A DNA stretch of 63,990 nucleotides, the filler included, from Octopus bimaculoides (Eukaryota): assembly GCF_001194135.2 (NCBI RefSeq). It is 7 parts of 7 records of this genome, joined end to end, with 100 filler letters (N's around TTAATTAATTAA, not from the genome) between each part and the next. Parts side by side here need not be neighbours in the genome. Positions count along the whole stretch, not along the records: positions 1 to 28,573 come from NC_069007.1; 6 more parts are not named here. The stretch is one strand, 5' to 3'. Below, one piece after another: positions 1 to 63,990 of this stretch. Position 1 is the first letter of the stretch; every line of letters starts with the position of its first letter. The position numbers were made by a program, and so were the translations under genes. The notes below the pieces were generated by a model. The model ran no database searches, had not been told where the DNA came from, and saw nothing but the letters and a program-made list of their open reading frames with translations.

Positions 1-310
1 AAATTAAGTACCAGTTACGCACTGGTAGTCGATGTAATCGACTTAATCCCTTTGTCTGTCCTTGTTTGTCCCCTCTCTCTGTAGCCCCTTGTGGGCAATA
101 AAGAAATAAGAAACGTTAGCACACCGGTCGAAATGCTTAGCGGTATTTCGTCTGTCTTTATGTTCTGAGTTCAAATTCCGCCGAGGTCGACTTTGTCTTT
201 CATCCTTTCGGGGTCGATAAATTAAGTACCTGTTGTGTACTGGGTTGATCTAGTTGACTGACCCCACTCCCCCAAAATTTCGGGCCTTTTGCCTAGAGTA
301 GAATGGAATC
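1..310 (+). mobile_element. tRNA-derived SINE family C, head-to-tail dimer (C1 tail joined to C2); 5' part cut off by the window edge
   Basis: B-box-like GAGTTCAAATTCC and the central motif gcctttcatcctttcggggtcgataaattaagtacc, shared with many other copies in the window. The C1 tail ccccttgtgggcaataaagaaataag runs directly into aaacgttagca of a second unit. A further degenerate copy follows at about 330-500. Confidence 0.85.
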
Positions 311-802
311 ATTAATACGTCGGACAAAAATACTTAACGGCATCTTTTTATGATTTGACGTGCCGAGTTCAAATGCTGCTGAGGTCAACTTTGCCTTTCG
401 TACTTTTGGAACTGATAAAATACAGAGGGTACCAGTTGAACACTGACGTCGAAGTAATGCAGTAGCACCTCCTCTCAAAATTTCAAGCTTTGTATAAATA
501 GGAGAAATAATTATTACTATACAAATTATATATGTCTGAATAATTTGGCAGTATTGGTTATCGTCTTTATAAAAAAATTAATTATTTTTACTGGTTTTTA
601 AAATCTTTTTTGAAATATTAAGTCTTTTTCTTTCATTTCCATATTTTATTTACAATCTGCTGTGGATGGGAAATGATTTAAGGAAAATAATTCTTCGGGG
701 AATATTTTCAAGTCCTTCGTTTTCTGTAGGCTTAGTTTCAAAAACATAAGGACTAGCTTGTTATATAAATACATAAATACATTCTTGTAATCCAAGAACA
801 GG

Positions 803-1170
803 TTGTTGTTGGCACTCCGTCACTTACGACGTCGAGGGTTCCAGTTGATCCGATCAACAGAACAGCCTGCTCGTGAAATTAACGTGCAAGTGGCTGAGCA
901 CTCCACAGACACGTGTGCCCTTTAAACGTAGTTCTCGGGGATATTCAGCGTAACACAGTGTGACAAGGCTGACCCTTTGAATTACAGGCACAACAGAAAC
1001 AGGAAGAAAGAGTGAGAGAAAGTTGTGGTTGAAGAGTACAGCAGGGTTCACCACCATCCCTTGACGGAGCCTCGTGGAGCCTTAGGTGTTTTCGCTCAAT
1101 AAACACTCACAACGCCCGGTCTGGGAATCGAAACCGCGATCCTATGACCGTGAGCCATTGCGCCTCTACG
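803..1170 (-). mobile_element. tRNA-derived SINE family A, near full length, inserted into an R4-like LINE
   Basis: Reverse complement of the full copy at 20253-20641. Flanked by a 13-bp duplication, atccaagaacagg (790-802) and attcaagaacagg (1171-1183), with 1 mismatch. Confidence 0.85.
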
Positions 1171-1750
1171 ATTCAAGAACAGGAGATTGCTACTAAATAC
1201 CTAATCAACAAAAGAGACAGTGAAGCATTTGGAGTTCCAAGATGCAACCGTAAATATAGATTATATCATATTTCGCTGAAGTTCATCACGCATATGATTA
1301 GCAGTTGCCCCCAAATATTATCAAGGTACTACCCCCCAAAGCGACAGGACTGTCCTGGGTGCGCACACAAATATCAGCACAAGGAATACTGGTTAAACAT
1401 TCCCCTCAAAACGTGTCGGGCCAGATATTATTTGGGACAGACAAGAAAAAGGTATGTACAGTCATAGAAATCAGCTGTCCTGCTGATACGAATATCTCTT
1501 TGAAAATCAAGGAGAAAGAAGATAATTATAGACAGCTGCTTCGAAACCTCCAGTTTCTATATCCGGATTACAAATTTACATTTGTACCAATAGCAATTGG
1601 AGCACTTGGTTTTGTAAATAAATGCCTAATTGTCTGTCCGGATGAGCTTGGATTTTCAGAAAAAGAAATCAACCAACTAACTTGCACGTTACAAAGACAA
1701 TCAGCAAGCGGAACAGTAAAAACTATGATATACTTTTATCAGGTTTAAAA
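1171..1750 (+). mobile_element. 3' fragment of a restriction-like-endonuclease (RLE) non-LTR retrotransposon, R4/Dong-like; frameshifted
   Basis: Reading across frames gives IQEQEIATKYLINKRD, a decayed CCHC knuckle (RCNRKYRLYH...THMISSCP..SRYY), PDIIWDRQEK, and VCTVIEISCPADTNISLKIKEKEDNY...VPIAIGALG. These fit the zinc knuckle plus PD-(D/E)xK RLE domain. The frame continues on the other side of the SINE (LVIQEQ at about 784-802). Confidence 0.8.
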
Positions 1751-1839
1751 TGCGACGTTATTTCCGTTATCTAAACTCCAACTATGGAACTTTGTATCGT
1801 TGTTAGAAACCACATCCTTCTTCAGAATACACACATATA

Positions 1840-2395
1840 TGTGGCTATGCCGTTAGTTTGCTTCCCAACCACATGATTCCGGTTTTAGTCCTACTGCAAG
1901 TGCCTTCTAGTATGGCCTCGGCCAATCAGAGCCTTGCGAATGGATTTGGTGGTGGACGGAAACTAAAAGAGCCCGTTGTATGTGTGTGTGTGTGTGTGTG
2001 TCCCTCTTATTTCTTTATTGCCCACAAGAGGCTAAACATAGAGGGGACAAACAAGGACAGACAAAGGGATTAAGTCGATTACATCGACCCCAGTGCGTAA
2101 GAATGAAAGAATGAAAGGCAAAGTTAACCTTGGCGGAATTTGAACTCAGAACGTAACAGCAGAAATACCGCTAAGCATTTCGCCCGGTGTGCTAACGTTT
2201 CTGCCAGCTCGCCGCACCTCTGCTTGACAACTTGTTTTGGTGTGTTCATGTCTCCGTAATTCAGCGCTTCGGCAAAAGAGACCGATACAACAAATAGCAA
2301 GCTTTAGAATAATAAGTACTGGGGTCGATTCGTTCTTGAAGGCGTTGCCCCAGCATGGACGCGCTCAAATAACTGAAACAAGACGTTAAAAGGTA
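1840..2395 (+). mobile_element. SINE family B (tRNA head, CORE-like centre), diverged and interrupted by a SINE C copy
   Basis: The head gtggctatg...cccaaccacatg lies at 1840-2000 and the 3' part gcttgacaac...cggcaaaagagaccgata...actgaaacaag at 2219-2395. Both match other B copies in the window. Confidence 0.7.
2004..2216 (-). mobile_element. SINE family C (C1 tail) nested inside SINE B
   Basis: Reverse complement of the C1 monomer, from ttatttctttattgcccacaag to ctgccagctcgccgc. Confidence 0.85.
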
Positions 2396-2401
2396 TATGA
2401 A

Positions 2402-2822
2402 CTTTAAACTAGTCTCATTGGCAGTGTGTTCTGGTCCATTGTTATGCTGTAAGACTGCACGTTGTCTTTGGTTGGGCAATGCCATATAACGAGCTTTCAA
2501 AGCATCATATACTCGCTACAGTTGTTGAGCATAACCAAATGGGTCAAACTTTAAATGCAACACCCCCTCAAAATTCCACCAAATACACAACGTGACCTTC
2601 TGTTTAAACCGTCCTTGTTTGACAACAGGTTCTGAACCTGGCCGGAACGAAGCCACTGGTTTCTCTTATTAGGATGACGAAAATAAGATCCATTTTTTTC
2701 ACCCTTGGTTACAATTTGACTCTAATAAACAGCATTTCGAGGATTTGACGGCAGTTGTTTGCAAATGTTCCCATGTCGTTGAGCGTGGTCTTGAAGAGAT
2801 TTTGATGAGCTTCTCGACAGCT
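2402..2822 (-). mobile_element. Decayed mariner transposase fragment (catalytic region)
   Basis: Minus-strand translation across frameshifts: QIVTKGEK-KWILF...EPVVKQGRFKQKVTLCIWWNFEGVLH...YAQQL*RVYDALKARYMALPNQRQRAVLQHNNGPEHTA. This matches the mariner TxDEKW, KVMLCVWW and LQHDNA motifs. Confidence 0.8.
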
Positions 2823-2829
2823 AAACCGC

Positions 2830-2990
2830 TGCCTGTGTCGTAAATAGCTTGCTTCCCAATAACATGGTTCCGGGTTCAGCCCCCACCGCGTGGCACCTTG
2901 GGCAAGTGTCTTCTACTATAGCCACAGGCCGACTAAAGCTTTGTGAGTGTATTTGGTAAACGGAAACTGAAAAAAGCCCGTCGTATATAT
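2830..2990 (+). mobile_element. SINE family B, 5' part running into an N gap
   Basis: gcttgcttcccaa...ggttccgggttcag...gcaccttgggcaagtgtcttctactatag...ggaaactgaaaaaagcccgtcg. Confidence 0.85.
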
Positions 2991-4157
2991 NNNNNNNNNN
3001 NNNNNNNNNNNNNNNNNNNNNNNNNNNNNNNNNNNNNNNNNNNNNNNNNNNNNNNNNNNNNNNNNNNNNNNNNNNNNNNNNNNNNNNNNNNNNNNNNNNN
3101 NNNNNNNNNNNNNNNNNNNNNNNNNNNNNNNNNNNNNNNNNNNNNNNNNNNNNNNNNNNNNNNNNNNNNNNNNNNNNNNNNNNNNNNNNNNNNNNNNNNN
3201 NNNNNNNNNNNNNNNNNNNNNNNNNNNNNNNNNNNNNNNNNNNNNNNNNNNNNNNNNNNNNNNNNNNNNNNNNNNNNNNNNNNNNNNNNNNNNNNNNNNN
3301 NNNNNNNNNNNNNNNNNNNNNNNNNNNNNNNNNNNNNNNNNNNNNNNNNNNNNNNNNNNNNNNNNNNNNNNNNNNNNNNNNNNNNNNNNNNNNNNNNNNN
3401 NNNNNNNNNNNNNNNNAGACAAATGAAAAAAATTTTTTATTTAGTATTTTTTCATTTGTCTTGCCCTTTTACAGTCTGTTGTGTCGCTAAATTTTTACTG
3501 AGAACATATTTTTCGTGGTTAGATGATTCGGCATCTATTTCTAGCATATAGGAGTCCACTTTTGCTGGTCATTCCTCTTATTTTTGTATGTAATATAATT
3601 TTAATCTTCGTTTGTTTTTTTAATATGCTAGACCACTGGTTTTAATTGATTAATATCGATTTCTACCCTTCATCCGTGTACAATGTATTTACTGGGATCC
3701 CAGAATCCATTTGGAACTGGGAGTGAAACTAAATGTTATTTTGCACAACCGTGAAGGGATATGAAACACAGTGACCTCCCTTGTAGTGCAAAACTGTCGG
3801 GACAGCCTTGTTCTCTAAAACAAGACCAAACATTCCTGGAAATATGTACCCTACGCTAGGGAGTGACCTACAGCAAGAGTCTTTAAACTACAGCGTAGAC
3901 TCATATAGGCTCTCTGTCTCTCTCATGTCCTCATTAGGGATGTTGCTATATTTCTTCGGGCCTCTTCAATATTGCTTGAATTTCATATGTTCATTAGATT
4001 CTTTTTCAAATTTTCTACACTGATGGTATTAAATATGTTGAAAATAATCTACTGAAAATCTAATGTATTTCAAGTGGTTGGAAAAATTCTAAAAAAATCC
4101 TTGAGTCGTTCTTGCCGCGGGATCGAAACTGCAAGTTGCCGGTCTGCAGAAATAAAC

Positions 4158-4450
4158 GTTTGTTGGCACTCCGTCGCTTACGACGTCGGGGGCTCCAGTT
4201 GATCCGATCAACGGAACAGCCTGCTCGTGAAATTAACGTGCAAGTGGCTGAGCACTCCACAGACACGTGTACCCTTAACGTAGTTCTCGGGGATATTCAG
4301 CGTGACACAGTGTGACAAGGCTGACCCTTTGAATTACAGGCACAACAGAAACAGGAAGTAAGAGTGAGAGAAAGCTGTGGTGGAAGAGTACAGCAGGGTT
4401 CGCCACCATCCCCTGCCGGAGCCTCGTGGAGCTTTAGGTGTTTTCGCTCA
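4158..4450 (-). mobile_element. SINE family A, cut off by an N gap
   Basis: Nearly identical to the reverse complement of 20345-20641. Confidence 0.85.
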
Positions 4451-4756
4451 NNNNNNNNNNNNNNNNNNNNNNNNNNNNNNNNNNNNNNNNNNNNNNNNNN
4501 NNNNNNNNNNNNNNNNNNNNNNNNNNNNNNNNNNNNNNNNNNNNNNNNNNNNNNNNNNNNNNNNNNNNNNNNNNNNNNNNNNNNNNNNNNNNTATATATA
4601 TACATATACACGCACACAGACAGCAGCAGTCGTATTATTTCAGACTGTTAGTCTATTGAACTGAATAACAGAAAGAAAGAAAAAAAAAAGAAAGAAAGAA
4701 ACGAAGAACTTGTTAGAAGGTGGTGGTGGAACTGTTGAAGACTGACACATATTCTT

Positions 4757-5087
4757 TCTCTTTACTCTTTTACTTGTTTCAGTCATTTGACTGTGGCCAT
4801 GCTGGAGCACCGCCTTTTAGTCGAGCAAATCGACCCCGGGACTTATTCTTTGTAAGCCTAGTACTTATTCTATCGGTTCTCCTTTTTGCCGAACCGCTAG
4901 CTGACGGGGATGTAAACACACCAGCATCGGTTGTCAAGCGAAGTTGGGGGGACACAGACACACACAAACATATACACACATACATACATATATATATATA
5001 TAAATACGACGGGCTTCTTTCAGTTTCCGTCTACCAAATCCACTCACAAGGCTTTGGTCGGCCCGAGGCTATAGTAGAAGACACTTA
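4757..5087 (-). mobile_element. SINE family B lacking the tRNA head
   Basis: cttttacttgtttcagtcatttgactgtggccatgctggagcaccgcc...gacgggcttctttcagtttccg...gaggctatagtagaagacactt. Confidence 0.85.
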
Positions 5088-5579
5088 TATACACTTGATA
5101 TGTATTGACGTATTCATATATAGACACACAGTGACATATATAGATAATAATACTATCTCTTTATATATATATATTTTATGTATGTTGCGTATTTATACAC
5201 TCTAGAGTGTCGCTGATATATACATACATTAAAAACCTACTTATTTATAAGTGAAGTTCCTTTATAAATTCACAAAATAGACAGGAAATAAGTCAAAGTA
5301 AAAACTTAACATCACAAGACAGGAAGAATTGATAAATACAATTATAATAAAAGTTTTAACTTAATATATCCAGGTTACGGGAAAAGAATAAAAGTTTAAA
5401 AATATACTTAATCACGTAATTACTATAATTAATATAGTTATGATAATATTGTCTCCAATGTAGATAATAATTGTCCAAAATTATAGTTTCCTGTTTCTGT
5501 TTTTAAAAAAAATTAACTTGGAAAGTCTTTTAAATTTTGTTTTAGATTTTATCTGAGAAAAAAAATATCATAAGCTAAC

Positions 5580-5634
<55 letters not shown>

Positions 5635-5781
5635 GCAAGAGAGTTTGGGGTAGAAGATTCAACCCACTAAGGGATAGTATCTATCCAATATACTGCTGGG
5701 AGGGTACCCAATTATTGTTACACTAGTGTTATACCACACACACACACACACACACAATATATATACATACAATCTCTCTCT

Positions 5782-5825
<44 letters not shown>

Positions 5826-6881
5826 TTTTATAGATATATAACTATATATGATTTTAAGTATGTAAAATCCACATCCATATATACACTAGAAGTTTATATA
5901 AAATCCACACACATATATATACACACTACATAAGTTTTAGTATATGAAATATACAGACTGTATATAATTAATTTGTCATAGGATTCAATTTTAAACCCCG
6001 TTTGTGTTCTCTTTATGTATAAATAATATATGTATACACATGCACACACACACACACACACACAGTTTTCAGCTTGTTTGCATCTCTTCTGCTGGCAGTA
6101 AATTTTTATTCAGACAAGTTACGTGAAGATTCATATTCTAGTCTTTAAGGAAGTTCCTCTCGACCTATTCCTCCCATTTATCTATTCCTTTTATCTCTAC
6201 CTCCCCCTCTTTCTCTTCTCTCATTCCTCCTCTACGACGTCCCCCCTCTCTCTATTATCCTCTATCTAACTCGTTTTCCCTCCTTCTCTCTCTCTAACTT
6301 TACTCCTTCACTTCATCATTTTGACATTTACCAAAATATTTTCTTTTTGGACAGAAACCAGAAGCATTTGCCCCCTTTTTTTTTTACTTTTCTGGTAAGG
6401 AACAGCTTTTATATTCCTCCTGACCCCTTCTTAATCTAAAACTCGATCAGGGCACTTAAAGATCTACATACATTATCTAAATAATTACACACACACACAT
6501 ACACTTATAAATACACACTATATATAAGTATATACTTCTGAATATATAATATAAACGTATCTGTGTGTGTGTATGTAAATGCAACAACAGTTGAAGTAGT
6601 TTTGTGTCGAGTTAATAAATAAATCAGTCAGAAAGAGTGCGTGTGTGTGTGTGTGTGTGTGTGTGGGACGTTGACAGGTCAGGTCGGTCTCCAACCAGAG
6701 AATAATAGAAAGTGTGAACTTCGGTAAACCAGAGCGGGAAAACAAAAAAAAAAACCCAGTTAAACTGTTACAACAAACAAATATTGATAATAATAATAAT
6801 AATAACAACAGGAATAAGAATTCTAATTAAACGTTGGATATACCAAAGTGTTGTGCGATTTGAGGTGGTGTGAGTTATTTC

Positions 6882-6916
6882 ATGGAGAGGAAGACACAGA
6901 GACAAGCCAGACTTTG
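6882..6916 (+). CDS. Candidate first coding exon (MERKTQRQARL + 2 nt), unconfirmed
   Basis: ATG in ttcATGG context followed by a consensus donor TG|GTAAGT, in unique sequence downstream of a CT-rich tract. No partner exon was identified. Confidence 0.2.
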
Positions 6917-7222
6917 GTAAGTTTTAAAATTCAATTATAATTACAGTAGTAGTGCAAGATTTATTAATTGGAAGTACTTCGTTGAGGTGGACAGCAGATG
7001 TGAGGTAATACTACATATATATATATATATTACGCGCATGTGTATTTACCGCTATATGTATATATACACACACGCCTATCTATATATATATCTATCTACC
7101 TATCTATCTATCTATCTATCTATCTCTATAAACGTATGTATGTATGCATTTGTATACATACATACCTACACGTGCGTGTGAATTTATATACACACATATA
7201 TACTCGCATGTGTGTATATCTC

Positions 7223-7264
<42 letters not shown>

Positions 7265-7561
7265 ATAATTGGATGCAGCTGGTACTTCCTTGTGTCGCTA
7301 ATGGTGTCTTTCACGTGTTAGACGATTCTTTAGTCTTCATGCAGTGTATGTATATACGTATGTGTGCGTATATAATATATAGTCAGTTTCCACCGGTGGG
7401 GAAACTTGGAAATCGACAATCACTGTCAACAAAATTATGGATTATAAAATAAGACTTTGCACATGTATTGAGTGCTTTGTTCAGTTTGTCCGTTTCACTC
7501 TATCTAAAGTCTTTTTATTTCAACTAATCTCAATACTTACCCGTGTATATATGCAACTGTG

Positions 7562-7607
<46 letters not shown>

Positions 7608-7812
7608 TTTGTATGTGATAATGTATGTAAATATGATAGTGTTAGGTCCTCTTATTGTAATCATTTTAGGATGGAGCCGTTTAGATATCAAATGTTAGCT
7701 GATAACACTAAGCGAAGAGTATAACTCCCATACTGAGCGTGATGAGGACAACATTAATTGTTATAACAATAACTGATAACATCCGTATAGTATAAAGCGA
7801 TTTCCACTTTAT

Positions 7813-7847
<35 letters not shown>

Positions 7848-9054
7848 GTATATGTATATATATACACGCGCTTCAGTCATGGGGAATGTATTTCCCTCAC
7901 GACCGAATTTCGTGATCCTTTCAAACGCCGTCTTTTTCACTCGTCCCCCGAATGCAGTTTCGAATCGCAAGGACGGCAGCGGTCTGGGAACAGCATTGAT
8001 GCCACAACATCTGCAAGCCTTTCGTGTGTTCATGTCGATGTAAGGCACTGTTATTACTTAATGTAGTTATGGCCGTGTGCGCGTATAATAAATATGGGGA
8101 TATATTTAGATTAAGGGGCTTTTGTGTATGACTATATATAGGGCTTATACACGGCAGATGATGTTGGGTATACACCCATACATAAAATTAAACAATAGGA
8201 TGAAAAATTGGATATTAATTAATATCAATTTAATGCCAGGTAACAAGCACATTAAAAGAATCGGGGAGATTCAGGAAAAATCTGAGATCTCAAACGATTA
8301 TTGTATATGTGTATATATAAGAATATATAAAAATATATATATAACGGAGGCCACTACGTGGACCGCCAGTGTGCTAGAAGAAGATCACATGTCATACACC
8401 CATACATACATGTATGTATATGCGTGCGGCAGTTGATGTTGGGTGTATATTTTCGTAGTTTGGTTCGTAGAATACGAGTATGTATTGGTAGTATATATAA
8501 TATATATTTCCACATGACTCGACTGTGTATGTATGTGTGTGTATATATAAATATAGATGTACTTGAATTTGTGTTGATGAATATATTATGTATATAATAT
8601 ATTAGGAAAAACCTAAAAATACAAGGTCTTTTCCGGTAGGTATGTACGTGTACGTCTGTTTTCTCTACTGATATGGGTTGGACGATTCGACAGGATGTTG
8701 GACCCCGTCTGATTCCTGTGTCTCTGACATAGTTTCCACGGTTGGTTGCCCATCATAATATCAACCGCTCTATCGATTGTATTTTTCATGGTACAGGTAC
8801 TAATCAGGTCGCCTTGTAATTCAAAACTAAAGAACCTCACGATTGAGAAGAATAATAGTAAAGAAGGTGGCGTCAGTGTAAGGGAGTTGGAGGGGATACT
8901 AAGAGAAGACGACTTCAAATTGCATCTGATCGTGGGGCCCCGGTTCAAGAGTTCCAGTGTCTTGAGGGTTGTGGAACCATCACTTAGCCACTGTTGTTCC
9001 TATGTCTATTCTAACCTGGAATATTAGTACCTGTCAGGGTCACAACCATGGATT

Positions 9055-9432
9055 GGTTGGCACTCCGTCGCTTACGACGACGAGGGTTCCAGTTGATCCG
9101 ATCAACGGAACAGCCTGCTCGCGAAATTAACGTGCAAGTGGCTGAGCACTCCACAGACACGTGTACCCTTAACGTAGTTCTCTGGGATATTCAGCATGAA
9201 ACAGTGTGACAAGGCTGACCCTTTGAATTACAGGCACAACAAAAACAGGAAGTAAGAGTGAGAGAAAGTTGTGGTGAAGGAGTACAGCAGGGTTCGCCAC
9301 CATCCCCTGCCGGAGCCTCGTGGAACTTTAGGTGTTTTTGCTCAATAAACACTCACAACGCCCAGTCTGGGAATCGAAACCACGATCCTATGACCGCGAG
9401 TCCGCTGCCCTAACCACTGGGCCATTGTCCCT
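9055..9432 (-). mobile_element. SINE family A, full length
   Basis: Reverse complement of 20253-20641, including the tRNA-like head. Confidence 0.88.
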
Positions 9433-9434
9433 CT

Positions 9435-9610
9435 ATTGTTTTGTATTAATCATGCATTATCTCACAGCTTTGAGGTTTCAACAATGTGATTGTTTATTTG
9501 TAGAATGACATTGTAGGGTAGGTGTGAGAGGCTGTACATAGCCAGTTTGAATGTCAAAACAGGTAGAATATTCGGGTCAGATATGGCTGGTTTAAATGCT
9601 AAAGGATTAA
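9435..9610. mobile_element. Fragment of a TTAA-flanked (piggyBac-like) MITE
   Basis: Ends in aatgctaaaggattaa, a near-match to a TTAA-CCCTTT-type terminus. The family assignment is from recall. Confidence 0.35.
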
Positions 9611-10436
9611 AGACTCAGGAAATATAAGAGCCCTTACTTAAAAGACAGATAAGGGTTAGCAACAGGAAGAAGATTTGACTTTAAAAGCAAAGTCCCAGTA
9701 ATTGTCTCATTCAGACATATTTTCGCAGAAGATTGCAAACAAACATGACTTTTATGATCGTGGTGTTTGTTTACTGTATGTCTCTGATGTCAAGAAAAGG
9801 AGACACAGATACACGCACACACACACACACAATGGTCCTACTTTTCAATTTCTAAATATCATCATCATCATCACTTTGTGTCCATTTTCCATGCTGTCAT
9901 GGCTTGGAAAGATTGCTGCTGTTCTCCCTACTGGTTGCTCTTCCTAACCCCACTCACTGTACAGAGTGTGTGTACTGGGTGTACTTTTTTCGTGGCACCA
10001 GCACTAGTGAGGTTGTCATGTTTTTACCACAGCTAAAGTATCCTCTTGACCCCGACACTTGAGAGGGCATTAGGTGCATTTTATTGGGACACCAGCATTG
10101 GAGAGGATAGGAGTGGATAAGAGATGGATAAATGGGGAAAATGATGGATGTTGTTAGGAAATGGCTTGTGAAAAGTATAGGAAGAGTGTGAGGGGGTACA
10201 TACTGATATAATGAGCAAGAGAGAGGGAGGGATGGAATGTTGGGGAGTTGGTCAGATAGGTACAAGGAACAGCAGAGATCTACTGCCATCATTAGCTACA
10301 CCAGCTGTGTATCAAAGTATGAGATTGAGAGATGAGCACTTCATCATTTTAGTTTTCTCTACTTTTCAGTGCTTTCATGGGTCAAACAAAACTATGTTGG
10401 AGCAGAGTTTCCTTACGGCCATGGGCTCTTCCTGCA

Positions 10437-10555
10437 ATGCCATCATCATCATCATCATTTAATGCCCACTTTTCCATGCTTGCATAGGTTGGAAGGAATT
10501 CGTTAAGACAGATTTTGTTTTATCTATGGTTGGATGCCCTTCCTGTCATTAATGC
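10437..10555 (-). mobile_element. Interspersed repeat family D with a (GAT)n tail
   Basis: The reverse complement shares tccaaccyatgc..gcatrgaaaa..gg..tt.aatgatg and aggaagggcatcca with 19300-19525. A related copy lies at about 9857-10060. Confidence 0.55.
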
Positions 10556-10597
10556 TCATTTCTTTCCAAAGTAAAGTAATATTTTCTTATGATGAAA

Positions 10598-11170
10598 GCG
10601 GCGAGCTGGCAGAAATGTTAGCACGCTGGGCGAAATGCTTAGCGGCATTTCGTCTGCCGCTACGTTCTGAGTTCAAATTCCGTCGAGGTCGACTTTGCCT
10701 TTCATCCTTTCGGGGTTGATTAAATAAGCACCAGTTACGCACTGGGGTCGATATAATCAACTTAATCCGTTTGTCCCCTCTATGTTTAGCCCCTTGTGGG
10801 CAATAAAGAAATAAGAAACGTTANNNNNNNNNNATTCCGTCGAGGTCGACTTTGCCTTTCATCCTTTCGGGGTTGATTAAATAAGCACCAGTTACGCACT
10901 GGGGTCGATATAATCAACTTAATCCGTTTGTCCCCTCTATGTTTAGCCCCTTGTGGGCAATAAAGAAATAAGAAACGTTAGCATGCTGGGCAAAATGCTT
11001 AGCGGTATTTCGTCTGTCTTTATGTTCTTAGTTCAAATTCCATTGAGGTTGACTTTGCCTTTCATCCTTTCGGGGTCGATGAATTAAGTACCAGTTATGT
11101 ACTGGGATTGATCTAATTGACTGGCCCCCTCCCCAAAAACTTCAGGCCTTTTGCCTAGAGTAGAATGGAA
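10598..11170 (+). mobile_element. SINE family C, C1-C2 dimer; the apparent third unit is an assembly overlap
   Basis: Head ggcgagctggcagaaatgttagcac, B box, C1 tail, junction aagaaacgttagca, then the C2 tail gccttttgcctagagtagaatggaat. Confidence 0.85.
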
Positions 11171-11296
11171 TATTTTCTTACGATCAAACATGTTTTCACA
11201 AGCTAAAAGCATAATGTGTATGTACATGTCTGGGTCCCTAGACTAATGTATCCCTTTTGACTTACACTTGTTGCCTTCCACCTCACCCCACCTAGC

Positions 11297-11395
11297 AACT
11301 ACCTAGCAAACTTTAATTGCAGAACCAGCATCCTATATGGGCTCCCAAAAATCCACAAGAGCAAAATTATTACCGAAGCTTGCAAAAAGTCACTT
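11297..11395 (+). mobile_element. Small fragment of a Penelope-like element reverse transcriptase
   Basis: In-frame NYLANFNCRTSILYGLPKIHKSKIITEACKKS. YGLPKIHK is the hallmark PLE RT motif. Confidence 0.75.
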
Positions 11396-12145
11396 CAACC
11401 TGCTGAGAGGCTAAGTCAACCTTGGCAGAATAATTATAATGATAATAAAGTAATAGTAAGAATATAAAGCAATAATAATGATTTCTGGTTTAGATGCATA
11501 GCTAACAATTTTTAGGGGAAGGGTTTGTCAATAAAATCAACCCCAGAAGCATGGAAGGCAAAGTTGACCATTGTAGGTATTGAACCTGAAATGTAAAGAA
11601 CCAGAACAAATGCCACAATGCACTTTTCTGATGCTCTAACGATTCTGTCTTTTAGCAGTAGTTTTCAGATTTAGTAATTAAGCAGTATGTGTGTGTGTGA
11701 GAGAGAGACATTGATGCTGTTAATGATGTGATGCAGTAGAGAACTGGTAGAGGAATCTTGACTTGTCACACAGAGCTCACCTCAGAATAACTTGCAACAA
11801 CAAAACTAATATCATCAGTGAAAATGAATATAAAACAAAAAAAGGAAGAGATAAAATAAGTCCCAGCAGACTTTCTTTGTAATAATTCCATGTTTGGGAG
11901 AGATTGGTGGCTCTGTGGCTGAGATGATATTTAAAAATAAGTCTTTGGGCCGGTTGGATGAGCAGGGAGTAAGGGGAAAGTGAGCGAAGGCTAAAGAATG
12001 AGGAGCAGGGAGAGAATGGGAGGGGTTAGGGTTTTGAATCTTTTTCTAAGACCTATCTTGAGTGTTATCATCTAATCTCTGTGTAAACAAAGCCACAAAC
12101 ACATACACACATTCATGTGTATGTGTATGTATGTATGTATATATA

Positions 12146-12521
12146 CAGTCATTTGACTGCGGCCATGCTGGAGCACCGCCTTTAGTCGAGTAAATCGACC
12201 CCAGGACTTATTCTTTGTAAGCCTAGTACTTATTCTATCGGGCTCTTTTTGCTGAACCGCTAAGTTACGGGGACGTAAACAGAGCAGCATCGGTTGTCAA
12301 GCGATGTTGGGGGGAGAAACACAGACACACAAACACACACGTACACACATGCATACATATATACGACGGGCTTCTTTCAGTTTCCGTCTATCAAATCCAC
12401 TCACAAGGCTTTGGTCGGCCCGAGGCTATAGGAGAAGACACTTGCCCAAGGTGCCACGCAGTGGGACTGAACCTGGAACCATGTGGTTGGTAAGCAAGCT
12501 ACTTACCATGCAGCCACTCCT
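12146..12521 (-). mobile_element. SINE family B, full length
   Basis: cagtcatttgactgcggccatgctggag... through ...taagcaagctacttaccatgcagccactcct, including the A-box/B-box head. Confidence 0.88.
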
Positions 12522-12639
12522 ATGCAAACACACATTTATATATGCCTATAAGCATATATATATATATTTCAGTATGAAACCTGGACAAATTAATGTGTGT
12601 GTGTATATTCATACGTATGTATGTATGCATGTACCTACA

Positions 12640-12855
12640 TACAAACAGCAAAGCTACATGTTAGTGGAACATGGGCTGTAAACATGGAGGACATGTAAAG
12701 ACTTGAAAGAAATGAAACGAGCATGCTCAGCTGGATATGCAATGTCACTGTGCATGTGCAACAAAGTGTAAAGGTGCTGGGAGAAGAAAACCGGTCATAA
12801 GAGGTATCAGATGTAATGTGCATGAGAGAAGACTACTGGTATGGACATCCTATAT
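12640..12855 (+). mobile_element. RTE-clade LINE fragment (region after the RT domain)
   Basis: TAKLHVSGTWAVNMEDM*RLERNETSMLSWICNVTVHVQQSV...IRGIRCNVHERRL-WYGH. This fits the RTE motifs LHGSETWA and RRLRWYGH. Confidence 0.75.
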
Positions 12856-13072
12856 CAGGGGTTTTCAAACTTTTTGACTTATATTTCAGGCTTTACCTTA
12901 GGGACCCCCTTATAAACGCTTATGAAATTTATACATAAATATTTGCTTAAAATAACATATATTTTTTACATTTGTTTATTTAACAAATAGGTTTATTGTC
13001 AATTAAAAGATTTCGATTAAAAAACATATATAAAATCAAATTGCCCATAAAAAGTATTTTTGAAAACCCCTG
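12856..13072. mobile_element. Non-autonomous hAT (Buster/Charlie-like) MITE, copy 1
   Basis: 14-bp TIR caggggttttcaaa / tttgaaaacccctg, with a perfect 8-bp TSD TCCTATAT at 12848-12855 and 13073-13080. Confidence 0.92.
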
Positions 13073-14419
13073 TCCTATATGATTTGAACACGGAATGCAA
13101 AGAACAGACAGTGCTGATGTGTGTGTGTGTGTGTGCGCTATTCTACCAGTCAGTACTGGTCTTAGCTTTAATGACAGACTAATCTCACAAGTAAATTGCA
13201 AACCTGCATCATGCCATTATTATTGCTATTATCATCTTCATCATCTTCATCATCTTCATCATTATCATCCGCACCATCACTAACATGACAGCCATCATTA
13301 ACCTTCACTAATGTTACCTGTGTTATTCACAGTATTCATAGAAACAAGACAAGAACAATAGTCACCTGTAACCAGGCACATTTTTATTTTTATCATACAA
13401 AGCAGAGTGTGTGTGTGTGTGTGTGTGTATACACTTACACACACAGACATGTCTGTACACCTGTTCTGTTTTTATTAATGCCTACTTATATAAATATATA
13501 TATATAAGTTAAGCACCTGGCAAGCTCATTAGGGCATTGAAGTAATTGCTTTGTCATTTTATTCCATCTTTCTGCATTCTGAGTTCAGATCTTGTCAAGA
13601 CCACTTCTTTACCTTTTGTCTTTTTCCAGCCAATAAATATAAAATCCATTCTGCGTTGCGGTTAATTTCTCTTTCTCTCTCTCTCTCTCATTGTCTGTCT
13701 GTCTGTTTGTCTTTTTCTCTTCTTCCTGGAAGAAAATCTTGGCTATGGTCAAATATGGAAAGGAATGAACTGTGTTGGGTCTAAAAATGTCTGATGACAC
13801 ATTGTGTGTTGGCAACAGCATCCCTACAACTTTGAGGAAGAACACATTATATATAAATATATATATAATACAAATAATAAATGAGTATATGCATATATAC
13901 GTACATGTATGTCCATACATACATCTACATGTATATATCGATGCATATCTGGGTACAGGACGTTGCAAAAAAACCTGGACAAAATGATAAACAGAGTACA
14001 GAAAACACACAGGCCACTTAGAGAACATTTCCTCCATCAGCTGCCACCATTCTAAAACTAAGCATTTCGAAAAGTTAGGGCATATACATATATATATATA
14101 TATAAATCCCCAGTACAGTTACTAAGGGAGGTAACTAAATGTGAAATGGAGAGGAAAAACTTGAAGAAGCCACCAGAGGGAGTAGTTATTGAGGCAAACA
14201 GCAGTATGGTCAAAATGACCATTAAAGGCATGAAGGGGAAAATAGTTGGTCATCAGGTATAATTGGTGAGTTACTGGAAATATCTGCTGGACCAGGCCTC
14301 GGACTGGTGAGCCTGCACCACCAACCGAGTAATACACAGTGGGGTATCATATTCATTAACTGGTATCTTCATTGTTTACTTGTTTCAGTCATTAGACTGC
14401 AGCCATGCTGGAGCACTCG

Positions 14420-14578
14420 TGAAAATCCCAGTACGTAATTGATACTTAACTTCTCGACCTCGAAAGGATGAAAGGCAAAGTTGACCTCGGCGGAATTTGA
14501 ACTTTAGAACCTCAACACAGACGAAATGCCGCTAAGATTTTGCCCAGCATGTTAACGTTTCTGCCAGCTCGTCGCCTT
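14420..14578 (-). mobile_element. SINE family C, partial
   Basis: cgaaaggatgaaaggcaaagttgacctcggcggaatttgaac...ctgccagctcgtcgcc. Confidence 0.8.
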
Positions 14579-14594
14579 CAGGACTCTGATATTC

Positions 14595-15150
14595 TCAGAT
14601 AAATGGATGTGCCCAATATATTGAAGAGCAATCAGTAAGAATTCCATAGGGCAGGGGTTTTCAAACTTTTTGACATTTCAGGCTTTACCTTAAGGACCCC
14701 CTTATAAATGCTTATGAAATTTATACATAAATATTTGCTTAAAATAACATATATTTTTACATTTATTTATTTAACAACATTTAACAAATAGGTTTATTGT
14801 CAATTAAAAAACATATATAAAATCAAATTGCCCATAAAAGTTATTTGCTGTCTTGTCCTTGCGGACCCCCTGTGGTCCGCGGACCACAGTTTGAAAACCC
14901 CTGCCATAGGGTGTTGTTGATGGGATCTGTAGCTGTACATGAGGTGTAATGAAATCAAAGACAGGCTGACAGGGAATGAAGACTTTGCTTGTAAAAGAAT
15001 AGTTAGCAGCCAGAGCACCAGTAAAATGAATTCTTCGCAATGCTTAGATGGCTCTCTAGAAGTAATTGATAGCTTCTGTTACCTAGGCAACCTAATCAGC
15101 AGTGAAAGGGGAGGGTGCTCTGAAAGTGGAGCAGCCAAAATTGAAAAATA
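14595..15150 (+). mobile_element. RTE-clade LINE fragment interrupted by hAT MITE copy 2
   Basis: KWMCPIY...NSI lies before the MITE. After it the frame reads RCNEIKDRLTGNEDFAC...SLEVIDSFCYLGNLISSERGGCSESGAAKI, matching the RTE LEVVDSFRYLG motif. Confidence 0.75.
14652..14903. mobile_element. Non-autonomous hAT (Buster/Charlie-like) MITE, copy 2
   Basis: 15-bp perfect TIR caggggttttcaaac / gtttgaaaacccctg, with a perfect 8-bp TSD CCATAGGG at 14644-14651 and 14904-14911. The body is nearly identical to copy 1. Confidence 0.92.
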
Positions 15151-15489
15151 AAAAAAAAAATGCAGAAAATGTTATGGTGGGGTGGGGGTGTAAGTATTTA
15201 CTTTAGCTGACAAATGTTAAATATGCAAATTAGTGTATCCAGTTGCTTTAACCTGTAATATTAGTGGGTTTATATGTAATGTGTTTGTAATTAGTTAATG
15301 GTTGATGGATACTGACAAAAACAACAAAAAAGAATCGAAGCATCCAAACAACTGTTCCCTCTCTTTCTGTCCACGCACATGTTGTAAATGGTGTCAGCTA
15401 AACAATCTATAGATATGTTCTATGGATGGAATCAGATACTGTTAACACACCAGTAATTTAATGTGTGCCTGTGTCTGTCTTATATATAT

Positions 15490-15820
15490 GTGGCATCTTG
15501 CACAAGTGTCTTCTACTATAGCCCCGGGCCGACCAAAGCCTTGTGAGTGGATTTGGTAGACGGAAACTGAAAGAAGCCCGTCGTATATGTGTGTATATAT
15601 ATATATATGTGTGTGTGTCTGTGTTTGTCCCCCTAGCATTGCTTGACAACCGATGCTGGTGTGTTTACGTCCCCGTCACTTAGCGGTTCGGCAAAAGAGA
15701 CCAATAGAATAAGTACTAGGCTTCCAAAGAATAAGTTGCGCGGTCATTTTGCTCGACTAAAGGCGGTGCTCCAGCATGGCCGCAGTCAAATGACTGAAAC
15801 AAGTAAAAGAGTAAAATAGT
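15490..15820 (+). mobile_element. SINE family B, 5'-truncated
   Basis: gtggcatcttgcacaagtgtcttctactatag...cagtcaaatgactgaaacaagtaaaagagtaaaatag. Confidence 0.85.
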
Positions 15821-16186
15821 ATATATATATATATATATATATTATACTGTGAAACTTAATTTNNNNNNNNNNNNNNNNNNNNNNNNNNNNNNNNNNNNNN
15901 NNNNNNNNNNNNNNNNNNNNNNNNNNNNNNNNNNNNNNNNNNNNNNNNNNNNNNNNNNNNNNNNNNNNNNNNNNNNNNNNNNNNNNNNNNNNNNNNNNNN
16001 NNNNNNNNNNNNNNNNNNNNNNNNNNNNNNNNNNNNNNNNNNNNNNNNNNNNNNNNNNNNNNNNNNNNNNNNNNNNNNNNNNNNNNNNNNNNNNNNNTGG
16101 GTAGATTAGATAAAAAGTTGTCTGGTTTTCCTTAGAATCAATCCAGAACATAAATATCAATATTTATACATTCGTACATATTCATG

Positions 16187-16236
<50 letters not shown>

Positions 16237-16320
16237 TATACATATATGTTTATATTTATTTATTCATTCATATGTATATATACATGCATTTGTATGTATA
16301 TGTATACTTCTACACTCGTG

Positions 16321-16351
<31 letters not shown>

Positions 16352-17416
16352 ATACATATATATATTTGTATTAGCTGTTTATACTCAGTGTAGAAGTGAT
16401 GTCAGAGTTCTGTGGTTTCATGTGGTGTCGCTGTTGTGACTGTTTCTGCTAGGAATTCTCCTGAAACTCTAAGATTCCAGCCACCACAGATCCGTTCTCC
16501 ATCTTTGAAAGCGTTCTCCATCCTTAACATTGTTCCGCATCACTTCACTTGTTGTGAACAGGAGTTCTTCAGTGTTGTTGCTGTTGCTGTTCTCAGTGAC
16601 CTTTCGTTCACTGTTTGATTTCCTGTGGGTGGGTGCATATTAGAAGCAGGAGGCAGTGTTTATATAGTTACATACATACATATATAATATAATATTATAT
16701 ATATATATATAATGAATATNNNNNNNNNNNNNNNNNNNNNNNNNNNNNNNNNNNNNNNNNNNNNNNNNNNNNNNNNNNNNNNNNNNNNNNNNNNNNNNNN
16801 NNNNNNNNNNNNNNNNNNNNNNNNNNNNNNNNNNNNNNNNNNNNNNNNNNNNNNNNNNNNNNNNNNNNNNNNNNNNNNNNNNNNNNNNNNNNNNNNNNNN
16901 NNNNNNNNNNNNNNNNNNNNNNNNNNNNNNNNNNNNNNNNNNNNNNNNNNNNNNNNNNNNNNNNNNNNNNNNNNNNNNNNNNNNNNNNNNNNNNNNNNNN
17001 NNNNNNNNNNNNNNNNNNNNNNNNNNNNNNNNNNNNNNNNNNNNNNNNNNNNNNNNNNNNNNNNNNNNNNNNNNNNNNNNNNNNNNNNNNNNNNNNNNNN
17101 NNNNNNNNNNNNNNNNNNNNNNNNNNNNNNNNNNNNNNNNNNNNNNNNNNNNNNNNNNNNNNNNNNNNNNNNNNNNNNNNNNNNNNNNNNNNNNNNNNNN
17201 NNNNNNNNNNNNNNNNNNNNNNNNNNNNNNNNNNNNNNNNNNNNNNNNNNNNNNNNNNNNNNNNNNNNNNNNNNNNNNNNNNNNNNNNNNNNNNNNNNNN
17301 NNNNNNNNNNNNNNNNNNNNNNNNNNNNNNNNNNNNNNNNNNNNNNNNNNNNNNNNNNNNNNNNNNNNNNNNNNNNNNNNNNNNNNNNNNNNNNNNNNNN
17401 NNNNNNNNNNNNNNNN

Positions 17417-17447
<31 letters not shown>

Positions 17448-17493
17448 GTATGTATATATGTATATAGATATATATATGTATGTATATATGTAT

Positions 17494-17538
<45 letters not shown>

Positions 17539-18018
17539 ATATATATATATTCAGTGTTTAGACAGTGTAAGGAATGGACTTGACATTAGCTCCATTCTTT
17601 GAGTAGTTGTTGTGGCTAAAGAATATGTCAAATTAATTCAATGAACTCTTCCTTATTTATTCCTGACTATTCTCTGTTCTATATTGCTTTTGCTGCTGTA
17701 CTGCTACTTAGAGTCACTTCCTGTTTCTTTCTCACATTCAGTAACCTATAGTTCCACCTATATGTCTGTCTCTCCGACACATTTAGCAGCCCATAATTTT
17801 CTTGTCTCTCGTTAGCCTATAGTTCTCTCCTCTCTCATTAACCTATAGTTCTGTTGTCACCCACTCACACATTTAATAGTCTACAGTTGTATTATAAAAC
17901 TTGTTAATGTAATCAGTGTTATATTGTCAGACTCAGCTGCCAAATAGGTCCTCCAGGTAGACACAGTTTGTCTCTATAGGACTATCAATGTTTAACTACC
18001 CTTATAGAATATTACTGG

Positions 18019-18236
18019 TGGAGGCACAATGGCCCAGTGGTTAGGGCAGCAGACTCGCGGTCATAGGATCGCAGTTTCGATTCCCAGACCGGGCGTTCTG
18101 AGTGTTTATTGTGCGAAAACACCTAAAGCTCCACGAGGTTCCGGCAGGGGATGGTGGCGAACCCTGCTGTACTCTTTCCCCACAAATTTCTCTCACTCTT
18201 CCTGTTTCTGTTGTGCTTGTAATTCAAAGGGGTCAG
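18019..18236 (+). mobile_element. SINE family A, 5' half only
   Basis: tRNA-like head ggaggcacaatggcccagtggttagggcagcagactcg...gtttcgattccc. Similarity stops after aattcaaaggggtcagcc. Confidence 0.85.
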
Positions 18237-18646
18237 CCACCTTTAGGTGTAATTGTTTCTGCCAACCAGATTCCACTTAAAAGAAATGACTCAAAGCAAG
18301 AACACAGGGAAAAGACTGTACAGGGATTGAACCTGGACATAGGTGATTGCAAAGTAAATTTCTTAACCACACCATCATCTGTTTGTGTGTGTGTGTCTGT
18401 GTGTTTGCTAAGAAAATATGTTACGAAAAAGCACAAACACTTTCCAATTACTGTTAATAATGATTAATATTCCTAATTATTAAAGCATTTTATCAAAACA
18501 AGAATCATAATTATGGTGTGAGATGTAAATAAAAGATAATTTGTAAGAATCTGACTGGTTTCTCCATGGAATGGTATGTTGTGATAACATCGATATGAGA
18601 CATTCTGCAGCAAGGAAGCAGATGCCTGCTGTATTATATATACATA

Positions 18647-18690
<44 letters not shown>

Positions 18691-19299
18691 TATGTATGTA
18701 TATATACACACATATGTATCTGAGGTTCACAGTGACTTCAAGCTTTCCATCTTGTGAGGCTTGTTGAATCAAAATCTGAATCTGAATGAGCTGAGCACCG
18801 TCCAAGCGCGACCGTTGCCAGGGCAGCTGCCTGGCTTCCGGGCCAGTGGCACGTAAATAGCACCAGCGTGATCGTTACCAGCATTTGTTTTGGCTCTTTG
18901 TGGTCTGAGTTCAAATTCTTACAAGGTCAACTCTGCCTTTCATTCTTCCAGCGTTGATGAAAGAAAATACAAATCAAATACTGGGTCAGCTACTGGCTGG
19001 CCAAGACAAATGTAAGGAACTTGTCTGTGTGCTAGGGTCTACACCCCACAGAAATGTTTGTAGTTGAGCACCACTGCACCGATCTATGAATCTGTTCCAT
19101 TATGGGGATGACAAAGAACCAAGATATATGGCACCACATTGTTGTACTCAAGAAGACCTGCCAACCACATCAGAATCGATATTCAAAAACCACCTTGGTA
19201 ATGCTTATCCAAAAGGGGGCTCTTCCCCGTCTATCTTCTCCATTTTATTCCCTAATACCCCAAAAGCGCTGATGCTGGTGCCATGCAAAAGCACTGATG

Positions 19300-19525
19300 T
19301 TGGTATCATAAAAAGCATCAGTGCTGGTGCCACATATAGGGCACTGATGTTGGTGCCATATAAAAAAAGCACCTTGTACGCTCTGGAGCATTAGGAAGGG
19401 CATCCAGCTGTAGAAACAAAGCCAAAAACAGACAATTGATAGTGGTGCAACTCCCAGCCTTACCAGCTTCTGTCAAGCTGTCCAACCCATGCCTGCATAG
19501 AAAATGGATGTTTAATGATGGTAAT
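19300..19525 (+). mobile_element. Interspersed repeat family D
   Basis: ttaggaagggcatccagctgtagaaac...ccaacccatgcctgcatagaaaatggatgtttaatgatg, shared with the reverse-oriented copies near 9857 and 10437. Confidence 0.55.
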
Positions 19526-20252
19526 GTCCCTGTATTGCATAAGGGTTGACCCTACAGTTTGAATCTCTCCAGAATATTCCGTTTTCCTCTTTTGTTAACA
19601 TTGCACAAGTCTCTCCGGGTCATTGTTCTTATGGGCTGAGAAATGGTGAATCCCATCTGCTTAACAATTTACAAGATTTCTAATTCCAAAGAATTGTCAA
19701 CAATGGATTCATTGTTTTAGTTGGTTGGTTGTTGAGGCAGAAAATTTTGTCTCTCTTTTTTTTTTTTTTTTTTNNNNNNNNNNTTTTTTTTTTTTTGTTT
19801 TGTTTCTATTTTTATATTCATTATGGCTTCTGCATTATTTGTTTGTCTGACGTCATATGATTGTTCCAGGAAAAATAGATTGTGTGATGATTGTCTTAAC
19901 AACATGCTGGACTGGTATCATCAACATATAATCATAAACTCTATAATCATCATCATCACCATAACCATTGTGGTAATTATATGGAAATATGTTCAAATCT
20001 TGCTCCAACAACTATGTGATATTCAACTAGTTAAAAACGAGACACTATTTTATTTGGCACCATATTCCATTTTGTCTGAATGCCGAACACATAGCACTCC
20101 TAACTCGATCGTTGAGTGCTTTAACTGGGGGGGGGGGGCAGACGACAAACTGTATACACGTTCATGGATCTGATGATAAACATTAGTCATCCCACCCTTC
20201 TGGTGGGAGGAAAATGTATTTAATATTAAAATACTAATTAGAAATAACATGT

Positions 20253-20641
20253 GGAGGCGCAATGGCCCAGTGGTTAGGGCAGCAGACTCGCGGTCATAGG
20301 ATCGTGGTTTCGATTCCCAGACCGGGCGTTGTGAGTGTTTATTGAGCGAAAACACCTAAAGCTCCATGAGGCTCCGGCAGGGGATGGTGGCGAACCCTGC
20401 TGTACTCTTTCACCACAACTTTCTCTCACTCTTACTTCCTGTTTCTGTTGTGCCTGTAATTCAAAGGGTCAGCCTTGTCACACTCTGTGTCACGCTGAAT
20501 ATCCCCGAGAACTACGTTAAGGGTACGCGTGTCTGTGGAGTGCTCAGCCACTTGTACGTTAATTTCACGAGTAGGCTGTTCCGTTGATCGGATCAACTGG
20601 AACCCTCGACGCCGTAAGCGACGGAGTGGCAACCAACAACA
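20253..20641 (+). mobile_element. tRNA-derived SINE family A, full-length reference copy with TSD
   Basis: A box TGGCCCAGTGG, B box GGTTTCGATTCC and an (AAC)n tail. Perfect 13-bp TSD AGAAATAACATGT at 20240-20252 and 20642-20654. Confidence 0.92.
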
Positions 20642-21835
20642 AGAAATAACATGTAATGAGATAGACAGACAGATAGAGTTGAGTGTGGAGTTAATGATAA
20701 TATTTAACACAAACTGCATCTAAACATTGACTTGAAATAAATATCAACATTTTATGGCTGCTTTCCAAGCTGTATTGAAAAGTTGTTAGTTACTGCTCTC
20801 CAAGATTAATCAGAAGTTGGTAGGACATGTCTTGTTCCAATCTTCCATTTCAGGTATATTTTGTATGACTGGACACCTGTCCAGAGAGACTGGAGTACAT
20901 TTTATCACGATGCCAACACCTGAGATGTGATGGTCGTGTTCTCTCAATTCTTTCGCGGAGAACAATCCCAGAGAAACTATAAACTCTCACCCCCACCCAC
21001 CCCTGTTATGTTAGCATCTTCTTGTATTATCAATGATATCCTAACTAAACTACCCTCCCACCTTTACTGTCAATGAAATAACAAACGAGAGAAAAATTTA
21101 AAGCAAAATTTCTATTTTTAAAACAAAATCTAACTTGAATAAGAATCTGACTTGTTACACATCTGTCTCTGGTTATCTCAGTACTGTTATCTTTTAATTC
21201 CAGTTGATAACAGAATTAATTCAACAGCCAAATGTCTCACATTTTACATTCCCTTCTCTTCTTACAATGTTTCCAGATTTTTCTCTGTCTTAATCCTGAT
21301 GCTTCCTTTCAATCACTTATCAGGGGCCCCTTATAGCCTTGTAAACAAGACTAAAGAGTGATTGATAAAGTTCATTGTCTGTCACTATAACAGTGTTGTA
21401 GCCATCACTCTTAACTCCCAATCACTCACTTATATAAGTCACTGTTATCATCACAGTGTTGTAGCCATCCCACTTAACTCCCAACCACTCACTGGTTTAC
21501 AGTACAGTGCTGGATTGAATTCCTGCCATGACAAGTGGGGCAAATCCTGGGAAAAAAGGGTTTATCACCGAGAGAACCAGGTATAAGGACCAAACCCTTT
21601 GGTTCTTTGTGATTTTGAAAGATATCAACTCTTTTACTCAGTTATGCTGGCATTTGGGGTTTTGAAAGAAAATTATTGAAAGTTGTGTAGTTTGTGTTCT
21701 TTGGATTTATGGAAGTGAAAAGAGGAAAATATTGGTTGAAAGAAGTGTTTTAGAGGGATACAGTTGAAGTAATTGATAGAAACACAGAACATCTCAACAG
21801 AAATATGGTAACAAAAAGGTTAACAAATGATTAAT

Positions 21836-22021
21836 TTAACCCTTTTGATACCAACCCGCCTGAAACCACCTCTGGCTCTGTAGTACTAATGTCTGAATTA
21901 AAATCTTCCACTAAACCTTAGTCACAATTTATGTTCCTGACACTAGCTGAATGGTAATTAAATTATTTTGCTAAATTCTTTGTTATATTTAAAATTAATT
22001 GGAAGAAACACAGAGCATCTC
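21836..22021. mobile_element. TTAA-flanked (piggyBac-like) MITE remnant, truncated by SINE A
   Basis: Starts ttaacccttttgatacc. The opposite-end motif ggtaacaaaaaggttaa of an adjacent copy lies just upstream (about 21807-21823). The internal motif aaacacaga.catctcaac occurs twice (near 21780 and 22005). Confidence 0.45.
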
Positions 22022-22293
22022 AACAGACACGTGTACCCTTAACGTAGTTCTCGGGGATATTCAGCGTGACACAATGTGACAAGCCTGACCCTTTGAATTA
22101 CACGCACAACAGAAACAGGAAGTAAGAGTGAGAGAAAGAGTACAGCAGGGTTCACCACCATCCCCTGCCGGAGCCTCGTGGAGCTTTAGGTGTTTTCACT
22201 CAATAAACACTCACAATGCCCAGTCTGGGAATCAAAACCGCGATCCTATGACCACGAGTCCACTGCCCTAACCACTGGGTCATTGCGCCTCCA
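22022..22293 (-). mobile_element. SINE family A, 3'-truncated
   Basis: acagacacgtgtacccttaacg...ccattgcgcctccac. Confidence 0.85.
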
Positions 22294-23202
22294 CTGTGCT
22301 GTACACACCTCCTTCAAAGACCCAATCTCTACTTGAGTCTTTGAAGATGTGAGAATCACTTCATGAGTCTCCACAGTACCCCGTTATATGACTCTCAAGA
22401 TCCTGAGAGTATATTTGACATAAGAGTCATTAATTAGTCAACTCTAATAAATTCATTTTTATTCGTTATATCTAACTTTCATTTTTTTTTTTCAATTTGT
22501 TTTCAGTCAATTTGTCTAATGAACAGAAGCTATGATTTCATTCATTGTTTGATCAACTTTTAAAGGAAGGTAAATGATTTTTTTGTTTAATTGCTTTACT
22601 TAATTATTATTGTTGTTGTTGTTTTTTTTGTCTTTTAAAAGTTTGGTCCATGAGGACTTAGCCTTTTGTTACCCCACAGTTTTTGGGAATTGACTCAAAT
22701 TGACATTCCTCACTAATTCCACCATCTCCAAAGACTTTATGATGAAGAAATCAAAATCTTATTAACTCAAAAAGCAAACTTAGTTACTGTTGTTGCTTGG
22801 CTCCACCAAATCATTGAACAGACCAAGGAAAGCAGACATTCCAGTTGTGACAATCCCTTCTTCTTGTATATCAGGAACTTGTTTGTCAAATATATAGTTT
22901 AAGATAGTTTGATTTGATGTAGAATTGACTGTTATTTCCTGTAACTCAAGCAACCATATAAAAGCTCCCTTGTTGAACAAGATCAGCCAACTGATGGTTC
23001 TTCATGTTGTGGAGTGGAGGGTGATATTATTTGGCAGTGATTGAGCAGACAGACCAGATGATGCTTTTGCCTTCAGATAGGTTATTCGTGTAAGAAATGG
23101 TGCTGCTTGTGGTGAATTTCAGACAGAAAAGAACAAGGGATGTGTTTTGTTAATCCGTCTGTATTTGTCCCTTTCTGTTTGAACTTGGGTGCTTGTATTG
23201 TT

Positions 23203-23378
23203 GCAGGAGTGGCTGTGTGGTAAGTAGCTTGCTTACCAAACACATGGTTCCGGGTTCATTCCCACTGCGTGGCACCTTGGGCAAGTGTCTTCTACTATAG
23301 CCTCGGGCCGACCAAAGCCTTCTGAGTGGATTTGGTAGACGGAAACTGAAAGAAGCCCGTCGTATATATGTATATATA
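23203..23378 (+). mobile_element. SINE family B, 5' part running into a gap
   Basis: gcaggagtggctgtgtggtaagtagcttgcttacc...ggttccgggttcattcccactgcgtggcaccttgggcaagtgtc. Confidence 0.88.
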
Positions 23379-24269
23379 NNNNNNNNNNNNNNNNNNNNNN
23401 NNNNNNNNNNNNNNNNNNNNNNNNNNNNNNNNNNNNNNNNNNNNNNNNNNNNNNNNNNNNNNNNNNNNNNNNNNNNNNNNNNNNNNNNNNNNNNNNNNNN
23501 NNNNNNNNNNNNNNNNNNNNNNNNNNNNNNNNNNNNNNNNNNNNNNNNNNNNNNNNNNNNNNNNNNNNNNNNNNNNNNNNNNNNNNNNNNNNNNNNNNNN
23601 NNNNNNNNNNNNNNNNNNNNNNNNNNNNNNNNNNNNNNNNNNNNNNNNNNNNNNNNNNNNNNNNNNNNNNNNNNNNNNNNNNNNNNNNNNNNNNNNNNNN
23701 NNNNNNNNNNNNNNNNNNNNNNNNNNNNNNNNNNNNNNNNNNNNNNNNNNNNNNNNNNNNNNNNNNNNNNNNNNNNNNNNNNNNNNNNNNNNNNNNNNNN
23801 NNNNNNNNNNNNNNNNNNNNNNNNNNNNNNNNNNNNNNNNNNNNNNNNNNNNNNNNNNNNNNNNNNNNNNNNNNNNNNNNNNNNNNNNNNNNNNNNATAA
23901 TTATAGAATAACACACACCAAGTTCCTCAACGAAGACTTCTCAAACAACTAAAAGATAACAACATTAATAAAGATTTCTATCGTGTGTAATCCTTTCAAG
24001 ATAAAGGTGAATCCAGTGATGGAAGAGTTTCCGAGTATGCGTGTTAATGACGTTTGAAGACTTGTCTAAAACGTGCGCGTGTCTGTGTCTGTGTGTGTCT
24101 GACGGGGCTGTAGAACGCCTTCAGTCATTAGTCTACTGAATAAAGCATGATCTGGAGATAAGCAACAACAATTAGTTTGTAGTGAAACCTCTCTCTCGGC
24201 CATTCAATCACAAATGATAACGAAGCTGCTAACATTTAGCTTTCGGCTACCTTGGCCCTTTCTGTCCTA

Positions 24270-24375
24270 CATCCTGATTGGTTCTTATTTTTGCGCGGCA
24301 ATTGTCCCCATGTTCTGCTTGCTAAGGGGGCATTACATCCAATCGTGGCTTTGGGATAAAAGTCACGTGATAGAG
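24270..24375. promoter_or_regulatory. Candidate Pol II promoter: two CCAAT boxes and a GTCACGTGA E-box
   Basis: ctgattgg at 24274-24281, ccaatc at 24338-24343 and gtcacgtgat at 24362-24371, in unique sequence with CpGs. Motif evidence only. Confidence 0.35.
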
Positions 24376-25335
24376 AGTTTTAATGGGCTTCCACTCACGA
24401 ATAACAGTCAGAACTAACTAGCGAGAATATACTATACCAGGTAACAGGTTCGACGCTCAACACACATAGTGTGACACCACAGCTCTGCTACTTGGCCACA
24501 ACTTCCTGCATATGAACATTCTATCTCCTTGTGTAACTTTAATACGAACTGGTTTTTCTCTATCTCAGTGTTTTGAGATTTTTTACAGTCTATGTTACAG
24601 ACACTCTTTCTATGTTCTGTGTTACTCTCATCACACACACATTTGTACACTCACATATTGTACACACACTATTGTTTATACGACTGTCCGTCACTTCACA
24701 TTGTTGTATACCTTCTCTTGTATCAAAATGCCTGATTTATCTACTGTGTTAATTTTATATGTCGCATGCACGCACACACAGACAAACAGTTTCACTTTGT
24801 TAATAAATTTATTCTTGTTATATATCTAACGGTTGAGTTTGACCTAGGTTCTTTACTGGCACTTGGCTCGTATCTCTAACGACGAGCCTTCCAACTTATA
24901 TATCTTGTTTTGTGTTCGACCGTGCGACATGGTAAAAAGGAGCCTTTAACGTCTACGTCGCCATCTCATTTGGTTCGTTCGGTCGAAGGATTACAAATTC
25001 TTGTTTTAGTGATCAGAAGCAGATGAAAAGACAAATTCAGTTGTGGAAGCGATTTGAAAGGAGAAAAGTAAAAAGGATGTGGTAACTACCGCAAGGTACC
25101 CGTTTTACCAAATAATGTTACAGAAACAATAGATCCTTTCAGGAATTTAACTCACTAGGTTTTTTTTGTTCAAATTTAATTGGTTTTATCTCTAAAACGA
25201 CTTCGTTATTTTAACGCCAAGGGAGGTAATTCCCGATAACTGAAAATTATCTCCCTTGTCACTCTTTTGAAAATGACCTTTTTCAATTTGTTCTTTTCCC
25301 GTCGATTTCAGATTGTTTTATCAACCAAAGATTTG

Positions 25336-25366
<31 letters not shown>

Positions 25367-28307
25367 CTAAAGAGAGAGAGAGAGATTTGTCATCGCTTCT
25401 TGTAACCTGACATAAATCTAAGACAGCATTTTTCACTTGATTAATCTCGTTAATACTCTTCAATAATTTACAAACTTGTGTTCAATGAAGTAGCTAAGCC
25501 CGACGACTTCCAAGTTTGTAGGCATCTATGTAGTTTAGAGGTGAATAACCGATGACATTCAGCATCCAAATATATTCCACAAGGAAAGACATTGTTTTGG
25601 CCAGAGGTAGTCTGGTTTGTCCTGGTGAAAGCCATTTGAGGTTAAATTAACAATCTTTATTGACAGCACTTGCAATTCAAGCCAAGATGAGCGGTCGAAG
25701 AATCTTCCATATGGTCTCAGCATGAAATAACAGTCAAATATCTCTACTATTTTAAAGAAGAACAAAATACATTGTGTTCAGTAGTCCTAGATACACTATG
25801 CAGGTGCAAAACTGGCTGTTATCAGAATATTGGGGTTAACTACATCTTTGAGTGTTTTGGGGGTTAATAAGATACCAGTCAGATACTGGTGTCGATTTTG
25901 CTCTTTTCTGTATTCTGCTTGAATCAGTTACATTGCAATATGAAGTTTTTAGTGAGGGTGTGTGTGTGTGTGGCAGGGGGGGTACTCAGAAATGGAGTTG
26001 GGTTGAGCAAGGGGCTAGCAAATCCCTTTTCTTATATAAATCGATATTTTACAGGAACAATACAAGGACAGCTTAATGTGTATTATATTCCAGAGAGGAA
26101 CTAAAGTAAAAGGAAGAGATGCACAATAGCCAGAAAAGACTGGAAGGTCATAACTAGGTTGTCTTTGATCGTAGGTCTGTTCATTCAAGATCTCCTCAGG
26201 TTAAACCTCAAACACCATGGCCCACTTTTGTGCTCAGTCTTTTCTTGTCCACCACCTCACATAATGGATTATCTTCTCAACTTGCAAAATATGAAAAAAC
26301 TAACTCATTCACAGATTCAAACACAATTTTTGCACAAGATGGTTTCACCAGTTACTCTAATGGTTTGCTTTTCATATCTCTTCATCAGTGTTATAAGCCA
26401 AAATTCTGTTTTATCCCATCTTTACTCTAACTCACAGTAAGTTTCACATCACTGGTCAGACTGAACAAGTTGCAATTTACAGATTAAAGTAATTTACACC
26501 TGTCTTTATACTCATTAATCGCCATTTACCTGTTTGATTACCTAAGACTGCTTCTTCTATGAAATGAATATCCTATTTTAAAATTATGTAAATTATAACA
26601 TTTCATAAAAATTTCATGTTATAATTTATCTTCCAAACACCAGCTTAATGAAGGTTTTGAATTTTGTTACAAGGCTAGCAATTTCAGTGGATGGGGTAAG
26701 CCAATTAAATTGACCCCAATGTTCAACTGGTATTTATTTTATTGATCCCAAAAGAATGAAAAATAAAGTCGACCTCAACAGCATTTGAAATCAGAACCTA
26801 AAATCGGAAGAAATGCTGCTAAACATTTTTCCCCAATGCGGTTATATTTCTACCTGCTCACTGCCTTGAACACCATCTTAATAATGAATTATTTTACTAA
26901 ATTCTTCACTATTTTCGAAATCAACTTCCACCTATCTTTTCTACCCACCATTCCTGGGAAAGTCATGGGTGGAGAGCCCTCAGGCACCTCCTCCATTGGG
27001 ACCTATTACAAGCAATAGTCCTTACACATTCTGGCTGGATTCCCAAGTGTGACCAACAAAATCCATAGATATTATCCAACCAACTCGTTTTTGGTCTACC
27101 CCTTGATCTCCTGTCATTTGGTGCATCTTAAAGAATCTATCTTGCAATTCAAAATTAACTTAGTCTTTGAAAAGAAATATGGTATCAAAAGAGTTGATGT
27201 ATTTTCTCCCTAAATCACCTGCTTTTACAATTCATAACCTTCCAAATTTTCATTCTGGACTTTGACTTAGTGTAATATGTGTTCATATACATGCCAGCCT
27301 CCAGTTCTGTAGTTCTGAGTTCCATAGATTACAGACTAAACTTTTCTTCTTCACGTCTTAATATTAACTTCATCAAAGCAATCAATTCTTCTCATCTTCA
27401 ATCCCTGTTAAGTTTTATCATTCATCTTTGTTATTGTCAATATTTTCATTATTGTGATAATGAAATATTTAATTAGAAGCATTGTTTGTATGGAGTGTCA
27501 ATTTACAGTGATAAACGAGCTTTAATGCTCCAACTTCATTAATTATTTGATTAACCTCTTGTCATTAATTATCTTACAATTCCATATAAAGGCGGGAGGG
27601 GATGAAAGCTTTTAGTGTAAACATCAAATAAATATGTAACAATGAAGAAATACATAATAAGAATGACATGTGACAGAGAGGGCAGGGGAGATGTGTCACA
27701 GTGGCATGTCACAGCAATGTGCCACAGCAATGTGTCACTGTGAACGGATGTTTCAACATGATGAGATATATCAGAGTAGATTCTGTCAAAGGCTCAGGTG
27801 GTTGTATTAAACCAGGAAATGGATGAAGTCTGTGCTCGATCAGGGTTGACCTGGGGTTAAATAGCCATATGGCTGTTCTTTGAGACACAACAAGAACAAC
27901 AGATAAAGGTTGAAAGGCGGGGAAGAAGTCATTTTTTTTCAGAATCCTTTTAAAGAAGATGACATTCCAGCTATTTGAGCAAGAAAATGATTCAAAAAAT
28001 TTTGGAAATAAAGGAGTTACTAAAACATCTTGGTCATTACTAAGCTGGTAACGGGGACCTAAATTAACATGGAATTTTAAAAGGAAATTTTAATTTAGAT
28101 CATTTTATAAAGAAAGTTTGTATCATAGGTACGGGGGTGGTCTTTGTATCATAGGTAGGTGGGTATCAAAAGAAGAAAATATCTCCTTGTTTTAACATAA
28201 AAGTTTATTTTTTTCTTGGCAGTTTCTAGTAATAACCTAGTCTTCCATACACACAGACAGACACACACACATCCAACCATCCATCTATCTATCTGTCTTA
28301 TTTTGAT

Positions 28308-28436
28308 TGAGTCAACCTCTTGTTCCTCTGAGTTTCATCTACAGATACACAGGATCTTCAAGCAAGTTATGAATCAACTTGCCTGAAGATCCTGTACACC
28401 CACAGCTGAAACTCAGTGTTCCAAGAGACTGACTCA
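28308..28436 (-). ncRNA. Candidate structured RNA hairpin (pri-miRNA-like or hpRNA)
   Basis: 28308-28368 pairs with 28436-28376 without gaps around a 7-nt loop. There are 47 of 61 Watson-Crick pairs plus 9 mismatches that are all G·U on the minus strand, giving 56 of 61 paired. The top 30 bp are uninterrupted. Confidence 0.45.
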
Positions 28437-28498
28437 TCCGAAATAAAAACATTAATCACCTCTACTACTCTTTTTTTTTGTTTCCAACAGTTAACACT

Positions 28499-28533
<35 letters not shown>

Positions 28534-28573
28534 GAGAGAGGTTATGCTTAAAATTAAAGTTTAGATAATCTTC

Positions 28574-28673
28574 NNNNNNNNNNNNNNNNNNNNNNNNNNN
28601 NNNNNNNNNNNNNNNNNTTAATTAATTAANNNNNNNNNNNNNNNNNNNNNNNNNNNNNNNNNNNNNNNNNNNN
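28574..28673. other. Artificial scaffold spacer N44-TTAATTAATTAA-N44; the other 12-mers are at 40752, 50411, 58953, 61533 and 62791
   Basis: The same 12-mer, which has stops in all six frames, is centred in 100-bp N blocks six times. Confidence 0.95.
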
Positions 28674-28674
28674 A

Positions 28675-28800
28675 CGTCCGTATTTTTCCGCATATTTAGG
28701 AAACAAAAATTCTTTAAAAAAAATTTTACAAAGATTTTTGGAAATTTTTTTCAGAATCATAGTCTCCGTATTTTTCCGCATATTTTGAAAAAAAAAAATC
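28675..28800. repeat. Degenerate tandem repeat with a period of about 88 bp
   Basis: ccgtatttttccgcatatt recurs at 28678 and 28766, with A/T-run spacers. Confidence 0.5.
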
Positions 28801-31072
28801 TGAAAAAGTTTAAAATGGGGGTGGGAGTGGTAATTTAGAAATGTCGATATTTGCCAATTTTTTTTGGCAGATTCGTATTCCCCGTAGCCGAAAAGGGGCG
28901 GGGTTTCGAAAAAAAATAATTTGTAAAAAGGGTGGTTTGTGGGGAGTGGGGGCGGAAGTCTTGCACAAATGGTTCCTAGTTCAGTCCCGCTGCATGATAT
29001 CATGGGCTGACCAAAGCCTTGTGAATGAATTTGGTAGACGAAAACTGAAAGAAGCCCGTCGTATATATACATATATACTTTATAATCTCCTAATGTGCAG
29101 CATGGCGTGAAAAGCGGTCAGCGCTATAATGGTATGACAATAGGTGGAGACCGAAAAAATTCACAGTGGATCCGCAGTGGCATTTATGAGGCTCATAGAC
29201 CTGGATGTCGTGGTTGTCTGCCCCACTCATAGAAACAGTACGGATGAAACCTTTAGATGGTCTCTCAACCTGCAAGACAAAATGTGGTGAAATCTTTCTC
29301 ACACTATCCCATAACGTCTAAAAAGCAAAAGGGAAGACTCAGATCTGGAGGCCAAGCAGCAGGGCAACACTAATGAGCATGGATTGAGAATTCGATTGGC
29401 AACTTCTTTCTTCACGCATTAGTAAATTCCTGTATTTGTTTGTTATGTGCTTGCGCGCACGCATGCCTATTTGCATGTATGTTTCTTTGTTATCGATGAC
29501 TTTTTTGTCTAAATCTTTCAGTGTCTGTAATGCACTTTCTATGTGAGTGTGTGTGCCTGTCTGTGTATGCTAGGAATTTCTTATATTTGTCCTAAAGAGT
29601 TGTATGAATGTGTGTAGGTACAAGTTACGTATTTTATGTGTAGTTCTGCGTGTTGTCATCGTTTCTTTGTAATTAGTAGCGGCAACAACATTTTGCAACG
29701 TTTTGGTGAATAAAACAAAGTATGGTCCAAGTGAATGGGCTTACTCTGAGTATGCGCCTCGAGAGTGGAGGAGAACTGCTAGGATGAAGGCGCTTGCCTT
29801 ACTGGTCAGGATATCTGGGTATTTTTCTCTTTTTTTTTGGTAGGTTTCTATGAATACACCTCGGAGGTCTCTGTTTGGAAAACTTTTCTTTGAGTTTGTT
29901 TTTGTTTTTATTGTTTCTCTTGATTTTACGTTCTTTTATATCGAATTTCACTATCCTCTATCTTTTTATTATCGCTTGTGGTTAAGAAACAAAACATTAT
30001 CATCATCATTATTATTATTATTATTTCTTTATTAAGGCCTCGTGAGATACAATGATATACAATGAGAATCGCAAAAAAGGGGCTGGCACAAATGCGTTTG
30101 AGATAAACGCAAAAAGTTATATAAAAGATGAAGGGACTGGTGAACGATTCATACAATTATAATGAGAACAAAGTTAAAAAATTATAAAAAATGTTATTCG
30201 GAATAAATGAAAAGATTCAATAACATACACTCATTAAAAACAAAATTAACCAAATTCAATTTTAAAAATTGCAACCATCATTACATAGTTAAGAAACCTC
30301 CACTTGTATTCATCAGGGAACTCCTAAAGAACATCTATTTTCTTCTTGTTCATAGCTGGAGTTTCCAAAATCTTCCACTGATAAACGATTTACAGTGGTC
30401 AATGGAGAGCATATATCATATATATAGTTGACATGTGTTACAAGGCGACATGCAACACATCGTAATGTTTGTCTGAAATGTGTACTAATCTGTCCTTTTG
30501 TTTTTCCCGATTGTTTTTGTTTTGTCTTTTACTTTCATCACATTTATATTTCTCTGCACCCAAAATAAGTGTTTGGCCGGAAGTATGACTAAATATGTCA
30601 GTCTGTGTTTTGGTTGTATTCCTGATCATGAAATATGTAGCAGACAATCTGTTAAGTTTTCGTTCAATTGAAGGAATATATATCATTGAGTGCTCCTTCC
30701 AGTTACTGTAATCGTGAGGAGTGGTAGCGCTCCACCATCCTTCCCCAAGTATAGATATGCTATTTCTTTATTTGTCCTCATTTGGGTTGGATCTAGGGAC
30801 AAAAGGAAATTGTTTACTTTTACAAAATTCTTCCAGCTCTCTCTTTCTTTTTTTGTTCCTGTGATTTTGTCAAATCTAAACGCTCCGTCAGTAACGACAG
30901 ACGAACAAAATAGATCAATTAACACTACTACATCATCCATTATCTGTCAGAATTGTCTCTGTTGTACAAATGTAAAGACAGACGAACTGTTGTTCGCCCG
31001 GCGTGCCAACAATTCTGCCATAATAATAATGATAATAATAATAATGATAATAATAATAATAATAATAATAAT

Positions 31073-31275
31073 CCTTTCTACTGGAGGCACAAGGCTCCAA
31101 ATTGGTGGGGTGGGGACTAGTCGATTACATAGATTCTAGTGTTTCACTGGTACTTAATTTATCGACTCCTAAAGAATGAAAGGCAACGTCGACCTCGGCG
31201 GGATTTGAACCCAGAATGTAAAGACAGACGAAATGCCGCCAAGCAATTCACTCGGCGTGCTAACGATTCTGCCAT
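31073..31275 (-). mobile_element. SINE family C (C2 tail) next to an (AAT)n tract
   Basis: atcctttctactggaggcacaaggc...gaatgaaaggcaacgtcgacctcggcgggatttgaac...gctaacgattctgcc. Confidence 0.75.
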
Positions 31276-31949
31276 AATAATAATCATAATAACTCATTTA
31301 CATTGACTCCGGTACTCAATTAGCTCTTATTTTATTGACCACGACAGAATGACACGCAAAACCGACCTTAGCGGGCTAACGAGTCTTGTCAGTTTGCCGT
31401 TTTTATTTGTCACATGAACAGCAGAAGAGGTAACTGTAAACTACTAATCACCAAAATCGATGGCAAGAGGAAAATCTACCAAAAAACAGTTGCAATATAC
31501 ATAAGATCAATTACGAAAAAAAAAAATAATAATAATAAATGTTAAACAAAACCATCCAAAAATAATCGAAGAAAGACCATATCCGGAACAACTATCTCCC
31601 TTCCTCATGACTGAACTTCCGCAACTAGAAATCGTTGCTGTAGTGTGATCCAGTGTTTTATTCCCCTTGACACTATTTGCACCAACGTTTCATTTAGAAA
31701 CAGCAGTGAATAATGCTCTTTTAAAAAGACGGTGACTGCTTTGACTCTCGGTGAGCAGTGGCAAAGAAAAGCATGTTAATTTAAAATCTTCATATGCATA
31801 AAATTGTATTCGAAACTTGATGCAGGTTGAAAACGAATCATATTTGAAAACAACGTCATAGAATATTAAACATATGTCCACTTGGTTCAAAAAGGGCAAT
31901 CCTTCACATAGAGATGGTGGATTCCTCACTAACAAAGAGAAAAACATAA

Positions 31950-31951
31950 TG

Positions 31952-31997
<46 letters not shown>

Positions 31998-33025
31998 TTT
32001 CTTTTATTGGCCACAAGGGCCCAAGCATGGCGGACAAATTCGCAGTACGGGTTACAGCACACAAAGCAAAACAAAAACAAAAAATACAAAACCAAATACA
32101 ATCGGCAGACAGCTGAATTCGTCTTACACGCTGCAACAGCAGCTCCACATAATCTCACAACTCTCTAATGCACGGACACTGAATTATTGCATATAGGATG
32201 GTATCGTCCTCTCGCAAGCATCTCGGGCAGGTTCGGCTGTTGGCTCTTCCATGCACGAAGAGCTTGTCTCGAAGAGGCAACGTACCCCTGTAGCATAGCC
32301 ATGCAAGAGACTTTTGAAAATTGCCCATGATCTTCGACCCGAAGGTCCTCTGGAAGAGACTACTCAGATTGTTCTCGTCGAAGTCGAGATTCAATCCTAG
32401 GCCATCAACACTAATACCCTCAACTAGTCCCCTATAGAAATCTTGGGTTGTTTTCCCGCTAACAGTTTTGTGCAACTGATACAATGCAGTGAGCGCCTGG
32501 CAACATTCTAGTTGCCAAATGCCCAACCTTGGTCTACGTTTGACCCATGACTGCATCTCTGTCATGAGATGAACTGCAGAAAGGACACCACACCTTATTT
32601 TCGTCGCCGTCGTTCACACCATCGCAGTGATTTAGATATATTTGTAGGTGCGGCAGCCTCAAAGCGTGACGCTGCATCATCAAGGATGACATTCCAAGAC
32701 CGCCACGATGTGGGTGCTTAGAGCATATGGATTTTCTGACCAGCGGAACCCGACCCTTCCATAAGAATCAGAAAAGCAAGTACTCCAATCTGGTCAGAGT
32801 TTTCTTAGGACAAAGTACGACGGTAAGACGGTAGTACACTACCGAAGCATTCACAATTTCCGCCCGGCCTTTCAGAGACAGCTTTCTTTCGGCCCATTTC
32901 TGAGTGAGATTGGCCACCCTAGTCATGACTTGTTCCCAGTTCCTATCTACCTGGAGATCTAGTCCGAACCAGACTCCGAGCACTTTCACCAGACCGTCCG
33001 TCCAGCGACAGAAATCGCCGCTAAT
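31950..33025 (-). mobile_element. 5'-truncated Tx1/L1-clade LINE: end of RT, zf-RVT region, 3' UTR and (ATT)n tail
   Basis: VKVLGVWFG...NWEQVMTRV..LTQKWAERKLSLKGRAEIVN...FLWKGRVPLVRKSIC..HPHRGGLG, then KSLAWLCYRGTLPLRDKL...TCPRCLREDDTILYAIIQCP. A T-rich 3' UTR ends in gtggccaataaaagaaatc followed by (ATT)n. Confidence 0.88.
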
Positions 33026-34989
33026 GAAAATGATGATGATGATGATTATAATGATGATGACGATAGTAATAACAATCTATTTGCCACAAGGGCAACAAAC
33101 TATGAGATATTACTTGGAAAAATTACCACAACTTGGGAATTTCTGAAAGATCAACTACCGAACATGATACAGGTGTGGAAAACTATAGCCTACAACATGA
33201 ACGGAAAGCATTGTCCGAAAAAATAGTAAAACCACCTAGGATCAATTGCCCAGGATACTGTTTAGTTGATCTTTATCAATGCTCAGAATCTTCCTGAGAA
33301 GGTCGTCCTTTTACTCATCACTCCTCTAGAATGCTAGAGCAGATGTATCAATGACTGCATTGCACAACTCTCTCACACATGTCAATATTCCAGAAGAGAG
33401 GCAACTAATCTAAATTTCCACTTGAACCAGAGTTATAGCTCCATCAAAGAGATGGCCTGTGGAAAGTCATGTCTATGAAAAGACTACCGCACACGCTCAC
33501 CATTTAGAAATGTCTGCAGATACAGCAACCTGAGTTAATGTCAGCTCATCATCAGTCATTGTTTTACAACATTCTCTATGCAGTGGATGTCTGAAGGAGA
33601 TGAACTTTATGATCAAAGATCTTCTCCCTTCCACAACAAGCGAATAGGGTAAGAAATCGGGGACAAATCATGACACATATACATGTCACACTCACCAAGA
33701 AGATACATACAAACTATAGGGACATTTTAAATGAAGAAGAACGCATTATTAATGTAATATCTAGACGCAGCATATCTTGAAGATAGAAAGAATAATCAAG
33801 ATTAGATTGCCTTTAATCATATATCCGCTAGATCAGTCTTGAACTGTGATTAAACTACAGCAATAACGAAGATCAATGACTATTCAAAATCAAAGTATTG
33901 AAGTGGTCTCTTCCCTTGCCGGAGATAACTACGAGATCTCCTTCGAATCACAACTAAAAGCTCAAATAACAAAGGGGAGGAATTATATANNNNNNNNNNN
34001 NNNNNNNNNNNNNNNNNNNNNNNNNNNNNNNNNNNNNNNNNNNNNNNNNNNNNNNNNNNNNNNNNNNNNNNNNNNNNNNNNNNNNNNNNNNNNNNNNNNN
34101 NNNNNNNNNNNNNNNNNNNNNNNNNNNNNNNNNNNNNNNNNNNNNNNNNNNNNNNNNNNNNNNNNNNNNNNNNNNNNNNNNNNNNNNNNNNNNNNNNNNN
34201 NNNNNNNNNNNNNNNNNNNNNNNNNNNNNNNNNNNNNNNNNNNNNNNNNNNNNNNNNNNNNNNNNNNNNNNNNNNNNNNNNNNNNNNNNNNNNNNNNNNN
34301 NNNNNNNNNNNNNNNNNNNNNNNNNNNNNNNNNNNNNNNNNNNNNNNNNNNNNNNNNNNNNNNNNNNNNNNNNNNNNNNNNNNNNNNNNNNNNNNNNNNN
34401 NNNNNNNNNNNNNNNNNNNNNNNNNNNNNNNNNNNNNNNNNNNNNNNNNNNNNNNNNNNNNNNNNNNNNNNNNNNNNNNNNNNNNNNNNNNNNNNNNNNN
34501 NNNNNNNNNNNNNNNNNNNNNNNNNNNNNNNNNNNNNNNNNNNNNNNNNNNNNNNNNNNNNNNNNNNNNNNNNNNNNNNNNNNNNNNNNNNNNNNNNNNN
34601 NNNNNNNNNNNNNNNNNNNNNNNNNNNNNNNNNNNNNNNNNNNNNNNNNNNNNNNNNNNNNNNNNNNNNNNNNNNNNNNNNNNNNNNNNNNNNNNNNNNN
34701 NNNNNNNNNNNNNNNNNNNNNNNNNNNNNNNNNNNNNNNNNNNNNNNNNNNNNNNNNNNNNNNNNNNNNNNNNNNNNNNNNNNNNNNNNNNNNNNNNNNN
34801 NNNNNNNNNNNNNNNNNNNNNNNNNNNNNNNNNNNNNNNNNNNNNNNNNNNNNNNNNNNNNNNNNNNNNNNNNNNNNNNNNNNNNNNNNNNNNNNNNNNN
34901 NNNNNNNNNNNNNNNNNNNNNNNNNNNNNNNNNNNNNNNNNNNNNNNNNNCAAGCATATATACACACATCCATATATATATACATACAT

Positions 34990-35154
34990 ATGACGGGCTT
35001 CTTTCAGTTTCCGTCTATCAAATCCACTCACAAGGCTTTGGTCGGCCCGAGGCTATAGTAGAAGACACTTACCAAAGGTGCCACGCAATGGGACTGAACC
35101 CGGAACCATGCGGTTCGTAAGCAAGCTACTTGCCACACAGCCACTCCTGCGCCT
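34990..35154 (-). mobile_element. SINE family B, 5' part
   Basis: gacgggcttctttcagtttccg...gccacacagccactcctgcgcct. Confidence 0.88.
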
Positions 35155-35703
35155 ACGTGTGTGTGTGTGTATATATATATATACATATATATATATACAT
35201 ATATAGACACACCTGAAAAGTCGGAAAAGGAGATTTCTCATCATACAGTTAGTTTGCTTCAGCAGGATTGTTTGCTGCTGTTGTTAAATTAACGACAACA
35301 GCAACAGATAAGGGAAGCAATATGTCACCAGAATAAATAGTTTTTCTTACCTGATAGAGATCTTTTATAAATAGTTTTCTGATTCCACAGAACGTCTGCT
35401 TCAAATCCTATGTCTTTAGGTAAATAGGACAGTTTAACACAAGCTGGAAAGAAGAGAAACAATATCTTTTGCAACTGGTGTACATAAACATAGGTCTCTT
35501 CAATGAGATTAACTGATAAATACTTTCAATTCATACATTTATATTCCACACTCCATGACAGCAACACACACGCACGCGAGCGCGCGCACATACATACATG
35601 CATGCATACATACATACATACATACATACATACATGCATGCATGCATACATGCATACATACACACACACATACATACATGCATACACATATACATATATA
35701 CAC

Positions 35704-35748
<45 letters not shown>

Positions 35749-36359
35749 NNNNNNNNNNNNNNNNNNNNNNNNNNNNNNNNNNNNNNNNNNNNNNNNNNNN
35801 NNNNNNNNNNNNNNNNNNNNNNNNNNNNNNNNNNNNNNNNNNNNNNNNNNNNNNNNNNNNNNNNNNNNNNNNNNNNNNNNNNNNNNNNNNNNNNNNNNNN
35901 NNNNNNNNNNNNNNNNNNNNNNNNNNNNNNNNNNNNNNNNNNNNNNNNNNNNNNNNNNNNNNNNNNNNNNNNNNNNNNNNNNNNNNNNNNNNNNNNNNNN
36001 NNNNNNNNNNNNNNNNNNNNNNNNNNNNNNNNNNNNNNNNNNNNNNNNNNNNNNNNNNNNNNNNNNNNNNNNNNNNNNNNNNNNNNNNNNNNNNNNNNNN
36101 NNNNNNNNNNNNNNNNNNNNNNNNNNNNNNNNNNNNNNNNNNNNNNNNNNNNNNNNNNNNNNNNNNNNNNNNNNNNNNNNNNNNNNNNNNNNNNNNNNNN
36201 NNNNNNNNNNNNNNNNNNNNNNNNNNNNNNNNNNNNNNNNNNNNNNNNNNNNNNNNNNNNNNNNNNNNNNNNNNNNNNNNNNNNNNNNNNNNNNNNNNNN
36301 NNNNNNNNNNNNNNNNNNNNNNNNNNNNNNNNNNNNNNNNNNNNNNNNNNNNNNNNNNN

Positions 36360-36417
<58 letters not shown>

Positions 36418-37127
36418 TCAAAAATGAATGAGAAGCAGGTTGAGTGTTGCTTCTCATTCATATTTGAATTTTTTCTGTGGTATTGAAACATTGAGACATA
36501 CCAGCTGATGGTTCTTTCACCATTTTGCATATAGTCGTAGAAAACGATTTAGCTTGCATCTGGCCTCGTTTCGGGTATGTGGTATTGATAAGTCACAAAG
36601 ATGACAAAATATTGTCTATCTCTCCTGCAACGGGGCTTGATGTGAATTGTCCCACTTGCCTATTACGTCCAGAAGTTTTAACACCAGAAGAATTCATGAG
36701 AATACATTCCCTTACGCTTACAATCGCAACATGCTTACAACCCCTTGACATGCATCGCTTTCGATAATGTTATTGTTGTTGTTGTTATTACTCCTGCCTC
36801 AGCTGCTACCCTCACCACTTGTTTTGTACTCATTTCTCAAGAGGATTGAGAGAAAGAAGAAAGAAGTCTCCTGCTGTTAGAGGGATAGAGAAAGGAAGAG
36901 TTCTTTTTTAATGCTTTTAACTTGGGTGCTGAGGGCGCCACTATCTTGTGCGCTAACCGAGCATTTCTTTGGTGGGGTGGCGAAATATTGCCGCTTAAGG
37001 GTCAAAACACGCACAGTCACCAACCAAAAGATTCCTAGTACTCTTAATGATAAGTTATAACAAACAGCAATTATATTTGAGACTCACGTAGCGTGCTGGA
37101 AAGTACATCCGTACTATTCTGCAGCGA

Positions 37128-37751
37128 ATAGTAGTAGTAGTAGTAGTAGTAGTAATCCTTTCTATCATAGGCACAAGACTTGAATTTATTGGAGGAGGGG
37201 ATAGTCAATTACATCAATCCCAGTGCCTAACTGGTACTTATTCCATCGACCCCGAAAGGATGAAAGGCAAAGTCGACCTCGGCAGAATTTGAACTCAGAA
37301 CGTAAGGGCGGACGAAATACTGCTAAGCATTTCGTCCAGCGTGCTAACGATTCTACCAGCTCACCGCCTTAATAATAATCCTTTCTAGTATAGGTACAAG
37401 GGCTCAAATTTTGGAGGAGAGGACTAGTCGATTATATCGACACCAGTGCATAACTGGTACTTATTTCATCGACTCCAAAAGGATGAAAGGCAAAGTTGGA
37501 ATTTGGGATCTTTGGGGTTTGACGGGCAACATTTTTTTTGTAGTGTTTTTGGTACCGAAACACTTTCAAGAGAAGAAGTTGTTTTATATGACACATTCTA
37601 CCAGTGTCCCAAGTTTGAAAGTGTTTCGTTAAGAAAACAAATGTTACTCGTCAAACCCCAAAGATCCGGAATTTGACCTCAGACGTAGCGGCAGGCGAAA
37701 TACCGCTGAGCATTTCGTCCAGTGCAGTAACGATTCTGCCTGCTCGCCGTC

Positions 37752-37790
<39 letters not shown>

Positions 37791-38000
37791 GTAATGATAA
37801 TAATAATAATAATAATAATCCTTTCTACTATAGGCACAAGGCCTGAAACTTTCGGGGAAGGGGATTATTCGATTACATCGACTCAGTGCGTAACTGGTAT
37901 CTTTTTAATCGACCCCGAACGGATGAAAGACAAAGTCGACTTCGGTGGAATTTGAATTTAGAACGTAACGGAAGACGAAATACTGCTAAGCATTTCGCTC
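37128..38000 (-). mobile_element. Head-to-tail cluster of 3-4 SINE C (C2-tail) copies separated by (AGT)n and (AAT)n tails
   Basis: Units begin aatcctttcta..ataggcacaag at about 37153, 37378 and 37817, all in the same orientation. The second unit is split by about 150 bp of unrelated sequence. Confidence 0.8.
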
Positions 38001-38346
38001 GGGAAACACACAGATGCGCACTCAGAGAGCCCTGCGTGTTTTTGTGTGTATGAATGTGTGTCTGTTTGCGTGCGTGTCTGAGTTTGTGTGTATCATTGAG
38101 TGTGTTCATATGAACATCTACTGGTTTTAGTCTCTAGATTGCACCGAAGCTTAGGCTTCCACAGGTTTAGATGAATCTCTGGTGTGCATTTGTTTGTCTG
38201 GTTATTGGTTTATTTATCTCAGGAAACAGGGAAGAGAACGATGGCATCAGTGTGACTTGATTAAATAGGAAGATGATGTGGATGAAGAAAATGATAGCGG
38301 TGATGATGTTGGTGGAAGTTAGTGATGGTTTGGTAGATAGTTATGA

Positions 38347-38350
<4 letters not shown>

Positions 38351-38419
<69 letters not shown>
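38351..38419. repeat. (AG)n microsatellite, representative of dozens of (TA)n, (CA)n, (AG)n and (AAT)n tracts
   Basis: Directly visible in the sequence. Confidence 0.98.
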
Positions 38420-38427
<8 letters not shown>

Positions 38428-39383
38428 CAGAGGGAGAGATTAATAGGATGTGAATAAAATTCTCTTACCTCTATCATTAATGTTCAGCTCTTTCAAATAG
38501 ATAGGCAGGCAGCATTCTCCTGTGTCTCCATTTAAATCACAATACTGAGAATTTGTGTGAGTCGAATATGTTTTTGGCGACTCGTCCCACCCAATTCTAC
38601 GACAAAAAGACTTCCAGAATGAGGTCAGAATATTTGCAGACACTATAAAAGACAGTGAAACACAGTTTTATATTACATATAAAAAATATCTATAGCCGTA
38701 CAGGTAGTCTGGTTGTCATACAGTTATTAAACGCCACACATATACACATACACACATACACACGCACATACACGTTCTCTCTCTGTCCCTGTCTCTCTCT
38801 TTCTCGCTCACTCCCCCCCACACACTCATCCCTCGCTCTATACGGCACACGTTTTTCACTTCACGGTTCTCGTTTTGGTTGATTTATATTTGTGATTTCA
38901 CGTCTACAGAAACATCAGTTAATCATTTTCGTTTCTTTTTTTTTTGTGTTTTTGTTTTTCATTTTCCTGTCATTTTACGTCATCGATATTGAAATAGAGC
39001 GCAACTGATGCTAAGTTAGGATTATTTCTTATATTTCTATATTTTTGAGGTTAAGTAATACGGATTTTCAAATGTAAACAAAATCCAATCATTTGGGAGT
39101 GTAAATTCACAAATTTAGTCAACGTATGAATATTAGAAGTTCTAGCGGTACTGGTGGTGGTGGTGGTGAAGTAGAAGAAAAGGAAGAGGACAAAGAAGAC
39201 GAAGAAAGGCTTCAGAGCTAATCGCTGACTCATCAGTAACTTAAAAACATACATCATGATACGAAGTGACAACATAAATTCAATATTACGACACATGCAC
39301 ACACAAACATTGATAACATACATACATACATACATACATATGACTAATATACCCTTATCAGACTGGTAGTCATGATAGGAATA

Positions 39384-40266
39384 CGAAGGGGTACCCAAAA
39401 GTAACCGGAAACGTTCTCTGTGGGACAAACCCTTTGTAGTTCAGGCTTCCACCACTAGAAGCCACTTGATGCGACCCTCAGGCATTAGTATGCCGACCGT
39501 CGTCGTCGTGTGTAGTCCTACTGCCACGTGGTGTGTTTTGCTTTGCAGTGCTTCTCTGCTGTTCGTCAGTATTTGCGATGGCTGAAACGAAGAAACAGCG
39601 TGCTTCCGTGAAATTCTGTCTTCTGCTGGGGAAAACGGCGACCGAAAGAGTTCTCATGCTTCTAACAGCTTACAAGGACGCTGCCATGAGCAAAATACAA
39701 GTTTACGAGTGGTTTTCACGCTTTAGGAATGGTCACTTGTCGCTTGCCAACCAACCTCGTTCAGGGTGTCCGTCGACTTCCGAAGGAATGAAAATGTCAT
39801 GAAAATTCGTGAACTATCATGGAGGACAGTCACCAAACAGTTGACGAAATTGTTGATATGACTGGTGTGTCTTGGAGCTCGTGACAATTACTTATGAGCG
39901 AGGAACTGCGAATGAAAAGAGTTGCTGCAAAATTTGTGCCTCGCTTGCTCACGGAAGATCAAAAGCAGTTACGACTGAATGTGTGTCGTGAACTGAAAGA
40001 ACAGCTGGAAATTGATCCGGACGTTTTTTCGAAGGTCATCACTGGAGACGAAAGCTAGTGCGACGGAATGTGCAGATGTGAAAGCGGTGGAGAAAAAAAA
40101 CACGACGGAGGCGTTAAAAGGCATCACTTTGAACAGTGGAAAACGCTTCTGGATCGATGCATTGCTTCAAATGGAGAATACTTTGAAGGTGAGAAAAGTG
40201 TAAACATGTAAAACTACGTGAATAAAACAATATTGCAAAATTCCGGTTTCTTTTGGGTACTTTTCG
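39384..40266 (+). mobile_element. Internally deleted mariner element with both TIRs and a TA TSD
   Basis: TIR cgaaggggtacccaaaagtaaccggaa / ttccggtttcttttgggtacttttcg, with TA at 39382-39383 and 40267-40268. Transposase remnant: KQRASVKFCLLLGKTATE...VYEWFSRFRNG..QPRSGCPSTS...KRVAAKFVPRLLTEDQK...VITGDES*, then a jump to a C-terminal ...IASNGEYFEG. Confidence 0.92.
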
Positions 40267-41105
40267 TATTGGGCTTCGTATAACTGTACGTCAGTGTCAC
40301 TTTGTTGGCGCATGCTGCTCTCTCTCATACATACATACATACATACATACAGGCGATCAGCTACGAGTCGCATTTTTGGCGTGAGGGACTATTTATTGAG
40401 AATACGATGAATATTATCCCTGACATTGAAGCCACAAATATCAACCTTGCTAAATAACTGGCTAATCTCCGGGTACATCGACTGAAGAAGCCTTGGCACT
40501 ATCATGCTATTAGCTGTCAGAAATGAAAGTGCTCACTGCTAGTGAAGTGTCTGCCTGTCTGCCTGCCTGTTGCTGGCCTGTCGATTCTTTGGCTACTGAC
40601 AGCTAATACCATGACTGGCCAGAGCGAGCTATATGTCTGTCTGTCTGTCTCTCTATCTATCTATCTATTACTCGAAAGTTCGCGCGTCCGCGCTAGCTAG
40701 TCGTGAGNNNNNNNNNNNNNNNNNNNNNNNNNNNNNNNNNNNNNNNNNNNNTTAATTAATTAANNNNNNNNNNNNNNNNNNNNNNNNNNNNNNNNNNNNN
40801 NNNNNNNTATATATATATATATTTATATATAAACACATGCAGATATAGCAGATATACATATATCATGTATATATCCATCAAGTAACGAATTCTCAGCCAC
40901 ATCCAAACCCACACCACACCCATACACACTCATAAAAAACACATACAGATATACATAAATGGTCACAATATATATATAAAATATACACAGAACGTAATTG
41001 TAATATATAAAGATATATTTGCATAATATATATTTCAAAAATACATATTCAGATATTTATAATATAAAAATATCCATGTGTATATGTATATATAAGTATA
41101 TGCTT

Positions 41106-41183
<78 letters not shown>

Positions 41184-41354
41184 NNNNNNNNNNNNNNNNN
41201 NNNNNNNNNNNNNNNNNNNNNNNNNNNNNNNNNNNNNNNNNNNNNNNNNNNNNNNNNNNNNNNNNNNNNNNNNNNNNNNNNNNNNNNNNNNNNNNNNNNN
41301 NNNNNNNNNNNNNNNNNNNNNNNNNNNNNNNNNNNNNNNNNNNNNNNNNNNNNN

Positions 41355-41395
<41 letters not shown>

Positions 41396-41397
41396 CA

Positions 41398-42230
41398 CTA
41401 GCAGCTAAACCCGGTTTCACCCGGCCTGTTTGCATGATGTGGCCATGATCGCTTTCTTTTAGGCATAATCTGTAACAGCGTTTCTCAACCTTATCATTTC
41501 GGCTCCCCTGTTCCGATTTGAGTCTCTAGCTGTATGAAGTTTTCATCGTCCCTCTGTCAGAAAATGGCTTCAGGAGTTGTGAAGAAAGAATTTGTACGTA
41601 GTCTGTTTCTGAGAGCTATTCTATTGGACGTCTGTATAATCATTTAAACATTTATTTAATTTTGAACATAGAAAGAAATTATACATTAATCCCCATTCTT
41701 GTAAGCAGTTGTATCCGTAAAAAGATATATGAAATGGACGTGCGTGTGTGTGTGTATGTGAGAGAGAAAGAGGGTAAGAAAGAGAGAGAGAGAGAGAGTG
41801 AATGAGTGAAGTTGTGTTTCATTGACTTACGCTGGCTGGCACGGCAAGTACGAAGTTTTTACGGCAGCAGATGACTGGGGTGATTTGGAAGATGAAGAAA
41901 TGTCGTCTTTTCAGTGGAGCCCTTCTTTGTAGGCAACGTTTCTCGTTTTCCCTTCTGATGCAGAAATGTATAGACTGTGGCCTGCCAACACGGGAGCATC
42001 GAACGTAATGTTAATCGTGGGAGAACACTTGTTCTTTGAGATTTAAACCATTTGCAATGATTGACCCTGTGCCTTATTTATTACCATTGCAAATGTGAGT
42101 TTGAGAGGAAATTGAAGCCGCTTAAACTTGTAGATCGTATCGGAGGGAGGGAGGGACATTGAAGTTATAAGAACATCTTGACCAGTGGCCGGTCCATTCA
42201 TGATGGTTGCCTGTAGAACACAGGTGTATA
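41398..42230 (-). mobile_element. 3' end of a Helitron: PIF1-like helicase C-terminus, 3' UTR and hairpin-CTAG terminus
   Basis: VLQATIMNGPATGQDVLI..SLPPSDTIYKFKRLQFPLKLTFAMVINKAQGQSL, frameshift to GLNLKEQVFSHD*HYVRCSRVG, frameshift to SLYISASEGKTRNVAYKEGLH* (stop at 41911-41913). On the minus strand, ccgg-gtgaaa-ccgg lies 9 nt before CTAG (41398-41401), followed by T. Confidence 0.85.
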
Positions 42231-42247
42231 AATTTTGATTATCATGC

Positions 42248-42305
42248 GGAACTTTCCAGGAATCCTCGGAACTTTCTAGGAAGACCTTGGAAATTTCCAT
42301 GAATC
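42248..42305. repeat. 20-21-bp minisatellite running into a 515-N gap
   Basis: ggaactttccaggaatcctc / ggaactttctaggaagacctt / ggaaatttccatgaatc. Confidence 0.7.
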
Positions 42306-43709
42306 NNNNNNNNNNNNNNNNNNNNNNNNNNNNNNNNNNNNNNNNNNNNNNNNNNNNNNNNNNNNNNNNNNNNNNNNNNNNNNNNNNNNNNNNNNNNNNN
42401 NNNNNNNNNNNNNNNNNNNNNNNNNNNNNNNNNNNNNNNNNNNNNNNNNNNNNNNNNNNNNNNNNNNNNNNNNNNNNNNNNNNNNNNNNNNNNNNNNNNN
42501 NNNNNNNNNNNNNNNNNNNNNNNNNNNNNNNNNNNNNNNNNNNNNNNNNNNNNNNNNNNNNNNNNNNNNNNNNNNNNNNNNNNNNNNNNNNNNNNNNNNN
42601 NNNNNNNNNNNNNNNNNNNNNNNNNNNNNNNNNNNNNNNNNNNNNNNNNNNNNNNNNNNNNNNNNNNNNNNNNNNNNNNNNNNNNNNNNNNNNNNNNNNN
42701 NNNNNNNNNNNNNNNNNNNNNNNNNNNNNNNNNNNNNNNNNNNNNNNNNNNNNNNNNNNNNNNNNNNNNNNNNNNNNNNNNNNNNNNNNNNNNNNNNNNN
42801 NNNNNNNNNNNNNNNNNNNNATATTCTATTTTTTTACTCCTTTCAATTATTAGTTTGAAGCCATGTTGGGGCGCCACTATGAGGGATTTAATTGAAAAAA
42901 ATTGACTCTAAGCCTCATTTTATAGGTCTAGTACTTATTCTATCCGTCTATTTGGCCGATAATGTGTAGACTGAAAGGGGGATTATATTGGAAAATATAC
43001 CTCATTTGGCCACATTTTGGTAATATTCCTTGGTCAACCTACAAACATTTCAGCTGACATCGTATGTCAGCTGACACCCCCCCCACACACACGCACGCAC
43101 ACACACATGTGTATATGTTTATATATAACCTTTTTCGCTTTCAACGTCTTCATCAGTCGACTGAAATTATAGTGAGGGACACTCGCACATAAACGTATGC
43201 ATATTTACATACATATGTACAGAGGCTCACCAACAAAGTAGCGCACACGCATACACACACATATACACACATACGCGCGCACACAAACCATTGCTCTTGA
43301 TACTTATCGTGTGCTTTTCTCAATTTTTGTTTTTAGCTATTTGCGTCTGTGTTTTTTCTGGTATTTCACAGCAGCAAGAAATAAAAACCTCAGAAACTCA
43401 ATTTCATTTTACAGATTAAGGCAAAGTGATGAAGAAGACATTTAGGCGCCATATTTATCTCTGTTTACGAAATTATAACTTACCCAAGAGTATTTCAGGT
43501 ATAAAGATATATTTTCACTGAAATGTGGAATATTATGATGAAAGAAACAATGGTAATTTTTTGAGTAAATATTCCAACGAACATTCTGCAACCATAATTC
43601 TACCATTAGAATCACGTACAAAACATACATGCATATATAAATACATATACACATACATGCAAACAAACGTACGCACACACAAACACACACACATACACGC
43701 ACATATAGC

Positions 43710-43774
<65 letters not shown>

Positions 43775-44247
43775 TTACATGTTTATATATCGGCATGTAT
43801 GCATATATGTACACATTCACACACATATATGTGTGTTCATTACACTGAAGCTTCTGTTCCCTTTTAGATTTTCCAGCTAAATCCAACGTCCCATGGGTGA
43901 AGTTTAAATAGTGGAACTATACGTTTCGATTTTTCATAAAACGTGCTTATAGATTAATGGAAAAAAACAAAAAAAACGGAAAAACCTAGATAAGAAATTC
44001 CGCCCATCGCTGTGTCTATTTTGTGCAATAAAAGAAAGACTGTTTCTGAATTTCAGAACTGTCCTTTATTTATATGTATTTCATCGTCTTTTATATATTT
44101 AAAAAAAATCTCTATTATTTACCTTTTATTTCTTTTACATCCTGGCTGCCATTTATAACTCATCATCAATAACAATTTCCATTTTACATTAACCATATCC
44201 AGAAACGTAAGTGTGTGTGTGTTTGTGTGTGCATATATGTGTGTATG

Positions 44248-44346
<99 letters not shown>

Positions 44347-45684
44347 GTGTGTGTGTGTATGCATACTACATATATAATACTTCTCTCCACACAGATATAG
44401 ATAAATAGATAAATGATATAAGTGTGTGTGTGTGTGTGTACATATATTAATACACTGCATACCGACAATGTATCACAAACATTCGCACACACTGTTTACG
44501 TGATTGCATAAGTAGAGTGACATCTACGAAACTCCCCTGATGCTGGTATCAAATCGAAGTTGAGGTCTTTAAGCGACGGTGGTTCATGTGTGTTTGTCTT
44601 TTTTCTTTGATTCTCATACAAAATGTCATCTCAGATTATTAAATATTTGTTATCAGTTCAGTCTGAATCTCAAAGTATTAATTAATTCAGGCTCATTAAA
44701 TCTAAACTTCTTTATTATTTTTTTTTAAATCCTGTTCTGTTCATATAAGTGGGGTTATCTTCAATCGCAATATCTCTAAATATTCGTATGAATGTCCAAC
44801 ACACAGCATTGCAATAGGTCACTTAGGTCAAAAAGATGGAAGGAAGCTACGGAATATTCCTTCATTGTAACTTCATCATCGCTAACGAATGCTTGATCAC
44901 ATCGCTGAAGCTGTGATACTGTTTAGGCGCGATAGAAACCAAGGTAGTTCCGAATAAATGAATCAGATCTACCTGTTTATTTGAATATTAGTTGCTCATC
45001 TTTCCAACTGTATCCCACCAATGTGCAAAGCGGTAATCATACAAATTGAGGCACTTTGAAGTGAATATGTGCAAACAGCAAATTCTGGTTTTTGGCAATG
45101 TTTGAAGGAGCCAAATCATTCTGGAGCAAAAATTCTATATCACCAACATAGGACACTTTAAACCATCTCTGGCTACATGATGAATGTCTCTTCAATCCTT
45201 CTCTGTACTCTGTAAAGCGAGTTAGTTACCTCTCATTATTATTTTCCCCTTGATTTCTGGCTGTTTGGCAGCCTTTCTAGCGACTACTTACCCACGTTCG
45301 TCGATTTGTCTTTCATCCTTTCATTGTGTATTTACTAAGTACGAGTTGAGCACTCTGCAAACGATGAAACCTCTGGGATGCTAAACTGAGAGGACCCCAT
45401 CCCCATCTGGAAAGAGCTGGGATCGATACAAATGATTTCTCTCTGTCCCTCAAAACTACAGGCCTTGTACTTACGGAAGAAAGAATTTTTAGTTGTTCTC
45501 CTTTATATGTGTTGTGATATAATATTAAAAAATACGAAAACATAGAATCTAAGATAATCAGATTGAGCCAATAGATTCTTGATATAATTAGGAAAAATAG
45601 AGAAAGACTAAATTTAGAAATCATAGATATCTTTGTTTACAAAGGAATAGAGTCCCCAGATGTATTACTGTTGTATAAATATAA

Positions 45685-45860
45685 TTATTTCAAACTGACA
45701 AATGATACAACGTACGCAAAAATAGGAGTTATTTCAGCTTAGTTTATAATCAAACGATCCTCAATAGTCGACATTCTAGAGATTATAATCTTCGTAGCTG
45801 GCAGACTAACATTATAATCACGTGCACAGTATCATACACTCAATCCAATCATAAACGTAT
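45685..45860 (+). repeat. Direct repeat of about 175 bp, copy 1 (copy 2 at 48291-48460)
   Basis: tatttcaaactgacaaatgataca.cgtacgcaaaaa.aggagttatt...agctggcagactaac.ttataatcacgtgcacagtat occurs at both sites with roughly 90% identity by eye. Confidence 0.9.
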
Positions 45861-45914
45861 ACATGGATCTATATCTATCTATCTATCTACCTATATATAT
45901 ATATATTAAAAGTG

Positions 45915-45951
<37 letters not shown>

Positions 45952-47300
45952 TTATATACGTTACATATATGTACAAGTTTTATATATATATATATATATA
46001 TATANNNNNNNNNNNNNNNNNNNNNNNNNNNNNNNNNNNNNNNNNNNNNNNNNNNNNNNNNNNNNNNNNNNNNNNNNNNNNNNNNNNNNNNNNNNNNNNN
46101 NNNNNNNNNNNNNNNNNNNNNNNNNNNNNNNNNNNNNNNNNNNNNNNNNNNNNNNNNNNNNNNNNNNNNNNNNNNNNNNNNNNNNNNNNNNNNNNNNNNN
46201 NNNNNNNNNNNNNNNNNNNNNNNNNNNNNNNNNNNNNNNNNNNNNNNNNNNNNNNNNNNNNNNNNNNNNNNNNNNNNNNNNNNNNNNNNNNNNNNNNNNN
46301 NNNNNNNNNNNNNNNNNNNNNNNNNNNNNNNNNNNNNNNNNNNNNNNNNNNNNNNNNNNNNNNNNNNNNNNNNNNNNNNNNNNNNNNNNNNNNNNNNNNN
46401 NNNNNNNNNNNNNNNNNNNNNNNNNNNNNNNNNNNNNNNNNNNNNNNNNNNNNNNNNNNNNNNNNNNNNNNNNNNNNNNNNNNNNNNNNNTATATATATA
46501 TATATATATATATACATACATACAAGTAAATTTTCTGCGTTTTTCAGGTTTTAATAATTTGCTTTTCATTTATTTTTCATACTCTCCTTCTCTTATTACT
46601 CACCACTGATAATAGAGCCATTCTTTGATCAGATTTAGTCAGGTTCTATTTATGTTTATATATGTATATGTATATATATATAAGGAGAGAGTGAGGGTGA
46701 AGGGAGGGAAGGAGAGACAGGGTAGAAAGAGAAAGAAAGACAGAGAGCTTGGATGCGAGAGATAGGTAAATCATTCTGCATGGTGTGTTTGTATTTTTAT
46801 ATACGGTTACAATGAAATGCAGATAAAGCCTTATGAGTTCCCTGTTGATCCATTTCATGTCATATATCCCGTATATCTGCGTTTACAAAGTTTTGAGTCA
46901 TTAACTGTGTGACTGGGTGGAAGCGAAGCAAGTCCGCCGAAGTTGAAAAGTGATTCATTGTGCCTATCGCTCGTGTATGTGTTTCTGGACAATTTCCATC
47001 ACATTTTAACCATGGCCATTACATAATCAGCAAATTAGTTTCATACTGTAAAAGCTGTTTGCGTTTGAAATCGTTTTGTGAAGTGTTTGTGCACGTTTCT
47101 GACTAATGTAAACGTTTGTCTACTGTTATCATATTTACTTATGTTAATATCTTAGTCCTCCGAGTCAATAGCACAACCTGAACATTGTAATACACACACA
47201 CTCATTCACACGCACACACTCACACACAAGCACACATACACACGTATAACACACAATCATATACAGATAGGTGTGTATGTATAAACAGATATACATCTAG

Positions 47301-47345
<45 letters not shown>

Positions 47346-47374
47346 TAAACATTGTGAGGGAAGGACACCGGCTG

Positions 47375-47890
47375 TATATATTTTCATTTTGACAACGTTT
47401 GACAAGGCTCATCATGGAATACTTTGTCCGAAGATAAGGGGTCTTGGTATTACAGGAAATCTCAGAGAATGGATCTTAGACTTTCTAGCTGGTAGGAATG
47501 AATCTGTTCTGGTGTTGCAAACTGTTTTCTACCTTCTAAGTTACCTGTGGTAAGTGGTATACCACACGGAACGGTTCTAGGACCATTATTATTTATCATC
47601 ATCCGAGCAGTTATAACCTTACAGATGCATTCGGCTAACCAAATGACTTACGCCGATGACACAAAAATATCGATGGCTATCCAAACTCCAGAAGATGCCA
47701 ACACAGCCTTCGTTATCGATGGGCAGAAGAAAAGATGAAACTTAATACATCAAAATTTCAGCTTCTTCCTTACTGAGGGAACACTTCCAAAGCACAATTT
47801 TCGACACCAGATAGCACAATGATTCAGAACGCTAATGACTTTGGAATAATCATGTCAATGATGCATCTTTCATCAGGCACATCACAGGAC
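47375..47890 (+). mobile_element. Decayed CR1-clade LINE reverse transcriptase fragment
   Basis: FDKAHHGILCPKIRGLGITGNLREWILDFLAGR..., PVVSGIPHGTVLGPLLFII, TYADDTKI and MKLNTSKFQLL. These are the RT motifs FD.V.H, SG.PQG.VLGPLLF and YADD. Confidence 0.85.
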
Positions 47891-48085
47891 TAACCCCCAA
47901 ATGCAGTTGCCTTTTAGGATCGATCTCATGAACCATCGTGCTAACTTTATGGAAGACCTCACTTCTGAGCAGTGCTTACAGCTTTTGTCTACAAGGAACG
48001 TTCACCAGGAATTCATTTCAGTTAAAACCCTTCGTCACCACACTCTTGAACGTCAAAGAAGGAGAGAGAGTAAGAGAGAGAGAGA

Positions 48086-48119
<34 letters not shown>

Positions 48120-48129
48120 NNNNNNNNNN

Positions 48130-48175
<46 letters not shown>

Positions 48176-48290
48176 GATACTGTCATATGTTAATTGCTGG
48201 CAGGGACACCGTATTTCGTTATGTAACCATAATATACTACAAAGTATACTAAAAGCTTATAAGTCAATACTCTTCCTGTGTTAGCAGTGC

Positions 48291-48460
48291 TATTATTTCA
48301 AACTGACAAATGATACAGCGTACGCAAAAACAGGAGTTATTGCAGCTCAGCTTATAATCGAACGATCCTCAATAGTCAACATTCTAGAGATTATAATCTT
48401 CGTAGCTGGCAGACTAACGTTATAATCACGTGCACAGTATAAATACACCTAATCCAATCC
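48291..48460 (+). repeat. Direct repeat of about 175 bp, copy 2
   Basis: See 45685-45860. Confidence 0.9.
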
Positions 48461-48877
48461 TAAGTATATAAATCATAAACATATAAATCATTTTTTAAAA
48501 TTGCCTCTACAGATTTTTTTATAGTAATTTGAGCCAGCACTTGTTAAGATGTTTCGTATGCGAATACGTCCATGTAAACTATGCAATGGAATATAGAAAA
48601 CGAGGTAAAATAGTATATTTGGAAGTTGATATTATCTACCAGTTTCTGCATTGAAATTTTCCTTAAGTTCGGAACATGCCCCTCCAGGATTACCATACGT
48701 ATAGAATAGTCATATTTTAAAGTTATCGCTACATGTTTCCTATAGAAATTATAGCCTCACCAATTTGTTACGATGCTTCGTAGACAAATACGTTCTTGCA
48801 AACAATGCAATCGGAGATAGAAAATAAGCAACGAGTGTATATTCATATTTTAGGAATTCTTGATTCTTCATCAGTAC

Positions 48878-49137
48878 CATATCCAATCCATCTACCACTC
48901 ATGAATACATTGCTTGAATAGCGGTGTAACAGAGTTGGGTGCACCAGTTTTACATATACATGGTACTATATCATGGTTGCATAACAAAATGTGGTGTCCT
49001 TACCAGCAATTACTATGTACATACCAGTTGCCAGGAATGTGTTTATCACGTAAAATTAGATTATCCAATTCTGTTACACCTGAAAATATGGTGGTTATTC
49101 AAGCAATGAATTCGTGAATAGTTAATGGGTTGAAATG
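48878..49137. repeat. Decayed fold-back (MITE-like) inverted repeat
   Basis: tcatgaatacattgcttgaatagc-ggtgtaacagagttgg pairs with ccaattctgttacacc-(13 nt)-gttattcaagcaatgaattcgtga, with arms of about 75 bp. Confidence 0.6.
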
Positions 49138-49718
49138 TACATATACACACATTACTTATTTGTTCTACCTTCGATTGCATTGTTTACATCATATACAATT
49201 ACGCCGCAATCCCAAAGACTGAAACCATTAAACGAATAAAAGAATGGTGTTTGATCAACGATTAATCATGGCCTCAAGTTCATTTACGAGAGACGTCTTC
49301 AATATGGATATAAAAGCTTCTGTTTTATCATGCCAGCTACAGCCTGATGATATTAACTGGCAGTAACAGTTTTTTGGGGGGTTGTACCGAGCTGTGCCGA
49401 TATATTGTAGGATACAAATAGTAACATATAGTAATAATAATAATAATCCATGGATGGAATTTTTAGATATTTTGATGCATCGTTACACACGTTTCCACTA
49501 ATCACATGTTTCTGAAGATTACAGTATGTATTCCTGGAATGATTAGAAAATGGTACAGTGGGCAGTATTCATGGATACTGAGTGGATCATAGTCATGTGT
49601 TCATTTCAACTGTACCGTAATCATCTCAGGAATACGGACTGCCATCTTAAGAAATATGTGATTTGTGGAAATGCGCGTAGCGATGCATTAACAAATTTAT
49701 ATATTCCATAACATGGAT

Positions 49719-49780
<62 letters not shown>
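49719..49780. repeat. (TAC)n microsatellite
   Basis: Directly visible in the sequence. Confidence 0.97.
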
Positions 49781-49844
49781 TATATATGCGTGTATGTGCA
49801 TGTACGTGTTTGTGTGTGCATGTATATATATATATGTATGTATG

Positions 49845-50265
49845 ATGGCCGTCCGTTCGTGACCGAAGAAGACCATTACTGACCCTCAGGGATTTTGTGC
49901 GCTCTAGGACTAACTTATATTTCGTTTTTGCGGTTCCGTTGGTGGCTAATGAGACCTGCTCTTGACAAGCATACACAACTGCAAACGTTGCAGACCAAGC
50001 TTTCCCCATTCACCACACCAGAAGTGCGCTTTCAAGCAGTACGCTTAAGTTCTTCATGCTGAATACGTGCTCTCTCAAACGTGTCGACCCCTCCTTAACC
50101 TGCTTCCTCCATCTGTGGCAATGACATGCATTGTTCTCCCAGTAAGTCTCCAGCATATCACAGGCAGTTTCCTGGTGCAAGCTGGGACATTAAAACAGTC
50201 TTGTCCAGGCAAATACTGAATCCAAATGCCTTACAGGAAGCAGAAATACGATTATATATATGAGG
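49845..50265 (-). mobile_element. 3' end of an RTE (BovB-like) LINE with an internal deletion
   Basis: NRISASCKAFGFSICLDKTVLMSQLAPG (end of RT) jumps to WENNACHCHRWRKQVKEG, FERARIQHEELKRTA*KR and the terminal zinc finger LVCNVCSCVCLSRAGLISHQR. The 3' end is ttcggtcacgaacggacggcc followed by (ATAC)n. Confidence 0.85.
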
Positions 50266-50324
50266 CGGGGAGCACATATCGAGCAGAGGTCAGCAATGCC
50301 TGTGCAGAGTTTTAGGTCCAATAA

Positions 50325-50366
<42 letters not shown>

Positions 50367-50650
50367 NNNNNNNNNNNNNNNNNNNNNNNNNNNNNNNNNN
50401 NNNNNNNNNNTTAATTAATTAANNNNNNNNNNNNNNNNNNNNNNNNNNNNNNNNNNNNNNNNNNNNTATATATATATATATATATATATATGAAACACTT
50501 CGACACACACACAAATACACAATTGCACACACATACGCACGCGTTCGCAGACAGACACCCACACAAACACATACATACATATATGTGTGCAGGAATATAT
50601 ATGAAACAGATATTTTCATATGTATATGGACACATATTCATATACACAAT

Positions 50651-50693
<43 letters not shown>

Positions 50694-51633
50694 GAGAAAG
50701 AGATGAGGGGAGAAAGTGAGAGAGATATATATATACAGAGAGAGGCAGAGACAGATGTGAGTATAGGCGAATGCCAGAGTGCATCTGAAAATATGGACTT
50801 AGATATGTAAATCTATGCCTATGTTTGTATATGTGTAGGATACTCCGTGTATATAGGCTTGTGTGCATGAGGTTCTTTCTCCATTATATTCATTATTAAT
50901 TCAAAATAACTATTCGCCAAGGAATAAATATCTCGTTAGAAAATATCAACTCACCAGGGATACGAACAAATATATCTAACTTGAATACAAATCGATACAG
51001 AAATCTATTTCTTATACGATTTTATATTGTTAGAAAGCATAGATTATTATAATTACAATTAGCAGAATTATGTCTATTGCTTAAATCAGATAAGATGCAC
51101 TAATATACAATTTAACATGCTGTTTATATTCTAAATGTGAATGCATAAATTCCATTATGTCGCTACAAACTCCAGACCATTAATTAACAACGAGCGTCTG
51201 TGTATCGTGCGGTATTAAGATGGGAGATGTGACAGAGCAAATCTAAATACTTCTGGCCTATATCGAAATAGTTCCCTTGAGCTCCACTATATATAGCAGC
51301 CATAACTATCCAGTAATAAAGCCTTTACAAAAGCAACGCATTTAACAACATACACAAGCATAGATAATTGGTGAGGAAAAAAAACTCAAAAAACATCGAT
51401 AAAGCGGTACGTAATCTTGATTTCAAGGATGATTTGTTAATTCAACCACATTAGACATTAATTAATCAAAGAATACTGAAAACTTTACTCAAAATAAACA
51501 TTAATTAAGAATACTAAAAACATTACCTAAAATTATGTTAAACCTATACATTTCTGATCCATATTACATTTCAATTTGACATATTACTTTTGAATACATA
51601 AATCCTAAACCTTTCTTATACATGTTAGACCGT

Positions 51634-52020
51634 TTATTACCTCTGCCTTAGCGAAGGCGGATGTATTGTTTTTCAGTCGTGTTTGTTTCTTTGTTTGCCG
51701 GGGACGAGATATCTCAAGCACCGCTGGATGGATTCAGATGGAAATTTCAGGGATGTTTGTCCTTTTGACTGGCAGGGACTGAGTAGATTTCGGGATCGAT
51801 CCGGTACCGGAAAAAGTTTCTGGATTATTTTTCGGGGTTTTTCTTCTTTGTTTTTACTTAAGGTTTGAGAGTGGTCGGTTTTATTTTTAGTATTCTCGTT
51901 TGTGAGAGCAGTCGAGTTTATTTCAGATATTCTTATTTTAAAAATCATCTGCGGCTAATCGTTAAGAGGACGTTGGTGTTGCCTTACAAGGGGTTTTCGC
52001 TGTCTGAGTGCCCCTGTTTA
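51634..52020 (+). mobile_element. Non-autonomous Helentron-type element (HINE/DINE-1-like)
   Basis: 5' ttattacctctgcc-ttagcga-aggcgg hairpin, then a (GTTT)-like tract, gatccgg.accgg, and a 3' end ...ggggttttcgctgtctgagtgcccct.gttt. The architecture was recognised from recall. Confidence 0.5.
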
Positions 52021-55000
52021 ATTTATTCTTAGACATGTTCTTTCTAAGAAGAAACTAATGTAATTGTTGGAAGTTAGACGGACTTTAAATATCAAAGGGA
52101 TATATGTCCCTCAATTGGCTGTTACTTTTAACTCCATCGGTGTTTGTTTCTTTTTGTATCAATATCTGATTTAGACGTCCCTCCAAACATATTTTTTTCA
52201 ATTTAATATATATATTGAAAAGAAAAAAAAAAAAACAATGTTAAATTATTCTCTGTCTTCCAAAAATATAATTGAGTTATACCGATAATACCGTGGTGAA
52301 CGTTAGTGCAACTAGCTTTCGAAAGTCATTCAATGCTTGGCGCAATTATGTGGGGCAAAGCACTTATACGCAGAAGAATGTAATTGATTGTTGAAGTGAG
52401 AATAGCATTTTCAGCTAAAAAGAATTTTAAACTTTTACAACGTAAATGACTTTATACCGTGTGTGTAAAAAAGTCTTGTAATCTTTATGATTAGTTTGAA
52501 TATGAAAAGAAATTAAAGTAATATCATTCGTAATGTATATTTTGATATGTTTAAATTGAACACTTTGCATAATCCAGCATATTTCTTCGTGAAACATTTT
52601 CTACATAGAAGGATTATATTGACTGTTAACTTGTATATAAATATTTGTAACTTGTATATAAATATTTAACTTGTAAATAAATATTTGTAAAAGTACTGTT
52701 GGGAAACATTTCATAACCAAAAAGAGAAATATTTATGAGTCGTTCTTTTAGAGGATGTAACATTTATACTAGCCAGAGACTAACTGCGGCCCGTTAGAAT
52801 TTCTGTATGGCACGACTACCAAAAAGATTACCTTAGACCTTTATATCAATCCTGTCTGTTTCATGATGAGCCATGCCTCATGCGATATGTTTATAGAAAA
52901 ATGTTGACCGTCTCAGTAGTGGAACTATATGCTGTATAATGGTGGCGTTTGAGGTGGTTCTTATATAAAATATTATCTAATTAGTTATGTTAGCACCAAT
53001 ATTTATTCTTTTGAAATTTTAAAGTGGTATACATGAAATTAAAATTAGCGTCAATCATAATAATTATTGTAATTGACAATAATTTATAATTCGAAAAGCA
53101 ACTTCCCGGAATATTTTTACGAAGAATTTTCAAAAAGTATCTCAATTCATAGTTCTAAGAAATTTTTATTAAGGATGCCGTGTAAAATCTTTTGGGAGTC
53201 ATGGACATTTTTCATACAAACTGTTCAATACATATAATCTGTTAGTTTCGTTTAATTTCGTTCGTCCTTTTATCGCATATGAATATCAGAGAATACACCT
53301 CCGTAATTTTTCTTCGGATGATTTATCGAAAAGCAAAATGGGTTTCGTTGCGTGAAATTTAACTTAATATCACATTCATTGATCTGAACGCTGCTATTGG
53401 TGAATTCTCTAACGTATAGGATCAGATCTTTCATTATAGAAAGATAACATTTTAAAATATCAAGGGAAGTAAATTTCCAGTGCTTCTAGAATAACAGAGA
53501 ATATAAATTGGCTAGGCTGTTTGTCATTAACTCCACTACACGATTCTATTACGATCATACTATCCTTCCATAATTAGACAATGTTAACATTTAAAAATTC
53601 TAAATATAGTCGAATATAGATATGATAACTAACATTTAATTTTTCATGTACTTGCTGCAATTATGTAAAGGATAATGTCAACAGCTTCTCAGCCGTTCTC
53701 GACCGCTAATATTGTCGTCAGTTAAAGACCTGCCGGAGACAGAATTCCACAGTTGCGACGTTTTCTGAATAAATCACAGTATCTAGCTTCCAAGGTGGGG
53801 CATGCGGCACCGGTATCATACGGATGATCAAAAGGAAAGATTCTATTTGGAATGCCTTAATAGAGGTGTCATGACCCCATTACGTACACATGACCCTATT
53901 ACGTAAGGTTATTCATGTTTTTTTGTTCACATGTCACTCACATGCAGCCGCAGCCGCTAATTTTGATAAAATATTTATTATTTACACATTTCTTCTTACA
54001 TATTTGTGACAGAGTATTGACTTGTAAAATAGTCGAAACGGTAGACATCCAAGGGAAGTAATAATTTTCTCATTACTGAAATAACTATGTTAAAGGGACC
54101 TTCAAGCAATCTGATAAGCATATTTTGTACTGAGGAAAATTTACTGACAGCAATTAAAACTATACGCTACAGTTATTTTCTTTGCAAAGAGATCAAATTA
54201 GTCAATGAAGAACATCTACGGATGCGCCTTTACATAGTCGATCGAAAATAACAAGAAAAACATTCATTTATGAAATTTTCGCCTTATTTAAGCGACCACA
54301 TACTGGAAAATGATATGCTAAACAACAATATTTACATATCGAATATGACCAATATTAAACAATCACATAAAAGTCGACAGCACAGATTTTGCTATACCAC
54401 CAGTCCTGCTACAAATATCAGCTGCTTCTCATTCACTAACATATTTAAAGACATTAAATAATGACATCCGAAACAACAGTGTCAAAATCAACAAACTCGT
54501 GATCATATATTGAGCCTTGAACCTAATTAATTATAACCATTATTAAATATTAGTTACAATGACTAACGGGATTGCTATAATTTGTAAAGAAAGCTTCCAT
54601 TATGCTGAAAGAACGACCGGATGACATTGCTGATGGAAGCCATTTCACTGCACTTTTATCATTGGAAAATGCATCCGTATGAACAGACATAATTGACACG
54701 CTCCCTGTGAACGAATAATTCTGCAGGCAATGCTAGCAGGTATTCATGTCGATAATATCTTCAAAAGAAGTCATAAACATCACACGTTTATAATTTTCTT
54801 CTATAGATCTAGAAGCTAAATGCATCTTCCTGCGTTAGGAATAATTATATGATAATGGAAGAAGTGACAGGCGTTGGGAAGTGCTGAATCGTTACATAAC
54901 AAAGTATCCGAGTATATGAGTGGAAAATTTAATTGATATATAAAGTTGATATCGAGTTGAATTGCCATAAACTTGTCAAGCAGATATGATGCATAAAAAG

Positions 55001-55645
55001 ATAATGAATATTGTATTAAAAAAGATGAATATTGTATTAAAAAATTAACAACCTCATATTGAAATAAAGCATTGCTTTGTGCTAGGTTTCGAGCCATAAT
55101 TATATACCATTCCCATAAGTTTGATTGAAAATTCAGATATTCTACGTTTTACAGAAATATTACAATGAAAGTCGATATAGAACGGATTTTATTCTAATGT
55201 TGTTGTAAACAGATTAATGTACGATGGTTAGGGCTTTTATTCCGATTTCCTGTTAGAACGTAATTACCTTGTTGTAAAGCTATTATAGCTAATAACATCT
55301 AACGCAACGTTGTGATGTCTTTCATTATAATTCTCTAATAAGATTATATATCATTAGGAAGCGACTCTTTCCATACTCTCTAATATTTATAATATTATCA
55401 AAAAATCGTAATGTAATAAAGAGAAATACAAACGTTGAAGGATACGTTCATTTAATAGACTGTTAATATGTAATATCATTGTACTTGATGAAATGTATGG
55501 AATCCTTTAATTATAAGATGAAGGTGGAGAGATAATCAGTTATGTAAACAGCATTTGTAACGTGTTAGCTATTAATCTTAGTATACTAAATTAAGTATGA
55601 CAGATACATACGCGCGCGTGCCCCCCCCCACACACACACAGTTCA

Positions 55646-55805
55646 CAGGCGTGGATGTGTGGTAAGAAGCTTGCTTCCCAACCACGTTTCTGTGTACAGT
55701 CCCAGTGTGGGGTATCTGTGGCAAGTGTCTTCTACTACAGCCTCGGGCCGACCAAAGCCTACTGAGTAGATTTGGTAAACAGAAATTGAAAGAGGCCGGT
55801 CGTAT
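55646..55805 (+). mobile_element. SINE family B, 5' part; another diverged copy at about 56095-56440 and a head-only copy at 58665-58730
   Basis: gtggatgtgtggtaagaagcttgcttcccaaccac...gcaagtgtcttctactacagcctcgggccgaccaaagcc. Confidence 0.8.
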
Positions 55806-58800
55806 ATATATATAAATATATATATATATATAAGACTTAGCTTCAGCATAGGTGCACTCTACTAACTAAAGCATATAAAAGATCAAAAGATATACATTGA
55901 CGATAAATATTAAATTCAATATCGCGTCACTTGAAATTGCATATAGTTTCGTGAGAGAATGAGGGTTCCTGAGTCGAATATCAGTATAAATTATGAAGTG
56001 AAAATTAATTACCACGGAATACAAATCTAAATGCCATATGGCAAAAGATCCGCACACTATAATGTTGCTCTTGTTAAACTTACAACAACTGTTATGCAGT
56101 TGGCATGAACTTTCTGAATATGAAGCAATGTTCTACTATAGCCTCGGGCCGACCGAAGAAATGTTTGCGGATTTGGCAGAAGGAAACTGAAAGAATCCCG
56201 TGGTGCATGTATGGATTTATGTGTGTGTCATTTTGTTTGCTTGTGCCCCACTACCAATTCGCAACCGGTGTTGGTGTGTTTATGTCCCCGTAATTTAGCG
56301 GTGTTGCAAAAGAGACAGATAGAAATATTAATAGGCTTTAAACAAATAATACTAGTGTCGATTCATTGGACTAAAATTCATCAAGGCGATGCTCCAACAT
56401 GGCCGCAGTCTAACAACTAAAACAATTACAAGATAAAAAGAGAACACAAGACATTCTATTATGCATTCATCAATGAATAAAATAAGATAAAGCTTAGCTT
56501 AATATATTTTCTGCTCTTTGCTTTCATACTAAAAAATTCATACCGATCACATGTTACACGCTTCCTAGCTATTAATGGATTACAACGCAAAAGTCACATA
56601 ATAACCATTACCACTGACCCGTAGTAAGCATAACTCAAGTCAAACAATAGCTCTGGAAATAAACATGATTTCATAAAATCTTGCAACGTATATTGCACTT
56701 AATTTCTCATTTGATCAGCAACAACAGAAATAAAAAAAGCAATCCCTAGATGATGTAAAACTAATATGATATACACATAATTTTTTCAAGATCAAACAGT
56801 GCTAAAACTGCATAAATCTGTGCAAACCAAGATGGTGCAATATAACTATGCATAAATCTCTTTATAAGAACGTGGTGACACTTTAATAATAAAGACAATA
56901 TTCGATATGGAACCGAAGCAAACAAAAAACAAACAAAAATCAAGTAACGAGACCGGGTACACGTTTTACTTATTCGAATAGCAAAGCAATTGACTATCGT
57001 TCATAAAACATAGGGTTTATGACATTCAGAAGAGTATGATCGTGTAGGAAAAGAGCTTCAAAAAATAAAATTAAGTGGATGCAACATCCATGAGGTAAAG
57101 AAGTGGAAGTTAAATATCAAAGGATTTTCCTTGCGTAATGAAAGCAATAAGCTATTTGATGGCACAGAAACACGATGGAAAGTTTTGAGCAAAGTGAATG
57201 GGACAGTGGATCGAATATACGCAGTACAATATGGCAGCTCAATGGAACGGGGGGGGGAACAGGTAGAAAATCCTATAGTCGAAACTATGTTTAGATTTAC
57301 AAGTGCTACAGAACGCTGTATGCAACACTACAAACTAGCAGAGGACCTACAAGTAACAAGATTGTCGATTTCTGATTAAGTTGCTTGAATAATCCCTATG
57401 ATCGTATGGTGACATTTTTCAGTAACGTGGTAAGTGGATAAAAATTAGTATTGGAATGTATACTACCACCAGATATAGTCTTTTTCCCCTACATATTGGT
57501 TAATTATCTGGAGAATTATAATATTGCATATGAAGGAAGAAACCTACCGGAAAAAAAGTTAAGAACCAGTTACTTGTAAACTTGGCACGTATAAGCGGAA
57601 AACGAGCTTGTGTTTTCTTGGATAGTTAACCTAGTGACATTGTTGTTCCACATTATCGCATACTGCAGGCATCTGGATATATAAACAAATCATTCGAAAT
57701 GCTAACAGATTACTCAACCATATCATCTCAGAATGGAAATCAACCAAATAATTACATGACAGATAGGGTATAATTAAAATTAACGTTATACATTTAAGGA
57801 GACTTATTATCTCTTGAATTATTTTGACAAGATATATAATGCTTATATATGTCATAAATAATGTGCTTTAAAAAGTTGACTGAAATATTTTTACTGTATT
57901 GAAAAAAAATCACCAAGGAAGCTTATTACAAATTTAGTTAATAAATTCAATAAAACCAAGACGGTAAAGTGCATTAGGGATTATAGAAATATAACAAATC
58001 TATTGTTAGAAAAGATTACTAAAATGGAGGACTTTAAATTGGATAAACAACGGAAATAGAAAAGAACAGACGAGAACGACACATAAATACTTCGGAGTAG
58101 ATGAGACTGATTAATCAACACACAGAAATGAAGGAGAAAATATATAAAACTAAAAGAAACATACGAAAACAGAATGGTTAGCCTAATGAACTTATTGCTA
58201 GAAATAGTATGATAGGTATAAATACACCAGAAATCCCAGTTATTCGATATATTAAACTGGGAAGTGTGTGAATAGAAAAGTTTAGGCAGACAAATGGGGG
58301 AAAGTACAGAAAGCATTCCGAAACCACCTCTCTGCACCCAGTGTAGATAGTGTCCGATACAGTTTTCAGAAATACTACAATTATGGTGCTACGGAAATAC
58401 TTGGAGACAATCAAAAGGAAGCTGATTAGTATAACAAAGTAAATATCAAACAATACAAAAGAAACACTAATTTCTATTTACGGAAACGACAAAGTTCAAA
58501 CTAACACTGATACACACAGACATACACAGATACACACACACACACACATACACATAGAATCAAAGGAAGACATAGATGTTTAAAAATTCAGAAAATACAT
58601 TTCGTACTTATTAATACTGAGAGAAGAGTACACTGAGGACAAAAATGTGCGAATAAGCATTCCAAGGCGCAGGAGTGGCTGTGTGGTAAGTAGCTTGCTT
58701 ACCAACCACATGGTTCCGGGTTCAGTCCCCCCCACATACATATATATATATAAACTGATACATAGACACACATTATTTATGTATATATTTGCATAAATAT

Positions 58801-59008
58801 TTGTATGTGTACATATATATATATGTGTGTATTTATGTGTGTGTGTGTATACATATATTTATACACAGATAGATATATACATATATATGTATATATATAT
58901 ATATATATNNNNNNNNNNNNNNNNNNNNNNNNNNNNNNNNNNNNNNNNNNNNTTAATTAATTAANNNNNNNNNNNNNNNNNNNNNNNNNNNNNNNNNNNN
59001 NNNNNNNN

Positions 59009-60699
59009 AAAAACAGTTTAAGTATTAAAATACATATATTTAAGAATTTACAAAATATTGGAGAGGAACTGACCCATCTTTTTGACATGTTTTCTCTCTT
59101 GTGTGTAGCTAGGGAATGTTGGCTATTTTAAGGGACAGTGTGGGAGGCTGGTTGGGGTGGGAGGAAGGAAGAGCAATGTAGAATTAAAAGGATTTTTTGT
59201 GTTGTTTTATGGGCTAGTCTGTCATGGTTCAATGGTGTTTGGTACTGGTCTTAGGGGTCAGAATGTCTCTGTGCACGTCTCTATGTGTGTGTGTGTGTGT
59301 ATACATGTGTTTGTGTTTGTGTGTGTGGGCCGTTTTTGATTGGTCCCAAAGTTTTTTGTAGCGTGTGTATATGTGTGCACGTTTGTGTGTGTGTGTGTGT
59401 GTGTCATTAATATTTGTTAGGGTGTTGTGTGTGTGCATGTGTGTGTATGTGTTTGTTCGAGTGTGTGTATGTGTGTGTCTGTGAGTGCGTGTGTATGTGT
59501 GTTTGTGTTTTTTTTGTGTTGGTGGGGATGTTCTGTGTGTGTATGTGAGTGTGTGTATGTGAGAGTGTGTGTGTGTGTCTCTGTCTGAGTATGTATGTGT
59601 TGTTTTAATTGTCCTTGTAGTGTGTGTGAGCAACCGTATGTATGTGTGTGTGTGTGTGTGAGTGTGTATGTGTGTGCTGTATTTATTAGGTTTCTTTGTG
59701 TGTCGGGTTTATCCGGGTGGTGTGTATGTGCGTTTTGTGTATGTTGGTACTGAGTATGCGTTTGTGTGTGTATGTGTGTGTATGTGGGTATGGTTTATGT
59801 AGTTTCCGGCTGTGTGTCTGCACATGTGTGTGTGTGCACGCTGTAATTGTGAGTGATTAGTTTTCTTTGTATTGTTATTGCAGTGTGTGTGTGTATATAT
59901 ACGTGTGGGTGTGTTTATGTGACTGCGTCTATGTGTCTTGTATTTTTCGAGTAGGTGTCATTGTGTGTGTGCATGCTTGTATGTTTGTGAGTCTTTGTTG
60001 TGGTTGTTGGGATTGTATTGTGTGTGTTTTTCTTTTGAGTGTGTGTGTGTGTGTCATTTTTTACTGGAGAACGGGCGTATGGTGTTTGTGTGTGTGTACA
60101 TATGTGTGCATATATGTGTGTGTGAATGTGATTTGTAATTGTCGGGGTAGTGTGTAGGTGTGTGTATGTACATGTTTACGCATGTGAGTGTTGGTTATGG
60201 TTGCTGGAATCGTATTGTGAGTGTATATATGCATGTGTCTTTTCTTGGAATGTGTGTGGGTTTGTGCTCTAGTGTGGGGATATTGTGACTGTGTGTGTAT
60301 ATGTATGTGTGTGTGTTTGCGTCGGATGTCTGCATTGTATTTGTGTGTGTTTGTTTTTTTGTACATCTGTGTGTGTTTGCTTTGGGTGTGGACCTGGGGA
60401 GGGGATTATGTTAGAGTGTGTTGAGTTGTGGTCTGTATTTTTGAATAAGATTATTTTTCCTATTTATTCGTGTTTGGTCAGTGATGTTGTCCGGGCATTG
60501 GTATAATGGGAAAACTAGGAATTTGGGGGACTTGTTTTGTGCACAGAAATCTAAGTGTCCACTGAGTGGTATATGTCTTGTGGTGGTATCCCTCAATTGT
60601 TGGCAGTGGACTGTCATCCTTTCTCTGAGGGTAAGGCTCGTTTGCCCTATGTAATCTTTGTGGCACCCTTCACACCTTATGGTATAAAGTAAATTATTT
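59009..60699 (-). mobile_element. 3' end of a Penelope-like element: GIY-YIG endonuclease (60411-60699) and a long CA-rich downstream region
   Basis: NNLLYTIRCEGCHKDYIGQTSLTLRERMTVH...SGHLDFC...NLIQKYRPQLN*. This is the PLE-type GIY-YIG with CxxC between the two half-motifs. Treating the downstream 1.4 kb as the UTR is an inference. Confidence 0.8.
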
Positions 60700-61129
60700 N
60701 NNNNNNNNNNNNNNNNNNNNNNNNNNNNNNNNNNNNNNNNNNNNNNNNNNNNNNNNNNNNNNNNNNNNNNNNNNNNNNNNNNNNNNNNNNNNNNNNNNNN
60801 NNNNNNNNNNNNNNNNNNNNNNNNNNNNNNNNNNNNNNNNNNNNNNNNNNNNNNNNNNNNNNNNNNNNNNNNNNNNNNNNNNNNNNNNNNNNNNNNNNNN
60901 NNNNNNNNNNNNNNNNNNNNNNNNNNNNNNNNNNNNNNNNNNNNNNNNNNNNNNNNNNNNNNNNNNNNNNNNNNNNNNNNNNNNNNNNNNNNNNNNNNNN
61001 NNNNNNNNNNNNNNNNNNNNNNNNNNNNNNNNNNNNNNNNNNNNNNNNNNNNNNNNNTACCCACATATAACACCCCCATCAACACAAAGCACACAAACAT
61101 ACACACGCACACACACAGACGCACACATA

Positions 61130-61488
61130 CATACACAGACGCACACATACATACGGTTGCTCACACAGACACACACCACAAGGACAATTAAAACAACACA
61201 TACATATTCAGACAGAGACACACACACACACTCTCACATACACACACAGAACATCCCTACCAACACAAAAACACACAATTACACATACACACGCACTCAC
61301 AGACGTACACATACACACACGCGAGCAAACACACACACACAACACAACACCCTAACAAATATTAATCACACACACACACACACACGTGCACACATATACA
61401 CACTCTACAAAAAACTTTGGGACCAATCAAAAACGGCCCACGCACACAGACACAAACATATGCATATACACACACACACACACACACA
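61130..61488 (+). repeat. Inverted, diverged copy of 59295-59660
   Basis: Shared unique anchors: catacggttgctcacac, caaggacaattaaaacaacacatacata, caccctaacaaatattaat and ctacaaaaaactttgggaccaatcaaaaacggccc. Confidence 0.88.
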
Positions 61489-61753
61489 NNNNNNNNNNNN
61501 NNNNNNNNNNNNNNNNNNNNNNNNNNNNNNNNTTAATTAATTAANNNNNNNNNNNNNNNNNNNNNNNNNNNNNNNNNNNNNNNNNNNNACGGCGATTTTG
61601 TTGAATAAATTTACTCTTTATTATCAAAAGATATTTTAATGTAATTTTGGTAAATATACCTGTTAAAATGAGATGTCAGTGTTATTTTCATTTTTGCGTA
61701 ATTTAGACGACAATTTATTCACCACACCCTGTGTGTGTGTATATATATGTATA

Positions 61754-61965
61754 AGGCGAGCTGGCAGAAATGTTAGCACGCCACGTGAAATGCTTAGCAG
61801 TATTTCGTCTGACTTTACGTTCTGAGTTCAAATTCCGCCGAGGTCGACTTTGCTTTTCATTCTTTCAGGGTCGATAAATTAAGTACCAGTTGCATACTGG
61901 GGTCAATCTAATCAACTAGTCCCCTCCCCCCAAATTTCGGGCTTGTGCCTAGAGTAGAAAAGAAT
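61754..61965 (+). mobile_element. SINE family C monomer with C2 tail
   Basis: ggcgagctggcagaaatgttagcac...gagttcaaattccgccgagg...cttgtgcctagagtagaaaagaat. Confidence 0.88.
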
Positions 61966-62107
61966 ATATATCATCATCATCATCATCATCATCGTTTAAC
62001 GTCCGCTNNNNNNNNNNNNNNNNNNNNNNNNNNNNNNNNNNNNNNNNNNNNNNNNNNNNNNNNNNNNNNNNNNNNNNNNNNNNNNNNNNNNNNNNNNNNN
62101 NNNNNNN

Positions 62108-62216
62108 TTTTCTTATCAGAACGATCAGAGTGAGTTTTCCGAGCTGCCGTACCTTCATAATTACCGTTACATTCATCTTTCTGAATCCTTTGCACTGTCC
62201 TCAAATTGACACTCAG
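62108..62216 (-). mobile_element. N-terminal HTH fragment of a Tc1/mariner-superfamily transposase (DD37D/maT-like)
   Basis: LSVNLRTVQRIQKDECNGNYEGTAARKTHSDRSDKK, cut off by a gap. The family was recognised from recall; the catalytic domain is not visible. Confidence 0.6.
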
Positions 62217-62550
62217 AACTAGACATCAGCAGAATTGAAATTCAGAACATAAAACCGAAAGAAACACTCCTGAGCAGTTTATTCATCCTGCTAACAATTC
62301 TGCCATCTTGCCATCACCACGCCACCAGCTGTTAGGGTCTGAGGAAACACTGTAAAGCTAAGGGCTTTATGGACGCAAAACCTAGGGTAACCCCATAGCC
62401 CAGCCATAACGATCTTTATGTAATTACTCCTCTACTCTATAACTCAGAATGTGCTTCTCTTTCGGATTTATGATTTACTGACGACACACACACACACACA
62501 CACACGCATTTTGCAAGATTCCTGATGTGAAATCGTGTGTTGAAACAGAT

Positions 62551-62645
62551 ATTGTTATATTTTGGGATGGTCGTATTTTTTTGTCAATCAACCACCCACA
62601 TCTGGTTAATTGACAAAACATATGACCATCCCTAAATATAACAAT
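62551..62645. mobile_element. Collapsed MITE-like hairpin: 42-43-bp arms around a 10-nt loop
   Basis: attgttatattttgggatggtcgta...gtcaatcaacc pairs with ggttaattgac...tatgaccatccctaaatataacaat, with 4 mismatches and 1 bulge. Confidence 0.65.
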
Positions 62646-62647
62646 AT

Positions 62648-62682
<35 letters not shown>

Positions 62683-62846
62683 TATAGATAGCTAGCTAGA
62701 TAGATAGATATATCAATTTAAATAAGAGCTATAACGTGATCCATCGNNNNNNNNNNNNNNNNNNNNNNNNNNNNNNNNNNNNNNNNNNNNTTAATTAATT
62801 AANNNNNNNNNNNNNNNNNNNNNNNNNNNNNNNNNNNNNNNNNNNN

Positions 62847-63990
62847 TAGGCACGAAATATCGAACAAACGTACGTAAGAACGAACGAACGAACAAAGGTG
62901 CGAACGAACGAACGAATGAACGAACGTACGTACGTGTTACGTAGGTAGGTAAATATCGAACAAACGTACGTAAAAACGAACGAACAAACGAATGAACGAA
63001 CGAAAGTACGAACGAACGAACGAATGAACGAATGAACGAACGAACGAATGAATGAACGAATGAACGAACGAACAAACGTACGTACTTACGTAGAAACAAA
63101 CGACGGAAAGAACTAATGGGCGAGCGAACGAACGAACGTACGTACGTTCGTACAAACGAAAGTACTAACGAACGAACGAACTAATGAACAACGAAACGAA
63201 TGAACGTCCGTACGTCCAAACGAACGAACGAACATAGGTACGTAGGTACGAAGGGACGAACGAACGAACGTACGAAATAACGAACGTGCGTACGTAAGTA
63301 CGTACGAACGAATGTTCGTACTTACGTATGTACGTACGTAAGTTCGTTCGTTCGTTCGTACGTACGTTCGTTCGTTCGTAATTATGTATGTACGTACCTT
63401 CATTCGTTCGTTCGTTTCTTCGTTAATTCTCTCGTTCGTTCGTTCGATCGTACTTACGTACGTAGGTACGACCGAACAATGAAACGAACGTACGTACGTA
63501 TTACCTAGGCACGAAATATCGAACAAACGTACGTAAGAACGAACGAACGAACAAACGTGCGAACGAACGAACGAATGAACGAACGAACGTACGTACGTGT
63601 TACGTAGGTACGTAAATATCGAACAAACGTACGTAAGAACGAAAGAACAAACGAATGAACGAAAGAAAGTACGAACGAACGAACGAATGAACAAACGAAC
63701 GAATGAACGAACGAATGAACGAACGAACAAACGTACGTACTTACGTAGAAACGAACGACGGAAAGAACTAATGGGCGAGCGAACGAACGACCGTACGTAC
63801 GTACGTACAAACGAAAGTACTAACGAACGAACGAACTAATGAACAAACAAACGAATGAACGTCCGTACGTCCAAACGAACGAACGAACATAGGTACGTAC
63901 GTACGAATGGACGAACGAACGAACGTACGTACGGACGAACGAACGTACTTACGTATGAACGAACGAACGAAAGAAAGAATGTGCATACCT
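62847..63990. repeat. CpG-rich complex satellite built from GAAC, GTAC and GAAT tetramers, with a 659-bp higher-order unit
   Basis: taggcacgaaatatcgaacaaacgtacgtaagaac starts at 62847 and again at 63506. The unique anchors gacggaaagaactaatgggcgagc and gtccgtacgtccaaac recur in register. Confidence 0.92.

What the first reader, a model, noticed from the sequence alone, without database searches (positions are those of the whole stretch)
28308..28436. 129-nt gap-free hairpin with complete strand asymmetry of wobble pairs: candidate novel miRNA/hpRNA or ADAR substrate
Seen: 61 positions pair in perfect register (i with 56744-i) around the loop ATGAATC. There are 47 Watson-Crick pairs and 14 mismatches: 9 A:C, 5 pyrimidine:pyrimidine and 0 G:T. 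On the minus strand all 9 become G·U, giving an unbroken 30-bp apical stem, a 1x1 mismatch, 10 more bp, an internal loop and a 15-bp basal stem. The minus-strand apical part reads CUGUGGGUGUACAGGAUCUUCAGGCAAGUU-GAUUCAU-AACUUGCUUGAAGAUCCUGUGUAUCUGUAG. Random transitions in a decaying DNA palindrome should give A:C and G:T about equally; 9:0 has a two-sided probability of about 0.004. The other fold-backs here (48878, 62551) show mixed types. No second copy or TSD is seen in the window. Established: coleoid cephalopods have a large lineage-specific miRNA expansion and very high A-to-I editing, and A:C mismatches are preferred ADAR sites. Inference: either a minus-strand Drosha/Dicer substrate, or a plus-strand RNA in which editing converts nine A:C mismatches to I:C pairs.
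Basis: partly seen in the sequence, partly recalled or inferred. Interest (0 to 1): 0.75.

Follow-up and report, generated by a model that had tools for sequence, protein, structure and literature searches.

The report
Decaying palindromic repeat forming long hairpin
The 129-base hairpin is real, but it looks like one of the many decaying inverted repeats of this repeat-rich genome rather than a demonstrable microRNA gene. The one-sided wobble-pair pattern that made it look special rests on only a few clustered mutation events.

Summary
Positions 28308-28436 pair gap-free around ATGAATC with 47 Watson-Crick pairs, 9 A:C, 5 pyrimidine:pyrimidine and 0 G:T. The minus-strand RNA folds to -78.0 kcal/mol (z -11.9) and the plus-strand RNA to -60.3 (z -9.8).

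The functional inference is weak:
- Six of the nine A:C pairs sit in one 8-pair CA-rich patch (permutation p 0.0015), so they are not independent.
- Counted as runs, 9:0 (p 0.004) becomes 5:0 (p 0.06).
- A neutral-decay simulation reaches the observed strand difference in 7% of runs.
- The palindrome extends to 28298-28446, and that extension contains a T:G.
- The stem is about 62 bp with a 5-7 nt loop, which is not a canonical Drosha substrate.
- Rfam gives only sub-threshold generic-hairpin hits.
- Molluscs are reported to lack an endo-siRNA pathway.
- Octopus genomes are reported to be exceptionally rich in dsRNA-forming inverted repeats, against about 162 miRNA genes.

Copy number, orthologues, small RNAs and editing could not be tested, because none of the collections available holds this genome.

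Best reading: a DNA-level palindrome, either a MITE-like element or a local inverted duplication, that would be an ADAR substrate if transcribed. A residual oddity is that all 14 mismatches favour the minus-strand RNA. This keeps a young minus-strand RNA gene, or fixed editing footprints, possible at low probability.

The parts
28308..28368 (.). Left arm of the inverted repeat (the 3' arm of the minus-strand hairpin RNA)
   Evidence: Pairs gap-free with 28376-28436: 47 of 61 Watson-Crick. Reported as inverted repeat I2.
28369..28375 (.). Spacer / apical loop ATGAATC (minus strand GAUUCAU; the folded loop is 5 nt on minus and 7 nt on plus)
28376..28436 (.). Right arm of the inverted repeat (the 5' arm of the minus-strand hairpin RNA)
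28298..28307 (.). Outer extension of the palindrome, left side. It pairs with 28437-28446 at 7 of 10 positions and includes T:G at 28304:28440 and A:C at 28306:28438. TA at 28299-28300 and 28444-28445 is the only candidate target-site duplication.
28437..28446 (.). Outer extension of the palindrome, right side
28341..28348 (.). CA-rich patch holding 6 of the 9 A:C mismatches (partner 28396-28403). On the minus strand it is a UG-rich run of tandem G.U pairs.
   Evidence: Clustering permutation p = 0.0015.
28396..28403 (.). Partner of the CA-rich patch on the right arm
28323..28327 (.). Pyrimidine-rich internal loop (partner 28417-28421) holding 4 of the 5 Y:Y mismatches. Both arms read GTTCC in direct orientation (28322-28326 and 28418-28422), as a small in-place inversion would give. 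On the minus strand it is a purine-rich loop with G:A, A:A and A:G.
   Evidence: and direct reading
28249..28271 (+). (AC)n microsatellite upstream. It is complementary to (GT)n at 28503-28530, giving a weak outer inverted symmetry (28232-28271 versus 28508-28545).
28503..28530 (+). (GT)n microsatellite downstream

Best explanation
This is a 129-149 bp near-palindromic inverted repeat that arose at the DNA level. It is either a copy of a small palindromic non-autonomous transposon (MITE-like, possibly with a TA target-site duplication) or a local inverted duplication or template-switch product.

Its arms have since diverged by about 23% at a roughly neutral pace. The mismatches came from a handful of clustered events in CA-rich and pyrimidine-rich patches. 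It is not a dedicated canonical miRNA gene.

If the locus lies in a transcribed region, either strand folds into a long, almost continuous double-stranded hairpin. The expected fate of such RNA in this kind of animal is binding and promiscuous A-to-I editing (unwinding) by ADAR, as for other repeat-derived dsRNA.

Shown: the structure, its stability on both strands, the clustering of the mismatches and the lack of a match to any known RNA family. Inferred: the DNA-level origin, neutrality and the ADAR fate.
For: Structure:
- The repeat is gap-free with a 7-nt spacer and extends to 71-nt arms. This is the anatomy of a palindromic DNA element, not of a roughly 35-bp pri-miRNA stem.
- Both strands fold far better than shuffles (z -9.8 and -11.9).

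Divergence and mismatch pattern:
- Arm-to-arm identity is 77%. This is about the same as the 71-76% identity between SINE copies in the same piece, so it is compatible with neutral decay.
- Mismatches are clustered: 6 A:C in 8 pairs (p 0.0015), 5 runs in all, and 4 of the 5 Y:Y in one 5-position loop.
- With clusters counted as events, the strand asymmetry is p 0.06-0.25. A neutral-decay simulation gives |ddG| >= 17.7 kcal/mol in 42 of 600 runs.

No link to a known RNA:
- No Rfam family reaches its gathering score. The best is MIR6135, a plant family, at 37 bits against a threshold of 99, matching on structure only.
- No tRNA-like head is present.

Background rate from the literature:
- Of 19 species, O. 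bimaculoides has the highest fraction of loci able to form near-perfect dsRNA with nearby sequence (4.4e-3 of random 50-mers) and the strongest hyper-editing.
- Palindromic repeats such as the Xenopus Harbinger MITE fold on themselves and are heavily edited (PMC5625713).
- Only 162-164 miRNA genes are annotated per octopus genome (PMC9699675).
Against: - No second copy is present in the 28.5-kb piece.
- No convincing target-site duplication exists. The only candidate is TA, which is itself part of the palindrome. Membership in a transposon family is therefore unproven.
- All 14 mismatches, in every cluster, are of the type that is milder for a minus-strand RNA (9 G.U, 5 purine:purine). The plus strand has no G at any of the 28 mismatched bases.
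- If the mismatches were independent this would be very unlikely under a strand-symmetric neutral model (2 x 0.5^14). Even with clusters collapsed to 8 runs it is about 0.008 (my arithmetic).
- Transcription and editing were not tested.
Confidence: 0.55

Rival explanations
1. A minus-strand structured RNA under selection: a young, lineage-specific miRNA-like gene, possibly born from a palindromic repeat as hsa-mir-548 was from Made1.

In this reading the internal loop at 28323-28327 / 28417-28421 acts as the basal junction, and about 12 bp of lower stem follows. Drosha and Dicer would release a duplex such as 5p UGUGGGUGUACAGGAUCUUCAG (plus 28383-28404) and 3p GAAGAUCCUGUGUAUCUGUAGA (plus 28338-28359). 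The G.U-rich end would favour loading of the 5'-U 5p arm.
For: - All 9 transition mismatches are G.U on the minus strand and none on the plus strand. All 5 other mismatches are purine:purine there.
- The minus strand is 17.7 kcal/mol more stable than the plus strand.
- The stem has far more than 16 paired positions, so the first MirGeneDB structural criterion is met (PMC12539619).
- There is a precedent for palindromic MITEs giving miRNAs (PMC1784062).
- Octopus miRNA annotation is stated to be an underestimate (PMC9699675).
Against: - The stem is about 62 bp (42 bp above the internal loop), against the canonical 35 +/- 1 bp. The loop is 5 nt, against the preferred 10 nt or more (established knowledge of Drosha/DGCR8 substrates).
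- The asymmetry is statistically fragile.
- Rfam gives no family match.
- Six candidate seed-site 7-mers are not among the O. vulgaris seed k-mers in the (truncated) supplements of PMC9699675.
- The prior is very low: about 162 miRNA genes against a very large number of dsRNA-forming repeats.
- Arm divergence matches that of neutral SINE copies.
Confidence: 0.13
2. The G.U pairs are footprints of A-to-I editing of a minus-strand hairpin transcript that became fixed in the DNA.

There are two possible routes. A-to-G substitutions at heavily edited sites may be neutral or favoured ('hard-wiring'). Alternatively, a hyper-edited RNA may have been reverse-transcribed and inserted.

Editing a perfect A-U-rich dsRNA gives I.U pairs on the transcribed strand only, and in clusters. 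That would explain both the complete asymmetry and the clustering.
For: - The 9 same-direction transitions are clustered (p 0.0015).
- On the minus strand, the G of G.U pairs has a 5' U in 5 of 9 cases, against 4 of 26 for the A of intact A-U pairs (Fisher p 0.03). ADARs prefer a 5' U or A.
- If all changes were A-to-G, the ancestral patch would read CTATAGATATACAG / CTGTATATCTATAG. This is an AT-rich motif typical of this 35% GC piece (inference).
- At most 2 of the 9 can be CpG decay.
- Octopus shows the strongest hyper-editing among 19 species (PMC5625713).
- Hard-wiring of edited sites is discussed in PMC7186786 (abstract only).
- On the minus strand the hairpin is followed by a compound microsatellite that could be a retroposon tail.
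Against: - The direction of the changes cannot be determined without an outgroup.
- The 5'-U enrichment is confounded by the (UG)n nature of the patch.
- Two of the nine sites have the disfavoured 5' G.
- This does not explain the five purine:purine mismatches.
- Microsatellites are everywhere in this piece, so the 'tail' is weak evidence.
- No evidence shows that the locus is transcribed.
Confidence: 0.12
3. A plus-strand RNA in which nine A:C mismatches are preferred ADAR sites. Editing turns them into I:C pairs and tightens the stem.
For: - A:C mismatches are efficiently edited (established knowledge).
- Replacing the nine A by G raises the predicted stability from -60.3 to -106.1 kcal/mol.
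Against: - The 5' neighbours of the nine A are U3, A2, C2, G2, so there is no ADAR-like context (read).
- Six sites lie in a patch that is unpaired in the plus-strand fold (an 8x8 internal loop). That is a poor ADAR substrate until edited.
- No selective reason is apparent.
- The five Y:Y mismatches are not rescued by editing.
Confidence: 0.05
4. An hpRNA-type endogenous siRNA locus: a long hairpin diced into siRNAs.
For: A long, nearly continuous stem.
Against: - Molluscs, including O. bimaculoides, are reported to lack siDicer and siAgo, with at least five-fold fewer Dicer-signature read pairs than siRNA-producing species (PMC12479628).
- At about 62 bp the stem is much shorter than Drosophila hpRNAs (own knowledge).
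Confidence: 0.03

Closest known systems
Made1 MITE / hsa-mir-548 family (PMC1784062)
   Same: A short, almost perfect palindrome with two long inverted arms around a spacer of about 6-7 nt. As RNA it folds into a very stable hairpin. It is a possible source of lineage-specific small RNAs, and a TA flank is compatible with a Tc1/mariner-type insertion.
   Different: Made1 is 80 bp (37-bp arms) and present in many copies with a defined consensus. Here the arms are 61-71 nt, no second copy could be found, the TA duplication cannot be told apart from the palindrome, and no small-RNA evidence exists.
Palindromic ~200-bp Harbinger repeat of Xenopus tropicalis, heavily hyper-edited by ADAR (PMC5625713)
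   Same: A repeat that is itself a palindrome, folds on itself without needing a partner copy, and is a favoured ADAR substrate. Octopus is the other species with exceptional dsRNA potential and hyper-editing in that study.
   Different: The Harbinger family has a TWA 3-bp duplication and high copy number. Here TTA on the left and TAA on the right are not a direct duplication. Copy number and editing are untested.
Canonical bilaterian pri-miRNA (MirGeneDB criteria, PMC12539619)
   Same: An imperfect hairpin with more than 16 paired positions, G.U wobbles tolerated on the transcribed strand, and a possible basal junction followed by a 12-bp lower stem.
   Different: The stem is about 62 bp instead of about 35 bp and the loop is 5-7 nt. 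There are no reads, no 2-nt offsets and no 5' homogeneity tested. There is no orthologue and no family match.
Inverted-repeat dsRNA in introns and 3'UTRs (e.g. inverted Alu pairs) as ADAR substrates
   Same: A long imperfect duplex of repeat origin, with the expected promiscuous clustered editing.
   Different: It is intramolecular within one 129-nt element rather than formed between two separate repeat copies.
Drosophila hpRNA endo-siRNA loci
   Same: Long hairpin with near-perfect stem.
   Different: It is much shorter, and the dedicated siRNA machinery is reported absent in molluscs (PMC12479628).

Membership tests
Canonical animal miRNA gene | Imperfect hairpin precursor with at least 16 paired nucleotides in the stem | tested here: met
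   47 Watson-Crick pairs plus 9 G.U on the minus strand. Criterion as listed in PMC12539619.
Canonical animal miRNA gene | Pri-miRNA geometry: a stem of about 35 bp (three helical turns) between single-stranded basal segments and an apical loop of about 10 nt or more | tested here: not met
   The stem is a continuous 62 positions, extendable to about 72, with a 5-nt (minus) or 7-nt (plus) loop. If the internal loop is taken as the basal junction the stem is still 42 bp. The threshold values come from established knowledge, not from a tool.
Canonical animal miRNA gene | Reads from both arms, 5' homogeneity and 2-nt 3' offsets (Drosha/Dicer signature) | not testable with these tools
   No small-RNA data are available.
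Canonical animal miRNA gene | Presence and conservation in a second species, or a match to a described family | tested here: inconclusive
   Rfam gives nothing at gathering score; the best hit is 37 bits against 99. No printed match in 8.3 million papers. The supplements of PMC9699675 hold only seed k-mers and are truncated. MirGeneDB and related genomes are not available.
MITE (miniature inverted-repeat transposable element) | Small, non-coding, with terminal inverted repeats | tested here: met
   129-149 bp, and the whole element is an inverted repeat. Only short chance ORFs are present.
MITE (miniature inverted-repeat transposable element) | Target-site duplication flanking the termini | tested here: inconclusive
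   No direct repeat of 5 bp or more at symmetric boundaries. TA at 28299-28300 and 28444-28445 fits a Tc1/mariner-type duplication around a 143-bp element but is itself palindromic.
MITE (miniature inverted-repeat transposable element) | Multiple dispersed copies in the genome | not testable with these tools
   No second copy in the 28.5-kb piece. The collections hold no DNA of this genome: a SINE ORF present at least 6 times in the piece also found nothing. The 17-mer scans gave only chance hits.
ADAR substrate (long dsRNA) | Intramolecular duplex of more than about 20-30 bp | tested here: met
   On the minus strand, 31 uninterrupted bp within a 62-position stem. On the plus strand, 12+7 bp apical and 10 bp middle helices.
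ADAR substrate (long dsRNA) | The locus is transcribed and shows A-to-G RNA/DNA differences | not testable with these tools
   No RNA-seq is available. No exon or host gene is recognisable in the piece.
hpRNA / endo-siRNA locus | A dedicated siRNA Dicer/Argonaute pathway in the organism | tested here: not met
   From the literature only: molluscs, including O. bimaculoides, lack siDicer and siAgo and show no endo-siRNA signature (PMC12479628). The organism of the window was not verified.

The most novel reading that the evidence does not exclude
The complete one-sidedness of all 14 mismatches (9 G.U and 5 purine:purine on the minus strand, no G at any mismatched base of the plus strand) reflects RNA-level history. 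There are two versions. In one, a palindromic repeat is being domesticated into a young minus-strand miRNA-like gene. In the other, clustered A-to-I edits of a minus-strand hairpin transcript have been written back into the genome. The second would make this locus a genomic fossil of hyper-editing.
Probability: 0.2. Interest if true: 0.55.

Novelty: new member of a known kind. Interest (0 to 1): 0.27.

Why it matters
As it stands, this is one more repeat-type hairpin in a genome reported to be unusually rich in dsRNA-forming inverted repeats, so it adds little on its own.

It would matter if the strand-specific mismatch pattern proved to be general. A genome-wide excess of hairpins whose mismatches are all G.U on one strand would give a sequence-only way to find transcribed hairpins. 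It could also detect A-to-I edits fixed in DNA, in animals with very high editing. Either result bears on how new miRNAs arise and on how editing shapes genome evolution.

Tried and rejected
1. Known RNA family. Rfam at permissive E-value over 27800-28573, and at gathering score over the whole piece, gave only sub-threshold structure-only hits to unrelated (mostly plant) MIR families. Rejected.

2. Second copy in the piece. blastn with word sizes 7 and 11 found only the self inverted match and microsatellite hits.

3. Copies or orthologues elsewhere. None of these attempts found anything:
- Exact-product look-ups of ORFs over and near the hairpin.
- A chimeric peptide search of three reading frames of the hairpin.
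- 17-mer scans of the metagenome, prokaryote-genome and viral collections, which gave only chance matches of at most 36 nt.
A control search with a SINE ORF present at least 6 times in the piece, plus two TE-like ORFs, hit a single metagenome protein. These negatives therefore say nothing about copy number.

4. Host gene. No Pfam domain was found in 10 ORFs. There were no homologues for five further ORFs and no tRNA.

5. Published octopus miRNAs. No paper prints any 14-mer of the stem. The supplements of PMC9699675 contain only 8-mer seed sites and are truncated. Six candidate seed-site 7-mers are absent from them.

6. Target-site duplication. Nothing of 5 bp or more at symmetric boundaries.

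7. Larger palindrome. The match of 28232-28271 to 28508-28545 is mostly (CA)n against (GT)n plus a 7-mer. I judge it too weak.

8. CpG decay as the source of the asymmetry. At most 2 of 9 sites fit.

9. Regional strand composition bias. The piece has zero GC skew overall, and the hairpin's skew of -0.21 is within the normal spread (21% of windows).

10. In-place micro-inversions as the source of the mismatch clusters. This fits GTTCC (28322-28326 / 28418-28422) and the two AC/AC dinucleotides. It does not fit ACA against CAC at 28341-28343 / 28401-28403 (read).

Full report
**1. The observation**

The sequence at 28308-28436 is as described. In the register i + j = 56744, the 61 positions on either side of ATGAATC give the following:
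- 47 Watson-Crick pairs;
- 9 A:C mismatches, at 28315, 28316, 28341, 28342, 28343, 28345, 28347, 28348 and 28361 with their partners;
- 5 pyrimidine:pyrimidine mismatches, at 28323, 28324, 28325, 28327 and 28338;
- no G:T.

As RNA, the plus strand folds to -60.3 kcal/mol (z = -9.76) and the minus strand to -78.0 kcal/mol (z = -11.93). None of 200 dinucleotide-preserving shuffles does as well for either strand. The minus-strand structure is 15 bp, an internal loop, 10 bp, a 1x1 mismatch, then 31 bp closed by a 5-nt loop.

The hairpin is kept when 424 nt of context are folded on either strand. It is the only long inverted repeat in the piece that is not a TA microsatellite. So the feature is real and far beyond chance.

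**2. Two corrections to the observation**

First, the palindrome does not stop at the stated ends. It runs on to 28298-28446 (71-nt arms, 76% complementary). This extension contains a T:G at 28304:28440 and a further A:C at 28306:28438. '0 G:T' is therefore true only inside the chosen range, and the full count is 10:1.

Second, the nine A:C mismatches are not independent events.
- Six lie within one 8-pair patch (28341-28348 / 28396-28403), where both arms read as degenerate CA repeats. This is the sequence type that fills the flanks: (AC)n at 28249-28271 and (GT)n at 28503-28530.
- Two more are adjacent at 28315-28316.
- A permutation test gives p = 0.0015 for six or more in any 8-pair window, and p = 0.013 for five or fewer runs.

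**3. The strand-asymmetry statistic**

The alternatives are:

| Way of counting | Split | Two-sided p |
|---|---|---|
| Independent mismatches | 9:0 | 0.004 |
| With the outer extension | 10:1 | 0.012 |
| Runs as events | 5:0 | 0.06 |
| Runs, with the extension | 6:1 | 0.125 |
| CA patch as one event | 3:0 | 0.25 |

I also ran a simulation. A perfect palindrome built from either arm received 9 transitions and 5 transversions at random. The difference in folding energy between strands had an SD of 9.8 kcal/mol, and reached the observed 17.7 in 42 of 600 runs, or 7%.

One oddity remains, and I record it as unexplained. Every one of the 14 mismatches is the milder type for a minus-strand RNA. The nine transitions are G.U, and the five others are purine:purine, including G:A and A:G beside a C-G pair. 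Put another way, the plus strand has C12, A9, T7 and no G at the 28 mismatched bases. Four of the five Y:Y mismatches again form one cluster (28323-28327), where both arms read GTTCC in direct orientation, as a small in-place inversion would produce. With runs as events this is 8:0, p about 0.008. With five clusters it is p about 0.06.

The region is not unusual in strand composition. The GC skew of the piece is 0.00, and the hairpin's -0.21 lies within 21% of windows.

**4. What it is**

The anatomy is a gap-free inverted repeat of 61-71 nt arms around a 7-nt spacer. That is the anatomy of a DNA palindrome: a small palindromic non-autonomous transposon, or a local inverted duplication.

Arm-to-arm identity is 77%. 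This is about the same as the identity between SINE copies within this piece (71-76%), so it is compatible with neutral decay since a similar time.

A systematic search for target-site duplications found nothing of 5 bp or more at symmetric boundaries. The only candidate is TA at 28299-28300 and 28444-28445, around a 143-bp element. This would fit a Tc1/mariner-type insertion, but it cannot be separated from the palindrome itself.

No second copy exists in the 28.5 kb. An outer inverted match (28232-28271 against 28508-28545) is mostly (CA)n against (GT)n, and I treat it as weak.

**5. Context**

The piece is AT-rich (35% GC, CpG observed/expected 0.62). It has 2,038 N in assembly gaps and is full of microsatellites and SINE-like repeats.
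- No tRNA was found.
- No Rfam family was found.
- No Pfam domain was found in ten ORFs.
- No protein homologue was found for the ORFs nearest the hairpin.

No host gene or direction of transcription could therefore be assigned. I could not verify the organism.

**6. Related sequences**

Every route to related sequences failed.
- Exact-product look-ups of ORFs over and near the hairpin found nothing.
- A peptide search with three reading frames of the hairpin found nothing.
- A 17-mer of the apical stem found only single chance matches in prokaryotic, metagenomic and viral contigs, with no alignment longer than 36 nt.

A control shows that these negatives are uninformative. A SINE-derived ORF that occurs at least six times in the piece also found nothing. 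Of the whole chimeric control query, only one TE-like ORF (1302-1745) hit a single metagenome protein at 54% identity. Copy number and conservation therefore remain untested.

**7. Test against miRNA criteria**

MirGeneDB requires (PMC12539619):
- an imperfect hairpin with at least 16 paired nucleotides;
- reads from both arms;
- 5' homogeneity;
- 2-nt offsets.

Only the first can be tested here, and it is met.

The geometry that Drosha/DGCR8 prefers is a stem of about 35 bp between single-stranded flanks and a loop of about 10 nt or more (established knowledge). That geometry is not met: the stem is 62 positions, up to about 72 with the extension, and the loop is 5-7 nt.

A non-canonical register can still be drawn. 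The internal loop would serve as basal junction, followed by a 12-bp lower stem, then a duplex of UGUGGGUGUACAGGAUCUUCAG and GAAGAUCCUGUGUAUCUGUAGA. This leaves a 30-bp upper stem.

Rfam gives only structure-driven hits far below threshold, such as plant MIR6135 at 37 bits against 99. No paper prints any 14-mer of the stem. The supplements of the octopus miRNA paper hold only 8-mer seed sites and are truncated, and six candidate seed-site 7-mers are not among them.

**8. Priors from the literature**

Two octopus species have 162-164 annotated miRNA genes each, which the authors call an underestimate (PMC9699675).

Among 19 species, O. bimaculoides has the highest fraction of loci that can form near-perfect dsRNA with nearby sequence. 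The figure is 4.4e-3 of random 50-mers, at more than 95% identity over at least 40 bp, which is a stricter standard than this hairpin meets. It also has the strongest hyper-editing signal. The same paper describes a palindromic Xenopus Harbinger repeat that folds on itself and is heavily edited (PMC5625713).

[quoted passage not shown] Molluscs, including O. bimaculoides, are reported to lack siDicer, siAgo and endo-siRNAs (PMC12479628), which argues against an hpRNA reading.

Inverted-repeat hairpins thus outnumber miRNA genes by orders of magnitude. An asymmetry worth a likelihood ratio of perhaps 10-100 does not overturn that prior. This weighing is my inference.

**9. Most likely explanation and rivals**

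- **Best explanation (0.55).** A DNA-level palindrome, either MITE-like or an inverted duplication, decaying roughly neutrally through a few clustered events. If transcribed, it would be a generic long-dsRNA substrate for ADAR.
- **Rival A (0.13).** A young minus-strand miRNA-like gene, as hsa-mir-548 arose from the palindromic Made1 MITE (PMC1784062).
- **Rival B (0.12).** The G.U pairs are A-to-I edits of a minus-strand transcript fixed in DNA. This would explain both the one-sidedness and the clustering. It gets mild support from a 5'-U excess at the G of G.U pairs (5 of 9 against 4 of 26, p = 0.03), although that is confounded by the UG-repeat nature of the patch. CpG decay can account for at most two sites.
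- **Rival C (0.05).** Editing all nine sites would raise stability to -106 kcal/mol. However, the nine A have no ADAR-like neighbours, and six lie in an 8x8 internal loop in the unedited fold.
- **Rival D (0.03).** An hpRNA or endo-siRNA locus.

**10. Verdict**

- The functional interpretation cannot be decided with these tools, and what could be tested weakens it.
- The feature is best filed as a new member of a known kind: a repeat-type, dsRNA-forming inverted repeat.
- Interest is low to moderate. It rests only on the unexplained uniform direction of the mismatches.
- The decisive work is a genome BLAST for copy number and orthologues, polarisation of the mismatches, and mapping of small-RNA and stranded RNA-seq reads.

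Noticed in passing
window 948-1106, 4300-4647, 9194-9352, 18102-18277, 20277-20517, 22089-22268 (both orientations): A SINE-like repeat recurs at least six times. It is recognisable from the recurring chance ORF 'VFIERKHLKLHEAPAGDGGEPCCTL...SCFCCACNSKGQPCHT' and its reverse frames. A search with this peptide found nothing in the protein collection.
   Followed up: partly
window 2824-3468, 4717-5202, 12227-12678, 15445-15675, 23153-23926: A second recurring repeat gives the peptides 'IYDGLLSVSVYQIHSQGFGRPEAIVEDTCPRCHAVG' and 'RRASFSFRLSNPLTRLWSARGYRRRHLPKVPRSG'. Several copies abut assembly gaps (runs of N).
   Followed up: no
window 26671-26898 versus 131-288, 326-494, 10570-10757, 10839-10914, 2106-2180: A third dispersed repeat has copies 71-76% identical to each other. 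I used this as a rough yardstick for neutral divergence.
   Followed up: partly
window 1302-1745 (+): A 148-aa open frame with no Pfam domain. It is 54% identical over the matched part to a 245-aa protein (P0001) from a 1-kb ENA metagenome contig. It is probably the C-terminal part of an undescribed transposable-element protein.
   Followed up: partly
window 26966-27127 (-) and 14933-15148 (+): These peptides look by eye like the C-terminal tails of non-LTR retrotransposon reverse transcriptases ('RGRPKTSWLDNI...', 'VIDSFCYLGNLIS'). Pfam gave no significant hit, so this is unconfirmed.
   Followed up: partly
window 5562-5855, 7535-7877, 17417-17553: Long (TA)n / (TATG)n microsatellite tracts score as inverted repeats of 50-86 nt. 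They are low-complexity, not structured elements.
   Followed up: no
window 28232-28271 and 28508-28545: The flanks of the hairpin carry (AC)n upstream and (GT)n downstream, each next to ATAACCT / AGGTTAT. This gives a weak outer inverted symmetry about 140-170 nt from the hairpin centre. It may be a remnant of a larger palindrome, or it may be chance.
   Followed up: partly
window 28473-28481 and 28442-28447: On the plus strand a T9 run lies 37 nt downstream of the hairpin and an AATAAA lies directly after it (read). In this AT-rich sequence neither is evidence of a transcript end.
   Followed up: no
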